Source: an uncultured archaeon
Lineage (GTDB): Archaea; Aenigmatarchaeota; Aenigmatarchaeia; QMZS01
NCBI GenBank assembly: GCA_964547015.1
Contig: CAZJKT010000002.1
Span: 5,841 to 67,108, forward strand
DNA: 61,268 nt
Direction of reading: 5' to 3'
The notes under the pieces: model-generated
The model's database searches: none
Seen by the model: only the letters and a program-made list of their open reading frames with translations
What the model was told of the DNA's origin: nothing
Made by a program: the position numbers and the translations under genes
Part shown: positions 1-61,268 of the stretch, one piece after another
Layout: each line of letters begins with the position of its first letter
Position numbering within the stretch: position 1 is the stretch's first letter

Positions 1-85
1 AAGCAAGGAATAAAAATAAGCAAGGAATAAAAATAAGCAAGGAATAAAAATAAGCAAGGAATAAAAATAAGCGAGGAGTAAAAAA
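1..85. repeat. 17-bp tandem repeat AAGCAAGGAATAAAAAT, 4 perfect copies plus 1 degenerate copy; may continue upstream of the window
   Basis: Direct reading: copies at 1-17, 18-34, 35-51 and 52-68 are identical. Copy 69-85 reads AAGCGAGGAGTAAAAAA. Confidence 0.9.
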
Positions 86-340
86 GAAGGCAGCGCTAAC
101 TAAGATAAAAAGAAAACAAAATCGGTCAAGCGCCAAAAGTCAAATCCGATTTCATTATTCGTCGTCTTCCATTACCTAATACGTAAAGTATTTAAATAAA
201 GTGTGTGGTGCATTATATACATTCAATACTACAAATATATCTAAACAGGTATCTTTAAATAAAAAAATTAACCTACCTTAACAGATAAGTATATATATTG
301 GCTAATTTTAGGGTTTTTAAGCTTAAAATTGATTAAAATA

Positions 341-580
341 ATGCCAGAAGAAGTTGAAGAGAAGAAAGGCGCGTCAGAAAAGCTTACAACAACTATTGAA
401 GTAGACAAAGAGTTATTCCTAAGATTCAAGGCGCTATGCGTTCTCAAGGAATTCAAAATGTCCAGCATCATCGAAGACATGATACGGCAATGGGTAGATG
501 CCTCCTCAAAATCAGTATCTATAGAAGACCAGATAGAAGATAAAACTAAGAAAGCCGAAGAGAAAGACAAAAAGAAGTAG
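341..580 (+). CDS. small hypothetical protein, possibly a ribbon-helix-helix-type DNA binder
   Basis: The ORF-track frame 329..580 begins at TTG; the first ATG is at 341. The pattern TIEVDKELFLRFKALCVLKEFKMSSIIEDMIRQWV resembles a beta-strand/helix/helix motif. There is an acidic/lysine-rich tail. Confidence 0.35.
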   Translation: MPEEVEEKKGASEKLTTTIEVDKELFLRFKALCVLKEFKMSSIIEDMIRQWVDASSKSVSIEDQIEDKTKKAEEKDKKK

Positions 581-625
581 GGCAAATTTTATTTTTTGCG
601 ATACAAATAATTTTCCTTTTTAATT

Positions 626-1387
626 ATGGTAGAAACAACATCGCCGGAATTGGTCAGGGAACTGATCACTAAAGGCTCAAGGCTTGAGGGCAGAAGCCCT
701 CTGGAATACAGAAAAATTGAGATAAAGGCAAACAGGCTCAAAAAAGCGGAAGGCTCCTGCGAACTTTCTCTTGGCGACACAAAAGTGATCGCCGGCGTAA
801 AATTCGACACAATGACGCCTTACCCGGACAGCCCGGACAAAGGGGGCCTTATGGTTAATATAAGCTATATCCCCATTGTATTCAAGGAACTGTCCCAAAA
901 CAAGGATATTGAGGCTTCAAGGGTTGTTGACCGAAGCATAAGGGAGAGCAAAGCTCTTGCGCTCGAGGATTTCTGCATAACCCCGGGAGAAAAAGCGTTC
1001 ACAATATTCATTGACGCCTATATCCTCAACTATGACGGAAACCTTATTGATGCAATAAACCTTGCGGCCCTTAAGGCCCTTATGAGCGCAAAAATGCCCG
1101 TCCTTGATGAAAAGGGAAAGGCTGCGCAAAGCGATAAGCCCCTAAAGCTCAATTCAGTGCCTATAATGGTGACAGTCTCAAGCATAGACGGTGAATTTAT
1201 TGCCGACCTTAGCTCCGCTGAAGAGCATGCGCTTGACTACTCGCTATGCCTATCCTACCTTGAAGACGGAAGGATTTGCGCCATGCAAAAGCAGGGTTCC
1301 ATGGGAATACCTAGAGAAGACCTCGAGAAAATATTTGAAATAGGCGCAAAAAAGCAGGCTGAGCTTAGAAAAGCCCTTGAGCAGTAA
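626..1387 (+). CDS. rrp42: exosome complex component Rrp42 (RNase PH-like, non-catalytic)
   Basis: RNase PH-fold sequence, N-terminus LITKGSRLEGRSPLEYRKIEIK...AEGSCELSLGDTKVIAGVKF, typical of archaeal Rrp42. Confidence 0.8.
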   Translation: MVETTSPELVRELITKGSRLEGRSPLEYRKIEIKANRLKKAEGSCELSLGDTKVIAGVKFDTMTPYPDSPDKGGLMVNISYIPIVFKELSQNKDIEASRVVDRSIRESKALALEDFCITPGEKAFTIFIDAYILNYDGNLIDAINLAALKALMSAKMPVLDEKGKAAQSDKPLKLNSVPIMVTVSSIDGEFIADLSSAEEHALDYSLCLSYLEDGRICAMQKQGSMGIPREDLEKIFEIGAKKQAELRKALEQ

Positions 1388-1435
1388 TTTTTTATCGGTT
1401 TTTTATTGGCAATTTTATTTAAACAGTCCTGACGC

Positions 1436-1942
1436 TTATTCGAATATTTTAAGAATTTCCGCCTTAGCCATCGGGCTTCCCGAAGAGATAAATATTGCGC
1501 CCGAAAACCTGCTTTTTGGCAAAATGGAAAATTCCCTGCCCAATACAGAAATATCCGCCCTGCCGGTTAATTTTAATGCGGTTTGGGTTTTATTTGGCAA
1601 GGCGGGGTAATCCTGCCCCTCTAACGAGAAAATCAGAGTCTCATCAAAAAAGTTTGCAAAATAGATTGCGTTCTCGCCCCGGGGGTAAATGATATAATAG
1701 AGCTCCAGGTGGGGATAATTCTCCTTGACAAACCTGCCAAATGATTCCGGCTCATAATCCCCCTCATCCTCAAGCGACAGGTAAGAAAGCCAATAATTAT
1801 ATTCTAAGGCGATATTTTCCAGAATATAAGTGTCGGTTTTAGGAAGAAAAATCTCCTTTTGCATCCCCGGGGCAAGGAGAAATAAGGCAAGGGCAACGGA
1901 AATTGCTCCCAGCAGGAATATCTGCCCCTTCATAGCCCTCAT
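1436..1942 (-). CDS. hypothetical protein with class III (prepilin-like) signal peptide
   Basis: The N-terminus MRAMKG/QIFLLGAISVALALFLL fits the archaeal prepilin motif: [KR]G followed by a hydrophobic helix. Confidence 0.4.
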   Translation of the reverse strand: MRAMKGQIFLLGAISVALALFLLAPGMQKEIFLPKTDTYILENIALEYNYWLSYLSLEDEGDYEPESFGRFVKENYPHLELYYIIYPRGENAIYFANFFDETLIFSLEGQDYPALPNKTQTALKLTGRADISVLGREFSILPKSRFSGAIFISSGSPMAKAEILKIFE

Positions 1943-1965
1943 AATATAAAATTTGCAGATAAATT

Positions 1966-2241
1966 ATGGCTGACGCACCATACAGGAGGGTACATAAACA
2001 TGGAAAGGGAAGAGGCACAGAGCTTACGGTAACCTGCTCTTTTTGCGGAAAAAAAGTCCCTAAATACAAGACTTTCATAAAGAGGAGGGGATTTTCAATA
2101 TCCGACCCCTCCCTAAGAAAAGACCTCTCAGAAGTCGGCTTTTTGACCTCAAACTCAAGGCTTTATGTGTGCCCAAGCTGCGCCCGCCGAAAAAGGATTT
2201 CGGAGCCGGGAAAGTCAAGGAAGTCCAACAAAAGGCAGTAG
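1966..2241 (+). CDS. rps26e: ribosomal protein eS26
   Basis: GKGRG...VTCSFCGKKVPKYKTFIK and LYVCPSCARR align with the eS26 zinc-ribbon pattern (KKGRGHV..IRCTNCARCVPKDKAIKK ... YCVSCAIH). Confidence 0.65.
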   Translation: MADAPYRRVHKHGKGRGTELTVTCSFCGKKVPKYKTFIKRRGFSISDPSLRKDLSEVGFLTSNSRLYVCPSCARRKRISEPGKSRKSNKRQ

Positions 2242-2388
2242 ATTTTGGACTCTTGCAGACTTTGGAAGATTATCATCTATCATAGGCAAGTTTCATGTGC
2301 TTATGATAAATATTTAATATAGCTATTCAAGATATACCGGGTAATATCCTATTACCAATAAAAATATAGCTCATCTCTAGAAAAAATT

Positions 2389-2934
2389 TTACTGGTTCAA
2401 AGGCGCCGCCTTCTCAACTATATAAATCCCGTCCTGAAACCTTCTACGGTCATTTTTGCATTGCCTTGTCGCAAGCTCAAAATTGGCTGCAGTCTGACCC
2501 ACTTTTTCCTTATCGAGCCCGGAAACGGTTATCTCCTGCTTTTCAATTTTTACATCAATGCCTTCAATAATTTTTGATTTCCTTATGTCTTTTTGGCCTA
2601 TAAAATTCTTGATTATAACCTCATTTCCCTTTCTCTCAAGGCTCATTGGGAAGTGAACATGGTGCACCTTAAGGGAATATTTGTACCCCTTTGTAACCCC
2701 TTCTGAAAGGGAATTAACATGGGCTTTAAGAGTCCCTAAAATCGCCTTGACTCTTTTTGACTCTTCCTTTGTGGAAATTGTAACCTCATTTCCGGATAGC
2801 TTCATTTTTATCAGGTTTGCGATTCCCCTGTTGTAGAAATCCCTGTCCAACTCGCCCAAAGGGCCTTTAAGGGTCAATCTAAATCCCTCCAATCGGGCCT
2901 CCACCCCTTCCGGAATACTAACTTTCACCTCCAT
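2389..2934 (-). CDS. rpl6: ribosomal protein uL6
   Basis: MEVKVSIPEGVEARLEGFRLTLKGPLGELDRDF plus the duplicated L6 alpha/beta domain pattern. Confidence 0.85.
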   Translation of the reverse strand: MEVKVSIPEGVEARLEGFRLTLKGPLGELDRDFYNRGIANLIKMKLSGNEVTISTKEESKRVKAILGTLKAHVNSLSEGVTKGYKYSLKVHHVHFPMSLERKGNEVIIKNFIGQKDIRKSKIIEGIDVKIEKQEITVSGLDKEKVGQTAANFELATRQCKNDRRRFQDGIYIVEKAAPLNQ

Positions 2935-3003
2935 TATAGTAGTCCTGAAGAAATTTAAAGTGCTGAAATTGGGGCTTTTTATGGAAATTAAATAGTTCTC
3001 AGG

Positions 3004-4437
3004 CTAAGTGATGATATATGCCCTACCGGCCCTATCTGCATAGGCATATTTTATCCCTATTGGAACTCCGCCGCTCCCCCCAATCAAGGTATATTCTCTG
3101 GATTCTCCTTTCGCATACGGCCCCAAAAGCTCAGCCGAGCCAAATTCGCCGCCCCTCAAAATTTCCGCCTTTTCCAGCTCCAAAATCCCCTGTCCCGTAT
3201 TTTCAAATTTAAGAGTATAAGCATATCGAGCTTCCCCGCCTTTCCTTTCGACAGCCTCTTTTTCGCGGGTGACTTTTATTTCAAGAGGTCCGTGCCTTAT
3301 TGAACTTGTCCCTGCCTGCGCCTCAAAAGAGGCCGTATAAGCAAAATCCGCAAAAACATACTGCTCTTCGGGGTAAATGCCTGATTTTTTGGGATAAATC
3401 TCCCAGCGAAAGCCCATTTCTTTAGAAGTATTCAGCCTATTATCTTCTTTAGCCCCCTCCTGCCTCAATTCAGCCTTCTCAAAACCCTCGCCAAGGCAGG
3501 AAATCCTGCAGTAATCAATTTCAACATCCGAACCCAGCCGGTTTTCAATCTCTAGAAAAAAGTAGGGGTTTGAGCTTTCGGGCCGAAATTTGTATCCGTT
3601 TGCGCCTACCCCAATATTCAGCCGGGAACCTCTTCCCCCAATTTGGTATATATATTCCTTCTGAGGCCTTTTTAGAGCGTCCGCTTTTTTTGATTTTTCG
3701 CTGATTCCGTCAATCTCGCCTTTTTGTATGATTCTGGGAACCCCAAACTCTTCCCACAATATCTTTTGGAAATATTGCCGGGTTTTTTGGTCGGAGGGTA
3801 TGCACCCCTTATCTGCCTCCTTACAAGAGGCGCTGCAATTCCAGCCAAGAGAACTATCTATTTCAGAGCCGTATTTTTTGGCAAGCTCCTCAAATTCGCT
3901 TGGGCTAATATCCGTAAATGCGATTGCGCAAGTGTAGCCTTTCCGGCAGGAAGAACCAAAAGGGTCATCCCTGCAGTCTATCTTCGGGGGGGCGGCTTCT
4001 ATAACTTCCGGCGGCGCTTCTTTTACAATTTCCGGCCCTCTCCTAAGCGCCTCTAAAATATATCTTTCCGGAATATGGCCCTGCTGCTCTAAGGCCATAT
4101 ATATTGCAGGCCCAAAAACGCCCGGCGGAAAGGGATACAGCCCCAATGACCTTAAATCCGACTTGTTGCCTGCCGGAGAGTAGTCTGAAGGCCCAAGGGC
4201 TGCGCCAAAACCGGACGCTGCAAGCAGCACAACCATACCCGCGCCAAGAACCTTCAAGGGAGTGTTTTTGTAAATTATTGGCTGATGTGGTGAAGGCTTG
4301 CCTAAATTTCCGCCGAAACAGCTTTCGCGAATAGAGCTTTTCGAAGCTCTCGCCATCAGCTCCGCAAAGCCTTGCCCGAATTTTCCGTCAATGCCCTTGG
4401 AAGGGATATTCCACATCATACATTTTTCGCTTACCAT
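3004..4437 (-). CDS. hypothetical membrane-anchored/secreted protein
   Basis: Long ORF with one hydrophobic segment (LKVLGAGMVVLLAASGFGAAL) near the N-terminus. No recognisable catalytic motif. Confidence 0.5.
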   Translation of the reverse strand: MVSEKCMMWNIPSKGIDGKFGQGFAELMARASKSSIRESCFGGNLGKPSPHQPIIYKNTPLKVLGAGMVVLLAASGFGAALGPSDYSPAGNKSDLRSLGLYPFPPGVFGPAIYMALEQQGHIPERYILEALRRGPEIVKEAPPEVIEAAPPKIDCRDDPFGSSCRKGYTCAIAFTDISPSEFEELAKKYGSEIDSSLGWNCSASCKEADKGCIPSDQKTRQYFQKILWEEFGVPRIIQKGEIDGISEKSKKADALKRPQKEYIYQIGGRGSRLNIGVGANGYKFRPESSNPYFFLEIENRLGSDVEIDYCRISCLGEGFEKAELRQEGAKEDNRLNTSKEMGFRWEIYPKKSGIYPEEQYVFADFAYTASFEAQAGTSSIRHGPLEIKVTREKEAVERKGGEARYAYTLKFENTGQGILELEKAEILRGGEFGSAELLGPYAKGESREYTLIGGSGGVPIGIKYAYADRAGRAYIIT

Positions 4438-4501
4438 ATACCAAATTATCTTACGATATACTAATAGTTTATAATTTTCATATAGTAGTCCTATTTAGTT
4501 A

Positions 4502-5320
4502 TTATTTGGGAACGCGCGAAGGAATAATCCTGAACGGATAAACCATATCCACAGTGTAGGTATACTTGACCGTAAAGTAAAATATCTCTTCTGTCAAAGA
4601 GTCGGATTTGCCGGAAAAGGTGCATGAAAGGGCCTTGTCAAGCAAAGGGTTATAATCTTTATTGCATTCCATATCCCCATTATCTTCCCAATCCTCCAGC
4701 TTAATAACACCCCCCCCTGACAAAGGTGAAAAATAAATATTGGCGTAAGCTTTTTCTGTGACAACCGGCGGCGCCCGATTGAGGTCAACGGTCATTGTGA
4801 TATAATTATCCGAGAAATGCATAGTCTTTGGGGCATTCGGGACAGGCTCGCCCGCCATCTCCTTTCCCGCCAAGTAATCCCTGCTTGCAAAAAGAATCTT
4901 TATCGGAAAGGTTATCTCCTTATTAATCACCGCCCTCACCCAAACCCGAGTGTTTGTCTCTGACGGAATGTCTGATCTGGGAGTAAGTTTCCATGTAATT
5001 GAGGTCTGCTTTATTCCCTGCAAATTTTCTATTTCTTCTTCTCCCTGCGCCTCGTAGCTTTCAAAGAGGCCTTCATCCACGACACTTGCTTTTATGCCGT
5101 AATCCTCAACAGTATACAAATCATATTCGCTCGGGTTTCTTATGATAAGAGTAAGATATGTATATTCATCCTCGCTCGCCCTCACCTGAGGCAACTCCGA
5201 ATAAAGCTCAAGGGAAAGCGGGCGCTCAGAGGGGTCCGCGTCCCCACCCGGAAAAATATCCGTGCATCCCGAAAGGCCCACAATAAGAAATAGCAAACCA
5301 AGCGGAAAAAGGCGGCCCAT
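4502..5320 (-). CDS. hypothetical lipoprotein-like secreted protein
   Basis: The N-terminus MGRLFPLGLLFLIVGLSGCTD looks like a signal peptide with a lipobox-like LSGC. Confidence 0.5.
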   Translation of the reverse strand: MGRLFPLGLLFLIVGLSGCTDIFPGGDADPSERPLSLELYSELPQVRASEDEYTYLTLIIRNPSEYDLYTVEDYGIKASVVDEGLFESYEAQGEEEIENLQGIKQTSITWKLTPRSDIPSETNTRVWVRAVINKEITFPIKILFASRDYLAGKEMAGEPVPNAPKTMHFSDNYITMTVDLNRAPPVVTEKAYANIYFSPLSGGGVIKLEDWEDNGDMECNKDYNPLLDKALSCTFSGKSDSLTEEIFYFTVKYTYTVDMVYPFRIIPSRVPK

Positions 5321-5343
5321 AAATTAAAGTTGATTTGAATATT

Positions 5344-6408
5344 ATGGACATCAGCCTGATTAAAAAGCTAAGCGAGGCGAGCGGGGTTTCCGGATTTGAA
5401 AGCGAAGTAAGGGAGATTATCAAAAAGGAGGTCGAAAAGTATGCAGATTCTGTTCGGGTCGACAACATGGGAAACCTTATTGCGCTTAAAAAGGGCGCCG
5501 GCAAGAACAAGAAGAAAGTCGCTTTGGTGGCGCATATGGACGAAATCGGACTTCTCGTCAAAAGGTTTGAAAAAGGGTTTGTAGAATTCACAAAAATTGG
5601 GGGCATAGACAACCGAATTCTTTTAAGCCAGAGGGTTATCATTAAAGGAAAAAAAGATATTGAGGGGGTTATAGGCTCAAAGCCCATCCACTTGCAAAAA
5701 AAAGAGGAATGGGAAAAAGTAATAAAACACGACGATATGTATATTGAAGTAGGCCTTGTTGAAGAAAAAAAGAAAAAAGGCGAAAAAAAAGAACCGGAAA
5801 ATCCGGGCCTCGGAATTGAGCTCGGCCTTCCAATTTCATTTAAGTCAGAATTTCGCCAGCTCCAAAAAAACACCTACTGCGGAAAGGCCCTTGACAACAG
5901 GCTTGGGGTTTACGCGCTCATAGACATATTAAAAAGAACAAAAAAGCCCAAAAACGACCTTTATTTCGTGTTCTCAACCCAGGAGGAGGTCGGGCTTAAG
6001 GGGGCGAGAACTGCCACCTACTCGATAAACCCCGACCTTGCAATTATTCTAGATACCTCAATTGCAGGCGATACACCAATGGTGTCGAAAAAAGACTCTG
6101 AACTTGCCCTGGGAAAGGGCGTTTCAATTACGATAATTGAAGCCGGAGGGCAGGGAATAATTGTCCCGGAGGCAATCCGAAATTATTTAGTTAATACCGC
6201 AAAGGAAAATAAAATCAAATATCAGCTGGAAATCGTGGAAGGGGGAATGACAGATGCCGCAATCGTGCAACTCATAAAAGAAGGAATTTTATGCGGCTCT
6301 TTAGGAATACCTGTAAGAAATATCCACACCCCAAACGAGATTTTTGACGGGCGCGACCTCGCCGAAGCCATCAAACTGACTGAGCTTACCGCAGATAATT
6401 GGAAATAG
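5344..6408 (+). CDS. M42-family (TET/FrvX-type) aminopeptidase
   Basis: MDISLIKKLSEASGVSGFESEVREII...VDNMGNLIA...VAHMDEIG is typical of peptidase M42. The first ATG is at 5344 (the track start 5335 is TTG). A Lys/Glu-rich insert (EEKKKKGEKKEPENPG) is present. Confidence 0.8.
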   Translation: MDISLIKKLSEASGVSGFESEVREIIKKEVEKYADSVRVDNMGNLIALKKGAGKNKKKVALVAHMDEIGLLVKRFEKGFVEFTKIGGIDNRILLSQRVIIKGKKDIEGVIGSKPIHLQKKEEWEKVIKHDDMYIEVGLVEEKKKKGEKKEPENPGLGIELGLPISFKSEFRQLQKNTYCGKALDNRLGVYALIDILKRTKKPKNDLYFVFSTQEEVGLKGARTATYSINPDLAIILDTSIAGDTPMVSKKDSELALGKGVSITIIEAGGQGIIVPEAIRNYLVNTAKENKIKYQLEIVEGGMTDAAIVQLIKEGILCGSLGIPVRNIHTPNEIFDGRDLAEAIKLTELTADNWK

Positions 6409-6441
6409 TCCCTTTAAGCTAAATTTCCCTGATTTTTCCGC

Positions 6442-7251
6442 CTATATTGAAAAAGCCAAAAAAACCCCCAAAACATAGAACATCAAAGCTTTTAGCAATT
6501 TCTGCATCTTAGGGGCATTATCAAGTGATATTATATGCAAACAACCTGTTGCCCCAAAAACCGCAAAAATAAGGTATCCTTCGGGGAAAATCCCGCTAAG
6601 GTAAGGGGCAAACAAAGAAGCGGCGGCGACTAAAAGCAGGGCTTTTGCAAACAAAAAGGCGGGGCCTTTGCCTAAAGTTATCGGAAGGGTTTTAGCCCCT
6701 AAAGCCCTATCCCCCTCTGCGTCCTCAATATCCTTAATAATTTCCCTGCTGTAATTAGCAAAAAACGGTATATAAGCCAGAACAAGAAGAGGGGAAGCCA
6801 AAATACCGGAAAATCCCCCTAAGATAAGCGCAGGGGCAATGAAAACCGCAACCGCAAGGTAAGTATCAGCCAAGTTTCCTAAAACAGTTTTTTTAAGGGA
6901 CTTCGAGTAGAAGTAAAGGACTCCTGAATTGAAAAGCGCAAAAATGAAGAAATTTAGCGACACAAAATAGGCAAAAATAAGCCCCATGAAGTTCAGACCT
7001 ATATAGAGGACCCGAACAGAATTCCTGCTAAGCCGGCCCGAAGGAATCGGCCGCTTTGGGCGGTTTATCCGGTCGATTTCAGCGTCAAAATAGTCATTTA
7101 TCGCATTCCCGGCGGCGCATATAAAGGCCGCTGAAAGAATAGGAAAAATCCACAGGCTTTGAGGAATATTTATAAGGCTAAGCCCGATAACCATCCCAAA
7201 AATCGCCAAGAAACAGACGCTTGGTCGGGTAACTTCAAGAAGAGGGTTCAT
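6442..7251 (-). CDS. UbiA-family prenyltransferase, likely digeranylgeranylglyceryl phosphate synthase
   Basis: NAINDYFDAEIDRINRPKRPIPSG is the first Asp-rich motif of the UbiA superfamily. The protein is polytopic, with 8 or more hydrophobic segments. Confidence 0.6.
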   Translation of the reverse strand: MNPLLEVTRPSVCFLAIFGMVIGLSLINIPQSLWIFPILSAAFICAAGNAINDYFDAEIDRINRPKRPIPSGRLSRNSVRVLYIGLNFMGLIFAYFVSLNFFIFALFNSGVLYFYSKSLKKTVLGNLADTYLAVAVFIAPALILGGFSGILASPLLVLAYIPFFANYSREIIKDIEDAEGDRALGAKTLPITLGKGPAFLFAKALLLVAAASLFAPYLSGIFPEGYLIFAVFGATGCLHIISLDNAPKMQKLLKALMFYVLGVFLAFSI

Positions 7252-7290
7252 AAATTAGTTTTTCAGAATAGGTTAAGGCTAATTTGAGGC

Positions 7291-7623
7291 TTATTTCAAA
7301 AACTTCTTCGCCTCGTCGGCGAATTCGCCGAAATCAAGAATTGCAAGAGAAGAACACGAAACAGGCAGTCGGGCAACTTTTCCAAGCTCGGCCTTTGAGG
7401 CAATCTCAAAATAGGCCACGCCTTTCTCCCTGCAGATGATGGGTATGTGCATGGTAAGCTCTTTTGGGTCAACATCCTGGGCCACTATTACAACTTTTGC
7501 CGCGCCTTTTTCAGCCGCCTTTGTGACCTCATTAATCCCCTTGGTTATTTTTCCTGTGTCGCTTCCGGCAACCTTCTCCACAAGGGCGCAAAGCGCTTTC
7601 ATATCCGCATTTTCATCTGCCAT
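7291..7623 (-). CDS. rpl7ae: ribosomal protein L7Ae (kink-turn binding)
   Basis: KGINEVTKAAEKGAAKVVIVAQDVDPKEL..IPIICREKGVAYFEIASKAELG matches the L7Ae/L30e family. Confidence 0.8.
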   Translation of the reverse strand: MADENADMKALCALVEKVAGSDTGKITKGINEVTKAAEKGAAKVVIVAQDVDPKELTMHIPIICREKGVAYFEIASKAELGKVARLPVSCSSLAILDFGEFADEAKKFLK

Positions 7624-7690
7624 AAGAATGATTAGAAAAATATTTAATAAGCTCTAAATGAAAAGGATTTAATAGAAAATTAAAAAGGGA

Positions 7691-8011
7691 TTACTGATAT
7701 TTCTTCTGCCTTACTTTCTCCTCAGCCGCCCCTTTTGCAAATCCAACCCCTATTTTCAGGCCATTCAATGCAAGAGCAAGCAAATAAAGACCCAAGTCCG
7801 CCCCGTATTCATTATCTACAACTCCGGCCAGACCTGCCAAACTATTAAAGAAGTCGCTATTGTGTAGATAGTCCGCATTTCCAGTCAGATATAGAGGTAA
7901 AACTAATGCGGTACCTTCAACAACTGCTGCCGGTAATGTAGACATAGCCCCTAAAGCCAATCCTTTTAAAATATCCTTGTAGTAAGGCAGTCTATTACCC
8001 TCAGGGCCCAT
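7691..8011 (-). CDS. hypothetical small membrane protein
   Basis: Gly/Ala/Leu-rich hydrophobic ORF, 18 nt downstream of the unlisted 37-codon ORF at 8030..8143. Confidence 0.4.
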   Translation of the reverse strand: MGPEGNRLPYYKDILKGLALGAMSTLPAAVVEGTALVLPLYLTGNADYLHNSDFFNSLAGLAGVVDNEYGADLGLYLLALALNGLKIGVGFAKGAAEEKVRQKKYQ

Positions 8012-8029
8012 TATAGATAGCCTACCGCT

Positions 8030-8143
8030 CTATTTAGCGAATTCATAGGGGGCTTTACTAGAAAACTTGAGGATATCCCACACTTTATCTGCTCCATAAG
8101 CTAGATCTCCGCCTAAGTCGCCAACTTTCTCTTTTATACTCAT
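8030..8143 (-). CDS. unlisted 37-aa ORF (MSIKEKVGDLGGDLAYGADKVWDILKFSSKAPYEFAK)
   Basis: Hand translation. ATG at 8143-8141, preceded by AGGTGGT 4 nt upstream (SD-like) and a TTTATA element. Stop codon TAG at 8032-8030. Confidence 0.35.
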   Translation of the reverse strand: MSIKEKVGDLGGDLAYGADKVWDILKFSSKAPYEFAK

Positions 8144-8198
8144 TTTTACCACCTAATTATAATATACCTTAAAACTATAAATACTTTTCTTGACTGCA
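8144..8198 (-). promoter_or_regulatory. promoter/5'-leader cassette (TTTATA ... AATTAGGTGGT ... ATG), near-duplicate of 19473-19524
   Basis: About 40 of about 50 nt are shared with the region upstream of the 19472 start, including CCACCTAATT, TAATA and TATAAATA..TTTTCT (plus-strand reading). Confidence 0.4.
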
Positions 8199-8242
8199 AT
8201 ATACACTATTTAATTATACTGCCTGAAATAAAAAAGCCAAAA

Positions 8243-8824
8243 TTACCTTGCCCCTTCAGCTTCCCTTTCATTTCTCTGCCGCTCCTGGATTGCAAAGCTC
8301 TCCGCCGAATTCTTGTACGCGGCCAAAATCTCCGCCGAAAGGGTTTGAACAATCGGCTTTTTGCCTGAAAAAGACTTTTGGTAAGCCCCCTGCACAAACC
8401 GCCTCATCACAAAGTCAAGCCTTTTTTTAGGGGCGCATAATGCCGGCTTTCTTGCCACAATGCCGCCAATCTGCTGGGAAATTGTAAGCTCATAAGGGGC
8501 GGAATTCTCAACCGCCTTAACAAATACCTTGACAGGATTTTCCTTTGTCTTTTCGGCAATAACATCAAAAGTTTCCTCAACAATTGCATAAACTGTAGAA
8601 TACTTTCCGGTGCACTGCCCTGAGGTTGTCTTGTGCTTCTTTCCTTTGTGGCCCGGGACCATAAGGTGGGTAATCAAAAGCTCAACTATATGCTTATCTC
8701 TCTGCCTGCCGCAGGATTTTGGCAAAACTCTAGGGGAAATATCAACATAAGGCTTTATTCCTAAATCACTCACTTCAGCATCATAATCCCACTTGCCAAA
8801 AAGCTTTGCGTCCATAAAATTCAC
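8243..8824 (-). CDS. rps7: ribosomal protein uS7
   Basis: KLFGKWDYDAEVSDLGIKPYVDI...LPKSCGR and the C-terminal ...ERQRNEREAEGAR fit archaeal S7/S5e. Confidence 0.85.
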   Translation of the reverse strand: MNFMDAKLFGKWDYDAEVSDLGIKPYVDISPRVLPKSCGRQRDKHIVELLITHLMVPGHKGKKHKTTSGQCTGKYSTVYAIVEETFDVIAEKTKENPVKVFVKAVENSAPYELTISQQIGGIVARKPALCAPKKRLDFVMRRFVQGAYQKSFSGKKPIVQTLSAEILAAYKNSAESFAIQERQRNEREAEGAR

Positions 8825-8892
8825 TAAATTTTTAAATTAAGAGCTAAAACTCCTTAATATATTCTATACTTTTTAGAAAATCATAGATAATT

Positions 8893-9483
8893 ATGAGTAT
8901 TCTTGAAAAAAGCGAAATCCGGCTGGAATTTCGGAGAAAGTTCGCCCACATGATTCTCGGGTCGGCAATTATTATTGCCGCATGGGGCCTTGAGCCAATT
9001 CTTGGAAAAATGGTTGCCCTGCCCCTTTTTGCGGCAGTTGTTGCAATCTCAATCCTCCAACAGGAAAGGTTTAGAAGCCACCTGTTTAACAGAATTCTAG
9101 TCACTTTTGAGAGAAAAAAAGACGAAAAAATACTCTACCAGGGGGCCCTTTTTTATGGAATTGGGATAACCCTTCCCCTCCTCTTGCTTGATATACGGGC
9201 GGCAAGCGCAGTAATTGCAATCCTTACCTTTGGGGACGGAGCCTCAACCCTTATCGGAAAAGTTTACGGAAAGCGAAAAATTTGGAAAAATAAGAGCCTT
9301 GAGGGATTCTTTGGATTTTTGCTTCTCGCCATTCCCGCCTCATATATCTTCCTCCAAAGCCTCCCGGCGGCAATCCTCCTCTCCCTTGCGGGGGCGATTA
9401 TTGAGCTTTTTAGCAGTATAGACGACAATTTTGCAATACCCGCGGGCCTCACTATATTATACCTGCTTGCAGGCCTGATTTAG
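8893..9483 (+). CDS. polyprenol (dolichol/phytol) kinase-like CTP-dependent membrane protein
   Basis: RRKFAHM and FGDGASTLIGKVYGKRKI...KSLEGFFGF match the dolichol-kinase/cytidylyltransferase family. The protein is polytopic. Confidence 0.55.
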   Translation: MSILEKSEIRLEFRRKFAHMILGSAIIIAAWGLEPILGKMVALPLFAAVVAISILQQERFRSHLFNRILVTFERKKDEKILYQGALFYGIGITLPLLLLDIRAASAVIAILTFGDGASTLIGKVYGKRKIWKNKSLEGFFGFLLLAIPASYIFLQSLPAAILLSLAGAIIELFSSIDDNFAIPAGLTILYLLAGLI

Positions 9484-9557
9484 ACAAATATATCTTGTAA
9501 TATATCCTTGAATATATATTATATGCTTATTTTAAAGCTTTTCTTTTTTTAAAGTGA

Positions 9558-10079
9558 ATGCCTTATATGGCAGAAAAAGCAAAGGTATCCGAAAAAGAAA
9601 ATCCCATGAGAGCTATTAAGATTGAAAAGCTTGTGATAAATATCGGAATGGGTGGTCCCGGAGAGCGGCTTGAACAGGCAAAAATAATACTTGAGCGGCT
9701 TGCTGAAAAAAAGCCGGTTTACCGAAAGACTTCCAAAAGGTCCACCTTCAATGTCGCAAAAGGCAGAAACATAGGGGTTATTGCCACGCTAAGGGATGAT
9801 GCCGCCGAGAATATGCTAAAAAGGCTTATTTTGGCCAAAGAAGGAAAACTCGCCAAAAAATCATTTTCCGGAAGGACATTTTCATTTGGAATCCCGGAGT
9901 ACCTTGATATCCCGGGAATAGAATATGATCCGAAAATCGGAATCCTCGGAATGGATATATGCGTAACCCTAAAGCGGCCGGGAATCAAAAAAGGCCTAAA
10001 AATCGGAAAAAACCACCAGATAACTTCTGACGAAGCTCGGAAGTTTATCTCAAAGACTTTTGAAGTCGGGCTTATATAG
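9558..10079 (+). CDS. rpl5: ribosomal protein uL5
   Basis: NPMRAIKIEKLVINIGMGGPGERLEQAKIILERL... is typical of archaeal L5. An alternative start (MAEKAK) lies at 9567. Confidence 0.85.
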   Translation: MPYMAEKAKVSEKENPMRAIKIEKLVINIGMGGPGERLEQAKIILERLAEKKPVYRKTSKRSTFNVAKGRNIGVIATLRDDAAENMLKRLILAKEGKLAKKSFSGRTFSFGIPEYLDIPGIEYDPKIGILGMDICVTLKRPGIKKGLKIGKNHQITSDEARKFISKTFEVGLI

Positions 10080-10147
10080 CCTTAAGCAGGCCTAAGCGCA
10101 AAATTATGGCAAAAGCCTAATAACAATAATAAACACAGACATATTTT

Positions 10148-11005
10148 ATGCTTGACTCCTCCATAAGGCGGACTTATATGTTCTATGGCGAAGTTGCCCA
10201 AAAGCTTTCGCCCCACTTCGGCTATCTCAAAGATGACCTGAAAAAAAGCGGCCTTCGCTACACGCCAGAAGAATATTTATCCCTGTCATTCTTTGCGGCA
10301 GTCGTTCTTTTGGTAATAGAAATCCCGATAATCACATTTATATTCTCTTTTTTTACTCATGTGGTATGGGCGCTTCTTTTGTCCATAGCCCTTTCAGCAT
10401 CAATCACATTTACTATCTTTCTTCTCTTCACCACCTATCCTCGCTCCCAGTATGGGGGAATTGCCTCAAATATTGAAAAGGGCCTGCCCTTCTCAGTAAG
10501 CTACATGACTGCAACCGCATCCTCTGATTCGCCCCCTATCGATATTTTTAAGGCTATCTCAAAACTTGACGAATACCCTGAGCTAAAAGAGCAGGCCATG
10601 AATGTAATCCGGGATGTTGAAGGCCTTGGAATGGACCTTAGCAGCGCATTAAGGAGGGAAGCAAAAAGGACCCCATCAAGGCAGTTCAAAGAGCTTCTTA
10701 TGGGGATTGACTCCACCATGCGAAGCGGCGGAGACCTCACCATGTTTTTAAACAACAAATCGGAAAACCTTTTTAATGAATACCAAAGAAGGATTAAGGA
10801 ATACTCCGACCTCCTCTCAATGATTGTTGAAATTTATATCACAATTATAATTGTCGGGTCCATATTTTTTACAATACTCTCAACAGTTATGTCTATGATG
10901 GGAGGCGCCGGAAATATTCTTGTCCTTCAGGTCCTTATTTCATTTGTCATAATGCCCATAGTGTCTTTGGGCCTTGCATATTACATTAATCTTGCCGCGC
11001 CATGA
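10148..11005 (+). CDS. type IV filament platform protein, single T2SS-F domain (TadB/TadC/FlaJ-like)
   Basis: GLPFSVSYMTATASSDSPPIDIFKAIS...LSSALRREAKRTPSRQFKELLMGIDSTMRSGGDLTMFL is a GspF/T2SF-type domain flanked by TM helices. Confidence 0.65.
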   Translation: MLDSSIRRTYMFYGEVAQKLSPHFGYLKDDLKKSGLRYTPEEYLSLSFFAAVVLLVIEIPIITFIFSFFTHVVWALLLSIALSASITFTIFLLFTTYPRSQYGGIASNIEKGLPFSVSYMTATASSDSPPIDIFKAISKLDEYPELKEQAMNVIRDVEGLGMDLSSALRREAKRTPSRQFKELLMGIDSTMRSGGDLTMFLNNKSENLFNEYQRRIKEYSDLLSMIVEIYITIIIVGSIFFTILSTVMSMMGGAGNILVLQVLISFVIMPIVSLGLAYYINLAAP

Positions 11006-11979
11006 AATTCAAAAAGATATTCGGGAGGGAGCTTTCAAAAATGGAAGAGGCTTTTTTGTACTCCGTTGCCCTGACCTGCGCCTTCATTATGATGGGATTT
11101 TTAGCGGCAATAGTCTACAACAATATGAACTTCCTCTACAACTTCCTTTTTATTTCCGTATTTGTATTCATCCTTCCGATATTTTTCGTAAAATATATGG
11201 AATTGCGCGACATTCGCGACTGCGAAAAATATTTTCCGACCTTTCTTGACGACCTGAGAGAGTCAAAAGGCAGCGGAGTGTCCTTTCCTCAGGCAATAAA
11301 AAACTGCCAGGGTGAATATGGCGCCCTAAACAAGCATGTCAAAAAGATACAAAATGACCTTAGCTGGGAGGTAACAATTGACAATTCCCTCAAATATTTC
11401 AGAAAGCAAATGTCCGGGAGCAAACTGCTTTCAAGAAGCCTCTCAATCCTTCTTGAGACTTACAGGTCAGGGGGGAATGTTGAGGGGATTCTCCAAACAT
11501 TGAGGGGGTCTTTGCTCAAAATAATGGAAAGCGAAGACTACAGAAAATCAATGATGCGCCAGCATGTAATGATGATGTATGGCATCTTCATAATGTACAT
11601 CGTGCTTGTTGTGATGCTTGGGCACTTCTTAATACCCATGCTTACAGAAATGTCAAATGCAGGCGCTGAAGGTGACTTTGGGGGAATCCAGATGATGCAA
11701 GTAGCCTCCCCATGCATAGCCTGCGAAGACAGCTTATGCTTTTTTCTTTGCTCAAGCTTTACCCTTATAAGCGGAATGTTTGGGTTTGGAAGCGAGCCTC
11801 TTGAGGTTTATTACAAATCCCTGTTTTTTAGCATGGTTTTGGTTCAGGGGCTTTTTACGGGAATAATCGCCGGGCAGATTGCAAACAAAAGCTGGGTTGA
11901 CGGAATGAAGCACGGCCTCATTATGATGCTGATAGGGTTTGTAGCTATTATGCTTGCAAATGCCGGGGGGCTTTTTTAG
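11002..11979 (+). CDS. type IV filament platform protein, second single T2SS-F domain paralog (TadC/FlaJ-like)
   Basis: FPTFLDDLRESKGSGVSFPQAIKNC...LSRSLSILLETYRSGGNVEGIL plus TM helices. There is a 4-nt ATGA overlap with the preceding gene. Confidence 0.6.
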   Translation: MKFKKIFGRELSKMEEAFLYSVALTCAFIMMGFLAAIVYNNMNFLYNFLFISVFVFILPIFFVKYMELRDIRDCEKYFPTFLDDLRESKGSGVSFPQAIKNCQGEYGALNKHVKKIQNDLSWEVTIDNSLKYFRKQMSGSKLLSRSLSILLETYRSGGNVEGILQTLRGSLLKIMESEDYRKSMMRQHVMMMYGIFIMYIVLVVMLGHFLIPMLTEMSNAGAEGDFGGIQMMQVASPCIACEDSLCFFLCSSFTLISGMFGFGSEPLEVYYKSLFFSMVLVQGLFTGIIAGQIANKSWVDGMKHGLIMMLIGFVAIMLANAGGLF

Positions 11980-11980
11980 T

Positions 11981-12508
11981 ATGCAAAGTAGCAAAAAAAG
12001 CAGGGGACAGATAAATGTGTATTTTCTTATAAGCATCGCGCTTTTTATTTCCCTCTCAATATACCTGATTTATGTTGTCCTAAGCTACTACCCTTCAAAA
12101 AGCGAAACAATCAGGATGAATTCCCTAAACACAAAGGCCTACATTATTTCCGAGCTGATTATCAAAGACGAGGGTTTCCCTGAAAATTGGGATGAAGATA
12201 ACCTAAAGCGTCTGGGCCTTGCATCAAATATGCTTGAGCTCGACAAAAGAAAACTTGAAGAGCTTGAAAAGATATGCAATTCAAAAAGCCTTGAGAAGCT
12301 TGAACGCCTCCGCTCGGCAACCGGCCTGCACAATGAAGACCTTTCAGTTGAAATTCTTTATATGAATTCAACCCGGGACACTGCGCTTGACTGCAAGCCT
12401 TTCGGCGCCCTCGCAGAGTCCCCCTATCTGCAAAGAAGGACCGCTATGATAAAAAGGGTTGCAATGCTTGAAGGTGAATTTGTCGAGGTGAGGGTTTATG
12501 TCAGTTAA
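11981..12508 (+). CDS. prepilin-like protein (class III signal peptide)
   Basis: Starting at the ATG at 11981, the N-terminus is MQSSKKSRG/QINVYFLISIALFISLSIYLIYVV. It lies directly after the platform genes. Confidence 0.5.
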   Translation: MQSSKKSRGQINVYFLISIALFISLSIYLIYVVLSYYPSKSETIRMNSLNTKAYIISELIIKDEGFPENWDEDNLKRLGLASNMLELDKRKLEELEKICNSKSLEKLERLRSATGLHNEDLSVEILYMNSTRDTALDCKPFGALAESPYLQRRTAMIKRVAMLEGEFVEVRVYVS

Positions 12509-13796
12509 GGCATACTTATCCAAAAAGGGGTTTATCAGGGTATTTGAAATAGTCATTTTCTCATTCATGCTTTTTGCAATCCTTCTTCCAAAATTTTTCA
12601 CCTATGATGACCCTAATGAATGGGGGGCGGTAAAAGTCCAGCTTATCGCCAAAGACCTTCTCTTCAGCCTTGAGTCGACCCACCTTCTTGAAGATGCGCT
12701 TATAACCGACCCGCTTTCTGACGGCAGTGACTTGTTTATGGAAAGGGAAAAAGATATTGAGCTGTTAAAAAACCTGACGCGCCCCCTGCTCTCTGCAACT
12801 CAGGACTTTGAATATGAAATCAAAAATATAGGGGCGCCTATTATTTCTGTGGGCTGTATCTGCTCATCAGAACAGGAAGAGTGGCTAAAAAGAAATGCGC
12901 TAACCCCCTCCTACCCTACTCTTGAGTTTGCCGTAAAAAGAATAGAGCTTGAAAATCTCTCCGGAATATTTGACACTTTCATAATATTTGGAAATTACGA
13001 CCTTGATATGAGGCGGCCCGCCATTGAGGAGAGGCTAAAGGAAGGGAAGGGATTTATCTTAATAGCCAACTTTAGCGGCGAGCCCGATAACCTGACAAAA
13101 GAGCTTTTTGATATATCTATTAGCGGAGCGGGGAGCGGGGAGCGCGACCTTGGGTTTAATAACCTTTCCAACAATATAAACGCGGGGCTTGCCAAAAGAT
13201 TTTCCTCAAGCCTGATTAGAGTAAGGGCTTTAGGCCCCGGAAACACAGGTGAGCTTCGGATTTATGATGGAACCTATAGAATAGCCCATGACCCTATAAA
13301 TAACTGCTTTAACATTACATCCTGCTCTGATTGCCTTCGCGAGGGCGAATCCTGCTCCCTCCCTTCAGGAGCCGAAATTAAATTGTTTCAAATAGACCCT
13401 CTGGAAGGGAAATGGATGGACCTTTACCTAAGCTCCTCGGGGGCAAACCCCCGGGATTATAATTTTATAGACGAGGTTCCCCTTAATGCAATTGTAACCG
13501 GCTCAACTGTCCTTTCAGATTCTTCAAAAAATTACGCGCTTGCAAACGCAGGGCTTCCAAACTACGGTCTTTCTTATGATACTATGCCCCGGGCTTTTTG
13601 GATATACGATTATGACCGCTCAAGAGACGACTTGAATCTGCTCCTAAAAGCGGCGATTATATGGACATCCGGGGAGCGCTATTTTATGTTTAGAAAAACA
13701 ATTCCTGAGCAAAGGGTTGTTGCAACCCATTTCTACACAGGGCTTAGGGGAAACGACATACCATTTACAATAAAGCTTTATATATGGGGATACTAG
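12498..13796 (+). CDS. large prepilin-like / pilus-associated protein
   Basis: The N-terminus MSVKAYLSKKG/FIRVFEIVIFSFMLFAILL resembles a class III signal. It overlaps the preceding gene by 11 nt. Confidence 0.4.
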   Translation: MSVKAYLSKKGFIRVFEIVIFSFMLFAILLPKFFTYDDPNEWGAVKVQLIAKDLLFSLESTHLLEDALITDPLSDGSDLFMEREKDIELLKNLTRPLLSATQDFEYEIKNIGAPIISVGCICSSEQEEWLKRNALTPSYPTLEFAVKRIELENLSGIFDTFIIFGNYDLDMRRPAIEERLKEGKGFILIANFSGEPDNLTKELFDISISGAGSGERDLGFNNLSNNINAGLAKRFSSSLIRVRALGPGNTGELRIYDGTYRIAHDPINNCFNITSCSDCLREGESCSLPSGAEIKLFQIDPLEGKWMDLYLSSSGANPRDYNFIDEVPLNAIVTGSTVLSDSSKNYALANAGLPNYGLSYDTMPRAFWIYDYDRSRDDLNLLLKAAIIWTSGERYFMFRKTIPEQRVVATHFYTGLRGNDIPFTIKLYIWGY

Positions 13797-13824
13797 CAGA
13801 TTAGTATTTATGCTTTAATTATTT

Positions 13825-14124
13825 ATGACAGAAGAAATGGGGGAAATTCGGGTAAGATATCCAAAAGAAGGAGAATTTCTTGGGGTAGTTGAAGAGAAAA
13901 TGGGCGGAGCCCACTTTAGGGTTTTGTGCACTGACGATAAAATCAGGCTGTGCCGAATACCCGGCGCAAAAAAGAGAAGCCTCTGGATTGACCTCAATAT
14001 GATTGTGCTTGTTAGGCCTTGGGAAGCCCAGCCGGATGATCGGGGCGATATAATCGCAAAATACAGGGACCAGGAGATTAATGAGCTCAAAAAAAGGGGG
14101 CTTTTAGGGAATATTTCGGATTAA
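13825..14124 (+). CDS. eif1a: translation initiation factor aIF-1A
   Basis: The S1-like OB sequence EGEFLGVVEEKMGGAHFRVLCTDDKIRLCRIPGAKKRSLWI...IVLVRPWE matches aIF1A. Confidence 0.85.
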   Translation: MTEEMGEIRVRYPKEGEFLGVVEEKMGGAHFRVLCTDDKIRLCRIPGAKKRSLWIDLNMIVLVRPWEAQPDDRGDIIAKYRDQEINELKKRGLLGNISD

Positions 14125-14171
14125 AGCAACTTTGCTGAAGTGTAGAATAAATTTCTTCTTAACTAAGTTAT

Positions 14172-14431
14172 GCCCTGGTAGTCTAGTTCGGTCTAGGATA
14201 CAGGACTGTCAATCCTGCGACCCGGGTCAGACTTTCTTTCCTTATAGAAAGAAATTCCGGCGCCCCAAAGAAAGAAACAAATTTCGCAGAACAACCGTGT
14301 AAGGCGCAAGCCTCACATCAGGTGTACTTTGGGGTAAGAAGCCTCGTATAGCAAAAAAGCGTGTTTTGGCTGAAGCCTTTTTAGCCAAAATCTCGAAAAG
14401 GCTTCTGGGTATTCAAATCCCGGCCAGGGCG
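14172..14431 (+). tRNA. tRNA-Asp(GTC) interrupted by an insertion of about 185 nt in the T-loop (about position 53/54 or 54/55)
   Basis: Hand fold: acceptor GCCCTGG/CCAGGGC, D-stem GTCT/GGAT, anticodon arm CAGGA-CTGTCAA-TCCTG, variable CGAC, T-stem CCGGG (14222-14226) and CCCGG (14419-14423). The T-loop TTCAAAT is split by 14228-14412. Discriminator G; no encoded CCA. Confidence 0.75.
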
Positions 14432-14651
14432 TATTTTTAAATTCTTCTGACGCGTTCAGGGCAAATCTCGCTGCATTTTTTATAGAAAACCTCCATTTCG
14501 AAATCGCCGGGAATAAACTGCGTCAGGGTCATCTCCCCGAAGAGGTTCATGCTCCTTAAAACTTTGTCCCGGGTCTTAAAAAGCCTATCATCCTGCCCAA
14601 CTTTTTAGACAAGGGCCATTTTCAAATTCCCACTATACTCTCGACTGCAGC

Positions 14652-14927
14652 CTATATTTTTAGTTTTGAGGCCTTCACAAAATTGAAGAGCAAGGTCAGC
14701 CAAATTTGAATATCTGGCACAGAAATCTTTTCTTTGGAGCATGAAGTTCCAAGATGAAGCCCCGGCCTGTGGATTACAGTGTATTTGACCACGCGATCTC
14801 CAAAATTATCTTCATACACCGTGCCATAGACTGTATGCTCTCCAATATTTAACAGGTCTCTTATGGGGCTGTCCAGTTTTCCCAAAGTTATGCTATCTCC
14901 AGATCCTATTTCGTATATTTCCATCAA
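14652..14927 (-). CDS. hypothetical protein (possibly a gene fragment)
   Basis: ORF only, no recognisable motif. It sits in a poorly coding stretch downstream of tRNA-Asp. Confidence 0.25.
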   Translation of the reverse strand: MMEIYEIGSGDSITLGKLDSPIRDLLNIGEHTVYGTVYEDNFGDRVVKYTVIHRPGLHLGTSCSKEKISVPDIQIWLTLLFNFVKASKLKI

Positions 14928-14982
14928 AAGCTTAGGAAATTTAACTTTAAAGCAGACTTGCAGATTGACTTAAAAAATGCTA

Positions 14983-15834
14983 TTATTTCAAATTCGCAGC
15001 CCCAACAGCCGCGCTCTCGTACTTCCCAAAAACTATTTTCGGCTCCCTAAAATAAATCACCTTCCTCATTTCCTCAATCCCGTATTTCACGAGAAGCTTG
15101 TTTTGGGCAAGCCCGCCGCTAATGGAAATCGCCTCCGGATTTATCAGGTTTGCGACGTTTCCGAGGCAAAGCCCCAAATAAAGCCCGAGCCGCCGGCACA
15201 CTAAATCGGCCAATTTGTCGCCCTTTTTGCAAAGCAGATTTAAGTCGTATGCGTCAACTGCTTTTCCGAAAACCTTTTTTGTCTCCCTCATAAGGGCGCG
15301 TGTCGAAAAATATTCTTCAATGCAGCCCCGGTTTCCGCAAGGACATTTCCAACCGTTGGGGTGGATAATTGTATGGGCAAGCTCGCCCGCGTTTCCAAGC
15401 CCGTGATAGATTTTCCCATGAAGGACGATTCCGCAGCCTATTCCCGTGCCAAGGGTTATCCCAACCAGATTCTTTTTCCCAAGGCGCAATGATTCTCCGA
15501 GGGCAAAGCACGCCGCGTCCCCGTCAATTGAAACTTTTTTGAAGCCGCGCTTTTTGAAAAACTTTTTGAAATCAAATCCCTCCATGAATTGCAGGTTCGC
15601 GGCTTTGAGTAAAATCCCGTTTTCTGAGTAGCCCGGAAGCCCAACACCCATAGTTACTGACTTTGTAGGCTTTCCGTCCAGAAGCAAAGTCACTAGTCCA
15701 GACATTGCCTTTGCAAAAACGTCCTGAGAGGGCTCGCCGACAGCAATCTTTTTTTTCTTCAGAACAACTCCCTTATCCATCGCAACGCCAAGGATTTTTG
15801 TGCCACCGACATCCAAGCCAATCTTAAGAGGCAT
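14983..15834 (-). CDS. ROK-family sugar kinase (glucokinase-like)
   Basis: The N-terminal IGLDVGGTKILGV ATPase motif and the CPCGNRGCIEEY zinc motif are characteristic of ROK kinases. Confidence 0.75.
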   Translation of the reverse strand: MPLKIGLDVGGTKILGVAMDKGVVLKKKKIAVGEPSQDVFAKAMSGLVTLLLDGKPTKSVTMGVGLPGYSENGILLKAANLQFMEGFDFKKFFKKRGFKKVSIDGDAACFALGESLRLGKKNLVGITLGTGIGCGIVLHGKIYHGLGNAGELAHTIIHPNGWKCPCGNRGCIEEYFSTRALMRETKKVFGKAVDAYDLNLLCKKGDKLADLVCRRLGLYLGLCLGNVANLINPEAISISGGLAQNKLLVKYGIEEMRKVIYFREPKIVFGKYESAAVGAANLK

Positions 15835-15894
15835 AATTTACTATTCTTTTAAAAAGCCGCTTTTGGCTTTTAAAGGCCGCAACCAACTAAAATA

Positions 15895-16470
15895 ATGAAA
15901 CTAATCGCTCAAGGTGCCGAGGCGAAAGTCTATCTCACAGACGATGGGAAAATATTGAAGGAGAGAATCAAAAAAAGCTACCGAATCGGGGAGCTTGACG
16001 GTTTTCTTCGGAAATCAAGGACTAAAAAAGAAGCAAAAATCCTCTCAGATGTAAAAAGGCTTGGAATTAGGGCTCCCCTAATGCATGGAGATGAAGAATT
16101 TAAGATTGAAATGGAATACATTGAAGGCGAAAAGCTAAAAGACTCGCTCACACCCCAAAACGCCGGCGCCCTTTGCAGAAAAATCGGCGAAGATGTGGCA
16201 AAAATGCACTCAGGCGACATAATCCACGGCGACCTTACAACTTCAAACATTCTTCTCTCAAGTGGCGAAATCGTATTTATAGATTTCGGGCTTTCAGTAG
16301 AAACAAAGTCCCCTGAGCAAAAGGCCGCAGACCTATTGACGCTTTACCAGAACTTCCATTCGGTCCACCCTGATTTGGAATGCTGGGGGCCTTTTCTTGA
16401 GGGATATGGAAAAGAAGCGGCAGTTTTAAGGGTTTTTGAGAAAATGCTGAAAAGGAGGAGATACCTATAA
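15895..16470 (+). CDS. bud32: KEOPS kinase/ATPase Bud32 (PRPK)
   Basis: LIAQGAEAKVY..., HGDLTTSNILL and FIDFGLS, with a size of about 190 aa, fit archaeal Bud32. Confidence 0.75.
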   Translation: MKLIAQGAEAKVYLTDDGKILKERIKKSYRIGELDGFLRKSRTKKEAKILSDVKRLGIRAPLMHGDEEFKIEMEYIEGEKLKDSLTPQNAGALCRKIGEDVAKMHSGDIIHGDLTTSNILLSSGEIVFIDFGLSVETKSPEQKAADLLTLYQNFHSVHPDLECWGPFLEGYGKEAAVLRVFEKMLKRRRYL

Positions 16471-16575
16471 TCTGCCAGAATTGGCGCCGAATTCCGGAAA
16501 AATCCTTAAATAACCTCTCAAAACTATATTCTTGGATTCACCTAATGCTTTTCTTTTTTTAAAATAAGATGTTTT

Positions 16576-16758
16576 ATGACTGAAAAAGCATGCAAGATTT
16601 GCCACAGGCTCACGGAGGAAAAAGAATGCCCCGCCTGCAAGGTAAAGGAATTGACAGAAAACTGGCAGGGGGTAGCAATAGTGTTTAACCCCGAAAAGTC
16701 AGAGATTGCAAAAGAGCTGGGCTTTGGGTCTCCCGGGACTTATGCGGTGAAGGTATAA
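16576..16758 (+). CDS. spt4: transcription elongation factor Spt4 (RpoE'')
   Basis: A 60-aa zinc ribbon, CKICH...CPAC, followed by NWQGVAIVFNPEKSEIAKELG. Confidence 0.8.
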   Translation: MTEKACKICHRLTEEKECPACKVKELTENWQGVAIVFNPEKSEIAKELGFGSPGTYAVKV

Positions 16759-16796
16759 ACACTTATTTTGCCTATCATTAATTGCATTTAATACTT

Positions 16797-17477
16797 ATGG
16801 AACCTGTAATCGCAAGGCTAAAGAGGGGAAAGACTGTATTTGAGATATTAGTCTACCCTAAAGAAGCCCTGGAATTCAAAAAAGGCAAGGCCCTGCTCGA
16901 GGATGCTCTTGTAAGCAACGAAATCTATATTGACCTTCAGGCAGGAAAAAAGGCCCCAGAAGAAGATTTAAGAAGCGCTTTTAGGACGGAAAATAAAAAA
17001 GAAGCCGCAAAAGCCATAATTTCTGAGGGGGAGGTCCAGATACCAAAAAGCCTCAGGGACGAAATTATAGACAAAAAAAAGCGAAAAATTGCCGCAATCA
17101 TCTCAAAAAACGGGGTAAACCCGCAAACAGGTCTTCCCCACCCACCGGAGAGGATTTTAGGAGTAATTGAAAAATGCGGAGCAAATATTGATTTTGGCAA
17201 AAGCGCGGAAGACCAGGTTCAATCAGTTATTGAAAAAATCCGCCTTATTATCCCAATCTCAATCGAGCAGGCGCGTTTTGAGCTCAAAATCCCTGTAAGC
17301 TATAGTAGAATGGCCTACGGCAAAATAAAGGCCCTTGGAAAAATCGTTCAGGAGAGCTGGAACAGCGACGGGAGCTTCTCTTGCATCCTGGAAATCCCCG
17401 CAGGGCAGAAAAATGAGGTCTATGATGTTTTGGGGCGGCTTACAAAGGGAGAGGCCCAGATTTTGGAGAAAAAGTAA
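16797..17477 (+). CDS. sdo1: SBDS/Sdo1 ribosome maturation protein
   Basis: IARLKRGKTVFEILVYPKEALEFKKGK is the SBDS N-terminal FYSH domain. The first ATG is at 16797 (the track start is TTG). Confidence 0.8.
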   Translation: MEPVIARLKRGKTVFEILVYPKEALEFKKGKALLEDALVSNEIYIDLQAGKKAPEEDLRSAFRTENKKEAAKAIISEGEVQIPKSLRDEIIDKKKRKIAAIISKNGVNPQTGLPHPPERILGVIEKCGANIDFGKSAEDQVQSVIEKIRLIIPISIEQARFELKIPVSYSRMAYGKIKALGKIVQESWNSDGSFSCILEIPAGQKNEVYDVLGRLTKGEAQILEKK

Positions 17478-17590
17478 GAAAATCGCGCCCTAACAGGTAA
17501 CCTGGATTTGCCAGAAACATATTTAAAATACAGTCCTGAAGGGAAAAACCCAAAAAATCCAGCCTTAATAAAATTTCGTGTCGGTATTTT

Positions 17591-18316
17591 ATGGAGAGCG
17601 AAGATAAGGAAAACGATACAAACGAAGAAAAGGAAGACGAAAGGTATATCATAGTAGCGCCCGGAAGCCTTCTTGCCACAAGCGAAAAAATGGGCGAAGG
17701 AGTATTCACTCTAAACGGCAAAACCTATTCAAAATACCTCGGAATCGTAAAAAAGACCGACTACAAGACTTCAGTCGTGCCATTTAACCAAAATTATAGG
17801 GCAAAAAGGGAAGACAAAGTAATCGGCCAGATAAAGGATTTCAAGCACCCGTTCTGGATTGTGGACATTTTTGCGTCGTCAAACGGCTACCTTTTTGTAA
17901 AAGAGGTAAATGCCCGCACAACAAGGCAGGACCAGCTTATGAACATGTTCAAGCCCGGAAGCTGGATATTCGCCGATGTATGCGAGATAACCGACAGGGT
18001 AAAATTGTCCATGCGCGGGCGGGACTCCAAAATCCTAAAAGGGGGGCGAATAATCACAATATCGCCTTCAAAGATTCCAAGGGTGATAGGAAAAAAGGGC
18101 AGCATGATGAAAATCCTTCAGGACAAAACCGGATGCCACATAAAAACAGGGCAGAACGGGCTTATCTGGATTGAAGGGGAAAACACCGACCTTGCCGTAA
18201 AGGCAATACAAAAGATAGAGAGAGAAGCCCATATTAAAGGGCTTACAGACAGGATTGTTGAGATGCTTGACAGCGAAATTATATCAAAAGAGGTGAAAGA
18301 AAATGCCACTGATTGA
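17591..18316 (+). CDS. rrp4: exosome complex RNA-binding subunit Rrp4 (S1 + KH)
   Basis: The S1-like segment (DKVIGQIKD...WIVDI) and the KH segment (IPRVIGKKGSMMKILQDKTGCHIKTGQNGLIWI) fit Rrp4. Confidence 0.8.
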   Translation: MESEDKENDTNEEKEDERYIIVAPGSLLATSEKMGEGVFTLNGKTYSKYLGIVKKTDYKTSVVPFNQNYRAKREDKVIGQIKDFKHPFWIVDIFASSNGYLFVKEVNARTTRQDQLMNMFKPGSWIFADVCEITDRVKLSMRGRDSKILKGGRIITISPSKIPRVIGKKGSMMKILQDKTGCHIKTGQNGLIWIEGENTDLAVKAIQKIEREAHIKGLTDRIVEMLDSEIISKEVKENATD

Positions 18317-19001
18317 AAACGGAAAACGGTTTGACGGAAGAGACTTGGGCGAACTAAGGCCCCTTAACGCAACTTTAAACCCTGTTAAAAACGCAGGGGG
18401 CTCAGCGATGTTTCAGATGGGCGACACCATTGCCGTAGCAACAGTTTACGGCCCAATGGAGGTAATACCCGCTTTTATGGAAAAAAGCGACCGGGCAATA
18501 ATTGATGTCAACTATCAGATGCTCCCTTTCTCGACAGACGACCGAAACAGGCCGGGATTTTCAAGGAGAAACGTTGAGATATCCCTCCTAATCCAAAGGG
18601 TATTTGAAAGCGCAGTATTTGTGGAAGATATGCCGCGAAGCAAAATCCTAATAAACATAGAAATACTTTGCGCCGATGCTTCAACAAGATGCGCGGCAAT
18701 AAATGCGGCTTCCCTTGCTTTAGCTGCCGCAGGAATACCTATGAAGGATTGTGTGGCAAGCTGCGCCGCAGGGATTGTTGAGGGCCAGGTTGTTTTGGAT
18801 GTTGCCGGAAAGGAAGACACAGAAGGCGATGTGGACATGCCAATTGCTTACATGCCTTTGACAGATGAAGTATTACTTCTTCAGATGGACGGCATAATAA
18901 CAAAAGAGCAGTTCAGCCAGATGACTTCAATGTGTATCGAAGGGTGCAAAAAGATTCACGACTTCCAGAAGAAAGTCCTTCTTGACTATAAGAAGGAGTA
19001 A
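18303..19001 (+). CDS. rrp41: exosome complex exonuclease Rrp41 (RNase PH)
   Basis: RFDGRDLGELRPL..., GSAMFQMGDTIAVATVYGP and the RNase PH domains. It overlaps rrp4 by 14 nt. Confidence 0.85.
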   Translation: MPLIENGKRFDGRDLGELRPLNATLNPVKNAGGSAMFQMGDTIAVATVYGPMEVIPAFMEKSDRAIIDVNYQMLPFSTDDRNRPGFSRRNVEISLLIQRVFESAVFVEDMPRSKILINIEILCADASTRCAAINAASLALAAAGIPMKDCVASCAAGIVEGQVVLDVAGKEDTEGDVDMPIAYMPLTDEVLLLQMDGIITKEQFSQMTSMCIEGCKKIHDFQKKVLLDYKKE

Positions 19002-19067
19002 ATATTTTTGATTAGTTTTGGTTTTGGATAGATTTTTTGAAGTATTGGCTATATGCCGGCTTTAGAA

Positions 19068-19472
19068 CTATAACTTGTTATGAAATAGCGGGTCATCTTC
19101 AGGATAAATTGGCGGGAAACCATCTTTTTCATCACCAACAATAAGGCTATGCTCATTATCATAACCGCCCACCTCAATCCTTAGGTCATCTAAATGTAAA
19201 TTATAGGAGTTTAGAAGACTTTTATAGTAGCGGACCTCTTCTTCTGGATATAGGCGGATTAGCTCGGAATAGCTATTAATAACCGCCTCTGAATCACACA
19301 AGGCTCGGTTTAGTTTTATAATCGTATTGCTATCCTGAGGTTGGTTCTTTGCCTCTATAAGATATAGGTGTACCTGACGGAAGGACTGTTCAACTTTCCC
19401 CCCATAGGAGTTTAGATTATCTCTCAAAACCAATCCAGACAAGCCAGGGTCCTTTTCACGACTTTGAAACAT
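19068..19472 (-). CDS. hypothetical protein
   Basis: ORF with the SD-like AGGTGGT leader shared with 8143. No recognisable motif. Confidence 0.45.
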   Translation of the reverse strand: MFQSREKDPGLSGLVLRDNLNSYGGKVEQSFRQVHLYLIEAKNQPQDSNTIIKLNRALCDSEAVINSYSELIRLYPEEEVRYYKSLLNSYNLHLDDLRIEVGGYDNEHSLIVGDEKDGFPPIYPEDDPLFHNKL

Positions 19473-19524
19473 CTAAACCACCTAATTTTAATAGCCTGCA
19501 AAATTATAAATATTTTTCTGTAAT
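19473..19524 (-). promoter_or_regulatory. promoter/5'-leader cassette, near-duplicate of 8144-8198
   Basis: See 8144-8198. The plus strand reads CTAAACCACCTAATTTTAATAGCCTGCAAAATTATAAATATTTTTCTG. Confidence 0.4.
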
Positions 19525-19613
19525 GGATTAAACATACAAAAGTATCCCTCTACTGCAATTGACGAGTTTTCCCCCAAAATTCAGCCCTTATTAAAAATTG
19601 CCCCATTAAAGTT

Positions 19614-19934
19614 ATGTTCCCAAACATGAACCCAAAACAGCTTGAAAAAATGGCCCGGCAAATGGGCATGCAGGTTGAGTCTATCGAGGCGACCGAAGTA
19701 ATTATTAAGTCCCCCGGCGGCGATATTGTTGTCAAAAACCCTCAGGTCTCAAAAGTCCGAATGGGGACAACCGAAACCCTCCAGGTCATGGGCGATTTTG
19801 TAAAAGAAGATGAAGGCAAAGCTGAGGATATAAAAATTCTGATGGAAAAGGTAGGGGTAACTGAAGAGCGGGCAAAAGAGCTTTTGGCGGAAACCGGCGA
19901 CCTTATTTCTGCGATAAAGAGGGCAAAAGAATGA
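19614..19934 (+). CDS. nac: nascent polypeptide-associated complex protein (NAC alpha-like, with UBA tail)
   Basis: NPKQLEKMARQMGMQVESIEATEVIIK...VKNPQVSKVRMGTTETLQVMG is the NAC domain. The C-terminus (VTEERAKELLAETGDLISAI) is UBA-like. Confidence 0.8.
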   Translation: MFPNMNPKQLEKMARQMGMQVESIEATEVIIKSPGGDIVVKNPQVSKVRMGTTETLQVMGDFVKEDEGKAEDIKILMEKVGVTEERAKELLAETGDLISAIKRAKE

Positions 19935-20539
19935 TTTTAGTTATTATAGGCCCACCGGCTTCAGGAAAAGGCACTACCGCTGTCCGAATCGCAAAAAATT
20001 ACGGTCTTGAACATATCGCAACAGGCGACATTTTCAGAAACCTTGATGACGAAGAAATCGCAAAATACCTTATTTCAGGCCGCCTGCTTCCTGACGAGCT
20101 TGTCGCAAAGGCGGTAAACAGGGAAATGGGGGGCAAAAAAAACCTTGTGCTTGACGGCTATCCCCGAAATGTTGCCCAGGCAAAGCTCCTTGACAGCTTT
20201 TTGGAGTCGGAAGGGCAAAAAGTGGATAGGGTGATTTATCTCGACACTAGCGAAGAAACCGTTATTCGGAGGATGACAAACCGAAGGATTTGCCCAAAAT
20301 GCGGCAAGGTATACAATCTGGCCACACTTCCCCCTCCAAAGCCCGGAACCTGCGAGTGCGGCGGCGAGCTTATCCAAAGGGATGATGACAAAGAGCAGAC
20401 AATAAGGGATAGGATAGGAGTTTTTAACCAGCACACAAAGCCTGTTCTTGAGCACTACGAAGAAAAGGTGCTTAAAATTGACGGAAATAATGAAATCGAC
20501 AAGATAATGGAAGATATTGGAAAAGGATTGGAAGAATAG
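19931..20539 (+). CDS. adk: adenylate kinase (long, zinc-lid type)
   Basis: P-loop IIGPPASGKGT and a lid with CPKCGKVYN...CECGG. The ATGA overlaps the end of nac. Confidence 0.85.
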   Translation: MILVIIGPPASGKGTTAVRIAKNYGLEHIATGDIFRNLDDEEIAKYLISGRLLPDELVAKAVNREMGGKKNLVLDGYPRNVAQAKLLDSFLESEGQKVDRVIYLDTSEETVIRRMTNRRICPKCGKVYNLATLPPPKPGTCECGGELIQRDDDKEQTIRDRIGVFNQHTKPVLEHYEEKVLKIDGNNEIDKIMEDIGKGLEE

Positions 20540-21349
20540 CTAAGCATAACATTCCGTGGCGATTAAGCTCTGCATTCTCTCCCTGACTATTCGGTCAAGC
20601 TCAATATATTCCATTGACAGCTCTTCTAAGGCACTCAGAATCTGAGGTGTGTAGCCGTCTTTAACAAGCTTGGACACCACATTATATTTAGCGCCCCTAA
20701 CAATTTCTTCGCTCCCCAGAGGATAAAATTCTGCGCCTTTAGGAAAATTTTTAGCCAAATGGCCTATAATACTGCAGGTTTTGTCCTCAAGGGAAACCGG
20801 GGGCTGAAATCCGCACACTTCAATTAAGCCCGGAAGGACAGCATCTATATGCTCAGTCCTTCCTGCAATATAATCCTTTGGTTCCGGATGCAATTTTGAA
20901 TCAACTGCAAGATATACCGGATACCTGAAGAAATTTGGTTCCTCATTTGAAGCATTTAGGGTAGGCCCATACAATATCTCCAAAGGATATACACTTATGC
21001 TTCCTCTCGTGTCTGCAAAAGGGAGCCCAAAAATATTCAGGGGAGCCTCATGGTCAGTTAAGCAAAACCTCATAAGCATAAGCTCACCATAGGCTTCGCC
21101 ACTATCAGGACTGCAAGAAAGCCTTTCAGGATATTTTTCAAGGTAGAAAATTGTATTTATCAGACCAAAAACCTTATGGCTCACCCCGGTCTCTTCTATA
21201 AAAAGATTAAGTATTTCATCAGCCTTTGTCTTTCTTTCCCTAAGCAAATTATCAGAATGCATTATTTCTAAATATTGTTCGGTTTGCCATCCATCCAAAG
21301 GCCCCTTAAAATAGTCTTGACAGCCCATAATCCAAAATTTAGCAAACAC
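20540..21349 (-). CDS. hypothetical protein
   Basis: Long ORF with normal-looking composition and no recognisable motif. Confidence 0.5.
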   Translation of the reverse strand: MFAKFWIMGCQDYFKGPLDGWQTEQYLEIMHSDNLLRERKTKADEILNLFIEETGVSHKVFGLINTIFYLEKYPERLSCSPDSGEAYGELMLMRFCLTDHEAPLNIFGLPFADTRGSISVYPLEILYGPTLNASNEEPNFFRYPVYLAVDSKLHPEPKDYIAGRTEHIDAVLPGLIEVCGFQPPVSLEDKTCSIIGHLAKNFPKGAEFYPLGSEEIVRGAKYNVVSKLVKDGYTPQILSALEELSMEYIELDRIVRERMQSLIATECYA

Positions 21350-21386
21350 TTAAAAGTAACAATTGTAGTATCGGCAATTGCCTAAT

Positions 21387-21698
21387 TTATTCTTCAGTTT
21401 CTCCGGTGTCTGCGGCTTTCCTTGCCTTGTCCGCGAGGTACTTGAGCCTCTGCACCCGAATAAGCCTATCGCAAGCTCCGCACTTTATTGAAAAAGGTCT
21501 TTTAAACATCTTTTTTGTATATTCATAGTGGCCGCAGTAAGGGCAAATATATTCGACATGAGCCTCATCCTCACCTTTTACCAATAGGACCCTTATTTTG
21601 CCCCCATTTTCAAGGCTTCTTTGGGTGTGGTACCCGCTCTCTGAAGGGCCGATATTTTTTTCGCTTATTAGCTTTTGGATTTTTCCGAAGTCTGCCAT
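21387..21698 (-). CDS. small zinc-ribbon protein
   Basis: Trimmed to the internal start MADFGKIQ (ATG at 21698-21696). It carries CPYCGH...CGAC. The track ORF extends to 21935 only by reading through tRNA-Ile. Confidence 0.5.
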   Translation of the reverse strand: MADFGKIQKLISEKNIGPSESGYHTQRSLENGGKIRVLLVKGEDEAHVEYICPYCGHYEYTKKMFKRPFSIKCGACDRLIRVQRLKYLADKARKAADTGETEE

Positions 21699-21743
21699 AT
21701 TATTCTTACACGCAAATACTATAAATCCCAGTATAATCAAAAA

Positions 21744-21951
21744 TGGACCAGGCAAGATTCGAATTCGCAGGAACCCTCTTTCGCCAAATTCACGGTAATA
21801 TCCTGCGGAGCAGGAATTACTTTCTTGGGATTGAACACTTTCTTTCTCTGAAATAAAGGGCTCACTTGCGACCTCCACGTTATCAGCGTGGCGCTCTAAT
21901 TGCCCGGCGCCCATGCATTCGCAAAGGGCCTCCAAGCTGAGCTACTGGTCC
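21744..21951 (-). tRNA. tRNA-Ile(GAT) with two insertions: about 30 nt in the D-loop and 101 nt in the T-loop (about position 53/54)
   Basis: Hand fold of the minus strand: acceptor GGACCAG/CTGGTCC, D-stem GCTC/GAGC enclosing a 42-nt 'loop', anticodon arm CCACG-CTGATAA-CGTGG, variable AGGTC. T-stem GCAAG (21869-21865) and CTTGC (21756-21752), with the T-loop TTCGAAT preceded by the insertion 21864-21764. Discriminator A. Confidence 0.75.
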
Positions 21952-21972
21952 ATAAAATACACTGGATTAAAA

Positions 21973-22869
21973 TTACATATTCCTTAATCTCTCAATCCTC
22001 TCATCGGTTGGCGGATGGGTTGACCAGAAAGAGGACTTTTTGGACCTTGAAAACGGATTTGAAATGTAAAGCGAAGCAACGGTTTTTGAGCCTTTTGGCT
22101 TTACCGGAACGCTTTTTTGGATTTTCTCAAGAGCTGAGGCAAGCCCGCCCGGATTTCTTGTCATGTGCGCCCCTGAAGCATCAGCCAGATATTCCCGTTT
22201 TCTTGAAATGGCAAGATGGGTCATGTGGGCAAAGATAGGGGCAAGAATAGCAAATAAAATGCCAAGGAGAATGAGATAGATATGTTTTCCCTCCCTGCTA
22301 GAGCCGCCTCCCCACAAAAAAGACCGCAAAAGAATCTCTGAAATTAATGCAATCGAGCCGACAACCCCAATAGTAACTGTTGCAAGGAGGACATCACGGT
22401 TTTGAATGTGGGCTAATTCGTGGGCAAGCACGCCTTCAAGCTCCTCTCCTGTAAGCTTCTCTAAAGCCCCCATTGTAACGCACACAACGCTGTTTTCAGG
22501 CTTTTTTCCGGTAGCAAAAGCATTTATATCCTGCGTATCCTGAATATAAACCCTAGGCTTAGGGAGCCCTGAAGCAATGCAAAGCTCCTCCACCTTATTG
22601 TCAAGGAGCTTTTCCTGCCTGACACTTAGGTCAACAGGCCTTGCCCCTGAAGCCTTAATAACCGCCTCAACAGAGAACCGATAGGACATCAAAATATATA
22701 CAAGCGCAATAGGGATACCAATAACTGTCGCGTAAAGAGGCTCGCCAAACCAGATATAGCCCATCACAGAGATTACCCCAAACAGGAGAATAAACATCAG
22801 GGCGCAGATAATTACGGTGTTGCGCTTATTTCTCGAAATCTGATCCTCAAGGAGAAGCCTTTTTGCCAT
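21973..22869 (-). CDS. htpX: HtpX-like M48 zinc metalloprotease
   Basis: HELAHIQNRD (HExxH) and N-terminal TM helices, in the HtpX architecture. Confidence 0.8.
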   Translation of the reverse strand: MAKRLLLEDQISRNKRNTVIICALMFILLFGVISVMGYIWFGEPLYATVIGIPIALVYILMSYRFSVEAVIKASGARPVDLSVRQEKLLDNKVEELCIASGLPKPRVYIQDTQDINAFATGKKPENSVVCVTMGALEKLTGEELEGVLAHELAHIQNRDVLLATVTIGVVGSIALISEILLRSFLWGGGSSREGKHIYLILLGILFAILAPIFAHMTHLAISRKREYLADASGAHMTRNPGGLASALEKIQKSVPVKPKGSKTVASLYISNPFSRSKKSSFWSTHPPTDERIERLRNM

Positions 22870-22908
22870 AACTAAGGTATATAATAAAAATCAAATAGAT
22901 AAAAAAGA

Positions 22909-23457
22909 TTAGAAAGACACTTTAGGGACTTTTCTGTCGGCCTCCTCCGCCTTTAGCATTTCCCGCTCCTTTTTGCCCATTAATTTTGCAAACAGGTTGC
23001 CCGGAATCGCCTCAATAGTGTTATTGAAGAGAAGCACCGAATCGTTGAAGTGCTGCCTTGAGTAGGCCACTTTGTTCTCTGTTGTGGTAAGCTCATCTTG
23101 AAGCTGAAGGAAGTTCTGGCTTGCTTTTAGGTCAGGGTAGTTCTCTGAAACCGCAAAAAGCGACTTTAGAGCCCCCGTAAGCATGTTATCAGCATCAATG
23201 CTTTCTTGAGGGGTTTTTGCGCTCATCAGGGCGGACCTGGCTTTTGTAACATTCTCCAAAACTGTCTTTTCGTGCTTCATATATCCCTTTACTGCCTCCA
23301 TGAGGTTAGGGATAAGGTCTGCCCTCCGCTTAAGCTGGACATCAATCTGCGCCCACGAGTTGTCTATCCGATTCTCAAGCCTGACGATTTTGTTGTAGTA
23401 GTAGACCGAAATCACTAAGAACAGCACTGCCGCAACCGCAATCAATATCGTTTCCAT
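22909..23457 (-). CDS. lemA: LemA-family protein
   Basis: [51 protein letters not shown] is the LemA signature. It is paired with htpX. Confidence 0.8.
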
Positions 23458-23513
23458 AACATACTCCTTTAAATAATCTTATCTGTCGCAGGCTTACTGC
23501 CCTAGCCAATCGC

Positions 23514-24161
23514 CTAAAAATCAAGCCCTACAAGAGCCTTTTTTTCCGTGTGGAAGTAATGCTTAACTTCAGAAATCTCCGAAACTAAATCCGCAAGCTT
23601 GATTATGCTTTCAGGGGCATATCTTCCTGTAAGAATTATATGCGTGTTTTTCCGCCTTTCAATAAGGGATATTACTTCCCTCTCGCTGACCAGCTTAAAC
23701 TTTATTGCATACAGCAATTCGTCAAGAACCAAAAGCTTGTGCTTTTGCCCCCTAATAATCTTATTTGCGCACTCCATTCCCTTTTTTGCCTTTTTTTTGT
23801 GGGCCTCAAAAGAGCAGGATTTTAGGGTTGAAGCCACTTTATCTGCGGCAACCTTCTTTGCCGCCTTTTTCTCCTTTTCCCTTTTTATAAGGCTTCCCGA
23901 ACTCACATATTCTATATTTCCGCCGTTAATCCACCCCGTAAGTATGGCCTGAGTTGTGGCAAGAAAATAAGGCGGGCCGTAGAGATAGACGCTTATTAGG
24001 GGGTTATTTTCGAGGAATTTGAATTCCCCCGTCCGCCTCCCCTTCATAAAATGCAGAACCGCAACAGGCTTTCCGTGGCCCGCAAACCTTATGGCATGGC
24101 CAAGGGACGCGGTGGTCTTTCCTTCGCCGTCTCCTGTGTAAACAAGAACTTTTCCGGGCAT
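23514..24161 (-). CDS. cobO: cob(I)yrinic acid a,c-diamide / cob(I)alamin adenosyltransferase (CobA/CobO/BtuR family)
   Basis: VYTGDGEGKTTASLGHAIRFAGHGKPVAVLHFMKG and VLDELLYAI...ILTGRYAP...LADLVSEISEVKH. A lysine-rich insert lies in the middle. Confidence 0.75.
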   Translation of the reverse strand: MPGKVLVYTGDGEGKTTASLGHAIRFAGHGKPVAVLHFMKGRRTGEFKFLENNPLISVYLYGPPYFLATTQAILTGWINGGNIEYVSSGSLIKREKEKKAAKKVAADKVASTLKSCSFEAHKKKAKKGMECANKIIRGQKHKLLVLDELLYAIKFKLVSEREVISLIERRKNTHIILTGRYAPESIIKLADLVSEISEVKHYFHTEKKALVGLDF

Positions 24162-24220
24162 AATGTAATTTGGGAATAAGTATTTGATTGGTTTTTGCTT
24201 ATATAGGCTGAAGGGATATT

Positions 24221-24439
24221 ATGGAAGATTCAGATAAACAGGATACTTGGGACATGGAATATAGCCGTGAATTTCCAGACAAAGAGACAATAAGGCAGCA
24301 TATTAGGGGTCGGACCCGGGGAGACGGAACAGCTATGAGGCACTATCTGGAGCTGGTTGCCACAGAAGAGGATTTAAAAAAGCCAAGAATGTGGGTTTAT
24401 GGGAAGTTTGGGACAGAATATATAGAAGAAATCCCTTAA
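24221..24439 (+). CDS. hypothetical small protein
   Basis: ORF only. Confidence 0.35.
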   Translation: MEDSDKQDTWDMEYSREFPDKETIRQHIRGRTRGDGTAMRHYLELVATEEDLKKPRMWVYGKFGTEYIEEIP

Positions 24440-24463
24440 AAAATATAACTAATTACTTAACTT

Positions 24464-24691
24464 ATGGTAGCACCATATTCCAGTAAGCCCGAATGCAAAG
24501 AACTCACAGAAATAGACCTTTGGAATATAGACCCTCCATCCAGGCACATCTACAGAAAAGAATCGGTAATTGAACAGATAGAAAAATATGGATGTGGGGA
24601 CGATGGCGTACCTCTTGCTATGGGAAGAATCATTACTAGGGATGGCTTCCAAATCTATCGGGAAGCTGTTTTAAGCCGCAGTCTGCCCTAA
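24464..24691 (+). CDS. hypothetical small protein
   Basis: ORF only; in tandem with 24221..24439. Confidence 0.35.
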   Translation: MVAPYSSKPECKELTEIDLWNIDPPSRHIYRKESVIEQIEKYGCGDDGVPLAMGRIITRDGFQIYREAVLSRSLP

Positions 24692-24706
24692 TTGATATTC
24701 CCTTAG

Positions 24707-25552
24707 TTACCCTCTGCCTTTTGCGGCAGCCATTATCAGGTTCGTTATAAATTCAAGACCTCCTCGGCAATGACCCTTTAATGAGGGATCATACTCAGGC
24801 CGATACTCCCAGATGCCGAGCTTATCTATATCTAAAGTGCCTGCAATCCCTAAAACCTCCCTCTTTGTTGCCTTTGCAGGACCATCTGTCTCAGGATATA
24901 CCTTTTTATCTATCAACCTGTCCGTTCCGCCAAGACAATCTATATCTATATCCAGATGATTTGTGGACTGAGGCAATATAGTGCTATCGGCAGATCTTCC
25001 AAAAAGATGCTTATTCTCACATACAAAAAGATTATATACTTCTATATTTTTCAAATTATTCTCAACCCAATTAAGATAAGTTGCATAATTTGGAATTGTC
25101 CTTAATCCCTGGTCTGAATAATCTGCATGATAATCCATCCTGCAAACAACATCCCCGCCACCATATAAAAAAATCGCCCCTAAGTGGCTTGGGCCAATCA
25201 ATACCAATAAGCCATATTCTTTTGACAGTACCTGTATTTTCTCCCTATTGCTCTCAAAAGAGCCGTCCGCTACATCCAGAAAACGAATATTCTCTCTTTT
25301 TAAATAATTTCCCCAATAGGACAGAAATTTAGGGTTTTTAATTGTAGCCAGAGGATAAGGCTCGCCCAATTCAAGTTCACCCAAATCTTCAGCGTAGACC
25401 TCACGCTGTCTCAAATGCGGGATTATCTCTTTTCTTAAGGCGTCGGTAATGCCTGGCAAATATACTGTACGAGACATAGTGCCCCATTCAGGATGGTCAG
25501 TTATCCTTAAATCCTCAGCGGGAACACCTAAAATCCCAATAGACTTGACCAT
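24707..25552 (-). CDS. divergent ureohydrolase-fold (arginase/agmatinase-like) protein
   Basis: The ordered motifs GPSHL, CRMDYHADY, HLDIDIDCLGG and WEYRPEYDP resemble GGDHS, DAHxD, SxDxDxxDP and ExNP of the arginase family, but they are degenerate. Confidence 0.35.
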   Translation of the reverse strand: MVKSIGILGVPAEDLRITDHPEWGTMSRTVYLPGITDALRKEIIPHLRQREVYAEDLGELELGEPYPLATIKNPKFLSYWGNYLKRENIRFLDVADGSFESNREKIQVLSKEYGLLVLIGPSHLGAIFLYGGGDVVCRMDYHADYSDQGLRTIPNYATYLNWVENNLKNIEVYNLFVCENKHLFGRSADSTILPQSTNHLDIDIDCLGGTDRLIDKKVYPETDGPAKATKREVLGIAGTLDIDKLGIWEYRPEYDPSLKGHCRGGLEFITNLIMAAAKGRG

Positions 25553-25570
25553 AATTCAATTAACCTAAAA

Positions 25571-26194
25571 TTACTTCACCCTCAACCCGTTTTTAATATC
25601 CCTCTCGTAAATATTCCCTCCGGGGTCGGACTCCGAAAAGACCTGCGCCCCGAATCTGTAAAGCTCAACAGGCTTTACAACCCATGTGTCGCAGTCAAGC
25701 CCTGCTTTTCTGCAAAGCTCGCAAATATATTCCTTTTTGCTCCATTTCTGCTCAACGGGCACCTGAGGGAGAAAAACCGCGCAGTTGTTGCGCCGCCGGA
25801 TAAAAAGCCCGTCGCGGCCGACCTCAATAAGGCTTAGGTAATCTCTTGGCTCAAACACTGAAAGTTTTTCCATTTGCCCCAAAACAGTAACTTCAAGAGT
25901 TACCTGCTCAAGCTCAAGATTATGCAGGGGGAAAAACCTCGGGTCCTGCGTTGCAGAACAGCTCGCCTCAATCAGGGCATTTAGAAGAGGCTTTTCCGGA
26001 AAAATCGAGCCGATGCATCCCCTAAGGCTTCCCTTAGGATAGGTTAATATTGTGCAAAAAACCCCCCTCTTTTCTGTAAGCCCTCTCGGAACGTCTTTAG
26101 GGGGCCTTAACGGAACAAGATTGTCCAAATAATATTTAATAGAATCTCTTGCCAGGCGAACCAGATACTCGCCGCCCTTAGGTGAAATCTCCAT
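25571..26194 (-). CDS. AMMECR1-domain protein
   Basis: GVFCTI...LRGCIGSIFPEKPLLNALIEASCSATQDPRFFPL is the AMMECR1 signature. Confidence 0.8.
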   Translation of the reverse strand: MEISPKGGEYLVRLARDSIKYYLDNLVPLRPPKDVPRGLTEKRGVFCTILTYPKGSLRGCIGSIFPEKPLLNALIEASCSATQDPRFFPLHNLELEQVTLEVTVLGQMEKLSVFEPRDYLSLIEVGRDGLFIRRRNNCAVFLPQVPVEQKWSKKEYICELCRKAGLDCDTWVVKPVELYRFGAQVFSESDPGGNIYERDIKNGLRVK

Positions 26195-26305
26195 AATTAA
26201 TCCTATAATCCATTATTATCTGTGCTATAGCTGACGGCTCTGTAAAATTTTCCGCCTTGTTTTTTATCCGCCAGACATTCCCTAAATATTATAACTAATG
26301 TAGTT

Positions 26306-26800
26306 ATGGATAATGGCAAGTCCGTTATTTTCCTTCCCCCTTTAAGGGAAAGGTGGGCCCTTGCTTTAGACGGGGGCCATGCTAAAGAGGATATCGGCCC
26401 TAAAGGCCCTATAAAAATTGAATTCAAAGGCCTGCCTATTGAGATTGGCTATGAGGAAGGGGGAGGGGGATGCTCTTTTGTCGGATACCATGACCCCCAT
26501 GTTCATATTGTCCTAAAGGTCGGCGACTTCCATATGGAATGCAAGGAACACTACAGGCCAAAAGAATTCAGCATATTTAACGGCAGAAGAATTTTTGGCG
26601 AGGAAAAGGAGGCGCATTACCGGATTAAAACCCCTGTCGGGACAATCCTCCTTATCCCCAGAGAAAGCCTCTGGGATAAATACTGGACATACACTAAAGG
26701 CCCGAAATGGAAATATGAAAAAAACTGCACCGAATATTTCCTTGTCCTAGGCGCTGAGGAAAGCGAAGCAAAGCACTTTGCAAAGCTCTACGGTAATTGA
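26306..26800 (+). CDS. hypothetical protein
   Basis: ORF only. Confidence 0.4.
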   Translation: MDNGKSVIFLPPLRERWALALDGGHAKEDIGPKGPIKIEFKGLPIEIGYEEGGGGCSFVGYHDPHVHIVLKVGDFHMECKEHYRPKEFSIFNGRRIFGEEKEAHYRIKTPVGTILLIPRESLWDKYWTYTKGPKWKYEKNCTEYFLVLGAEESEAKHFAKLYGN

Positions 26801-26809
26801 ATTTCCTGT

Positions 26810-27547
26810 TTAATTTCCACCCTTCTTCTTGATTTTACCCTTCTGCAAATCGCGCATTATTTTCTTGCTCATCTCAGACGTGTTCGGGGCTCCGCCTTTT
26901 TTTAGGACATTCTCCTTGATTGCAATTTTCTCAATTGCCTCAAACGGGTCGCCAAAATCATCAACCCCGTAATGCCTCTCAATTAAGCCATTCATTTTTG
27001 AAATTATTTGGGCGGCAACAAGCTCAGGATCCTTTAAATTGTCAGGATCCTTTGCCCCGTATATAACATAATCCGCATCATCGCCGGACTTTGAAAACAC
27101 CCCCGGCGTATCTATAATATAAATGCCCTCTGCAATTTTTATCTTCTGGATACTTTTAGTATATCCGCTTTTAGGGCTGACCCCCGCGCTTTTTTTTCCG
27201 GCAAGGGCGTTTATAATGCTTGACTTCCCTGTATTCGGGTATCCCACAACACCGACTGTCGCGGGCTTCCCTTTAGAAATCTCCTTTATTTTCCTCAAAA
27301 GCCGCATATTGCCCCAGTGGAGCTTTGAGCTAACCTGCACTGAATTTTCAAGCCGGATTTTTTTTTGCTCCTCTTTTTCCAAAAGGTCCACCTTGTTTAT
27401 AATATAGAGAAATTTTTTTCCCTCCGCCTTTATCTTCTCTTCAATCTCCGGGTTTATGCTCTCCCTGACCGCCCTTGCATCAATCACCATCAGGACGATA
27501 TCTGATTTCTCAATGACCCCATCCACCATATTTTTGAATCCTGCCAT
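26810..27547 (-). CDS. circularly permuted ribosome-biogenesis GTPase (YlqF/Nug1/MMR_HSR1-type)
   Basis: G4 (INKVDLL) precedes G1 (GYPNTGKSSIINAL) and G3 (IDTPG), which is the permuted order. Confidence 0.65.
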   Translation of the reverse strand: MAGFKNMVDGVIEKSDIVLMVIDARAVRESINPEIEEKIKAEGKKFLYIINKVDLLEKEEQKKIRLENSVQVSSKLHWGNMRLLRKIKEISKGKPATVGVVGYPNTGKSSIINALAGKKSAGVSPKSGYTKSIQKIKIAEGIYIIDTPGVFSKSGDDADYVIYGAKDPDNLKDPELVAAQIISKMNGLIERHYGVDDFGDPFEAIEKIAIKENVLKKGGAPNTSEMSKKIMRDLQKGKIKKKGGN

Positions 27548-27610
27548 AATATGTTTTTGGCTATTGCTTAAGACTTAATTATAAAAATCTTGCCCCTTCC
27601 GAAAAAAATT

Positions 27611-28810
27611 CTAAATCCCCGCAAAAAACAAAAGGGTCGGGACAATCAAGACTCCCATCATAAGGCTTCTCCTTGCCCCGGTGGATATGCAAAAAATCCC
27701 TATTGAAAGCCCTGTTGCCGCAACCCAAAGCCCAATCCAACCGGTAAAGAAAAATACAAGCAGGGTAAGCAGCGCAAAAATCAGCTTTGTCAGCTTGCCG
27801 TATTTCACCCGATGTATATTTCTTATTACCGCCTTTGACAGCCTCAAAGTTATCAAAGCAGAAATTCCCCCTGCCGCAAGAATCATGAAAAAAATCAGAA
27901 AAAGCGTTTGGACATTATATTCAAATTGCAGGGCCTGGATTGCGACCGAAGTCCCGCTTCTCGGGTTCCCTATTGTCCAGAGGGCAACAATGGAAAAAAG
28001 TGATGATGCGGTCGTTATCCCCCCAATAGACACCATAAAATCCTTTAAATTATCCTCCATCTTTGCAAGCTGCTGGGCCATAACCGTAACCTGGCTTGAG
28101 CCTACCCCGGGAAGAATACCCGCCATAAGGCCCGCCGCAACCGAAATCAAAGACGCCCTCTTAGGTGAAGACTCGGAAAAGTCCGCATCAATTTCCTGCT
28201 CGGGCGCCTCATTTGTTTTTGAGGCGAAAAAAAGGGAGGCAAGCCCGAAAAGCCCGCAAAAGGCCGGAAAGAGAACTTCGCTCCCTGAAAGGGGCAGGCG
28301 AAAAATCAATATGCCAAACGCCGCAGAGGAGAAAAATACAGCAAGTGCAGGCAAAAGCTTTTTTCTGCTCGACCAGAGAAGGTGGCCGACGGTGAAGAGC
28401 AAAAGAAGGGCAATCGCAGGCTTCACAAAATCATAAAATCTTGGAATCGCCAGGACAAAAAGCGGGAAAAGTATTGCGATAATAATTGTTGAAAAAAGCC
28501 CGCCATAAGTCGCAAGAGCTATTGCCTCATAACCCCTTCCCATCAGGAGGAATTTTTGGCCCGGAAGGACTGAGAGCGCCGAGTCCTCCTCAGGGGCGGA
28601 AAAAAGGATAGATGGGATAAAATTTACAAAAGAATTTGAGATTTCCGACCCCACCAAAAGGGCGATTAGGCAAAAAACGCTAATCGGAAGAAACGGTGAA
28701 GCTGAAATAAGGATGAAGGCAAGGGTGTTTGGGTGAAGCCCGGGAATCATTCCCGCTATAGACCCGAGAATTATGCCAAAAAAAAGGAACAGGGCTAGTT
28801 CAAAAATCAT
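27611..28810 (-). CDS. TctA/DUF112-family polytopic membrane transporter-like protein
   Basis: The repeated GMIPGLHPNT / GILPGVGSSQ motifs and 10 or more TM segments fit this family. Confidence 0.5.
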   Translation of the reverse strand: MIFELALFLFFGIILGSIAGMIPGLHPNTLAFILISASPFLPISVFCLIALLVGSEISNSFVNFIPSILFSAPEEDSALSVLPGQKFLLMGRGYEAIALATYGGLFSTIIIAILFPLFVLAIPRFYDFVKPAIALLLLFTVGHLLWSSRKKLLPALAVFFSSAAFGILIFRLPLSGSEVLFPAFCGLFGLASLFFASKTNEAPEQEIDADFSESSPKRASLISVAAGLMAGILPGVGSSQVTVMAQQLAKMEDNLKDFMVSIGGITTASSLFSIVALWTIGNPRSGTSVAIQALQFEYNVQTLFLIFFMILAAGGISALITLRLSKAVIRNIHRVKYGKLTKLIFALLTLLVFFFTGWIGLWVAATGLSIGIFCISTGARRSLMMGVLIVPTLLFFAGI

Positions 28811-28811
28811 C

Positions 28812-29111
28812 CTAAAGATCGTCAGCGGGGCTCTTTATATTCCTCAGCGAAGAAGAGCTTATATGCGTATATAGTTGAGTTGTGGCAATGTTTTGATGAC
28901 CAAGCAGTTTTTGGATAATGCGTATATCCGTCCCGGATTCCAAAAGGTGAGTAGCAAAGGAGCGCCTTGGTGTGAGGCTTGCTTTTTTGCAGATTCCTGC
29001 CTTTTTGTAGAAATTCAAAAAATTCCTTTCAGGAAACAGGCAGGCTTTATTGATTTTCGGGCTAAATCCTCTTGAGTTGAGCTTGAGCATTTCAAGTTCG
29101 TCCATAACCAT
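28812..29111 (-). pseudogene. truncated tyrosine recombinase (Xer/phage-integrase C-terminal fragment)
   Basis: Only 99 codons. [36 protein letters not shown] is the box II region (HxxR...Y). The N-terminal core-binding domain and catalytic box I are absent, and the usual H-x-L-R-H is shortened to P-R-R. Confidence 0.7.
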
Positions 29112-29385
29112 ACTTAAATTTAAATATATTCATTAAGACCTATGTATTAAAGTTTAGGTTATGCGAAACTTTGTTAATAACCGTAAAATATTTGGTAGAG
29201 TAGAGTGGGGTTTGTTAGAACGGTTGTTATGTCTAATTAAAATTACCCCTAAAAACAGAAAAACTTCTCTAAATCCAGATGTTATACGCAATTCAAAGGT
29301 TGGCTTACAAGTAAAGAAAAACTGTGTATTACCCTACCTTAATTGCAAAAAATACCGCTTATATACCATATACAGGGATAATATA

Positions 29386-31014
29386 ATGAAAGGAACAAAA
29401 GCCAAATGGATAGCGGTAGCATTGACTAGCCTAATGCTGGCTCTTGGAGCGGTAATTGCAGGAGGGGTGGAAAAGGGCCCCGCCGTTCTTGAGCCTGTGT
29501 CAATAAAGCTGAATTTGCCTAATGTTGCAATTGAAAACTCGCCTGTTTTAGAAGAAAGATGGATTATTGCAGGCGGCTATTCTACAGACAGGGGGCGGCT
29601 GAAATCGGTTGGCTGCGAAGTGGCGCATGAGCTTAGCGATTCTTTAGCTGTAAAATGCCCAAAGGGAGTTTCGGTAACCGGAGCAATTGAAGACCGAATT
29701 GTTTACGCAATGGACATGGGGGCAAATATACAGACCGGATCAGACAGGGTCTGGAACGATTTAGGGTATGACGGAAGCGGAATAGTTGTGGCAGTTTTAG
29801 ACACAGGAGTTGACTATAATCACCCCGAACTCAAAAACGATATTATTGGCGGAAAGAGCTTCATAATAAGGGTAAAGGATTACCGGGATGACAACGGCCA
29901 CGGAACACACTGCGCAGGGATCATAACCTCGAACGGAGCAGTACAGGACTACTCCAGAGGAGCGGCTCCGGGAACAAAGATATGGGCCGGAAAAGTCCTT
30001 GACAGAAATGGCAGAGGATACACCTCAGACATAGCGGCGGCAATTGAATATGTTGTCAAAAACGAGATAGCAGAAATCATAAGCCTAAGCCTTGGCGGAG
30101 GAGGATACACAACGGAAAACTGCGACGGCGATTATCTTGCAGAAAAGGTGAACTGGGCAGTAAGCCGGGGTGTAACTGTTGTTGCGGCTGCGGGAAACAC
30201 TGACGGAGTAATATCGAGCCCCGGATGCGCTTCAGGAGCAATAGCTGTCGGAGCGGTTGACAAGAATGATGTTAGGGCAGGGTGGTCGGGAACAGGTCCG
30301 GCATTGGACATAATGGCCCCGGGAGTCGGCATATACTCAACAATCCCAAACTCCGGTTATGCCTATTACTCAGGAACCTCGATGGCAACGCCTCATGTGG
30401 CGGCAGTAGTAGCGATGATGATGCAAGCAAATGCCGAGACAACAGATAGCGAGATAAAAGATGCGCTCTACAGCACCGCAGTCGACTTGGGAGCCTTTGG
30501 GTATGACAATTACTATGGACAGGGAAGAGTTGATGCATATGGAGCGGTGAAGAAGCTTATAACCTCCGCAACCTGCGAATCTGATTATAACTGCGATGAT
30601 GGACTTTATTGCAATGGCGCTGAAACCTGCCAAAGCGGGATTTGCGTAGCGGGAGCGCCAGTAGACTGCAGCGTAACTCAAGGAGCTGATGAATGCAACA
30701 TCGGAGTATGCGATGAAAATGCAAAAGCCTGCGCTACCGAGCCAAAGCCGGACCAAACAGCCTGCGGCGATAACGGGATATGCTGCAGCGGAATATGCTC
30801 CGAGCCGTTTTGCCGGACAGACTCTGACTGCAATGACGGAGATGACTCAACAAAAGACACCTGCATTAACGGCGGAACTTGCAATGCCTACTGCCAAAAT
30901 GATTCTGTCTCCGAGGAGCCTTCAGAATGCGCGCCTAACGGAAGGTTCTGCAACTGCGACGGCAAGTGCAATGCAAGAGAAACAAAAGATACCTGCCCTT
31001 GGGACTGCATATAA
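29386..31014 (+). CDS. secreted subtilisin-like serine protease (S8) with a Cys-rich C-terminal extension
   Basis: Catalytic triad motifs VAVLDTGVD, HGTHCAG and GTSMATPHVAA. The signal peptide MKGTKAKWIAVALTSLMLALGAVIAG starts at the ATG at 29386. The last approximately 160 aa hold more than 25 Cys. Confidence 0.85.
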   Translation: MKGTKAKWIAVALTSLMLALGAVIAGGVEKGPAVLEPVSIKLNLPNVAIENSPVLEERWIIAGGYSTDRGRLKSVGCEVAHELSDSLAVKCPKGVSVTGAIEDRIVYAMDMGANIQTGSDRVWNDLGYDGSGIVVAVLDTGVDYNHPELKNDIIGGKSFIIRVKDYRDDNGHGTHCAGIITSNGAVQDYSRGAAPGTKIWAGKVLDRNGRGYTSDIAAAIEYVVKNEIAEIISLSLGGGGYTTENCDGDYLAEKVNWAVSRGVTVVAAAGNTDGVISSPGCASGAIAVGAVDKNDVRAGWSGTGPALDIMAPGVGIYSTIPNSGYAYYSGTSMATPHVAAVVAMMMQANAETTDSEIKDALYSTAVDLGAFGYDNYYGQGRVDAYGAVKKLITSATCESDYNCDDGLYCNGAETCQSGICVAGAPVDCSVTQGADECNIGVCDENAKACATEPKPDQTACGDNGICCSGICSEPFCRTDSDCNDGDDSTKDTCINGGTCNAYCQNDSVSEEPSECAPNGRFCNCDGKCNARETKDTCPWDCI

Positions 31015-31051
31015 CGACATTTTGCCTTTTTTGTAGTTTTTATTTTAATTT

Positions 31052-31327
31052 ATGAAAATACACCATACTATCGACTGGGATACTTATAGAACTCCTGAGC
31101 CTAATCTATCCCAAATTGATTTTTCGATCCTTTATCATCCGATTCAGGAAATCCCTAAAAATATGGAGGGGCTCTGCTATGAAGCCCAAAAATCTGTTGA
31201 AAGCCTCTACTTCAGCCTTCCCCAAAACAGAAGCCAAAATACATTTAATGAGTATCCTAAGCGTATAAAACAAATAATTGATTATGCCCTTAAGAAAGAT
31301 CGAGGAAGGAAAACTAAAAATATATGA
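31052..31327 (+). CDS. hypothetical small protein (doubtful)
   Basis: ORF only; it overlaps the probable trm1 start by 50 nt. Confidence 0.2.
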   Translation: MKIHHTIDWDTYRTPEPNLSQIDFSILYHPIQEIPKNMEGLCYEAQKSVESLYFSLPQNRSQNTFNEYPKRIKQIIDYALKKDRGRKTKNI

Positions 31328-32393
31328 GTCAATTGAAGACATCCCCACAAAGAAAATGGGGGCGTTCTACAACCCCGAAATGAGTTTTGATCGAAGCCTC
31401 TCTGAGATTATTATCCAAATAATCAATCCAAAAAAAGCCCTTGACGGAATGTCGGCAAGCGGGGTGCGGGGGCTTCGCTACGCCTCGGTTTTGCCTGATT
31501 CTGAAGTTGTGCTAAATGAACTGAACCCAAAAGCAGTTAAATTGATTGAAAAAAACCTTGCAGAAAACAAGGCTATACTAAACCCCCAAAATATCCGAAT
31601 AGAGAACAAAAATCTCTACACAATTTTGGGCGAGGAGATGTTTGACTTTATTGACATTGACCCTTTCGGCTCGCCGATTTACTTTTTGGACTCTGCCGCG
31701 CGCTCCATAAGAAACAAGGGGGTCGTTGCCTTCACCGCAACCGACACAGCCGCGCTTTTTGGCACCTCCCCAAACGCGGGGCTTAGAAAATACGGAATAA
31801 AAAGCCTTCGCTGCGACTTCTCAAAGGAGCTTGGCCTTAGAATTCTGATAACCGCCGCGATAAGGAAGTTTGCCGAATACGAAATTGAAATGGTTCCTGT
31901 TTTTTCCTACTGCCGCAGGCATTACTTCCGGGTTTTCGGGCAGGTTCGCCGCGGAGCAAAACGGGCAGACCGGCTTTTGGAAAGTTTTGAATATATAAGC
32001 TACTGCCAAAAGTGCGGATGGCGGGACTACGGAATTTTTGGGAAGTGCAAAAACTGCAAGAGTCAAATAAACCTGATTGGTCCAATTTTCACAGGCGACT
32101 TCGCGTCAATTGGAATGTGCGGCGAGATGCTGAAATATTGGTGGCCAACGGCAAAAGAAGACGACGAAAAAGGAAAATTCGTCCCGGACTACACAAGATT
32201 CATCCAGATGGTTTCAAGGGAACAAGGCTACCCTCCATACTACGACATCCACCACATATGCAAGCTCAACAAGTGCGAAATCAAGAAGACAGAAGTTTTG
32301 CTAAAAGAACTTGAAGGCGTAAGGACGCATTTCCTCGGAACAGGAATAAAGACAAAAAAGGGATTTAAGGAAGCGCTTAAATCCTTAAAATAA
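31278..32393 (+). CDS. trm1: tRNA (guanine26-N2)-dimethyltransferase Trm1
   Basis: IEEGKLKIY...GAFYNPEMSFDRSLS...ALDGMSASGVRGLRYA and the C-terminal Cys cluster (YCQKCGW...CKNCK) fit Trm1. Confidence 0.8.
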   Translation: MIMPLRKIEEGKLKIYESIEDIPTKKMGAFYNPEMSFDRSLSEIIIQIINPKKALDGMSASGVRGLRYASVLPDSEVVLNELNPKAVKLIEKNLAENKAILNPQNIRIENKNLYTILGEEMFDFIDIDPFGSPIYFLDSAARSIRNKGVVAFTATDTAALFGTSPNAGLRKYGIKSLRCDFSKELGLRILITAAIRKFAEYEIEMVPVFSYCRRHYFRVFGQVRRGAKRADRLLESFEYISYCQKCGWRDYGIFGKCKNCKSQINLIGPIFTGDFASIGMCGEMLKYWWPTAKEDDEKGKFVPDYTRFIQMVSREQGYPPYYDIHHICKLNKCEIKKTEVLLKELEGVRTHFLGTGIKTKKGFKEALKSLK

Positions 32394-32404
32394 GTTAGAG
32401 CAAC

Positions 32405-33595
32405 TTAAGCGTCGATCTCTTTTTGTTTCCTTCTCCTAAGGATATTATTGACCTTGCTTTTTGCAATGGAAAGTTTTGACCCTTTATTTTTCATTTCTGC
32501 GGATTTTTGTATTTGGGATTCATACATTAAAAGAACTTTCTCAATCGTCTTGTCGGCTGAATGTTTTGACACCTCTTTTAGGCAAAGTTTTGAGAGCTTT
32601 TTTCGGTTGGCATACGCCAAATCTATTTTTCGGCTCAAGTCATCAATATTTCCGCTTTCATAAAGGTAGCCGGTCCTTGCATTTTTTATAGTTTCCTCAA
32701 GGGCCATTTCGCTCGCCCCGACAACCGGAGTCCCGCAAGCCATAGCTTCCAGTGCAACAAGCCCCTGGGTTTCGGCAATGGAAGGAAAAACAAATACATC
32801 AAGCGCAGAATAAAAAGCCCTCTGGTCTTCCTTGCTCAAAAAACCGAAAAAAGATATATTCTTTTTTCTCTTTGCAAGCCTTCGGTAATGGGCCTCAGCG
32901 GGCCCGTTCCCAATAATCACAATTTTTCCCTCAAACTTTCCGGAAACATTTATCAAATCCTCAAGCCTTTTTTCATGGCACAGCCTTCCGCAGTACCCTA
33001 TAAGCTTTTCATCGCCAATGCAGTATTTTTCCCTGAATAAATCCCTATCGACCGGCCGAAAAAAGTCCAGATCCACCCCGTTAGAGAGGACAACCGGATT
33101 TTTTATGCCTTTCTGTATGAGCCGTTTTTTTATGACTTTGGAGGGGCAGGTTACAATATCAAATGAATTAAGGAGCTTTCTTTCCCAAAGGTTATATAAC
33201 TTGGTAAGCCCTTTTTTGAGGGGCTTTCTTTTTGTAAGGTATCCCACATATTCGTCACCGGGTGTGTGGAATGTATGAAGCTTTGGGACTCCAAGCAATT
33301 TTGAAACATAAGCCCCCATTATCGCCTGCGAAAAAAGCCCATGGATATGGACAACATCAAGGCCCCTTGCATTTCTAAGGACCCATGAAGGGATTGCAAT
33401 TTTGTATCCCTCGTAATACCTAAATCCGACAGACCTTAAGGGAAACTCGTTTTTTTGCGGAACATATTCACCTGACGGGTAAAATAAAATGACCTCATGT
33501 CCCGCCTCTTCAAGCTTTCTTTTCCACAGATTGATTGTGTAGGTTACCCCGTTTATCTGCGGGAAATATGTGTCTGTAAAGATTCCAATTCTCAT
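32405..33595 (-). CDS. GT4-family glycosyltransferase
   Basis: MRIGIFTDTYFPQINGVTYTI... and the C-terminal E..G...LEAMACGTPVV motif fit GT4. Confidence 0.7.
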   Translation of the reverse strand: MRIGIFTDTYFPQINGVTYTINLWKRKLEEAGHEVILFYPSGEYVPQKNEFPLRSVGFRYYEGYKIAIPSWVLRNARGLDVVHIHGLFSQAIMGAYVSKLLGVPKLHTFHTPGDEYVGYLTKRKPLKKGLTKLYNLWERKLLNSFDIVTCPSKVIKKRLIQKGIKNPVVLSNGVDLDFFRPVDRDLFREKYCIGDEKLIGYCGRLCHEKRLEDLINVSGKFEGKIVIIGNGPAEAHYRRLAKRKKNISFFGFLSKEDQRAFYSALDVFVFPSIAETQGLVALEAMACGTPVVGASEMALEETIKNARTGYLYESGNIDDLSRKIDLAYANRKKLSKLCLKEVSKHSADKTIEKVLLMYESQIQKSAEMKNKGSKLSIAKSKVNNILRRRKQKEIDA

Positions 33596-33680
33596 ATTTT
33601 TAGGCTTTGGCCCATAATAAACCTAAAAAAGGCTATTCTAATATATATTGCAGGGGGTTTATTTAAATGATAATCGATTT

Positions 33681-34394
33681 ATGGAAATCTCGGTAATAAT
33701 CCCGACGCTAAATGAGGAGAAATATATTGAGGACTGCCTAAAGGCTATTTCTACTCAGGATTTTCCAAGGGAGAAATATGAGGTGATAGTATCTGACGGG
33801 GCGAGCACAGACAAAACCGCAAAGATTGCAAAAAAATATGCTGATAAGGTGGTTGTTTCAAAAAAAAGAGGGATTTGGTGGGGAAGGAATTATGGGGCGA
33901 AGTTTGCAAAAGGGAAATACCTTGTATTCATCGATGCGGACACTATTATTGACAGGGATTACCTTAAAACAGTCCACCCATACCTTGAGAGGGGATATAT
34001 TGGGGTTTCAACATATTTCAATTTTTCGGGCAAAACTAAAACAATCCGGATCGCAAACCAAGTCAGCAATATTTACTGGATACTCAGCGACGCCATCCGG
34101 AGAAAAGGGCTATTTGGATTCAATCTCTGCACCCCTCAAAAAATATTTGCCCGGGTTGGAGGCTTCAAGGATACCGACCTAGAAGATGTGAGGATGTATA
34201 GAGAGCTGTCAAAAGTCGGCAAGACGATAAGGTTACGGGAAAGGAAAGTAGTAACTTCATCTCGCAGACTGGAGAAATTCGGCTCTTGGGGAGCTTTAAG
34301 GTACTACATAGAACTATTTTACTTGGAGATAATACGATCAAAAGGTAAGAGTAAGGCAAGATTTCTCAAGTATGGGAGATATATAAAAACATAA
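33681..34394 (+). CDS. GT2-family glycosyltransferase (paralog A)
   Basis: ISVIIPTLNEEKYIEDCL...VSDGASTDKT...FIDADT. The first ATG is at 33681. Confidence 0.75.
   Translation: MEISVIIPTLNEEKYIEDCLKAISTQDFPREKYEVIVSDGASTDKTAKIAKKYADKVVVSKKRGIWWGRNYGAKFAKGKYLVFIDADTIIDRDYLKTVHPYLERGYIGVSTYFNFSGKTKTIRIANQVSNIYWILSDAIRRKGLFGFNLCTPQKIFARVGGFKDTDLEDVRMYRELSKVGKTIRLRERKVVTSSRRLEKFGSWGALRYYIELFYLEIIRSKGKSKARFLKYGRYIKT
33792..34013 (+). repeat. 222-bp segment about 93% identical to 35411-35632 (inside the GT2 paralogs)
   Basis: Hand alignment gives 15 mismatches in 222 nt, with an identical run of more than 50 nt. The flanking coding sequence is far more diverged. Confidence 0.85.
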
Positions 34395-34599
34395 AGTTCT
34401 GGAAAAACAAAAGGTATTTGGCTAGTCGGGAATAGTTAGGATACTCTCAGTCAGGACTACATTAGACGATGTGTTTATTTTCGGAGCAAGTTACCTCAAA
34501 ATATCTACAAACAAATTAGGTAATTCTTCATTTCTGGGGTTGAACCAAACCCCCTTTTGAAGAGCATATACTTTATAATTTCCCTGTTTACCTCGTGAT

Positions 34600-35230
34600 A
34601 TAATGAAGGGTGTATATAGGAGTACAAAACCAATTTTCAGATATTGGTAAGAATGCGGTTTGGGTTTCTTCTGGGCTTTCTAACAAAAACTTCATAAATA
34701 TTTGTGAAACTAATTACACCAATTATGTCCTATAATTATACCTGCAGAATATTTCCTCACAAAGCTCCAAAACTCTTCAATACCGTTTAGGCAGTTATGG
34801 ACATTCTCAAAACATCTTGCCTGCTCTATCCTGCTTTGCTTGCCATATAACCCCAAATCCTTGTAGGATTTGAAATAATCGGAGTAGTAGGCGGGCTAGT
34901 CTATACCCTCTAATATATAAATTAAAAAAATCTTGGCGGAAACATCTTCAACCAGGATTATAAAAATATTCTCTTGCATTCTAAAATGCCAAATACGGGC
35001 TGTTTGTTAGAGGTATCTTTTCCTCAACTTCCCTTTCTTCTGTCGCCAAAGTGAGATTCATCGGCATCTATGTAGCCACCGAATTTGGTGAAGTTTCTGT
35101 TTCAGTAAGCAGACAGTAACTTACTAAAAACAATCTACTTTCCTGACACGGCATTGCAACCTAGGTCTAACTCCTTAGCGCACTTGTACGCGCTAACCTC
35201 AAAATAAGCGAATTACAATAAAGAGAATAT
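34600..35230 (-). pseudogene. decayed IS1595-family (ISXO2-like) transposase remnant
   Basis: Minus-strand translation gives CAKELDLGCNAVSGK*, GGYIDADESHFGDRRKGKLRK, ARIWHFRMQENIFIILVEDVSAKIF, YYSDYFKSYKDLG and NCLNGIEEFWSFVRKYSAG...FHKYL*SFC*KAQKK. This is colinear with the HTH and DDE_Tnp_IS1595 domains but broken by several stops and frame changes. No ORF of 60 aa or more exists in 34395-35299. Boundaries are approximate. Confidence 0.65.
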
Positions 35231-35299
35231 GTTAAGAGAAGGGCTTGCTACCCCTAATCTGAAGCAATTACCATATATTATTATCTACCCTGTTCAGTT

Positions 35300-36016
35300 A
35301 TGGAGTTCTCAGTTATAATCCCTGCACTAAATGAAGAAAAATGCATTGAAAACTGCATCAACTCTGTCTTAAATCAAACCTACCCAAGAGACAGGTACGA
35401 GATTATTGTGTCTGACGGGGCGAGTAAAGACAAGACCGCAAAGATTGCAAAAAAATATGCTGATAAGGTGGTTGTTTCAAAAAAAAGAGGGATATGGTGG
35501 GGGAGGAATTATGGAGCGAAATTTGCAAAGGGGAAATACTTGGTATTCATCGATGCAGATACCATTATTGACAGGGATTACCTTAAAACAGTCCACCCAT
35601 ATCTTGAGAGGGGATATGTTGGGGTTTCAACAGGGTTTAGGTTCTCGGAACGAAACTTAAGAATAAGATTAATTGAGGGCTACCTTACCTTATTCTGGAA
35701 GATCGCCTCTGCAACAGGGTTCAAACAATTACTAGGTTTTAGCTTATGTATTCCAAAAAAGACATTCAAGGAAGTTGGGGGATTTAAGGATTTTTACATG
35801 GAAGACGCGATGATTAACAGAGACCTTAAAAAATTTGGAAAAATCAAATACATCTCTGAAAAGAAGGTAACCACCTCTCCAAGAAAATATGAAAAGCAAG
35901 GGTTCATCCTTGCGAGCCTGAGATATAATAAATGTGAAATAGTGGATATATTAAGGTCTAGGAGCAAGCTACTACACAAAAAACTATCATCAGAGAAATA
36001 TCTGGAAATCCGATGA
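35300..36016 (+). CDS. GT2-family glycosyltransferase (paralog B)
   Basis: FSVIIPALNEEKCIENCI...VSDGASKDKT...FIDADT; a paralog of 33681..34394. Confidence 0.75.
   Translation: MEFSVIIPALNEEKCIENCINSVLNQTYPRDRYEIIVSDGASKDKTAKIAKKYADKVVVSKKRGIWWGRNYGAKFAKGKYLVFIDADTIIDRDYLKTVHPYLERGYVGVSTGFRFSERNLRIRLIEGYLTLFWKIASATGFKQLLGFSLCIPKKTFKEVGGFKDFYMEDAMINRDLKKFGKIKYISEKKVTTSPRKYEKQGFILASLRYNKCEIVDILRSRSKLLHKKLSSEKYLEIR
35411..35632 (+). repeat. 222-bp segment about 93% identical to 33792-34013
   Basis: See 33792-34013. Confidence 0.85.
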
Positions 36017-36055
36017 TCGACTTAAATAACCTGTTTTAAATTATAACTTTAAGTT

Positions 36056-36874
36056 ATGAATATCGCACCTTACCTACGACTTATTCGGATGCCTCATTGG
36101 TGGGTTTACTTTGGGGTTGGAATTTATGGTCTGATACTTGCAGAAGGGCTTTTACAGCCCGCCATAGCCATACTTTTCCTTCTTACAACCCTTGCTTTTT
36201 ATCTCGCATTCAGTTTCTCAATAAACGAGTGTTTTGATGTAGCCGAAGACAAACTAAACCCAAAAAAGAAAAACCCTATTGCAAGAGGAAAAATCAGTTT
36301 CAAGAAAGCATACATCTATTCAATCCTTTTGGCATTATCGGGGATGATTATTTCTTCATATTTCGGGTCCACAACCCTAATTTATGTCACTGCAATGGCG
36401 GCAATAGCCTATTTCTATTCCGCAACCCCTTTAAGGTTAAAATCAAGGTTCCTGCTCGACATCTTTTCCCACGGACTTTTCTTTGGAGCGATGATATTTC
36501 TTCTCCCATTCGTCGCCTTTGGAAGCCCAATCGGGCATATAAACCTTATAATTGCGGCAACAATATTTCATCTCTCCCTTATATGGGAGATACGGAACCA
36601 TCTAAGCGACTACGAATCCGACAAAAAAGCAGACCTGAAAACTACAGTCTGCGTCCTTGGAAAAGGGAAATCTGAAAAGCTTTTTTGGTGGCTGGTCGCT
36701 TTATATCCCGTCTCCTTATTATTATTTCTCACCGAAATACAGGGGATTCTAATTGCTATTTATTTAATCGCTACAATTGCATACTATTTCCGGATTTTCC
36801 TCAAAAAAGAGGTAAACACAGAAATATATGCGGGAGTGATTTACTGTGCGTACTTATTGAGCATTATTATCTGA
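36056..36874 (+). CDS. UbiA-superfamily prenyltransferase (paralog 1)
   Basis: The Asp-rich motifs NECFDVAEDKLNPKKKNPIARG and NHLSDYESDKKADLKT, in a polytopic protein. Confidence 0.6.
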   Translation: MNIAPYLRLIRMPHWWVYFGVGIYGLILAEGLLQPAIAILFLLTTLAFYLAFSFSINECFDVAEDKLNPKKKNPIARGKISFKKAYIYSILLALSGMIISSYFGSTTLIYVTAMAAIAYFYSATPLRLKSRFLLDIFSHGLFFGAMIFLLPFVAFGSPIGHINLIIAATIFHLSLIWEIRNHLSDYESDKKADLKTTVCVLGKGKSEKLFWWLVALYPVSLLLFLTEIQGILIAIYLIATIAYYFRIFLKKEVNTEIYAGVIYCAYLLSIII

Positions 36875-37077
36875 ACGGTGTAAGGATTTGGTCTCCAAAG
36901 ACACCAACAAATATAAGGATTAAAAAATTTAAAATATGCCTAATTTTCAAAATAGGTTTCACTTTATATATAGTGCCCCCTCCTACTTTAAAGCTCCGAA
37001 TGCTATTGCAATACATAACCAAAAATCCGCCCTAGAGGGGGGGTATTTAGACAAAATAATTTATCTGTCCGTATATT

Positions 37078-37935
37078 ATGAACATTTTCTCAAAATACCT
37101 CAAAGTCATCCGATTCGAGAACTGGATGAGTCACCTATTCCTCAAGGCCATCCTGGGCGCAGTAATTGCCGGCGGAACTCTCCCTGAAATATTTTTGGTA
37201 GGTATAATCTACTTCTGCGTCCTTGGGTATGGCTTTCTCATAAACGACTATTACGATGTTGAAATTGACCGCCGCCATCTAGGAAAAATGAAAAAAAAGC
37301 AGAATACCATTGCTTCTGGAATTATCTCAAAAAGAAAAGCCAAGGCAATTCTTGCCTTTCTCGCCGCAACCCCGCTTTTATTAAGCTATTATATGAGCCA
37401 AATCGGATCTATTATAGTTCTTGTTGGAATAATAAGCTTTAGCGCATATTCGGCAAGAGGAATCCGGCTCAAGGAAAGGTTTGGCTTAGATATATTTTCG
37501 CACGGAATAATGTTCTCTTCATACTTTCTTGGCGGTGTGCTTCTTATAACCTCAGAGATATCATTTGGTATTGCCCTTTTGGCCGCAATTATGTTTCTAT
37601 GGAGCCAGGTTTCACTAATTGTCCACCAACTTAAAGATTATGAAGAGGACAAAAAATCCTCAAAGCACACAATTATAAAAATAGGCCTCAAAAAAGGCTG
37701 GGTCCTATTCATGTCCCACCTTCTTCTTATGGCCTTGGTAACCGAAGCGGGAATATTTTTTGGGCTAAACCCTCTTTTGCGGCTTCTCAGCTTATTCTAT
37801 ATAGCTTATGTTATCAGATACCATAATTATTCTGATTTTGGAAATAGCGTTTCGAGAGCTAAAACCGCAGACAAAATATATTGGGAAACCGCTACAGTAA
37901 GCATCCTCGGGACAGCTCTCCTTATATCTCTTTAA
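37078..37935 (+). CDS. UbiA-superfamily prenyltransferase (paralog 2)
   Basis: NDYYDVEIDRRHLGKMKKKQNTIASG and QLKDYEEDKKSSKHT, in a polytopic protein. Confidence 0.6.
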   Translation: MNIFSKYLKVIRFENWMSHLFLKAILGAVIAGGTLPEIFLVGIIYFCVLGYGFLINDYYDVEIDRRHLGKMKKKQNTIASGIISKRKAKAILAFLAATPLLLSYYMSQIGSIIVLVGIISFSAYSARGIRLKERFGLDIFSHGIMFSSYFLGGVLLITSEISFGIALLAAIMFLWSQVSLIVHQLKDYEEDKKSSKHTIIKIGLKKGWVLFMSHLLLMALVTEAGIFFGLNPLLRLLSLFYIAYVIRYHNYSDFGNSVSRAKTADKIYWETATVSILGTALLISL

Positions 37936-37978
37936 ACGCCTGATTACTTAAATCATTTAGATAAAAATAACATTTATT

Positions 37979-38719
37979 ATGCAAGAGCGCCAAGTTGCAA
38001 GGAAGGCCGACATAAAAACCCTGCATATGGGGGATTATATAGTCCAGGAAGGCTTTAACCCCAACTATATTGAGGTGAATGGAGAGAAATACTCAAGGGT
38101 TGTCGTCCTTGCCGTAGTAATCGACAAATTTGTCTCTGAAGACGGAAATTATGCCGCCCTGACCCTTGACGACGGGACAGACACGATAAGGCTAAAGGCC
38201 TTTCAGGACCTAAGGATTTTAGATAAGGCGGAAAAAGGCGATGTAGTGGATGTTGTAGGGAAAATAAGGGAATACAATGAAGAAAGATATATTCAGCCCG
38301 AAACCATTGCAAAAATAGAAAACCCCAATTATGAAGTTTTAAGGAAGCTTGAGCTCTCTAAACTAAGCATTGCAAAAAAAGCCTCTTCAGGCTCAGTGAG
38401 TCTGCCTTCAGAGGCCCAAACACCCGAATATTCTAAAAGCCCTCCAGTTTCAGAGCCAAAAGAAGTTTTGGGATTAGAGGAAAATGAAGAGCCTCCAGAA
38501 GCCCAATTGCCTGAAGAGGCCGATGAAATTCAAGAGCCTGCAAAAAAAGAAGCTCTACCCAATCCGGAACAGGATATTATGATATCCCGCGCCTCAGATC
38601 TTGAAAAATCCCCGGCTACTGAATTTGTCGCCTCAGAGACGCAAAAACAGGGGAACTCTACCGAAAAAGAGCCCTCCCCCGAGAAAAAAGCTCAGGCCAC
38701 CCAAAAAAAGCTGGTTTAG
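37979..38719 (+). CDS. OB-fold (RPA-like) nucleic-acid-binding protein with an acidic Pro/Glu-rich tail
   Basis: YSRVVVLAVVIDKFVSEDGNYAALTLDDGTDTIRLKAF...GDVVDVVGKIREYNEERYIQPE resembles the RPA32/Stn1-type OB fold. The C-terminal half is low complexity. Confidence 0.45.
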   Translation: MQERQVARKADIKTLHMGDYIVQEGFNPNYIEVNGEKYSRVVVLAVVIDKFVSEDGNYAALTLDDGTDTIRLKAFQDLRILDKAEKGDVVDVVGKIREYNEERYIQPETIAKIENPNYEVLRKLELSKLSIAKKASSGSVSLPSEAQTPEYSKSPPVSEPKEVLGLEENEEPPEAQLPEEADEIQEPAKKEALPNPEQDIMISRASDLEKSPATEFVASETQKQGNSTEKEPSPEKKAQATQKKLV

Positions 38720-38755
38720 GGTAAGCAAGGGAATTTCAAAAAAACATCTAATTTA

Positions 38756-39712
38756 ATGAAGACCGCCTTAAGCATCATCTTTGGAATCCTGCTAATAGCA
38801 ATTATAATTTACGCCATAGGTGCAGAAGAAGTCCTAACGGTTATATCTCAGGCAGATATTGCCTGCCTTCTGCCCGCCCTTCTTGCAACCCCCCTAATCT
38901 GGGCGCTACAAAGCATAAGGCTAAAAATGATTTTAGACCTGCAAAAATATCAGGTTTCCCTAAAGGACACCGCAAAAATCCATATTGCAAGCGTAATTGT
39001 AAGCGCGCTTACCCCTTTTATAAAAGTCAGCGGAACCCCCCTCAAAATATTTGCCCTCACCCGAAGAAACATTCCCGCATCAAGGGCATTTGCGTCAGTT
39101 ACCGCCGAAGCCCTTCTTGATGCCTTCCTTTTTATCGCAGTATTCACTCTCCTTTTGGCAGGAATTTATTTTGAAGGCCCTCTTCCAAGCCAGCTACTAT
39201 ATATTGGCGCTTCAATCAGCCTTGCCCTACTCATAGCAGCCCTTTCTCTACCAAAGATTTTTTCAAGAAAAAATCTGGAAAATCTCCTCAAATTTATCGC
39301 AAAAAGATATCCTAATCTTCGCCCGGAACAGGACTCAAAAAATTTCCGCCTGACAGTATCCCGTGTAATAAAAGACCGAAAAATTATAGCCGCGTCTGCG
39401 GCGGTCTCAACCGCAACCTGCATCATTGACCTTGCAAGAATATGGCTTATACTCTCAGCCTTAGGCATATCCGCAGGCCTGACTCTTGTAATTGCGGCAT
39501 GGATAGCAATAATGGCCTTAGCATCAGTGCCGGGGCTTCCCGGCGGGCTTGGGATAGTTGAAGGGGGAACCGCCTCTTTTATGGCTTTTTTAGGAGTCCC
39601 TCCTGCGGCCGCCCTTTCTTTTGCAATAATCGACCGGCTGGTAAGCATTTGGCTTCCGATGCTGCTTGGGATTCCGATTACCGCAAATCTTGACCTTAAG
39701 AACAAAGTATAG
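38756..39712 (+). CDS. UPF0104 / lysyl-PG-synthase-TM-region family (flippase-like) membrane protein, paralog 1
   Basis: The polytopic topology and the VPGLPGGLGIVEGG motif fit this family. Confidence 0.55.
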   Translation: MKTALSIIFGILLIAIIIYAIGAEEVLTVISQADIACLLPALLATPLIWALQSIRLKMILDLQKYQVSLKDTAKIHIASVIVSALTPFIKVSGTPLKIFALTRRNIPASRAFASVTAEALLDAFLFIAVFTLLLAGIYFEGPLPSQLLYIGASISLALLIAALSLPKIFSRKNLENLLKFIAKRYPNLRPEQDSKNFRLTVSRVIKDRKIIAASAAVSTATCIIDLARIWLILSALGISAGLTLVIAAWIAIMALASVPGLPGGLGIVEGGTASFMAFLGVPPAAALSFAIIDRLVSIWLPMLLGIPITANLDLKNKV

Positions 39713-39753
39713 GCATTCTGCAAAAGCTTATTTCAATATTTTCTCAATTTCTT

Positions 39754-40737
39754 ATGAAGACTTTGGCCGGGATTTTGGCAGGGCTGGTTTTGCTTCTGGC
39801 AGTATTCCATTTAATAGGGTTTTCCTCTGTTGCTTTAGCCTTGTCTGAGGCAAGCCCAATCGGCCTGTTATCTGCGCTTGGGATAAGCCTTTCAATCATT
39901 CTCCTCCACTCCTACCGCCTAAAGCTGATATTAAGGGCGCAAAAATATAAGCCTGCCTTTTGGAATGTGGCAAAAATACATGCGGCAAGCAACACGGTAA
40001 ATATGCTTACACCTGTAGTAAAGGTTGGGGGAATTCCATTAAAGGTGCATTACCTTTCAAGAAGCAACATCCCCCCGGCGCTTTCCTGCGCATCTGTTGT
40101 CGGGGAAATTGCGATAGAGACTTTCTCTTTTTATTTTACCTTTGCATTTCTCCTAATCGCCCTCCTGGTCTCAAACCAACTTCCGGATATTTATATTTAT
40201 CTCGGGTTTTTGGCAGTTCTCGCCGTAATTATCGGAGCCTTTACATCCGCAAGAGTGCTTTTTTCCCAAAAAAGGCTTGAGAGGTTTACAAGAAATTTCC
40301 TTATGAAATTCGCAACAGTTGACGCAAAGTCAGCCTCAAAAATCTTCAACTGCAGCGTAAGGTCCTTTTTAAAAGATAGGGAATTGTGCGCAAAGGTTAT
40401 TACTATTTCCTTTTTTTGTAGGCTGCTTGAATTTGCGAGAATATATCTTGTGTTTATGGCTCTCGGCTTTCAGGCGGGGCTTGCAATAGTTCTGACCGTC
40501 TGGGTGGTTGAGAGCTTTCTTTCGGGAATTCCCTGGCTTCCCGGCGGGATGGGGCTTGTAGAGGGGGGGGCAATTTCACTTCTGGTCCTGCTCAATCTCC
40601 CTTTAGCGGTCGCATCAGCCTTTATATTGCTTGACCGGATTATAGGGCTTTGGGTCCCAATCATTATCGGCGCATTTGCCGCCGCAAGCCTCAGAAAAAA
40701 AGGGGTAAATCTTCGCATGGAAGACGAAATGAGATAG
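39754..40737 (+). CDS. UPF0104 / flippase-like membrane protein, paralog 2
   Basis: IPWLPGGMGLVEGG, with the same topology as the upstream paralog. Confidence 0.55.
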   Translation: MKTLAGILAGLVLLLAVFHLIGFSSVALALSEASPIGLLSALGISLSIILLHSYRLKLILRAQKYKPAFWNVAKIHAASNTVNMLTPVVKVGGIPLKVHYLSRSNIPPALSCASVVGEIAIETFSFYFTFAFLLIALLVSNQLPDIYIYLGFLAVLAVIIGAFTSARVLFSQKRLERFTRNFLMKFATVDAKSASKIFNCSVRSFLKDRELCAKVITISFFCRLLEFARIYLVFMALGFQAGLAIVLTVWVVESFLSGIPWLPGGMGLVEGGAISLLVLLNLPLAVASAFILLDRIIGLWVPIIIGAFAAASLRKKGVNLRMEDEMR

Positions 40738-40807
40738 TATAAGAGGGTTAAAAATGCGACAAAGCGGATTCTAAAAAATATTGCAAAACACTTCAGGGAA
40801 TTGCCCC

Positions 40808-41401
40808 CTAAAATACCAAAAACATTGTAAATGCAATCCCTGCCGCAACAATCCAAACAAGCTTATTATACCTTAAAACCTTTGAGCCGTCAAGAGGGGG
40901 AACCGGAATAAGGTTGAATAGCGCCAGCCAGATATTTATCCTTGCGGCCATTAAAAGAGTATTGCTTGTCCCCCCAAAAGCAAAATAGGCTATAAACAAA
41001 ACGGCGCCCAAGACAAGGTTTACAGCTATCCCCGCAATTGAAATCCTAAGCATTATAGAATCCAGCCTCTCGCGAGTTCCCGTAAATATACCCCTCTGCC
41101 TTATGACAACCGCTCCGGGAGCCGCAAAAAGAAACCCGAAAAGAGACGAGGCAACCGCAATCAGAATTCCCGTGGGCCACATTTCATAATTTGCCTTAAA
41201 CCCGTATTTTCTTGCGGCCTGCCGATGGCCAAATTCATGGGACAGAAAAGAAACCGCAACAATGAAAAGATACATCAGCATTAGGCTGACGGCAGGGATT
41301 CCGACCCCTTCAAACAGAAACATAAATGCCGCACTCAGGGCAATCCACGACAACAAAATATCATTAATTTCCTGCCTCTCCATAACTAAAATTATAATCA
41401 T
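40808..41401 (-). CDS. small M50-family (site-2 protease-like) metalloprotease
   Basis: HEFGH (HExxH) in a TM helix and NLIPVPPLDGSKV (the LDG motif). Confidence 0.65.
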   Translation of the reverse strand: MIIILVMERQEINDILLSWIALSAAFMFLFEGVGIPAVSLMLMYLFIVAVSFLSHEFGHRQAARKYGFKANYEMWPTGILIAVASSLFGFLFAAPGAVVIRQRGIFTGTRERLDSIMLRISIAGIAVNLVLGAVLFIAYFAFGGTSNTLLMAARINIWLALFNLIPVPPLDGSKVLRYNKLVWIVAAGIAFTMFLVF

Positions 41402-41410
41402 TGGTTAAAT

Positions 41411-42715
41411 ATGGATATTGGCGCGATAAGCTTCATTGCCTTTATTGTTGCGATGGGGCTTTTGGTTTACTGGAAGCGCGACAAGGTCGAAATCCACGGG
41501 CCTGTTGTGATGGCGCGCACAAAAAAATTCAAAAAAGACATTGAATCCTTTGCCCTGAAATATCGCGGGTTCTGGAAGATATATTTTAGTATTGGGGTTA
41601 TTGTAGCTATTCTTGCAGGGCTTTTGGGGACAGGCTATATGGTTTTCGAAACATATAATATTGTTTCAGGTAGCTCGGTCCCGACTTTAGGCTTGGTAAT
41701 CCCCTATCCAAGCTCTGAGGTTTCAATAAGGCCGGGACTTGTAACCCTTCCCCCATGGATTTGGCTAATCGCCATTATTATTCTCCTTATCCCACACGAG
41801 CTTTCCCACGGGCTTGCCCTTGCAATGAACAAACTAAAGATAAAATCCCTCGGCCTCATATCCTTCTTCATTATCCCCGGCGCATTTGTCGAGCCTGATG
41901 AAAAACAGCTCAAAAAAGCCAAACTTTGGAATAAGCTTCAGGTTTATTGCGCAGGAAGCTTCTCAAACATAGTTACCGCAATCCTGCTGATATTTGTGTT
42001 CCACGGCTTTATTGCCAGCTTCTATTCCCCTGCAGGAGCATACTATTTTATAGAAACCCGGGGGTTTGAATTGGAAAAATCGGATATTCTTGAGCTGAAT
42101 AATCTCTCCTCCGAGTGGATTGAGGTTGTCTCTAAAAACGGGACATTTCTGACAAACGAGGCAACCCTAAACGCTACCCTGAATAAGACCTACATTTTGG
42201 CCACAAAAGACCTTCCCTCGCTTAGAGGGGGAATGCCCAGAGGCGGCGCAATTCTCAGCATTGACGGGGTAAAAACTATTGGCCCAAAGGAAATAGATTC
42301 TGAGCTATCGAAGAGGCTTCCCGGAGAAACAATCCTTGTAGAGACAAGTTCAGGGGCCTATAATATAACTCTTGCGGACAGGAACGGAACAGGATATATC
42401 GGGATAAATATTGATAAAGGCAGCTGGATTTTTGGCGCGCTAAACCCGACAAATCGGCAATATTATGAGGTTAAAGAAGGCCGAAGTGAGCAGACAGCAA
42501 AATCCTTAGGCCTGCTCTTGTCCCTCACAATTGCAATATGCCTCGGCGTTGCAATATTTAACATGTTTCCGATGAAGCCCCTTGACGGGGGGCATGTCAT
42601 TGATGCGATTTTTGGGCAGAAAGCGGCAAAATACAGCAGTATCGCAATATTTATCATGGTTCTTTTAAGCTTGGGGGCCGCTTTGCTTATAAATTTTGGA
42701 ATTATGATTTTTTAG
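41411..42715 (+). CDS. M50-family site-2 protease with a central PDZ-like insert
   Basis: HELSHG, ...FNMFPMKPLDGGHV, and a soluble insert between the TM blocks. Confidence 0.75.
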   Translation: MDIGAISFIAFIVAMGLLVYWKRDKVEIHGPVVMARTKKFKKDIESFALKYRGFWKIYFSIGVIVAILAGLLGTGYMVFETYNIVSGSSVPTLGLVIPYPSSEVSIRPGLVTLPPWIWLIAIIILLIPHELSHGLALAMNKLKIKSLGLISFFIIPGAFVEPDEKQLKKAKLWNKLQVYCAGSFSNIVTAILLIFVFHGFIASFYSPAGAYYFIETRGFELEKSDILELNNLSSEWIEVVSKNGTFLTNEATLNATLNKTYILATKDLPSLRGGMPRGGAILSIDGVKTIGPKEIDSELSKRLPGETILVETSSGAYNITLADRNGTGYIGINIDKGSWIFGALNPTNRQYYEVKEGRSEQTAKSLGLLLSLTIAICLGVAIFNMFPMKPLDGGHVIDAIFGQKAAKYSSIAIFIMVLLSLGAALLINFGIMIF

Positions 42716-42824
42716 CTTACCAGTCATTCTTTTGCTCAATTGACTGATTTGGCAATATTAGCTCCGGATTAACCTGTGTATATCTTATAACCAAAATCAG
42801 CCCAAAACTAATCTCCGGATTAAT

Positions 42825-43280
42825 CTACCTCATCAAAAGCTCGGCCTTCTCATGCTTGTATTTCCAGCCTTCGGGAAGGGCCCCTTTTCGGACATAATAT
42901 TTTCCAAGGCGCCTGACTTTGGACTCGGTAAGCTGGAGCGCCCTTTTGTTGTGGTAGTCCATCTTATTATCCAAAAGGTGCTTTCTTAATTTTACCGCCT
43001 TTTTCATAAGGTTCATAATATCTTCGGGGTATTCGTCTTTTTGTCCCTCTGTCTCAAGGATACTTTTGAGCCTTTTGCCTGTTGTAAGCTTGATTGATGC
43101 AACTCCATACGCATCCCTCAAAATCTGGCCTATTTCCGCCATTTTTTTGCCGCTCTCCCTTAATTCAACAGCCTTTTTAGCCACATCTTTTTCTCCAAGG
43201 GTTTGCCAGTCAGGGGCCTTATTTCTGTATATTTTTTTAGAGCCGCTTTGCCCCTTCTTTCTTGCATACATTCGAGCCAT
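42825..43280 (-). CDS. rps15: ribosomal protein uS15 (S13e-type)
   Basis: MARMYARKKGQSGSKK...APDW and the C-terminal S15 helix bundle. The start is taken at MARMY. Confidence 0.85.
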   Translation of the reverse strand: MARMYARKKGQSGSKKIYRNKAPDWQTLGEKDVAKKAVELRESGKKMAEIGQILRDAYGVASIKLTTGKRLKSILETEGQKDEYPEDIMNLMKKAVKLRKHLLDNKMDYHNKRALQLTESKVRRLGKYYVRKGALPEGWKYKHEKAELLMR

Positions 43281-43437
43281 AAAATAGATGAGCAAAAATA
43301 TAAGTTATTGGTTTATTTGGTTTGATTTATAGCAATAAAGGTTATTTAACCCCAATCCGCCAAATAATTAGGCCCAAACCGGGCAAGCTGTCAGAAATTG
43401 CCTAAAAAATGCCTAAAAAAGCTTAACATCCCATATT

Positions 43438-44718
43438 ATGGGGCGAATATATTCAACTGAGGCCAAAAACCATTCGGATAAGGAAATTACCCTAAACGGA
43501 TGGGTAGATACTATAAGAGCCCTTGGAAAAATCAGCTTCGTCATCATAAGGGACCGATGCGGCAAAATCCAGGCGGTAGCAAAGGCCGACTCACCTGTAT
43601 TTGAGAAGATAAAGGGCCTTTCCCGGGAAGATGTGATTGAGGCCAAAGGGACAGTAAAGCTCAACGAAAATGCGGCGGGCGGCGCGGAAGTCCTTCTCTC
43701 CTCAATAGATATCCTAAACAAGTCCGAGCCCATACCCATTGAATTCTCGGGCAAAATAGAGACCAGCCTGTCAAAAAGGCTTGATTACCGCTACATTGAC
43801 CTAAGAAACCCCCAAAACAGGCTTATTTTTGAAATTAAGTCGAAAATCACAGGGCTTTTTTGCGAATTCCTCCACAAGCAGGGCTTCATTGAGATGCACA
43901 CACCAAAAATCGTCTCTTTAGGGGCAGAGGGGGGAAGCGAGCAGTTCCCTATCCTCTACTATGACAAGGAGGGCTACCTTGCCCAAAGCCCGCAACTCTA
44001 CAAGCAGTTAATGCAGGGGGCGGGATTTGAAAAAGTCTTTGAAATCGGTCCGGTTTATCGCGCTGAAAAAAGCCACACCGTCCGCCATATTTCCGAGTAT
44101 TGGGGCCTTGACTGCGAAATCTCATTTATCAAAAGCTATGAAGAAGTCATGGACCTTCTTGAAGCCGTAATCAGGTTTGCCCTCGACCGCCTGAAAGCCG
44201 AAAATATGGAGGATATCAAGTCTTTCGGAGTTGATTTCCCAAAATACAGCACGCCTTTCCCAAGGCTCACCCTTGAAGAAGCATTCAGCCTTATAGGCCG
44301 CCCTGCAAGCGACCCGACTCCTGAGGAAGAAAAATTGATAAGCCAGAAAATCCTTGAAAAATACGGCTCAGACTTCGCCTTCATCACACAGTACCCCGTC
44401 GAAGCAAGGCCTTTTTACACGCATAAAAACCCCAAAAACCCTCAGTTGACAGATTCCTTTGATGTTTTTTTCAGGGGGATTGAAATCACAACCGGCGGGC
44501 AAAGGGAACACAGGTCAGAATTTCTCGAACTCCAGGCCAAAGAAAAAAACATTTCCATAAGCTCACTTTCCTCATATATGGAAGCCTTTAAGTACGGCAT
44601 GCCGCCTCACGGGGGTTTCGGGCTTGGAATAGAGCGGTTTGTAATGCAGCTTTTGGGAATTGAAAACATCAGGGAAGCCGTCCTTTTCCCAAGGGACACC
44701 GAACGGCTGACACCTTAG
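43438..44718 (+). CDS. aspS: aspartyl-tRNA synthetase, archaeal type
   Basis: OB-fold LNGWVDTIRALGKISFVIIRD, motif 2 YRAEKSHTVRHISEYWGLDCE, and motif 3 GGFGLGIERFVMQLLG..NIREAVLFPRD. Confidence 0.85.
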   Translation: MGRIYSTEAKNHSDKEITLNGWVDTIRALGKISFVIIRDRCGKIQAVAKADSPVFEKIKGLSREDVIEAKGTVKLNENAAGGAEVLLSSIDILNKSEPIPIEFSGKIETSLSKRLDYRYIDLRNPQNRLIFEIKSKITGLFCEFLHKQGFIEMHTPKIVSLGAEGGSEQFPILYYDKEGYLAQSPQLYKQLMQGAGFEKVFEIGPVYRAEKSHTVRHISEYWGLDCEISFIKSYEEVMDLLEAVIRFALDRLKAENMEDIKSFGVDFPKYSTPFPRLTLEEAFSLIGRPASDPTPEEEKLISQKILEKYGSDFAFITQYPVEARPFYTHKNPKNPQLTDSFDVFFRGIEITTGGQREHRSEFLELQAKEKNISISSLSSYMEAFKYGMPPHGGFGLGIERFVMQLLGIENIREAVLFPRDTERLTP

Positions 44719-44772
44719 GAGCAAATCCGCTAAAAAGTATTAATAGTAAAAATATTAAATATAGTATAGGTT

Positions 44773-46089
44773 ATGCCTAAAAAAACTCAAAATGATAAAA
44801 AAATTGTTGGAAAGAATCCGGCCGAAAAAGAAAAAAACCCTGAGAGAGAGAATAAAGGCAAAATTGCGAAACCTAAGGCGCAAAAAGTAGCCGCCCCAAA
44901 ACCCGCCGCAAAGGCAAAAAAGCCCCTTTCACCTAAGCAGAAAGAGGCTGTTAAGAAAAAGATTTTTGAAAAAGCCGAAACCTTCAAAAAAGAAATCCTA
45001 AAGCGCTACAAGGACCTTATAAAAACGGTATTTGTATTCGGCTCTTACTTAAGGAACGACTTTACCGCAGAAAGCGATCTCGATGTGCTTATCCTTTTAG
45101 ATGACACAAAAATGCTTATTACCCCGGAATTCAAAAACAAGATAACCCAGGATGCCTACCAGATCGCAAAAAACACAGATCCTCTTTTGCATGTCCAGCC
45201 TGCATGGACAGTAACAGAATTCTGGGACATGGTCAGGCTATCCCATCCCCTTTTGCACACTGTCCTTAGGGACGGCTGGGCGCTCTACGACGAGGGTTTC
45301 TTCATACCTATGAAAAAGCTTCTTGAAAGGGGAAAAATCCCCGCAAGCCTTGAGGCAATTGAGCTTTTGATGGCCTCGGCCCCCCAAAAAATTGAAAGGG
45401 CGCGAAGCGTAAAGCTCTACCAGATATCCGAGGACTGCTACGGGGCAATGCTTAACTCAAGCCAGGCTGTCCTGATGTACTTAGGCAAGCCCGTTCCGGA
45501 CCCTAAAAACACCCCGCAGGCAGTAAAAGATTACCTTGTTGACACAAAGCTCTTGCCCCTAAAATACTTCAAAATGCTTCAGGATGTGATAAAGCTCAGA
45601 AAAGACATTGAGCATAAGCATGTTAAAGATATTCGCGGAGCGGAAGTTGACCTGTGGATGAAAAAAGCGGAAGACTACTCAAACAAAATGCGCTCAATCT
45701 ATCAGGGGCTGCAAAACCAAAAGAAAATGGCAATAATTGACAGGAATTACGAAATTCTGTTAAAGTCCACCATATACACACTCAAGAAAATGGAAAAGTT
45801 GCCCCCAGACCCGAAAAACCTCCCTATGGCAATAAAGAATCACCTTATTAACAAAAATTACCTGCCAAAAAGCTACCTTGAAACTTTCAATAAAGTTGTC
45901 GGGATGAAAAAAGCCGCTGAGGAAGACCTCTCAAAAATCACGGAAAGGGATGTTGAGCTTACCCGAAGCTATGTAAAGAAATTTGTTGACATCCTCGACC
46001 AGATGGCAAAAATGGAGGGAGCTTCAGCCGCCCAAGCGCCCCCTATCCCTATTCCAAAAAAACCTGCAAGCCGCAAGGCAAAGAAATGA
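44773..46089 (+). CDS. nucleotidyltransferase (MNT/Pol-beta-type) fused to two HEPN-like helical repeats, with Lys-rich tails
   Basis: VFVFGSYLRNDFTAESDLDVLILLDD is the GS...DxD NTase motif. There is an internal duplication: GKPVPDPKNTPQAVKDYLVDTKLLPLKYFKMLQDVIKLRK versus EKLPPDPKNLPMAIKNHLINKNYLPKSYLETFNKVVGMKK. Confidence 0.5.
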   Translation: MPKKTQNDKKIVGKNPAEKEKNPERENKGKIAKPKAQKVAAPKPAAKAKKPLSPKQKEAVKKKIFEKAETFKKEILKRYKDLIKTVFVFGSYLRNDFTAESDLDVLILLDDTKMLITPEFKNKITQDAYQIAKNTDPLLHVQPAWTVTEFWDMVRLSHPLLHTVLRDGWALYDEGFFIPMKKLLERGKIPASLEAIELLMASAPQKIERARSVKLYQISEDCYGAMLNSSQAVLMYLGKPVPDPKNTPQAVKDYLVDTKLLPLKYFKMLQDVIKLRKDIEHKHVKDIRGAEVDLWMKKAEDYSNKMRSIYQGLQNQKKMAIIDRNYEILLKSTIYTLKKMEKLPPDPKNLPMAIKNHLINKNYLPKSYLETFNKVVGMKKAAEEDLSKITERDVELTRSYVKKFVDILDQMAKMEGASAAQAPPIPIPKKPASRKAKK

Positions 46090-46442
46090 AATAATCCCTG
46101 TTTTCCAATTTTACAGAAATAATGAGCGAGGTTTATGGACCCACTGGGAGTTGATTCCAGAACCCTTTCCGTTTTGGGGTTCAGACCTTTTTGGCCAATT
46201 TACCGGAAAAGGGTTGACCCAGAGTCTCCGCCATTTTCGAAGAATCTTTTTCTTTTGGGGTGAAGGCCTTTTCTTCAAAAGAAAAGGGATTCATGCGAAG
46301 GCGGCGTGTTGCCATTGCACCATGGGCCCATATATTATTAATGAAAATAACTACTTGAGCCTAAATTTTGGACCTGAAGAACACCCACTCTCAATCAATC
46401 AAAGCGGAGTGGAATTAACTTTTAAAAACAACCTTTTAAATT

Positions 46443-47225
46443 ATGGACGAATTATCAAGCCTCGAAAAAGAAATTGAAAATACACAGGTAATCCTGCTTG
46501 CCGGCGGACGTGCAAAAAGGATGGGCACAATAGACAAGCCAAAGGCCCTTTTGGAAATCAACGGAAGCACTCTTCTGGACGAAACCCTAAAATATCTCAC
46601 AAGCTGCGGATTCAAAGACTTTCGGTTTTTAATAGGCTACAAGGCTGAAGAAATAAAAAGCCATGTCGGTGACGGCTCAAAGTACGGAATAAAGGCAACC
46701 TATTCTGTTGAGCCCGAAACAATTAAGGGGAGGGCAAAGGCTATGAAATATGCTCTTGAAAACGGAAAAATAGACAAGACTAGGCGGGCATTAATATGCT
46801 TCCCCGACGACCTCTTCCTTGACCGAAGGCTTCCTATAAGGCTTTTGCTGCAGCACCTTCAGGGCGCGGAAGAGAAAGGAACCCTTGTAACTTTCTTATT
46901 AACTTCCGGCACAAATTACCCTTACGGAGTTGCCGAGCTAAACTCAGACATGCAAATAACAAAGTTTATTGAAAAGCCGTTTATCCCGCAATACACAAGC
47001 ACCGGCCAGTATATTATGGAGCCGGAAGTTTTTGGCAGAATTGAAAAAGAAATACAGCTTGAATCCAAAGAAAGCCCCGAGCTTGAGCACAATATTCTGC
47101 CAAGCCTCGCCTCTGAAGGAAGGATTCAGGGAATGGTTGTCCCCTCTTCAGTCTGGCACTCGGTCAATACCATGAAAGAAAAGGAGTCGGCAGAAAAAAT
47201 GCTTGCAAAAAGAAAAGGGCTTTAA
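46443..47225 (+). CDS. sugar-phosphate nucleotidyltransferase (NTP_transferase family)
   Basis: VILLAGGRAKRMG...KPKALLEING is the typical GxGxR(L) signature. Confidence 0.7.
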   Translation: MDELSSLEKEIENTQVILLAGGRAKRMGTIDKPKALLEINGSTLLDETLKYLTSCGFKDFRFLIGYKAEEIKSHVGDGSKYGIKATYSVEPETIKGRAKAMKYALENGKIDKTRRALICFPDDLFLDRRLPIRLLLQHLQGAEEKGTLVTFLLTSGTNYPYGVAELNSDMQITKFIEKPFIPQYTSTGQYIMEPEVFGRIEKEIQLESKESPELEHNILPSLASEGRIQGMVVPSSVWHSVNTMKEKESAEKMLAKRKGL

Positions 47226-47256
47226 TAAAGAGCTTTAATTAAATTCCAATCTTTTT

Positions 47257-47928
47257 ATGAAAGCGGCCCGCCTCTCCTCAAACTCAAAACATTTAGACGA
47301 GCTTTTGGGCGGCGGGATTGAAAATGGCGTGGTTACAAATTTCTACGGCCCGGCAGGTTCGGGAAAGACAAACCTGTGCCTGCTTTTTGCGCTTTCGGCC
47401 CTAAAAAGCGGAAAAGTTGCCTATGTTGACACAGAAAACGGATTTTCCACCGAAAGGTTTTTTCAGATGGGCGGAAGCGAAGAAGACCTCAAAAATATAA
47501 TCTATGAAAACCCGGGAAATTTTTCCGAGCAGGAAAAGTCCATCCAAAAGCTCAAAAAAATGGATGTTCGCCTGATTGTTGTCGATTCTTTTGTGTCCCT
47601 TTACCGGCTTGCCCTCTCCGATGAGAATGCAACAGAAGTCAACAAAAACCTTGCAAACCAGCTTGCCCTACTCTCTCAGCTCGCAAAGGAAAAAGATGCG
47701 CCCGCAATTATAACCAATCAAGTCTACAGCGTCAACTCAAACGAAATTGAGCTTTCGGGGCGGGATGTTGTAAAATACTGGAGCAAGTGCCTTGTTGAGC
47801 TTAAAAAAGTGGATGAGAACCGCAGGGTGGCAATATTGAGGCGGCACCGAAGCCTGCCTGAGGGCAAAAAGCTGGAGTTTGAATTAACCGCGACAGGAAT
47901 TGAAAAAGCGAAGTTCAAGATATTCTAA
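47257..47928 (+). CDS. radB: DNA repair/recombination protein RadB
   Basis: LDELLGGGIENGVVTNFYGPAGSGKTNLCL, Walker B LIVVDS, and a size of about 220 aa without the N-terminal HhH domain. Confidence 0.75.
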   Translation: MKAARLSSNSKHLDELLGGGIENGVVTNFYGPAGSGKTNLCLLFALSALKSGKVAYVDTENGFSTERFFQMGGSEEDLKNIIYENPGNFSEQEKSIQKLKKMDVRLIVVDSFVSLYRLALSDENATEVNKNLANQLALLSQLAKEKDAPAIITNQVYSVNSNEIELSGRDVVKYWSKCLVELKKVDENRRVAILRRHRSLPEGKKLEFELTATGIEKAKFKIF

Positions 47929-48212
47929 AAATTCAGTAAAGATGCAGATTCCCTCCCCCCAACAGTATTTAGGTGTTCGCTGATTAAAATATAATAGTAT
48001 CTGACTTCGCCCCTAACCCCTGCATATTCAAGATATATCTCCTTGTATTCTGGATTAAGCAACATTTCATCCAGCAGCCTCTCAACAGATAACAAGCGTT
48101 TCCTTGCTTCTATAGGGTCTTCTCTCCAACCGCCCCTTACCCTGTCCATAAGGATACCTATCCTTTCGGGGGGTGGAAGTGGCTTATATCCTAAATCGTA
48201 ACTCATAAGCAA
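47925..48212 (-). CDS. hypothetical protein
   Basis: ORF only. Confidence 0.35.
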   Translation of the reverse strand: MLMSYDLGYKPLPPPERIGILMDRVRGGWREDPIEARKRLLSVERLLDEMLLNPEYKEIYLEYAGVRGEVRYYYILISEHLNTVGGRESASLLNF

Positions 48213-48254
48213 TATACATTTAATTTAATGAAAATTGGCCATAATTCCTATATT

Positions 48255-48806
48255 CTACTCAAAAGACTTTACTTCATCAAATCCGCGACGAACCATCTCC
48301 AGATTCTTTTCTACAATCGGGCCGCCATACTTCTTGGAAAAAAGCCCCTCTGTAATCTTTAGCAGAGTATCTATCCTCACAGCCTTGCTTACCCGGGCAA
48401 ACGAACCGACCATTACAGTATTTGGAACCGCCTTTTGGAGAATATCATAGGAAATTGAGGTTGCATCAACCGAAAAATTTTTCCTGAAATGGCTTTTAGG
48501 CTCTTTTGAGTTAACTATCCCTATAGCGTCTTTCATTGTTATAAGGCTTAGCAGAGTGCTGTCGAGAACAACCACATAATCAGGGTTCAGAATTGGCTCG
48601 TGCGTCCTTATTTCCTTGTTTGAAATCCTTACAAAAGCCCTCGTAGGGGCGCCCCTTCTCTCAGGGCCATATTCCGGAAAGGCCTGGGCAAATTTTCCTT
48701 CCATCAGCGCAGCCTGAGCAACCAATTCTCCGGCAGTCTTGGCTCCCTGCCCTCCCCGGCCATATATCACCACCTCTACAATTCCACTATCTTTTTTATC
48801 AGGCAT
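48255..48806 (-). CDS. porG: 2-oxoacid:ferredoxin oxidoreductase gamma-subunit homolog (stand-alone)
   Basis: IYGRGGQGAKTAGELVAQAALMEGKFAQAFPEYGPERRGAP is the POR/KOR gamma signature. No alpha, beta or delta genes are nearby. Confidence 0.65.
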   Translation of the reverse strand: MPDKKDSGIVEVVIYGRGGQGAKTAGELVAQAALMEGKFAQAFPEYGPERRGAPTRAFVRISNKEIRTHEPILNPDYVVVLDSTLLSLITMKDAIGIVNSKEPKSHFRKNFSVDATSISYDILQKAVPNTVMVGSFARVSKAVRIDTLLKITEGLFSKKYGGPIVEKNLEMVRRGFDEVKSFE

Positions 48807-48812
48807 GATTAC

Positions 48813-49181
48813 CTATTTGTCGGGGAAACCTCGCCTCCCCTCCACTTCAATATAAAGCACCTCTTCCCCCTCGGAGAACTCCCTGTCTCCCGGAACGGAA
48901 AGGTCAAACATCTCATAAGACTCCAAATCCATAAGCTGGACAATATCTCCCTGAACGCTTACGACCTGAGCCTTTTTTTTCAAAATCATTGGTATATGAA
49001 TGCTTCCTGTAACCGGCTTTACAATACTCCTCTTTTTCCGGTCAAAAAGCCCGATAACTTCAATTCTTGCCTTGGCTTCGCCATGCTTTCCCGGCTTTGA
49101 TTTAACTAAATCGAGGATTTTGCATGCCTCTCCGTCAATCATAACATAGCTCCCAACCCTTAAATCTCTCATCTCAGCCAT
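48813..49181 (-). CDS. eif5a: translation initiation factor aIF-5A
   Basis: VGSYVMIDGEACKILDLVKSKPGKHGEAKARIEVIGLF contains the hypusine loop KPGKHG. Confidence 0.85.
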   Translation of the reverse strand: MAEMRDLRVGSYVMIDGEACKILDLVKSKPGKHGEAKARIEVIGLFDRKKRSIVKPVTGSIHIPMILKKKAQVVSVQGDIVQLMDLESYEMFDLSVPGDREFSEGEEVLYIEVEGRRGFPDK

Positions 49182-49289
49182 ATCTAGATTAGTTTTTTAA
49201 GAATTAATAGGTATTTGGGGGGTAATTTAATACTTGAGGCGATAGCAAGCTGCAATTGTGTGGGCTTAAATTAAAGCAGCATATACAAT

Positions 49290-50285
49290 CTAATCCGCAT
49301 CCAGCCTCCAATTAGGCCTAATATCCTCAGGGTAATTCCCAACCCCTCTTTTTAATCCCAAAAGGGCGCAGGCCGCAATCATTGCGCCGTTATCCCGGTT
49401 ATATTCCCCGGGAGCCGCATATAACTTAGCTCCCCTCTCACGGCACATAATTTCAAGCATTTCCTGCAGCCTTTTGTTTTGCGCAACCCCTCCGACTAAA
49501 AGAAGCTCTTTTTTCCCAACCGCGGCCATCGCCCTTTCCGCAGCCTCAGCAAGCATAGCAAAGCTGACTTCCTGAAATGAGTAACTTATATCCGCCTGGG
49601 CCTTTTTAGGGGATTTTTCAGCCATATTCTTGAACTTCCTTGTTGCATCTGCCACAAGCCCCGAAAAGTTCATATCCATGCCCTTAACATAGTATGGCAG
49701 GGGAACATACTCCCCGCCTCTCGCCAATCCCTCCACCTTTGGCCCGGCAGGAAATCTCAGCCCCATTGACCGGCCAAGCTTATCTATCGCATTCCCGATA
49801 CCTATATCCTGCGTTTCCCCCAAAATCCGATAATTGCCCCCGATATCCAAGAAAACAACCTGTGTATTGCCCCCTGAAACATAAAGGACAACCGGGTCGG
49901 CTATCGGGAGAAGAAATTTTCCAATCTCAATATGCGCCCGGCAGTGGTTTACACCTATAAGGGGCTTTTTGAGGCTTTCTGCAAGGTTTTTGGCAATTTT
50001 AAGGCCGACAGACAGGCTTGGGGCAAGCCCCGGCCCCTGGGAAAACCCAATTAAGTCAATTTCTTTGGCTCTAATCTGCCCTTCTGCCTCCTTAAGAACT
50101 AAAGGCGCATTTTCCTCCAAAAAACGGGCGCACTCTGCAGGGATTATACCCTCCTTTTCAGGTCGATAGGATAGGCTCCTATTAATCTCAATGCAATTCT
50201 CTCCGGTCTTTTCATCAAAAGCTGCAATCCCCACCCCAAAAGTATGGGCGGTGCACTCAAGTCCTATTGCTCTCATATTATTCAA
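49290..50285 (-). CDS. kae1: tRNA N6-adenosine threonylcarbamoyltransferase Kae1
   Basis: GLECTAHTFGVGIA..., VNHCRAHIEIG and the ASKHA fold. It is not fused to Bud32. Confidence 0.85.
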   Translation of the reverse strand: MNNMRAIGLECTAHTFGVGIAAFDEKTGENCIEINRSLSYRPEKEGIIPAECARFLEENAPLVLKEAEGQIRAKEIDLIGFSQGPGLAPSLSVGLKIAKNLAESLKKPLIGVNHCRAHIEIGKFLLPIADPVVLYVSGGNTQVVFLDIGGNYRILGETQDIGIGNAIDKLGRSMGLRFPAGPKVEGLARGGEYVPLPYYVKGMDMNFSGLVADATRKFKNMAEKSPKKAQADISYSFQEVSFAMLAEAAERAMAAVGKKELLLVGGVAQNKRLQEMLEIMCRERGAKLYAAPGEYNRDNGAMIAACALLGLKRGVGNYPEDIRPNWRLDAD

Positions 50286-50340
50286 AACTTATTAAAAAGT
50301 TATGCTGTTGTCTCATATTTATTAAATTCGAGAAAATATT

Positions 50341-50784
50341 ATGATAGTCCCGATTAGAGTAGTGATAGGAAGGGAAAAAATTGCCCTGAAATATATTGAG
50401 GATGAAATAAAGCTCAGAAACCTCGATATAAGCGCAATACTCTATCTAGATGAGCTTAAAGGCTATATCTTCCTTGACGGGGAGCAAGAAGACATCAACC
50501 GCGCAATATACGGCGCTCCACATGTAAAGGGAATCATAAAAAAGCCGGTTACTGTTCAAGACATCCGAAAATACCTTGAAAAGGAAAAGCCTTCTATTGA
50601 GCTGGATATGGGGGATATTATTGAAATCCTTAACGGACCGTTTAAAGGCGAAAAAGGAAGAATTGTGCGGCTAAATGAAGCTAAAAAAGAGGTGACAATT
50701 GAGCTTTTGGAGGCGGTAGTCCCAATACCCCTTACAATCTCCACAAGCATTATACGGGTTATAGAGAAAAACAAAAGCGCCTAA
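50341..50784 (+). CDS. spt5: transcription elongation factor Spt5 (NusG)
   Basis: An NGN domain, then the KOW segment GDIIEILNGPFKGEKGRIVRL. Confidence 0.8.
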   Translation: MIVPIRVVIGREKIALKYIEDEIKLRNLDISAILYLDELKGYIFLDGEQEDINRAIYGAPHVKGIIKKPVTVQDIRKYLEKEKPSIELDMGDIIEILNGPFKGEKGRIVRLNEAKKEVTIELLEAVVPIPLTISTSIIRVIEKNKSA

Positions 50785-50842
50785 TCGGGCTTTTGTATAG
50801 CTTATAGACTAATATTAACAGACCTATCAAAACAAAAATAAA

Positions 50843-51631
50843 TTATCGAACCAACAGGAAGTTAGGCCTCATCCCAAGAGTTCTTACCCATGCGAAAAGA
50901 TTATCTAAAAATTCGCTAAGAGTGTGCGAACTTCTCCTCACAGGTGATTTTATTGAAGTCAATGTGCAGACCTCGTTGTTTCCGTCCCCAGTCACATCAA
51001 TGCAGACGCATTCCCTGCCCACAGCATTTTCCTCTCCGCAGGGAGTTGCGTCAAAACATTCAAGGCAGTTTCTTGGGGCAGGTGTTTGGGGCCGTGGCGT
51101 CTGAGGCATACTCATCATAAGCTGGCAGATTTCCATATTACCGTCATTATTGATATCCCGGCAAGTGCACTGAAAATTATTTGCGTTTGTCTCTCCGCAG
51201 GGAGTTCCGTCAGCGCACTCTGCGCACTGCGGCATTTGCGGTGTGTTTGAAGGGTTTGTCCTCAAAAAGCAGATTTCGGTATTCCCGTCCCTGTTTGTGT
51301 CAATGCAATGGCAAAGCTGATTTCTTGCATTAGTGTCTCCGCAGGGAGTTCCGTCAGCGCATTCAGAGCATATAGGCATTGATCCCATTCCGCAGCAAGC
51401 CATACACTCTCCGTTCCTGCAAACAGTTGAAACTGAGCTTGATTCACAAGTCAGGCTGTGCTCGGTTCCATCGCAGATTATCACGCAGTCTCCGTTCACG
51501 CAATTTGAGCTTATGCTTGAGCATTCCAGATTCAGGCAGTTATCCTGTCCTTGCGCTAAAACCACTGAGGATGCCGCCGCAAACACTAACATAGCTATAC
51601 AAGTCATTAAAAATTGCCTTTGTATATTCAT
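50843..51631 (-). CDS. secreted Cys-rich repeat protein with DxNxDGNxE (Ca-binding-like) loops
   Basis: Signal peptide MNIQRQFLMTCIAMLVFAAASSVVLAQG. Three repeats of about 45 aa: C(S/A/L)EC(A/F)D(G/A)TPCG(D/E)(T/E)NA...C.C.D.(N/T).DGN.E.C.L. Confidence 0.6.
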   Translation of the reverse strand: MNIQRQFLMTCIAMLVFAAASSVVLAQGQDNCLNLECSSISSNCVNGDCVIICDGTEHSLTCESSSVSTVCRNGECMACCGMGSMPICSECADGTPCGDTNARNQLCHCIDTNRDGNTEICFLRTNPSNTPQMPQCAECADGTPCGETNANNFQCTCRDINNDGNMEICQLMMSMPQTPRPQTPAPRNCLECFDATPCGEENAVGRECVCIDVTGDGNNEVCTLTSIKSPVRRSSHTLSEFLDNLFAWVRTLGMRPNFLLVR

Positions 51632-51804
51632 AATATTATATATTATATTTATTGAGTCACTTATTCCTTCAGTTTATGGGTTATGGATAATGAATTAAGC
51701 GTTCTACACTACCGCCAACTCGCGCTACTATCCGAAAAAATACCCGGCCCACCCATAAACAAAAAATCATGCAAGCGGATATATATGTATATGCATATTA
51801 TCTT

Positions 51805-53040
51805 ATGAGGATTGCCTACTTCGTTTGGGAGTACCCTCCCCTGATAGTCGGCGGGCTAGGCACTTACGCATCCCAAATGGTTCCCCAATTGGAGCTTTTG
51901 GGAAACACTATTGATGTTTTTACAATTAATGACGGAAGCCTCAATAGATGCGAAAAAAAAGGCAACATACAAATACATCGGCCCATTCTCCTAAGGGGAG
52001 CCGAAACCCTCAAAAAAATTTCCTGCGAAGAGCTCAAAAAGTGGGGGGACAACGGCGAGCTTTTCAATAAAATATTCTCATATAATTACCTTTCGGCATC
52101 CAAATTCATAAGCGAGCTTTCCAAGAAAGAAAAATATGACCTTGTTGTCGTGAACGATTGGCTGTCCGCCATCTCCGGCCTGCTTATCAAAGAAAATATG
52201 GATATGCCTGTAGTATTCCATGTCCACTCAACCGAACAGCAAAGGTCAGGCGGGGGCAGTGAACTCATCCGCGGCCTTGAAAGAGAAATGTATTTCCAAT
52301 CGGACCTTGTAATAACAGTTTCTAAGGCTATGAAGGAGCACCTGATAAGCATCGGATGCCCCGAAGAAAAGCTGAATTCTGTATGGAACGGATGCGTCCC
52401 TGAAGAGTACAGCGAAAAGCGCGTGAACAGCGAAACCCTAAAAAGCCTTATTGAGAGATATGATATTCGGGATGATGAAAAAATCGCGCTTTTTGTCGGA
52501 AGGCTGACTTCTGTAAAGGGAGCAGTAAGCTTAGTGAAAGGCTTTCCAAAAGTCCTAAAGGAATTTCCAAACACCAAATTAATTATACTGGGCATGGGTG
52601 AAGATGAAGGCGAAATATCGAGGATAATTAAAGAGCAGGGAATGGAAGATAAAGTTAGGCTCAGGACAGAATTTGTATCTGTTGAGGAGCGGATCACTCA
52701 TTATGCCCTAGCCGACCTGTGTGTTTTTCCAAGCACCTCCGAGCCTTTCGGCCTTGTTTCGCTTGAGGCGATGTGCATGGAAAGGCCGATTGTTGTTGGG
52801 GCCTCAGGAATTTCCGGGTTTAGGGAGCAGGTCATCCCCGAAGGCCCTGAGCAGACCGGCGTCCATGTTGACGGAAACAGCTCCGATGACATTGCATGGG
52901 GAATAAAAGAGCTTTTGGGGGACTGGGAAGAGGCGATTAGAATGGGCAAGCGGGGAAGGAAAAGGGCCGAGAAAATATTCAACATAAAAAAAGTTGCCCA
53001 AGACACAAACTTCTTGTATGAGGAGGCCGCCGGAATTTAA
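51805..53040 (+). CDS. GT4/GT5-type glycosyltransferase (archaeal glycogen-synthase-like)
   Basis: MRIAYFVWEYPPLIVGGLGTYA... and the C-terminal PSTSEPFGLVSLEAMCMERPIV. The start is taken at the ATG at 51805. Confidence 0.65.
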   Translation: MRIAYFVWEYPPLIVGGLGTYASQMVPQLELLGNTIDVFTINDGSLNRCEKKGNIQIHRPILLRGAETLKKISCEELKKWGDNGELFNKIFSYNYLSASKFISELSKKEKYDLVVVNDWLSAISGLLIKENMDMPVVFHVHSTEQQRSGGGSELIRGLEREMYFQSDLVITVSKAMKEHLISIGCPEEKLNSVWNGCVPEEYSEKRVNSETLKSLIERYDIRDDEKIALFVGRLTSVKGAVSLVKGFPKVLKEFPNTKLIILGMGEDEGEISRIIKEQGMEDKVRLRTEFVSVEERITHYALADLCVFPSTSEPFGLVSLEAMCMERPIVVGASGISGFREQVIPEGPEQTGVHVDGNSSDDIAWGIKELLGDWEEAIRMGKRGRKRAEKIFNIKKVAQDTNFLYEEAAGI

Positions 53041-53055
53041 ATAAATTTTGAAGTC

Positions 53056-53111
53056 TGCGCTGGCAGGGATTACGATAATTGCGTTTATGCGCCAACCTGT
53101 AGTTATCCGGC
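53056..53111 (-). pseudogene. decayed copy of the 3' half of tRNA-Gly(GCC) (putative distal att repeat)
   Basis: The minus strand reads GCCGG-ATAACTA-CAGGT-TGGCGCATAAACGCAATTA-TCGTAATCCCTGCCAGCGCA. The intact tRNA reads GCCGG-CGAC-CCGGG-[intron]-TTCGAATCCCGGCCAGCGCA. The last 16 nt match 15/16, in the same orientation. Confidence 0.6.
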
Positions 53112-53140
53112 ATGTTTAATAAACATTATCAACCGGGGGC

Positions 53141-54286
53141 TTAAACTAGCGTTCTCACGGCCCATTCCGTAAAATCCTTGAAAAAGCTGCACTTTTCAGG
53201 ATCATTTACCAGTTGACCGCAATTGGCATGCCTCTTCATGCTTTGCATCGGGCAAATGCCTCCACAGATAAAAACCGCAATGCAGTCCCTGCAACTTTCG
53301 TTATCCAAAACAGACCTTGAAAACCAGTTTTGCAGACTCTCTGAGTCTAAGTCTTTTCTGGATCTCAAAGTTTCATCGAATATGTCCCTGCCAAAATAGA
53401 TAGTGCAGTAGCCAAGTCTGCCATCCGCAGTGACAACAAGCGTGGCGGTATCAAAGTCCGAGGCGCAGGTTCTTAGAGCAGTAGATTGATATTTTAGTGC
53501 GCTGACGACCTGGGAAGCCGGAGAATTCAGCTTAATTCCTTCCTTTTCGCAAAAAAGAAGGACACTTTTCATTTTTTCCGAAAACAATTTTCCATTTACG
53601 CCCCAGCCATAGTCGTACTGGGGCCTATTGACCGTCAGCGAATCCGGTTTAAGTTCCAATACAGCCCACCTGCAAATTTTATCCAAATTATTCAGAGTCG
53701 CCTCCGAAGGGGTAATTAGTATAAAGTTCTCGACTTCGTTTGACTTAAGCAGATTAAAGCCTTTCAATGAAACTTCAAACGTGCTTCTGCCGTCGGAAAA
53801 CCTTCGATTCATATCATTTACTTCCCTGGGGCCGTCAAGCGAAACGCCCACCCGAAAGTTGTGCTTCTTAAAATACCCGACTTTATCATCGTCTATGAGG
53901 GAGCCATTTGTAGTAATATGATACTTTGGAATCAAATCGCCTTTATTTGAATCTACATAATCCACAGACCTTTGAATGATATCGAACTTCAGCAATGGCT
54001 CTCCTCCAAAAAAGTGGATGTGTATTCCTTTATCTTTGGCATCTTTGTTATGCCTTATGAGCAATTCAAGGGCTTTCCTTAAGGAATCCCAATCCAACTC
54101 TCCCTCCAATTTTTTTGGAGATTCAAAGCAATAAGTGCAATTGTAATTACATTTTTCAGTCAAAACCAATCTGAGATGATTCACCCTCACTTTTGAATGC
54201 TTGACCTGTGCCAGCCTATCTATAAAGAATTCATCTTCCGAGAAATCGGCATCCACAAGAAGGCCATTTTCAACCAGAAAGTCCAA
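53141..54286 (-). CDS. radical SAM enzyme with a complete C-terminal SPASM domain (peptide-maturase type)
   Basis: CNYNCTYCF (CxxxCxxC). SPASM motifs: C-x14-G-x4-C (CASDFDTATLVVTADGRLGYC), CRDCIAVFICGGIC (Cx2Cx5Cx3C), and a further Cys. The only available start is TTG, which is in frame with the upstream small ORF across one TAA. Confidence 0.8.
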   Translation of the reverse strand: MDFLVENGLLVDADFSEDEFFIDRLAQVKHSKVRVNHLRLVLTEKCNYNCTYCFESPKKLEGELDWDSLRKALELLIRHNKDAKDKGIHIHFFGGEPLLKFDIIQRSVDYVDSNKGDLIPKYHITTNGSLIDDDKVGYFKKHNFRVGVSLDGPREVNDMNRRFSDGRSTFEVSLKGFNLLKSNEVENFILITPSEATLNNLDKICRWAVLELKPDSLTVNRPQYDYGWGVNGKLFSEKMKSVLLFCEKEGIKLNSPASQVVSALKYQSTALRTCASDFDTATLVVTADGRLGYCTIYFGRDIFDETLRSRKDLDSESLQNWFSRSVLDNESCRDCIAVFICGGICPMQSMKRHANCGQLVNDPEKCSFFKDFTEWAVRTLV

Positions 54287-54292
54287 AGTCTC

Positions 54293-54478
54293 TTAGGCCA
54301 TAACAGATTTTCCAAGATTATCCGGGCATATTGCCTGTGATTTCTCAAAGCACTTCAGTAGCTTTTTTAATTCTTTGTCACATGAATAAATTGATAGATA
54401 TGTTCTATGGAATAGAATACAACCATCACCCTTATCGAATATTCTCACAAACGGAGAAAGCTTAAAATTTCTCCCCAT
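54293..54478 (-). CDS. small protein, possibly a PqqD/RRE-like peptide-recognition module (or the detached N-terminus of the SPASM enzyme)
   Basis: MGRNFKLSPFVRIFDKGDGCILFHRTYLSIYSCDKELKKLLKCF resembles the beta-strands plus helix at the start of PqqD-like domains. It is in frame with 53141..54286. The alternative start at 54508 overlaps the upstream gene. Confidence 0.35.
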   Translation of the reverse strand: MGRNFKLSPFVRIFDKGDGCILFHRTYLSIYSCDKELKKLLKCFEKSQAICPDNLGKSVMA

Positions 54479-55844
54479 GACCCTTTGATCTTTGCCTTTG
54501 CTCTTCATAATACCTATATGACTTTCTCTCCAAGGCTTCCTGAATACACCTGAATAAATCAGTAAATTCTTCCCTATCCATCTCGCGCGTCAAAATCGGT
54601 CTGCCTCTAAATGGATCCTCTCCCGCCTCAATCTTATGATGCAGGTAGGTCGCATAGCCAGACCAATTTACGGTATTAGGATCAATAATTCCGCTTGCTA
54701 CCGCATAATCCCAGAGTTTTGTGCCGGGAAAAGCCAATACGGGGCTAACCCAACCGGTATCCAGTGGCTCTTCCTCAATAAATCTGATTGTATCTTGCAG
54801 GTCCTGCTTGGTCTCAAATGGAGACCCTGCCATAAAGCCAGAAGCCACTCTTATCCCATTATCCTTACATACCCTTATTGCCTTACGATTATCCTCGACA
54901 GAAACGGTATTGTTTTTAAGATATCCCAGGGTTCTATCGGATCCGGTCTCGAAGCCAAAAACTATAGAGATTACATTCATATCCCCGAGATACTGAGCCG
55001 TCTCATTATCCATAGTATCTGCTCTCGAAAAGCATCCAAACATAGCCTCTTTATCCAAGCCTCTTTCTTTAATCAGAGCGCTAATCTTTTTGACCCTCGG
55101 TTTACTCAGAGCAAAATTGTCATCAAAAAATAAGACCGAGTCTATGCCGTATTTGTTTACAAGTTCCTCCACTTCACCGACCACATATTCAGGCGAAAAG
55201 TATCTGACCTTGTTTCCCCAAAATGCAGAACTTGCGCAATATTTGCACGAATGGGGGCACCCTCTTGAACTGATGATTTGTGTTTCCCTCGCAATCCTCC
55301 CCGTATCGCTCTGGATGGGCTGCGCATAATATGCCATGTCGAAGAGATCTCTGTTCGGATATGGTATCGCATCCAGATTAGAGATAACTTCCCTTTTATC
55401 TGTAGTTTTGATATATCCGGCTTCGTCCCTAAATGAAATGCCCTTTATCTTTCCAAGATTGGTGACCTCTCCATCATGAGTGTTATTGAGGATATCTAAA
55501 AATGTTCTTTCGCCTTCTCCTTTAACCACGATGTCGATATACTCCTCAAAACCGTTCCAAGCGCTATAATGGGTGCCACCAACGATAAGGGGCTTTCCGA
55601 GATCTTCCCGGTTTTTCCTGGCAAAATCCTGCAGCAAACCATGCTCCATCGTCAAGCATGAGACACCGATCAGATCCGGGTCATAGGCCGAAACATCAGA
55701 ATACATATTTTTTGAGGTGGCTGCGTCATGAATCCTGATATCCAGATTCCTCGGATAATATTTCTGCGCATAAGAAGCCAGGTATCCTAAACCCAACTTT
55801 GGATATCTGGACTCGGGGTTCAAATTTATTAAAGAAACCTTCAT
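54462..55844 (-). CDS. B12-binding-domain radical SAM enzyme (class B)
   Basis: An N-terminal Rossmann-like B12-binding region (MKVSLINLNP...LGLGYLASY...DLIGVSC), then SSRGCPHSCKYCAS (CxxxCxxC). Confidence 0.75.
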   Translation of the reverse strand: MKVSLINLNPESRYPKLGLGYLASYAQKYYPRNLDIRIHDAATSKNMYSDVSAYDPDLIGVSCLTMEHGLLQDFARKNREDLGKPLIVGGTHYSAWNGFEEYIDIVVKGEGERTFLDILNNTHDGEVTNLGKIKGISFRDEAGYIKTTDKREVISNLDAIPYPNRDLFDMAYYAQPIQSDTGRIARETQIISSRGCPHSCKYCASSAFWGNKVRYFSPEYVVGEVEELVNKYGIDSVLFFDDNFALSKPRVKKISALIKERGLDKEAMFGCFSRADTMDNETAQYLGDMNVISIVFGFETGSDRTLGYLKNNTVSVEDNRKAIRVCKDNGIRVASGFMAGSPFETKQDLQDTIRFIEEEPLDTGWVSPVLAFPGTKLWDYAVASGIIDPNTVNWSGYATYLHHKIEAGEDPFRGRPILTREMDREEFTDLFRCIQEALERKSYRYYEEQRQRSKGHGEKF

Positions 55845-55848
55845 AGGG

Positions 55849-56613
55849 CTATACCTCTACGGGAAAATCAACGAATCTTATATCTAAAGAGAACTTTTTC
55901 TCAAGCGGTTCCTTTAATGCACTGATGCCTACAGTTTCGGTTGCATGATGCCCCGCATCTATCAAATTCAGTTTGGCTTCTTTGGCAACAAGATACTCCG
56001 CAAGGCGGGCATCCCCTCCTATGAAAACATCCACTTTGCTTTTTACGGCTTCATTTACCAGATGCCCGGATGCTCCTGAACTGAACGCAATGGATTTTAC
56101 CTTTGCCTTTCCCAAAGGGAAAACTTTACAGTGGGCATTCAGCACCTTATTGACCCTATCAGCAAACTTGTTAAGATCTTCCTCCTTGGCCAACTCTCCG
56201 ATATAGCCTAGTGGAGAATCCCCATACATATAAAATGGCTTTTTGATGGCCATGTCCATTTTCCTGAAAAACTGTACTGCGTTGCTTATCTCAGGATGTA
56301 TATCTAGAGGTATATGTGCGCCGTATAGAGAGATACCATTATCCAAAAGTATTTTGATCCTGTTTTTCATAACTCCAGTCACCGGTTCGGAGTTGGTTGA
56401 AAACATTCCATGGTGAACGATTACAATATCGAACTTCTCTTCAGCGGCGTACTCAAAAGTTTCCTGTGAGGAATCTACTGCCAAGAGAATCTTTTTAACC
56501 TCGGGCTTACCTTCAACCAATAAACCATTCAGCAGATATGGGTCTCTAACTGCATTTATCCTGAAATATCCGTCCAGGAATCCTACGACCTCTGCCAATC
56601 GTGCCATAATCAA
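55849..56613 (-). CDS. NIF3-family (YbgI / 'GTP cyclohydrolase 1 type 2') dinuclear-metal protein
   Basis: The DPYLLNGLLVEG...ILLAVDSS...DIVIVHHG and ...DAGHHATE motifs fit NIF3. Confidence 0.75.
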   Translation of the reverse strand: MIMARLAEVVGFLDGYFRINAVRDPYLLNGLLVEGKPEVKKILLAVDSSQETFEYAAEEKFDIVIVHHGMFSTNSEPVTGVMKNRIKILLDNGISLYGAHIPLDIHPEISNAVQFFRKMDMAIKKPFYMYGDSPLGYIGELAKEEDLNKFADRVNKVLNAHCKVFPLGKAKVKSIAFSSGASGHLVNEAVKSKVDVFIGGDARLAEYLVAKEAKLNLIDAGHHATETVGISALKEPLEKKFSLDIRFVDFPVEV

Positions 56614-56647
56614 AAACTACCGATTATTTATATAGGTGAGAACTATT

Positions 56648-56716
56648 ATGGAAATAGCAAAGAAAGAAGTAAAAATGGGGTCAGTAGATGCCACAAGGAA
56701 TTGCGGGTCTATCTAA
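56648..56716 (+). CDS. unlisted 22-aa ORF MEIAKKEVKMGSVDATRNCGSI (candidate precursor peptide)
   Basis: Hand translation. GGTGA lies 9-13 nt upstream of the ATG. The stop codon TAA is 20 nt before the radical-SAM ATG at 56737. The ORF is too short for the ORF track. Confidence 0.35.
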   Translation: MEIAKKEVKMGSVDATRNCGSI

Positions 56717-56736
56717 ATGTTTTATTTTAGGTTTTT

Positions 56737-57630
56737 ATGGTTCATCATTCTTTAAAGAGCCCGTTTGTTATATTATCCAGCAAATGCAATCTAAACTGCA
56801 AATATTGTTTCTATAATCAAAACAAGGACCGGAATAACCTCGAATTAGATTCTAATGTCCTGGTCGATTTCCTGTCATTTAATTCAGGTATCATAAAAGA
56901 TATTATTCTCACCGGAGGAGAGCCTTTTATGTATAAAGATATCTATGTCCTATTAGATGCTCTTTCCAATAGCAATATCAAGGCACGAATAAACTCAAAC
57001 CTAACCGTTCTGGACAAACGAAAATTGACAAGAAACTTGGGGATTTTGTCCAGAGTAGACACTACGATAGACCACATTGATCCGGAGATAAATGACAAAA
57101 TCAGAGGATTTTCTGAAAAGACTATGTCTAACTTAAGATGGTTCAAATCCAAGAATATACCCCTAGAGATTACGATTCCCTTGTCAAAGAAGAACTGCTT
57201 TGATATAGAAAGAATCTATCTCGAACTGCGCAAACTTAAGCCTAAAGAGATTTTTATACAGCCGGTTGATATCTTCACCAAATCACTTGATGAAGACTAC
57301 AGCTTAGCTTCGCTTGGAAAAGCCGAGCTAAAAATTATACTGGACCGGTTGAAGCCCTGGGCAAGGGATTATCATCGCACAAGAGAATTGGGATTAATGA
57401 GAAACTATTATCTTAAAGATAAGTTTCCTGAAGGGGATTGCCAAATGAAAAAAGATCTGTTTGTTATCGACTCTGACGGCGCAGTCTATCCGTGCTTTCA
57501 CAGGCACGATCTCCGCTGCGGAAATATCTACTCGGATCCTCCTAAATCGATTATGGATGATTTAGCAATAAAACAGAACTCAATTGACATTAAAAAGTGT
57601 TTTGGTCCAAAATGCATTCCCCTATTCTGA
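56737..57630 (+). CDS. radical SAM enzyme with a twitch/partial-SPASM C-terminus
   Basis: CNLNCKYCF, GGEP, and the C-terminal C-x12-G-x4-C (CQMKKDLFVIDSDGAVYPC) plus CFGPKC. Confidence 0.75.
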   Translation: MVHHSLKSPFVILSSKCNLNCKYCFYNQNKDRNNLELDSNVLVDFLSFNSGIIKDIILTGGEPFMYKDIYVLLDALSNSNIKARINSNLTVLDKRKLTRNLGILSRVDTTIDHIDPEINDKIRGFSEKTMSNLRWFKSKNIPLEITIPLSKKNCFDIERIYLELRKLKPKEIFIQPVDIFTKSLDEDYSLASLGKAELKIILDRLKPWARDYHRTRELGLMRNYYLKDKFPEGDCQMKKDLFVIDSDGAVYPCFHRHDLRCGNIYSDPPKSIMDDLAIKQNSIDIKKCFGPKCIPLF

Positions 57631-58401
57631 CAGGAGCTCCCGTATTTTCTGCACATCCGCATCAATTATTATTTCTTCGAATATTTTCCCGAGTTCCTTG
57701 GAAGCCAGAGTAGGATCACCTAATATGCCATTGGGCGAAAATTCTTTTACATCTCCCTTCTCAAGAAGTTCCTTATGATCAAAGGGTTTTGTCCTGCCCG
57801 CAACTATTTTGCTCTTTCTCACCTTTTCAGGACACCTATATAGCATAGCAGAAGTTTCGTGCAGGCAGGCGTGGCATGAATGTAACCGGCAATCATCTAA
57901 TCTGTTTCCGAGGAATTTTCTTGCGGCGGTATCGACCAGATCATCGAAATCATCTAATCTCACAAAAATAATTTTGGCAGAAACATTTTCTCGGATTCCC
58001 TTCAAAGCATTCTCGATGGGCCCCATATTGCCTCCGTGGGTGGTTATTATGATTATATTTCTAAATCCATGCTTGTCCAGAGATATACAAACTTCCCGAA
58101 GAACCTGTTGAAACGTTTTTTCTGTCAAGCTTATAGTACCCGGAAAGCTCATATGATATTTCGAGCAGCCTAGAGACAATACCGGAGCCACCAAGGCATT
58201 GCCTAATTTATGCGCCACGCCTCTGGCGATAATATATGCATCAAGTGTGTCAGTATTTAACGGCAAATGCGGTCCATGCTGCTCCATTGCGCCTATCATC
58301 ACTAAAACATTCTTCTTACCCCCATCCATCTCATTTTTTATCTCTTCCCAAGTCATATCTTCTATGAACATTTTCTCACACCAATGGGAACATGACGACA
58401 T
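57622..58401 (-). CDS. creatininase-family amidohydrolase (MftE/ArfB-like)
   Basis: GAMEQHGPHLPLNTDT, TTHGGN and HACLHETS are the metal-binding motifs of the creatininase family. The likely start is MFIEDMTWEEI at 58371. Confidence 0.75.
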   Translation of the reverse strand: MSSCSHWCEKMFIEDMTWEEIKNEMDGGKKNVLVMIGAMEQHGPHLPLNTDTLDAYIIARGVAHKLGNALVAPVLSLGCSKYHMSFPGTISLTEKTFQQVLREVCISLDKHGFRNIIIITTHGGNMGPIENALKGIRENVSAKIIFVRLDDFDDLVDTAARKFLGNRLDDCRLHSCHACLHETSAMLYRCPEKVRKSKIVAGRTKPFDHKELLEKGDVKEFSPNGILGDPTLASKELGKIFEEIIIDADVQKIRELLSE

Positions 58402-59599
58402 CGCGAATATCTGCCTTCCCGGATAGATTCTGAATCATCCGGTCTATACCCAAGCCGAGCCCTCCGGTTGGAGGCATACCATAAAGTAGAGCTTCTCTGA
58501 ATGAGGAATCATATCTTTTTTGGTCTTTATCCCTTGAAGCCATTTGGCCTTCTTCCAATTTGGAAATAGTATCATAATCCGTCTCAACAGTGTAGCCATG
58601 AAAGATATCTACCCCATTAAGATACAGCCTAAATTCCTCCGAATAGATTTTATCAGAACTCTTGGCTAGGGGACATACTTCCAAAGGAAAATCATAAATT
58701 AGGGTTGGTGATGCCAGTTTTGGCAAAACCTGTCGACGAAATTCGACAAAACGCTCTGTGGGATTCTTAAAAGAGTGTCCTACCTCTTCCATAACACCTT
58801 CGAACGAGAACCTCTTGACCGGACTATTTATACCAAATATCGGAGAAACGTGAGCGAATAGAGTTTCTGAGAGATCCATCATATCATAATAATTTGAATA
58901 AGCCTTGAAAATATCCATTTCTAAAAACTCGGGAAGATATCCTTTAGATAATCCTTCGTTCCTATATACAGGCCCCACTTCATATATCTTCTCCAATCCC
59001 CCTATAATCAACAGCTTTAATTTTGGCTCAAGTGCCTTTCTCAAATAAACTTCTCTATCCTTAGCCAACCATTTTGCGGAGAACTCATTTGATTTTGAAG
59101 AGTAACTCTTGCTGAGAAGTGTTGGTGTGGACACCTCCAGATAACCTTCTTCGGACATCACATTCCTAAGAATTGCCAGAGCTTTCGACCTTTTCTTAAA
59201 CAGATCAAGCGTATCTGAATTCATCATAATCGATTCATGGGTATTGGCTCGGTTGGCTGGATTATTAAAATAGCCTGTGTTTGGAAGAAGTTTACCTGAT
59301 CTTTCAATCACACTAAGTTCGGTGATATCTAAATAAGGAAGTCCGTTCTTTCCATTATACACCCTGCCTTTAACTTCTACAAGGTCCCCATTTTTTACTT
59401 CGGGAGGTAATTCTAATCCATCTATGGAATGCCTCATCCTCAGCCCGCCAGATTCGTTGTTTAGGAAGTAATAATGAATCTCTTTGCTGGATCTATTTGA
59501 AGACACTATTCTTCCCTGAGCCAAAACCTCCTCGGCAGAAATCTCTCCACTCAAAAAGTGGGCTGCGCTGACAGTCAGCCCATCTTTTAACCCTATCAT
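58376..59599 (-). CDS. shortened, divergent class II lysyl-tRNA-synthetase-like protein
   Basis: OB-fold (GDLVEVKGRVYNG...LDITELSVI), motif 1 (RSKALAILRNVMSEEGYLEVSTPTL), motif 2 (YRNEGLSKGYLPEFLEMDIFKAY), and the LysRS-type motif 3 (ALLYGMPPTGGLGLGIDRM...IRDVVMFP). It is 407 aa, against about 500 for typical LysRS-II. Confidence 0.7.
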   Translation of the reverse strand: MIGLKDGLTVSAAHFLSGEISAEEVLAQGRIVSSNRSSKEIHYYFLNNESGGLRMRHSIDGLELPPEVKNGDLVEVKGRVYNGKNGLPYLDITELSVIERSGKLLPNTGYFNNPANRANTHESIMMNSDTLDLFKKRSKALAILRNVMSEEGYLEVSTPTLLSKSYSSKSNEFSAKWLAKDREVYLRKALEPKLKLLIIGGLEKIYEVGPVYRNEGLSKGYLPEFLEMDIFKAYSNYYDMMDLSETLFAHVSPIFGINSPVKRFSFEGVMEEVGHSFKNPTERFVEFRRQVLPKLASPTLIYDFPLEVCPLAKSSDKIYSEEFRLYLNGVDIFHGYTVETDYDTISKLEEGQMASRDKDQKRYDSSFREALLYGMPPTGGLGLGIDRMIQNLSGKADIRDVVMFPLV

Positions 59600-59680
59600 A
59601 CTTATAAATTCTTAGTAAATAATTATATGCTACTTCCTTTGAATTATTATTATTGACAGCGCATCAATAAAAATATGATT

Positions 59681-59883
59681 TGCGCTGGCCGGGATTCGAA
59701 AACCCTTTCCAACGCCAAAATTGCAGTAAATTTTGCGCGAAGCGCGAATCTGCTTTCTTTGACGTAAAGGACTTTCTTTTGCAAAGAAAGTCTTTTCCCG
59801 GGTCGCCGGCTTGGCAAGCCGGTATCATAGCCAATGTCCTAAGACCAAAATCATGGGATTTTGGCTATCTAGACGACCAGCGC
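59681..59883 (-). tRNA. tRNA-Gly(GCC) with a 96-nt T-loop insertion (about position 53/54) and about 33 extra nt in the D-arm region
   Basis: Hand fold of the minus strand: acceptor GCGCTGG/CCAGCGC, anticodon arm CCGGC-TTGCCAA-GCCGG, variable CGAC. T-stem CCGGG (59801-59797) and CCCGG (59693-59689); T-loop TTCGAAT (59700-59694); insertion 59796-59701. The D region reads GTCTAG-[AUAGCCAAAAUCCCAUGAUUU]-UGGUCUUAGGAC-A-[UUGGCUAUGAU]. Discriminator A. Confidence 0.7.
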
Positions 59884-59927
59884 ATAACTATAATTCCCCA
59901 TTAACTATATATTGTGGAATTAGGATT

Positions 59928-61268
59928 ATGGAGATTACGGCCACAGCAGAGCTCAGGATCGCTTTTTCAGAAGAATTAGGCGTGCAGGCCTCATCTCGGA
60001 TACTTGAAAAAATCAAAAAGCATTCGGGGCCCAATTACCAAAGCGGGGTCTACACAGCAGGGCGGTTTTTTTTAGTATTGCAGGGAGATGAGGAATTGTC
60101 CTGCCTTATATTGTCCCTTGTAAAAAACATATCCGAATGGATAAGAGATTACCGGATTGGGCTAAGAGATTACTACATCCCAAATTATGAAATTAGCTTT
60201 GAGTGCGACCATGTCGGAAAGCTGGATATCCCACACACAGAAACAGTTATCTGCAACGGAAAGGAATGCAAGGCTGTTTTCAAAGACATTGAAAAGGACT
60301 TCTTAAAAAGCGGAGGGGTGAAAAGAATAATTTGCCTTATTCTCTCAAAAACTTCAGGCAAGAAATGGGGTATGGTAGCCCAACCCCAAAGTCCCCCTGC
60401 GCAAGGGCCAAACCCCTACGAAGAAGTTGAAAGCCTCCGGCTTGCAAAAAAAGGCCTTACCAAAGGGGAATATTTCTATCGGCCACGGGGCATGAAAATG
60501 CTTTTGGAAATAAAAAAAAGCGTTCGTCGGGAATTTGCTTCATTCGGATTGGAGGAATATTTCCCGACCACCTACACAAACTTCAGGGCCCTTGAAAAAA
60601 AAGGGCTTATCGAAATATTGCCTCCCGAAACCTTTTTTCTTCTTGCATCTGAACCAATTGACGCCGCAAAGGCTTATGAGCAATACTATCTCAAGGGCAA
60701 AGTCCCCCCCATCCCGCAAAAGCCCAAAGGGGCGATATACCACGAAATACCTTTCAATCTTTACCATGCCCTGCAAAAAACCCGCATAAAAAATCCCCAC
60801 TACCTCTACACACTCCAAAATTCAAAAATGCTAGTAACTTTCTTCGAGAAAGAGGGAAATTACGCTTCGGCTAAAGAGGCGATTTTGGAAAAGCTAAAAT
60901 CCCTATGCAACGGGCACGGGCTTTCATTTCGAATTATTTCGCGGCCGCTTAATGGGGAAATTCTGCGTTTCCAGTGCCTTCTCCCCCACAATAAAACATG
61001 GCTTACCGTTGCCGAAGCCTACTTTTCTGAAAGCCACTATACCCGGCCCTTTAAAATCCGCGGCATGAGCGGCCAAGTAAACATAAGCCTGGAAAATATT
61101 TTGCTCTCCCTCATCGGACAGGGGCTGCCAAAAAAAGAAAAATTATTGGGGCCCGAAACGGAAATCAAATTCCATGAAGACCCCTTGCCCGAAGAATCAA
61201 CAGATATAGAGGACAGTAAACCTCCCCCCAGCAAGCCGGGGGGCTTCAACTATCTTATAAATTCCTGC
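59928..61268 (+). CDS. large unlisted ORF, 447 codons open to the window end; faint class II aaRS-like core without canonical motif 2/3 arginines
   Basis: I translated it codon by codon from the ATG at 59928 and found no stop through 61268. It is absent from the track, presumably because it has no stop. KGEYFYRPRGMKMLLEIKKSVRREFASFGLEEYFPT..NFRALEKKG...PETFFL resembles aaRS motif 1 and its surroundings. PFNLYHALQK...NPHYLYTL and GQVNISLENILLSL resemble the motif 2/3 regions, but the Arg residues are missing. Confidence 0.6.
   Translation, partial: MEITATAELRIAFSEELGVQASSRILEKIKKHSGPNYQSGVYTAGRFFLVLQGDEELSCLILSLVKNISEWIRDYRIGLRDYYIPNYEISFECDHVGKLDIPHTETVICNGKECKAVFKDIEKDFLKSGGVKRIICLILSKTSGKKWGMVAQPQSPPAQGPNPYEEVESLRLAKKGLTKGEYFYRPRGMKMLLEIKKSVRREFASFGLEEYFPTTYTNFRALEKKGLIEILPPETFFLLASEPIDAAKAYEQYYLKGKVPPIPQKPKGAIYHEIPFNLYHALQKTRIKNPHYLYTLQNSKMLVTFFEKEGNYASAKEAILEKLKSLCNGHGLSFRIISRPLNGEILRFQCLLPHNKTWLTVAEAYFSESHYTRPFKIRGMSGQVNISLENILLSLIGQGLPKKEKLLGPETEIKFHEDPLPEESTDIEDSKPPPSKPGGFNYLINSC

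Follow-up and report, generated by a model that had tools for sequence, protein, structure and literature searches.

A lineage-specific family of structured introns, probably spread between tRNA genes, in a small archaeal genome

Four interrupted tRNA genes lie in the window, the whole stretch of 61,268 nucleotides analysed here, which belongs to a genome of 908 kb (33 contigs, 95.6% complete): tRNA-Asp(GUC) with one intron (14172..14431, plus strand) and, on the minus strand and with two introns each, tRNA-Ile(GAU) (21744..21951), tRNA-Ala(CGC) (46136..46329) and tRNA-Gly(GCC) (59681..59883). An earlier, sequence-only reading had spoken of three tRNA genes and missed tRNA-Ala(CGC) at 46329-46136 (minus strand). 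All four were placed by cloverleaf models, and ARAGORN accepted the exons joined in silico as Asp(gtc), Ile(gat), Ala(cgc) and Gly(gcc); tRNA-Ala has the G3:U70 pair. On the unspliced window ARAGORN reported no tRNA, and the Rfam tRNA model found only the uninterrupted 5' part of tRNA-Asp. A decayed copy of the 3' part of tRNA-Gly(GCC), suspected by that reading at 53056..53111 (minus strand), agrees in 20 of 23 positions with the T-loop, T-stem, acceptor and discriminator; its score is 29, against a best of 26 in 500 shuffles.

The T-loop intron of tRNA-Gly (59701..59796, minus strand; 96 nt) stands between the 5' strand of the T-stem (CCGGG) and the T loop (UUCGAAU), which places the insertion at 53/54. 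The T-loop introns of tRNA-Asp (14227..14411, plus strand; 185 nt) and tRNA-Ile (21764..21864, minus strand; 101 nt) likewise lie between G53 and U54, and the common T-loop site that had been claimed for the three holds. Further introns, all on the minus strand, are short additional ones in the D-loops of tRNA-Ile (21931-21900; 32 nt) and tRNA-Gly (59868-59834; position 15/16, 35 nt), both outside the family described below; an intron in the anticodon loop of tRNA-Ala, at 37/38 (46234..46293; 60 nt), which is a member of it; and a T-loop intron of the same gene, at 54/55 (46155..46216; 62 nt), which belongs to a second, related family and is identical at 47 of 51 positions to the T-loop intron of a tRNA-Asn on C1.

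The introns of the window were scored for the bulge-helix-bulge (BHB) motif as exon, 4-bp helix, two bulged exon nucleotides and cut. All seven have the 2|1 bulge geometry and six a perfect 4-bp central helix; genome-wide, the motif is perfect in 22 of 34 modelled introns. The cores with four of four pairs are CCCG/UGGG in the Asp T-loop intron (bulges GG|U and UA|U); CGCA/UGCG in the Ile T-loop intron (bulges AG|U and AA|U); GCUU/GGGC in the Ile D-loop intron; GUCU/GGAC in the Gly D-loop intron, a full BHB with an inner helix of 3 bp and an outer helix of 5 bp; UUCG/CGAA in the Ala 37/38 intron, with a 5-bp outer helix; and CUGG/CUGG in the Ala 54/55 intron, with a 10-bp inner helix. The motif of the Gly T-loop intron is relaxed: its core CCCG/AGGG (3' strand at 59706-59703, minus strand) has three of four pairs and a G.A at one end, the outer helix has 3 bp, and there is no inner helix beside the 5' bulge, so cleavage there would require an EndA of broad specificity. 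Throughout the 53/54 introns the central helix is made by exon nucleotides 48-51 and four intron nucleotides, and these four vary with the exon: UGGG in Asp (14406-14409, plus strand), UGCG in Ile (21769-21766, minus strand), CUCG in Met and GCGG in Gln. For tRNA-Ile both junctions are independently checked, because the spliced product is identical at 74 of 75 positions to the uninterrupted tRNA-Ile of the sister genus (G003, G006 and G009); the D-loop obtained at its D-loop junction is that of the intronless orthologues.

The genome holds one EndA, within C3:18825-19658 (277 aa, a single catalytic domain and a Lys/Glu-rich N-terminal tail), and one RtcB (C3:56416-57720). As predicted from these sequences, exon nucleotides 48-51 would pair with the four intron nucleotides that lie 2 nt upstream of the 3' junction; a central 4-bp helix would form, flanked by two 3-nt bulges; the single EndA would cut within both bulges; and RtcB would ligate the exons and probably circularise the intron.

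Other classes of intron were considered. Group I or II introns and introns with homing endonucleases were rejected, there being no Rfam ribozyme match, no intron ORF and no RVT_1 match; the T-loop introns of Asp, Ile and Gly hold no ATG-initiated ORF of more than 1 codon on either strand. An intron-encoded box C/D guide RNA of the tRNA-Trp type was likewise rejected: the C box RUGAUGA does not occur in the five family-related introns of the window, no C/D boxes were found, and the introns have no Rfam match. The Asp, Ile and Gly insertions are very probably archaeal protein-spliced (bulge-helix-bulge) tRNA introns at 53/54, and would belong to one lineage-specific family of structured introns whose copies have multiplied across tRNA genes in this small, putatively DPANN-type archaeon and its genus.

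The Asp intron starts with TCAGACTTTCTTTCC and the Gly intron with AAAAGACTTTCTTTGC, and each of these 5' arms forms, as had been read, a hairpin of 10-11 bp with a downstream AAAGAAAG. Both introns contain CAAAGAAAG followed by TTCGC, at a distance of 4 nt in Gly and 8 nt in Asp instead of the 5-9 nt first given; the Ile intron carries both AGAGAAAGAAAG and CCAAGAAAG, and its end (AATTTGGCGAAAGAGGGTT) does resemble that of the Gly intron (AATTTTGGCGTTGGAAAGGGTT). Such motifs might be chance matches between A/G-rich insertions of low complexity. The tracts are indeed of low complexity, and direct pairwise similarity is weak (Gly vs Ile, nhmmer E 0.63) or gave no match (Gly vs Asp, direct nhmmer comparison), as would be expected of chance. 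The Gly insert nevertheless has more than 20 significant relatives elsewhere in the genome, and an iterated profile seeded with it found the tRNA-Ala copy (46293-46234, minus strand), the fourth in the window. An independent HMM was built from 61 copies taken solely from G001 and G002, two other genomes of the genus, which avoids circularity. Run on the 61-kb window, it returned exactly these four introns (Gly T-loop, E 2.7e-17; Ala 37/38, 3.6e-10; Ile T-loop, 1.6e-9; Asp T-loop, 1.2e-5); the next best match has E 0.006, and nothing else in the window falls below 0.005. Chance resemblance is refuted by this result and is, in our estimate, vanishingly improbable; the covariation in the hairpins and the matching run lengths of the tracts, given further below, also speak against it. 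The sequence-only reading had named, as the outcome that would sink its proposal, motifs at chance level and other tRNAs free of insertions; what was found is E-values from 1e-5 to 3e-17 and a family present in many tRNAs.

Membership of the Gly T-loop intron rests on the independent HMM, the covariance model (76 bits), the relaxed BHB and the fold; the Ile T-loop intron scores 47 bits with the covariance model (R1) and has its BHB core and HMM match besides, and the Ala 37/38 intron has its HMM match and BHB. The Asp T-loop intron, placed by its BHB core, the independent HMM and its fold (z-score -4.1), is the most divergent of the four members in the window and is composite: its positions 137-179 (14363-14405, plus strand) form a second module, of which an exact 43-nt copy lies at C1:8349-8391 and shorter copies occur in other introns.

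Across the 0.9-Mb genome, 45 non-overlapping copies of the family were found with the iterated HMM and, in a covariance-model scan of the kind that the sequence-only reading had proposed, 42 (model R1). Copies were placed at 53/54, 59/60, 37/38 and in the D-loop, within about 27 interrupted tRNA genes whose cloverleaf models are solid; about a dozen family copies lie in poorly modelled genes. The survey of tRNA genes for insertions, also proposed there, left tRNA-Ala(GGC) as the only uninterrupted gene among the cloverleaf models. Every copy that could be placed is inside a tRNA gene and in sense orientation. Between unrelated tRNAs and across positions the cores are 90-98% identical; the Gly 53/54 core comes closest to those of the 37/38 introns in Val(CAC) (48 of 50) and Trp (49 of 51), and the Met and Glu(CUC) introns agree at 59 of 63 positions.

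Forty genomes of relatives were scanned. Two congeners have 45 (G001) and 29 (G002) matches, the 11 genomes of the sister genus 0-4 each, and the 24 genomes of 15 other families none, except two weak ones in G028; the exact core consensus was met again in 15 stretches of JGI metagenome contigs, and at least eight JGI data sets contain the core. Orthologous genes differ in site and content. The tRNA-Ile of this genus has D-loop and 53/54 introns; that of the sister genus is intronless in four genomes and has a single 59/60 intron in six, and that of a third genus has a 59/60 intron from another repeat family. Both intron sites of tRNA-Gly are kept in the congeners with different content: the D-loop site holds a different hairpin in G001 and G002, and there is no intron at that site in G015, a member of the sister genus. 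The 53/54 site of tRNA-Asp is occupied in all three congeners, by a different core subtype in each.

These observations support a clear case of tRNA introns spreading, as judged by sequence comparison: the core would have been copied between tRNA genes and between positions, with later exchange between copies. The proposal of an intron family spread between tRNA genes is thus borne out by the many non-homologous tRNAs and several positions concerned, the abundance limited to the genus, and the intronless or shifted tRNA-Ile orthologues. The opposing account would have no spread at all, the introns being old and vertically inherited, their similarity kept by selection on a functional RNA, with duplication of tRNA genes added. 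It finds examples in the D-loop introns of Ser(GGA) and Ser(GCU), identical at 109 of 110 positions, which amounts to plain duplication or conversion between isoacceptors, and in the family intron at tRNA-Gly 53/54 of G015, because of which some copies must be old. As a general account it is very unlikely: one core recurs at four tRNA positions and in tRNAs for different amino acids, sister genera differ about tenfold in copy number, and tRNA-Ile orthologues exist that are intronless or differ in intron site.

Candidate mobilisers were sought in the same genome. Retro-homing by a resident reverse transcriptase is unsupported, because a search of the genome for RVT_1 gave no match; TnpB was not found in the genome either. 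A single Y1 transposase (C3:14982) was rejected as an unsupported mobiliser, since its distribution among relatives does not track the intron burst.

The common core of the family is about 70 nt long and was examined by aligning 104 copies, from several genomes of the family, to the model. It opens with a hairpin of 10 bp, whose 5' arm is pyrimidine and whose 3' arm is purine, followed by a linker of 7-10 nt, a purine tract, 2-3 nt that pair with the hairpin loop, and a second hairpin capped by CUUCG; behind these comes a variable tail whose last nucleotides match the local exon. Read in the same direction, the purine tract repeats the 5' arm with A in place of U and G in place of C. In the Gly intron (minus strand) the parts are arm 1 of hairpin 1 (59792-59783), its loop (59782-59780) and arm 2 (59779-59770), the linker (59769-59761), the purine tract (59760-59753), the loop partner GC (59753-59752) and hairpin 2 (59745-59735). 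In the Ile intron (minus strand) they are the arms of hairpin 1 (21858-21851 and 21845-21838), the purine tract (21829-21820), hairpin 2 (21814-21802) and, further on, UUGGCG (21787-21782); in the Asp intron (plus strand), hairpin 1 (14230-14257) and the purine tract (14267-14277). All three fit the scheme, Ile with one uncompensated change in the 5' arm.

RNAalifold on a MAFFT alignment gave no structure, the low-complexity arms being misaligned, and was replaced by a structure given by hand, a covariance model and realignment. In the resulting alignment, which leans towards the structure of the model that fitted it, the two hairpins show changes on both sides in 12 of 14 pairs; none of 500 shuffles reaches the observed value, and slid controls fall far lower. 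Of 62 informative copies, 48 have a tract co-linear with arm 1 and 4 an antiparallel one (partner permutation, 0 of 2000). The contact with the loop comprises 2 bp or more in 75 of 93 copies, where 44 would be expected, and none of 1000 shuffles reached the observed count. These permutation tests overstate independence because the copies are related by descent. Arms with 2, 3, 4 or 5 U before the internal C are mostly matched by an equal count of A before the G in the tract, and the loop contact takes forms as different as CCC:GGG, UGC:GCA, AGG:CCU and UCC:GGA. An antiparallel third tract, whether copying arm 2 or serving as another partner for arm 1, was rejected on the same count of 4 vs 48 copies. 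The earlier description of the introns as long and structured thereby receives support from covariation, for two hairpins and for a third, co-varying tract.

A further helix is found in part of the family. In Gly and Asp this is an 8-bp helix whose 3' strand is the UUGGCG/UUGGGG motif and whose 5' strand runs from the end of the linker into the first A's of the tract; the strands are ACGUCAAA/UUUGGCGU in Gly (8 bp, p=0.01; the UUUGGCGU strand at 59719-59712, minus strand) and GCCCCAAA/UUUGGGGU in Asp (p=0.003; 14262-14270 with 14326-14334, plus strand). As a universal linker-UUGGC helix it was rejected: it is significant in only 5 of 33 introns, Gly and Asp among them, and characterises a subset. 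In Gly and Asp this long-range helix would take up the tract's first three A's, so that the proposed contacts cannot all be present together. We think that the core would act as an autonomous fold that holds a long insert compact and thereby lets the splicing motif form; the same fold may stabilise the excised RNA.

The sequence pattern of the core fits a three-stranded fold. A class II (purine-motif) intrastrand triplex is defined by a purine strand that mirrors the purine arm of a hairpin (PMC4666352), and the domain order of that class (5' pyrimidine, purine, mirror purine) is the order of the core, given the predominance of co-linear over antiparallel tracts. The loops of 1-6 nt and the G.G-C-rich stem of the class do not describe it: the first loop has 3-5 nt, the linker 7-10 nt, and the tracts are A-rich, with only 1-2 G per 7-9 positions. 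An A-rich strand is a weak composition for the purine motif, whose stability is driven by G.G-C triplets (PMC4666352). RNA is reported not to adopt purine-motif triplexes (PMC4666352, citing Semerad and Maher 1994), and in a review of RNA triple helices the natural runs are all of pyrimidine type and the evidence on the purine motif is conflicting (PMC7583470). The co-variation of the three parts therefore shows selection on a three-part relationship, whichever of RNA and DNA is the folding molecule.

The sense orientation of all placed copies, the loop contact and the second hairpin favour RNA. As RNA, the core might be an intramolecular purine-motif triple helix of 7-9 consecutive A.A-U and G.G-C triples with a loop contact of 2-3 bp, which would make the probably circular excised intron long-lived and favour its re-insertion at new BHB sites; this we put forward tentatively, as a rather unlikely proposal, since natural RNAs offer no accepted instance of such a structure. 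DNA is favoured by the chemistry. The core could then be primarily a DNA repeat, a class II intrastrand triplex like the bacterial BoxC/TMECO, which would fold in single-stranded DNA and promote its own insertion or recombination; copies in tRNA genes would survive only where a BHB permits removal by EndA, and the RNA fold would be incidental. The domain order is exactly that of the class II definition, purine-motif triplexes are reported to form in DNA and not in RNA, and such repeats have been linked to genomic instability (PMC4666352); the complementary strand could form a more stable pyrimidine-motif triplex rich in T.A-T, and the different core subtypes at orthologous sites are what frequent recombination or conversion would leave. 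This origin as a DNA repeat is nonetheless rather unlikely: all placeable copies are in tRNA genes and in sense orientation; the second hairpin, the loop contact and a 3' tail matched to the exon all belong to the sense strand; the linker exceeds the defining loop length; G is scarce in tracts whose stability as a triplex would depend on G.G-C (PMC4666352); and the only plausible transposase for single-stranded DNA, the Y1_Tnp at C3:14982, is absent from G002 with its 29 copies. That a three-stranded fold is real in one or the other, RNA or single-stranded DNA, we regard as an even call.

For annotation, the family has the effect that these genomes look poor in tRNAs to standard tools, which report 6 tRNAs (ARAGORN) and 11 (Rfam) in the whole genome; the covariance model together with junction rules for 53/54, 59/60 and 37/38 recovers the genes. 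On the origin of non-canonical archaeal tRNA introns, a recent survey of Asgard archaea found no route of arrival. The genus offers sharp contrasts, with about 30-45 copies in each of three genomes against few in the sister genus, intronless orthologues and differing core subtypes, by which the question of origin becomes directly testable by comparative genomics and by RNA work with enrichment cultures. Strong and repeated, the sequence signal of the three co-varying tracts points to a fold denied to RNA in textbooks, and either outcome would be informative.

Several known systems resemble parts of this one. Disrupted tRNA genes of DPANN and Asgard archaea (Kaneta et al. 2018, PMC5829648; bioRxiv 10.64898/2026.10.13.758758) share with it the failure of standard finders, introns at BHB sites and repeated gains. 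Disrupted tRNA genes that escape identification in DPANN were only inferred by Kaneta et al. (2018, PMC5829648), and no general signal that introns had been copied from one tRNA gene to another emerged from the Asgard study (bioRxiv 10.64898/2026.10.13.758758), whereas copying is obvious here. The bacterial PIT elements and BoxC/TMECO (Holder et al. 2015, PMC4666352) have the same order of pyrimidine, purine and mirror purine and are likewise multi-copy and variable between close relatives; they are G/C-rich, intergenic and studied as DNA, whereas the present family is A/U-rich, lies in sense-oriented transcribed tRNA introns, and has a longer second loop, an added loop contact and a second hairpin. 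Triple helices of H-type pseudoknots (telomerase RNA, SAM-II, MALAT1 ENE; PMC7583470) also combine a hairpin with a third strand alongside and a short loop contact, possibly in a stabilising role; their third strand is a pyrimidine one (U.A-U or C+.G-C), whereas here it is a purine strand antiparallel to the purine arm, and there is no natural run of consecutive purine-motif triples in RNA among the examples of that review (PMC7583470).

The nearest parallel is the intron transposition described in Thermoproteales (Fujishima 2010, as reported in PMC4033280 and PMC4090602). Common to both are very similar introns in unrelated tRNAs, rapid lineage-specific gain and the need for a splicing motif at each junction. 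The present family differs in that it occurs in a genome of about 0.9 Mb from another lineage, the comparison being one of pattern and not of intron sequence; in that its introns are long (60-185 nt) and built on one conserved core supported by covariation, a shared element far longer and more sharply defined than the one behind the Thermoproteales pattern; and in that a single tRNA gene is uninterrupted in the models. As a phenomenon this is known from Thermoproteales; what is new is the lineage, a set of tRNA genes close to saturation, and a core that is structured and of triplex type.

A fourth tRNA gene, tRNA-Ala(CGC), is located at window positions 46136-46329 (-), interrupted by two introns; it was overlooked in the sequence-only reading, which had listed three tRNA genes (Asp, Ile, Gly). 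Its intron at 37/38 is a member of the main family of structured bulge-helix-bulge introns, and its 62-nt intron at 54/55 (46155-46216 (-)) belongs to a second family, common to this gene and the T-loop intron of tRNA-Asn (G000:C1:25931-25996, source genome), the two introns matching at 47/51. The second family follows the pattern AACCCUUUUCCGGUAA.UUGGC..AAAAAGGUCUG.ACCCCAAAAC and is built like the main one, with a hairpin and a co-linear tract. A sequence resembling it lies immediately 3' of tRNA-Ile in another relative (G013, locus L047). The tRNA-Ala(CGC) gene is directly adjoined by a gene with a nucleotidyltransferase domain (NTP_transf_2; 44773-46089), possibly encoding a CCA-adding enzyme.

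The D-loop intron of tRNA-Gly (within 59828-59870 (-)) contains UAGCCAAAAU, and the T-loop intron of this gene contains its complement, AUUUUGGCG (59712-59722 (-)), so that the two introns could, judged from sequence, pair with each other; this complementarity may also be coincidental. In the orthologous Gly T-loop intron of one congener (L034, G001:C16), the 3' arm of hairpin 1 carries a structured insertion of ~45 nt and the loop/partner pair is changed from GCA/GCAG to CCCG/GGGAG; hairpin 2 and the tail are still similar to those of the source genome. In a third genus of the family (G005), tRNA-Ile and tRNA-Asp have introns at 59/60 (L043, G005:C11; L036, G005:C53, respectively), which consist of tandem copies of a different palindromic unit, GGAACTTTTAGAAAAAGTTCCAG; this unit reappears 3' of the gene.

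The source genome has a single Y1 transposase gene of the IS200 type (G000:C3:14982-15347 (+); 144 aa), with no accompanying TnpB. A heavily interrupted tRNA gene and endA are located ~2.5 and 3.5 kb from it, respectively; among the relatives, occurrence of the transposase does not track the distribution of the intron family. At window positions 32801-32923 (-), overlapping an ORF on the minus strand (32405-33595), Rfam gives a match to the H/ACA snoRNA family SNORA17 (36.4 bits, above the gathering score), possibly a guide RNA of the archaeal H/ACA type.

The radical-SAM/synthetase-paralogue cassette (window 53141-59599) is flanked by a decayed 3' part of tRNA-Gly (53056-53111 (-)) and by the intact gene (59681-59883 (-)), both in identical orientation. 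Islands that insert into tRNA genes typically leave the 3' end of the tRNA as a direct repeat.
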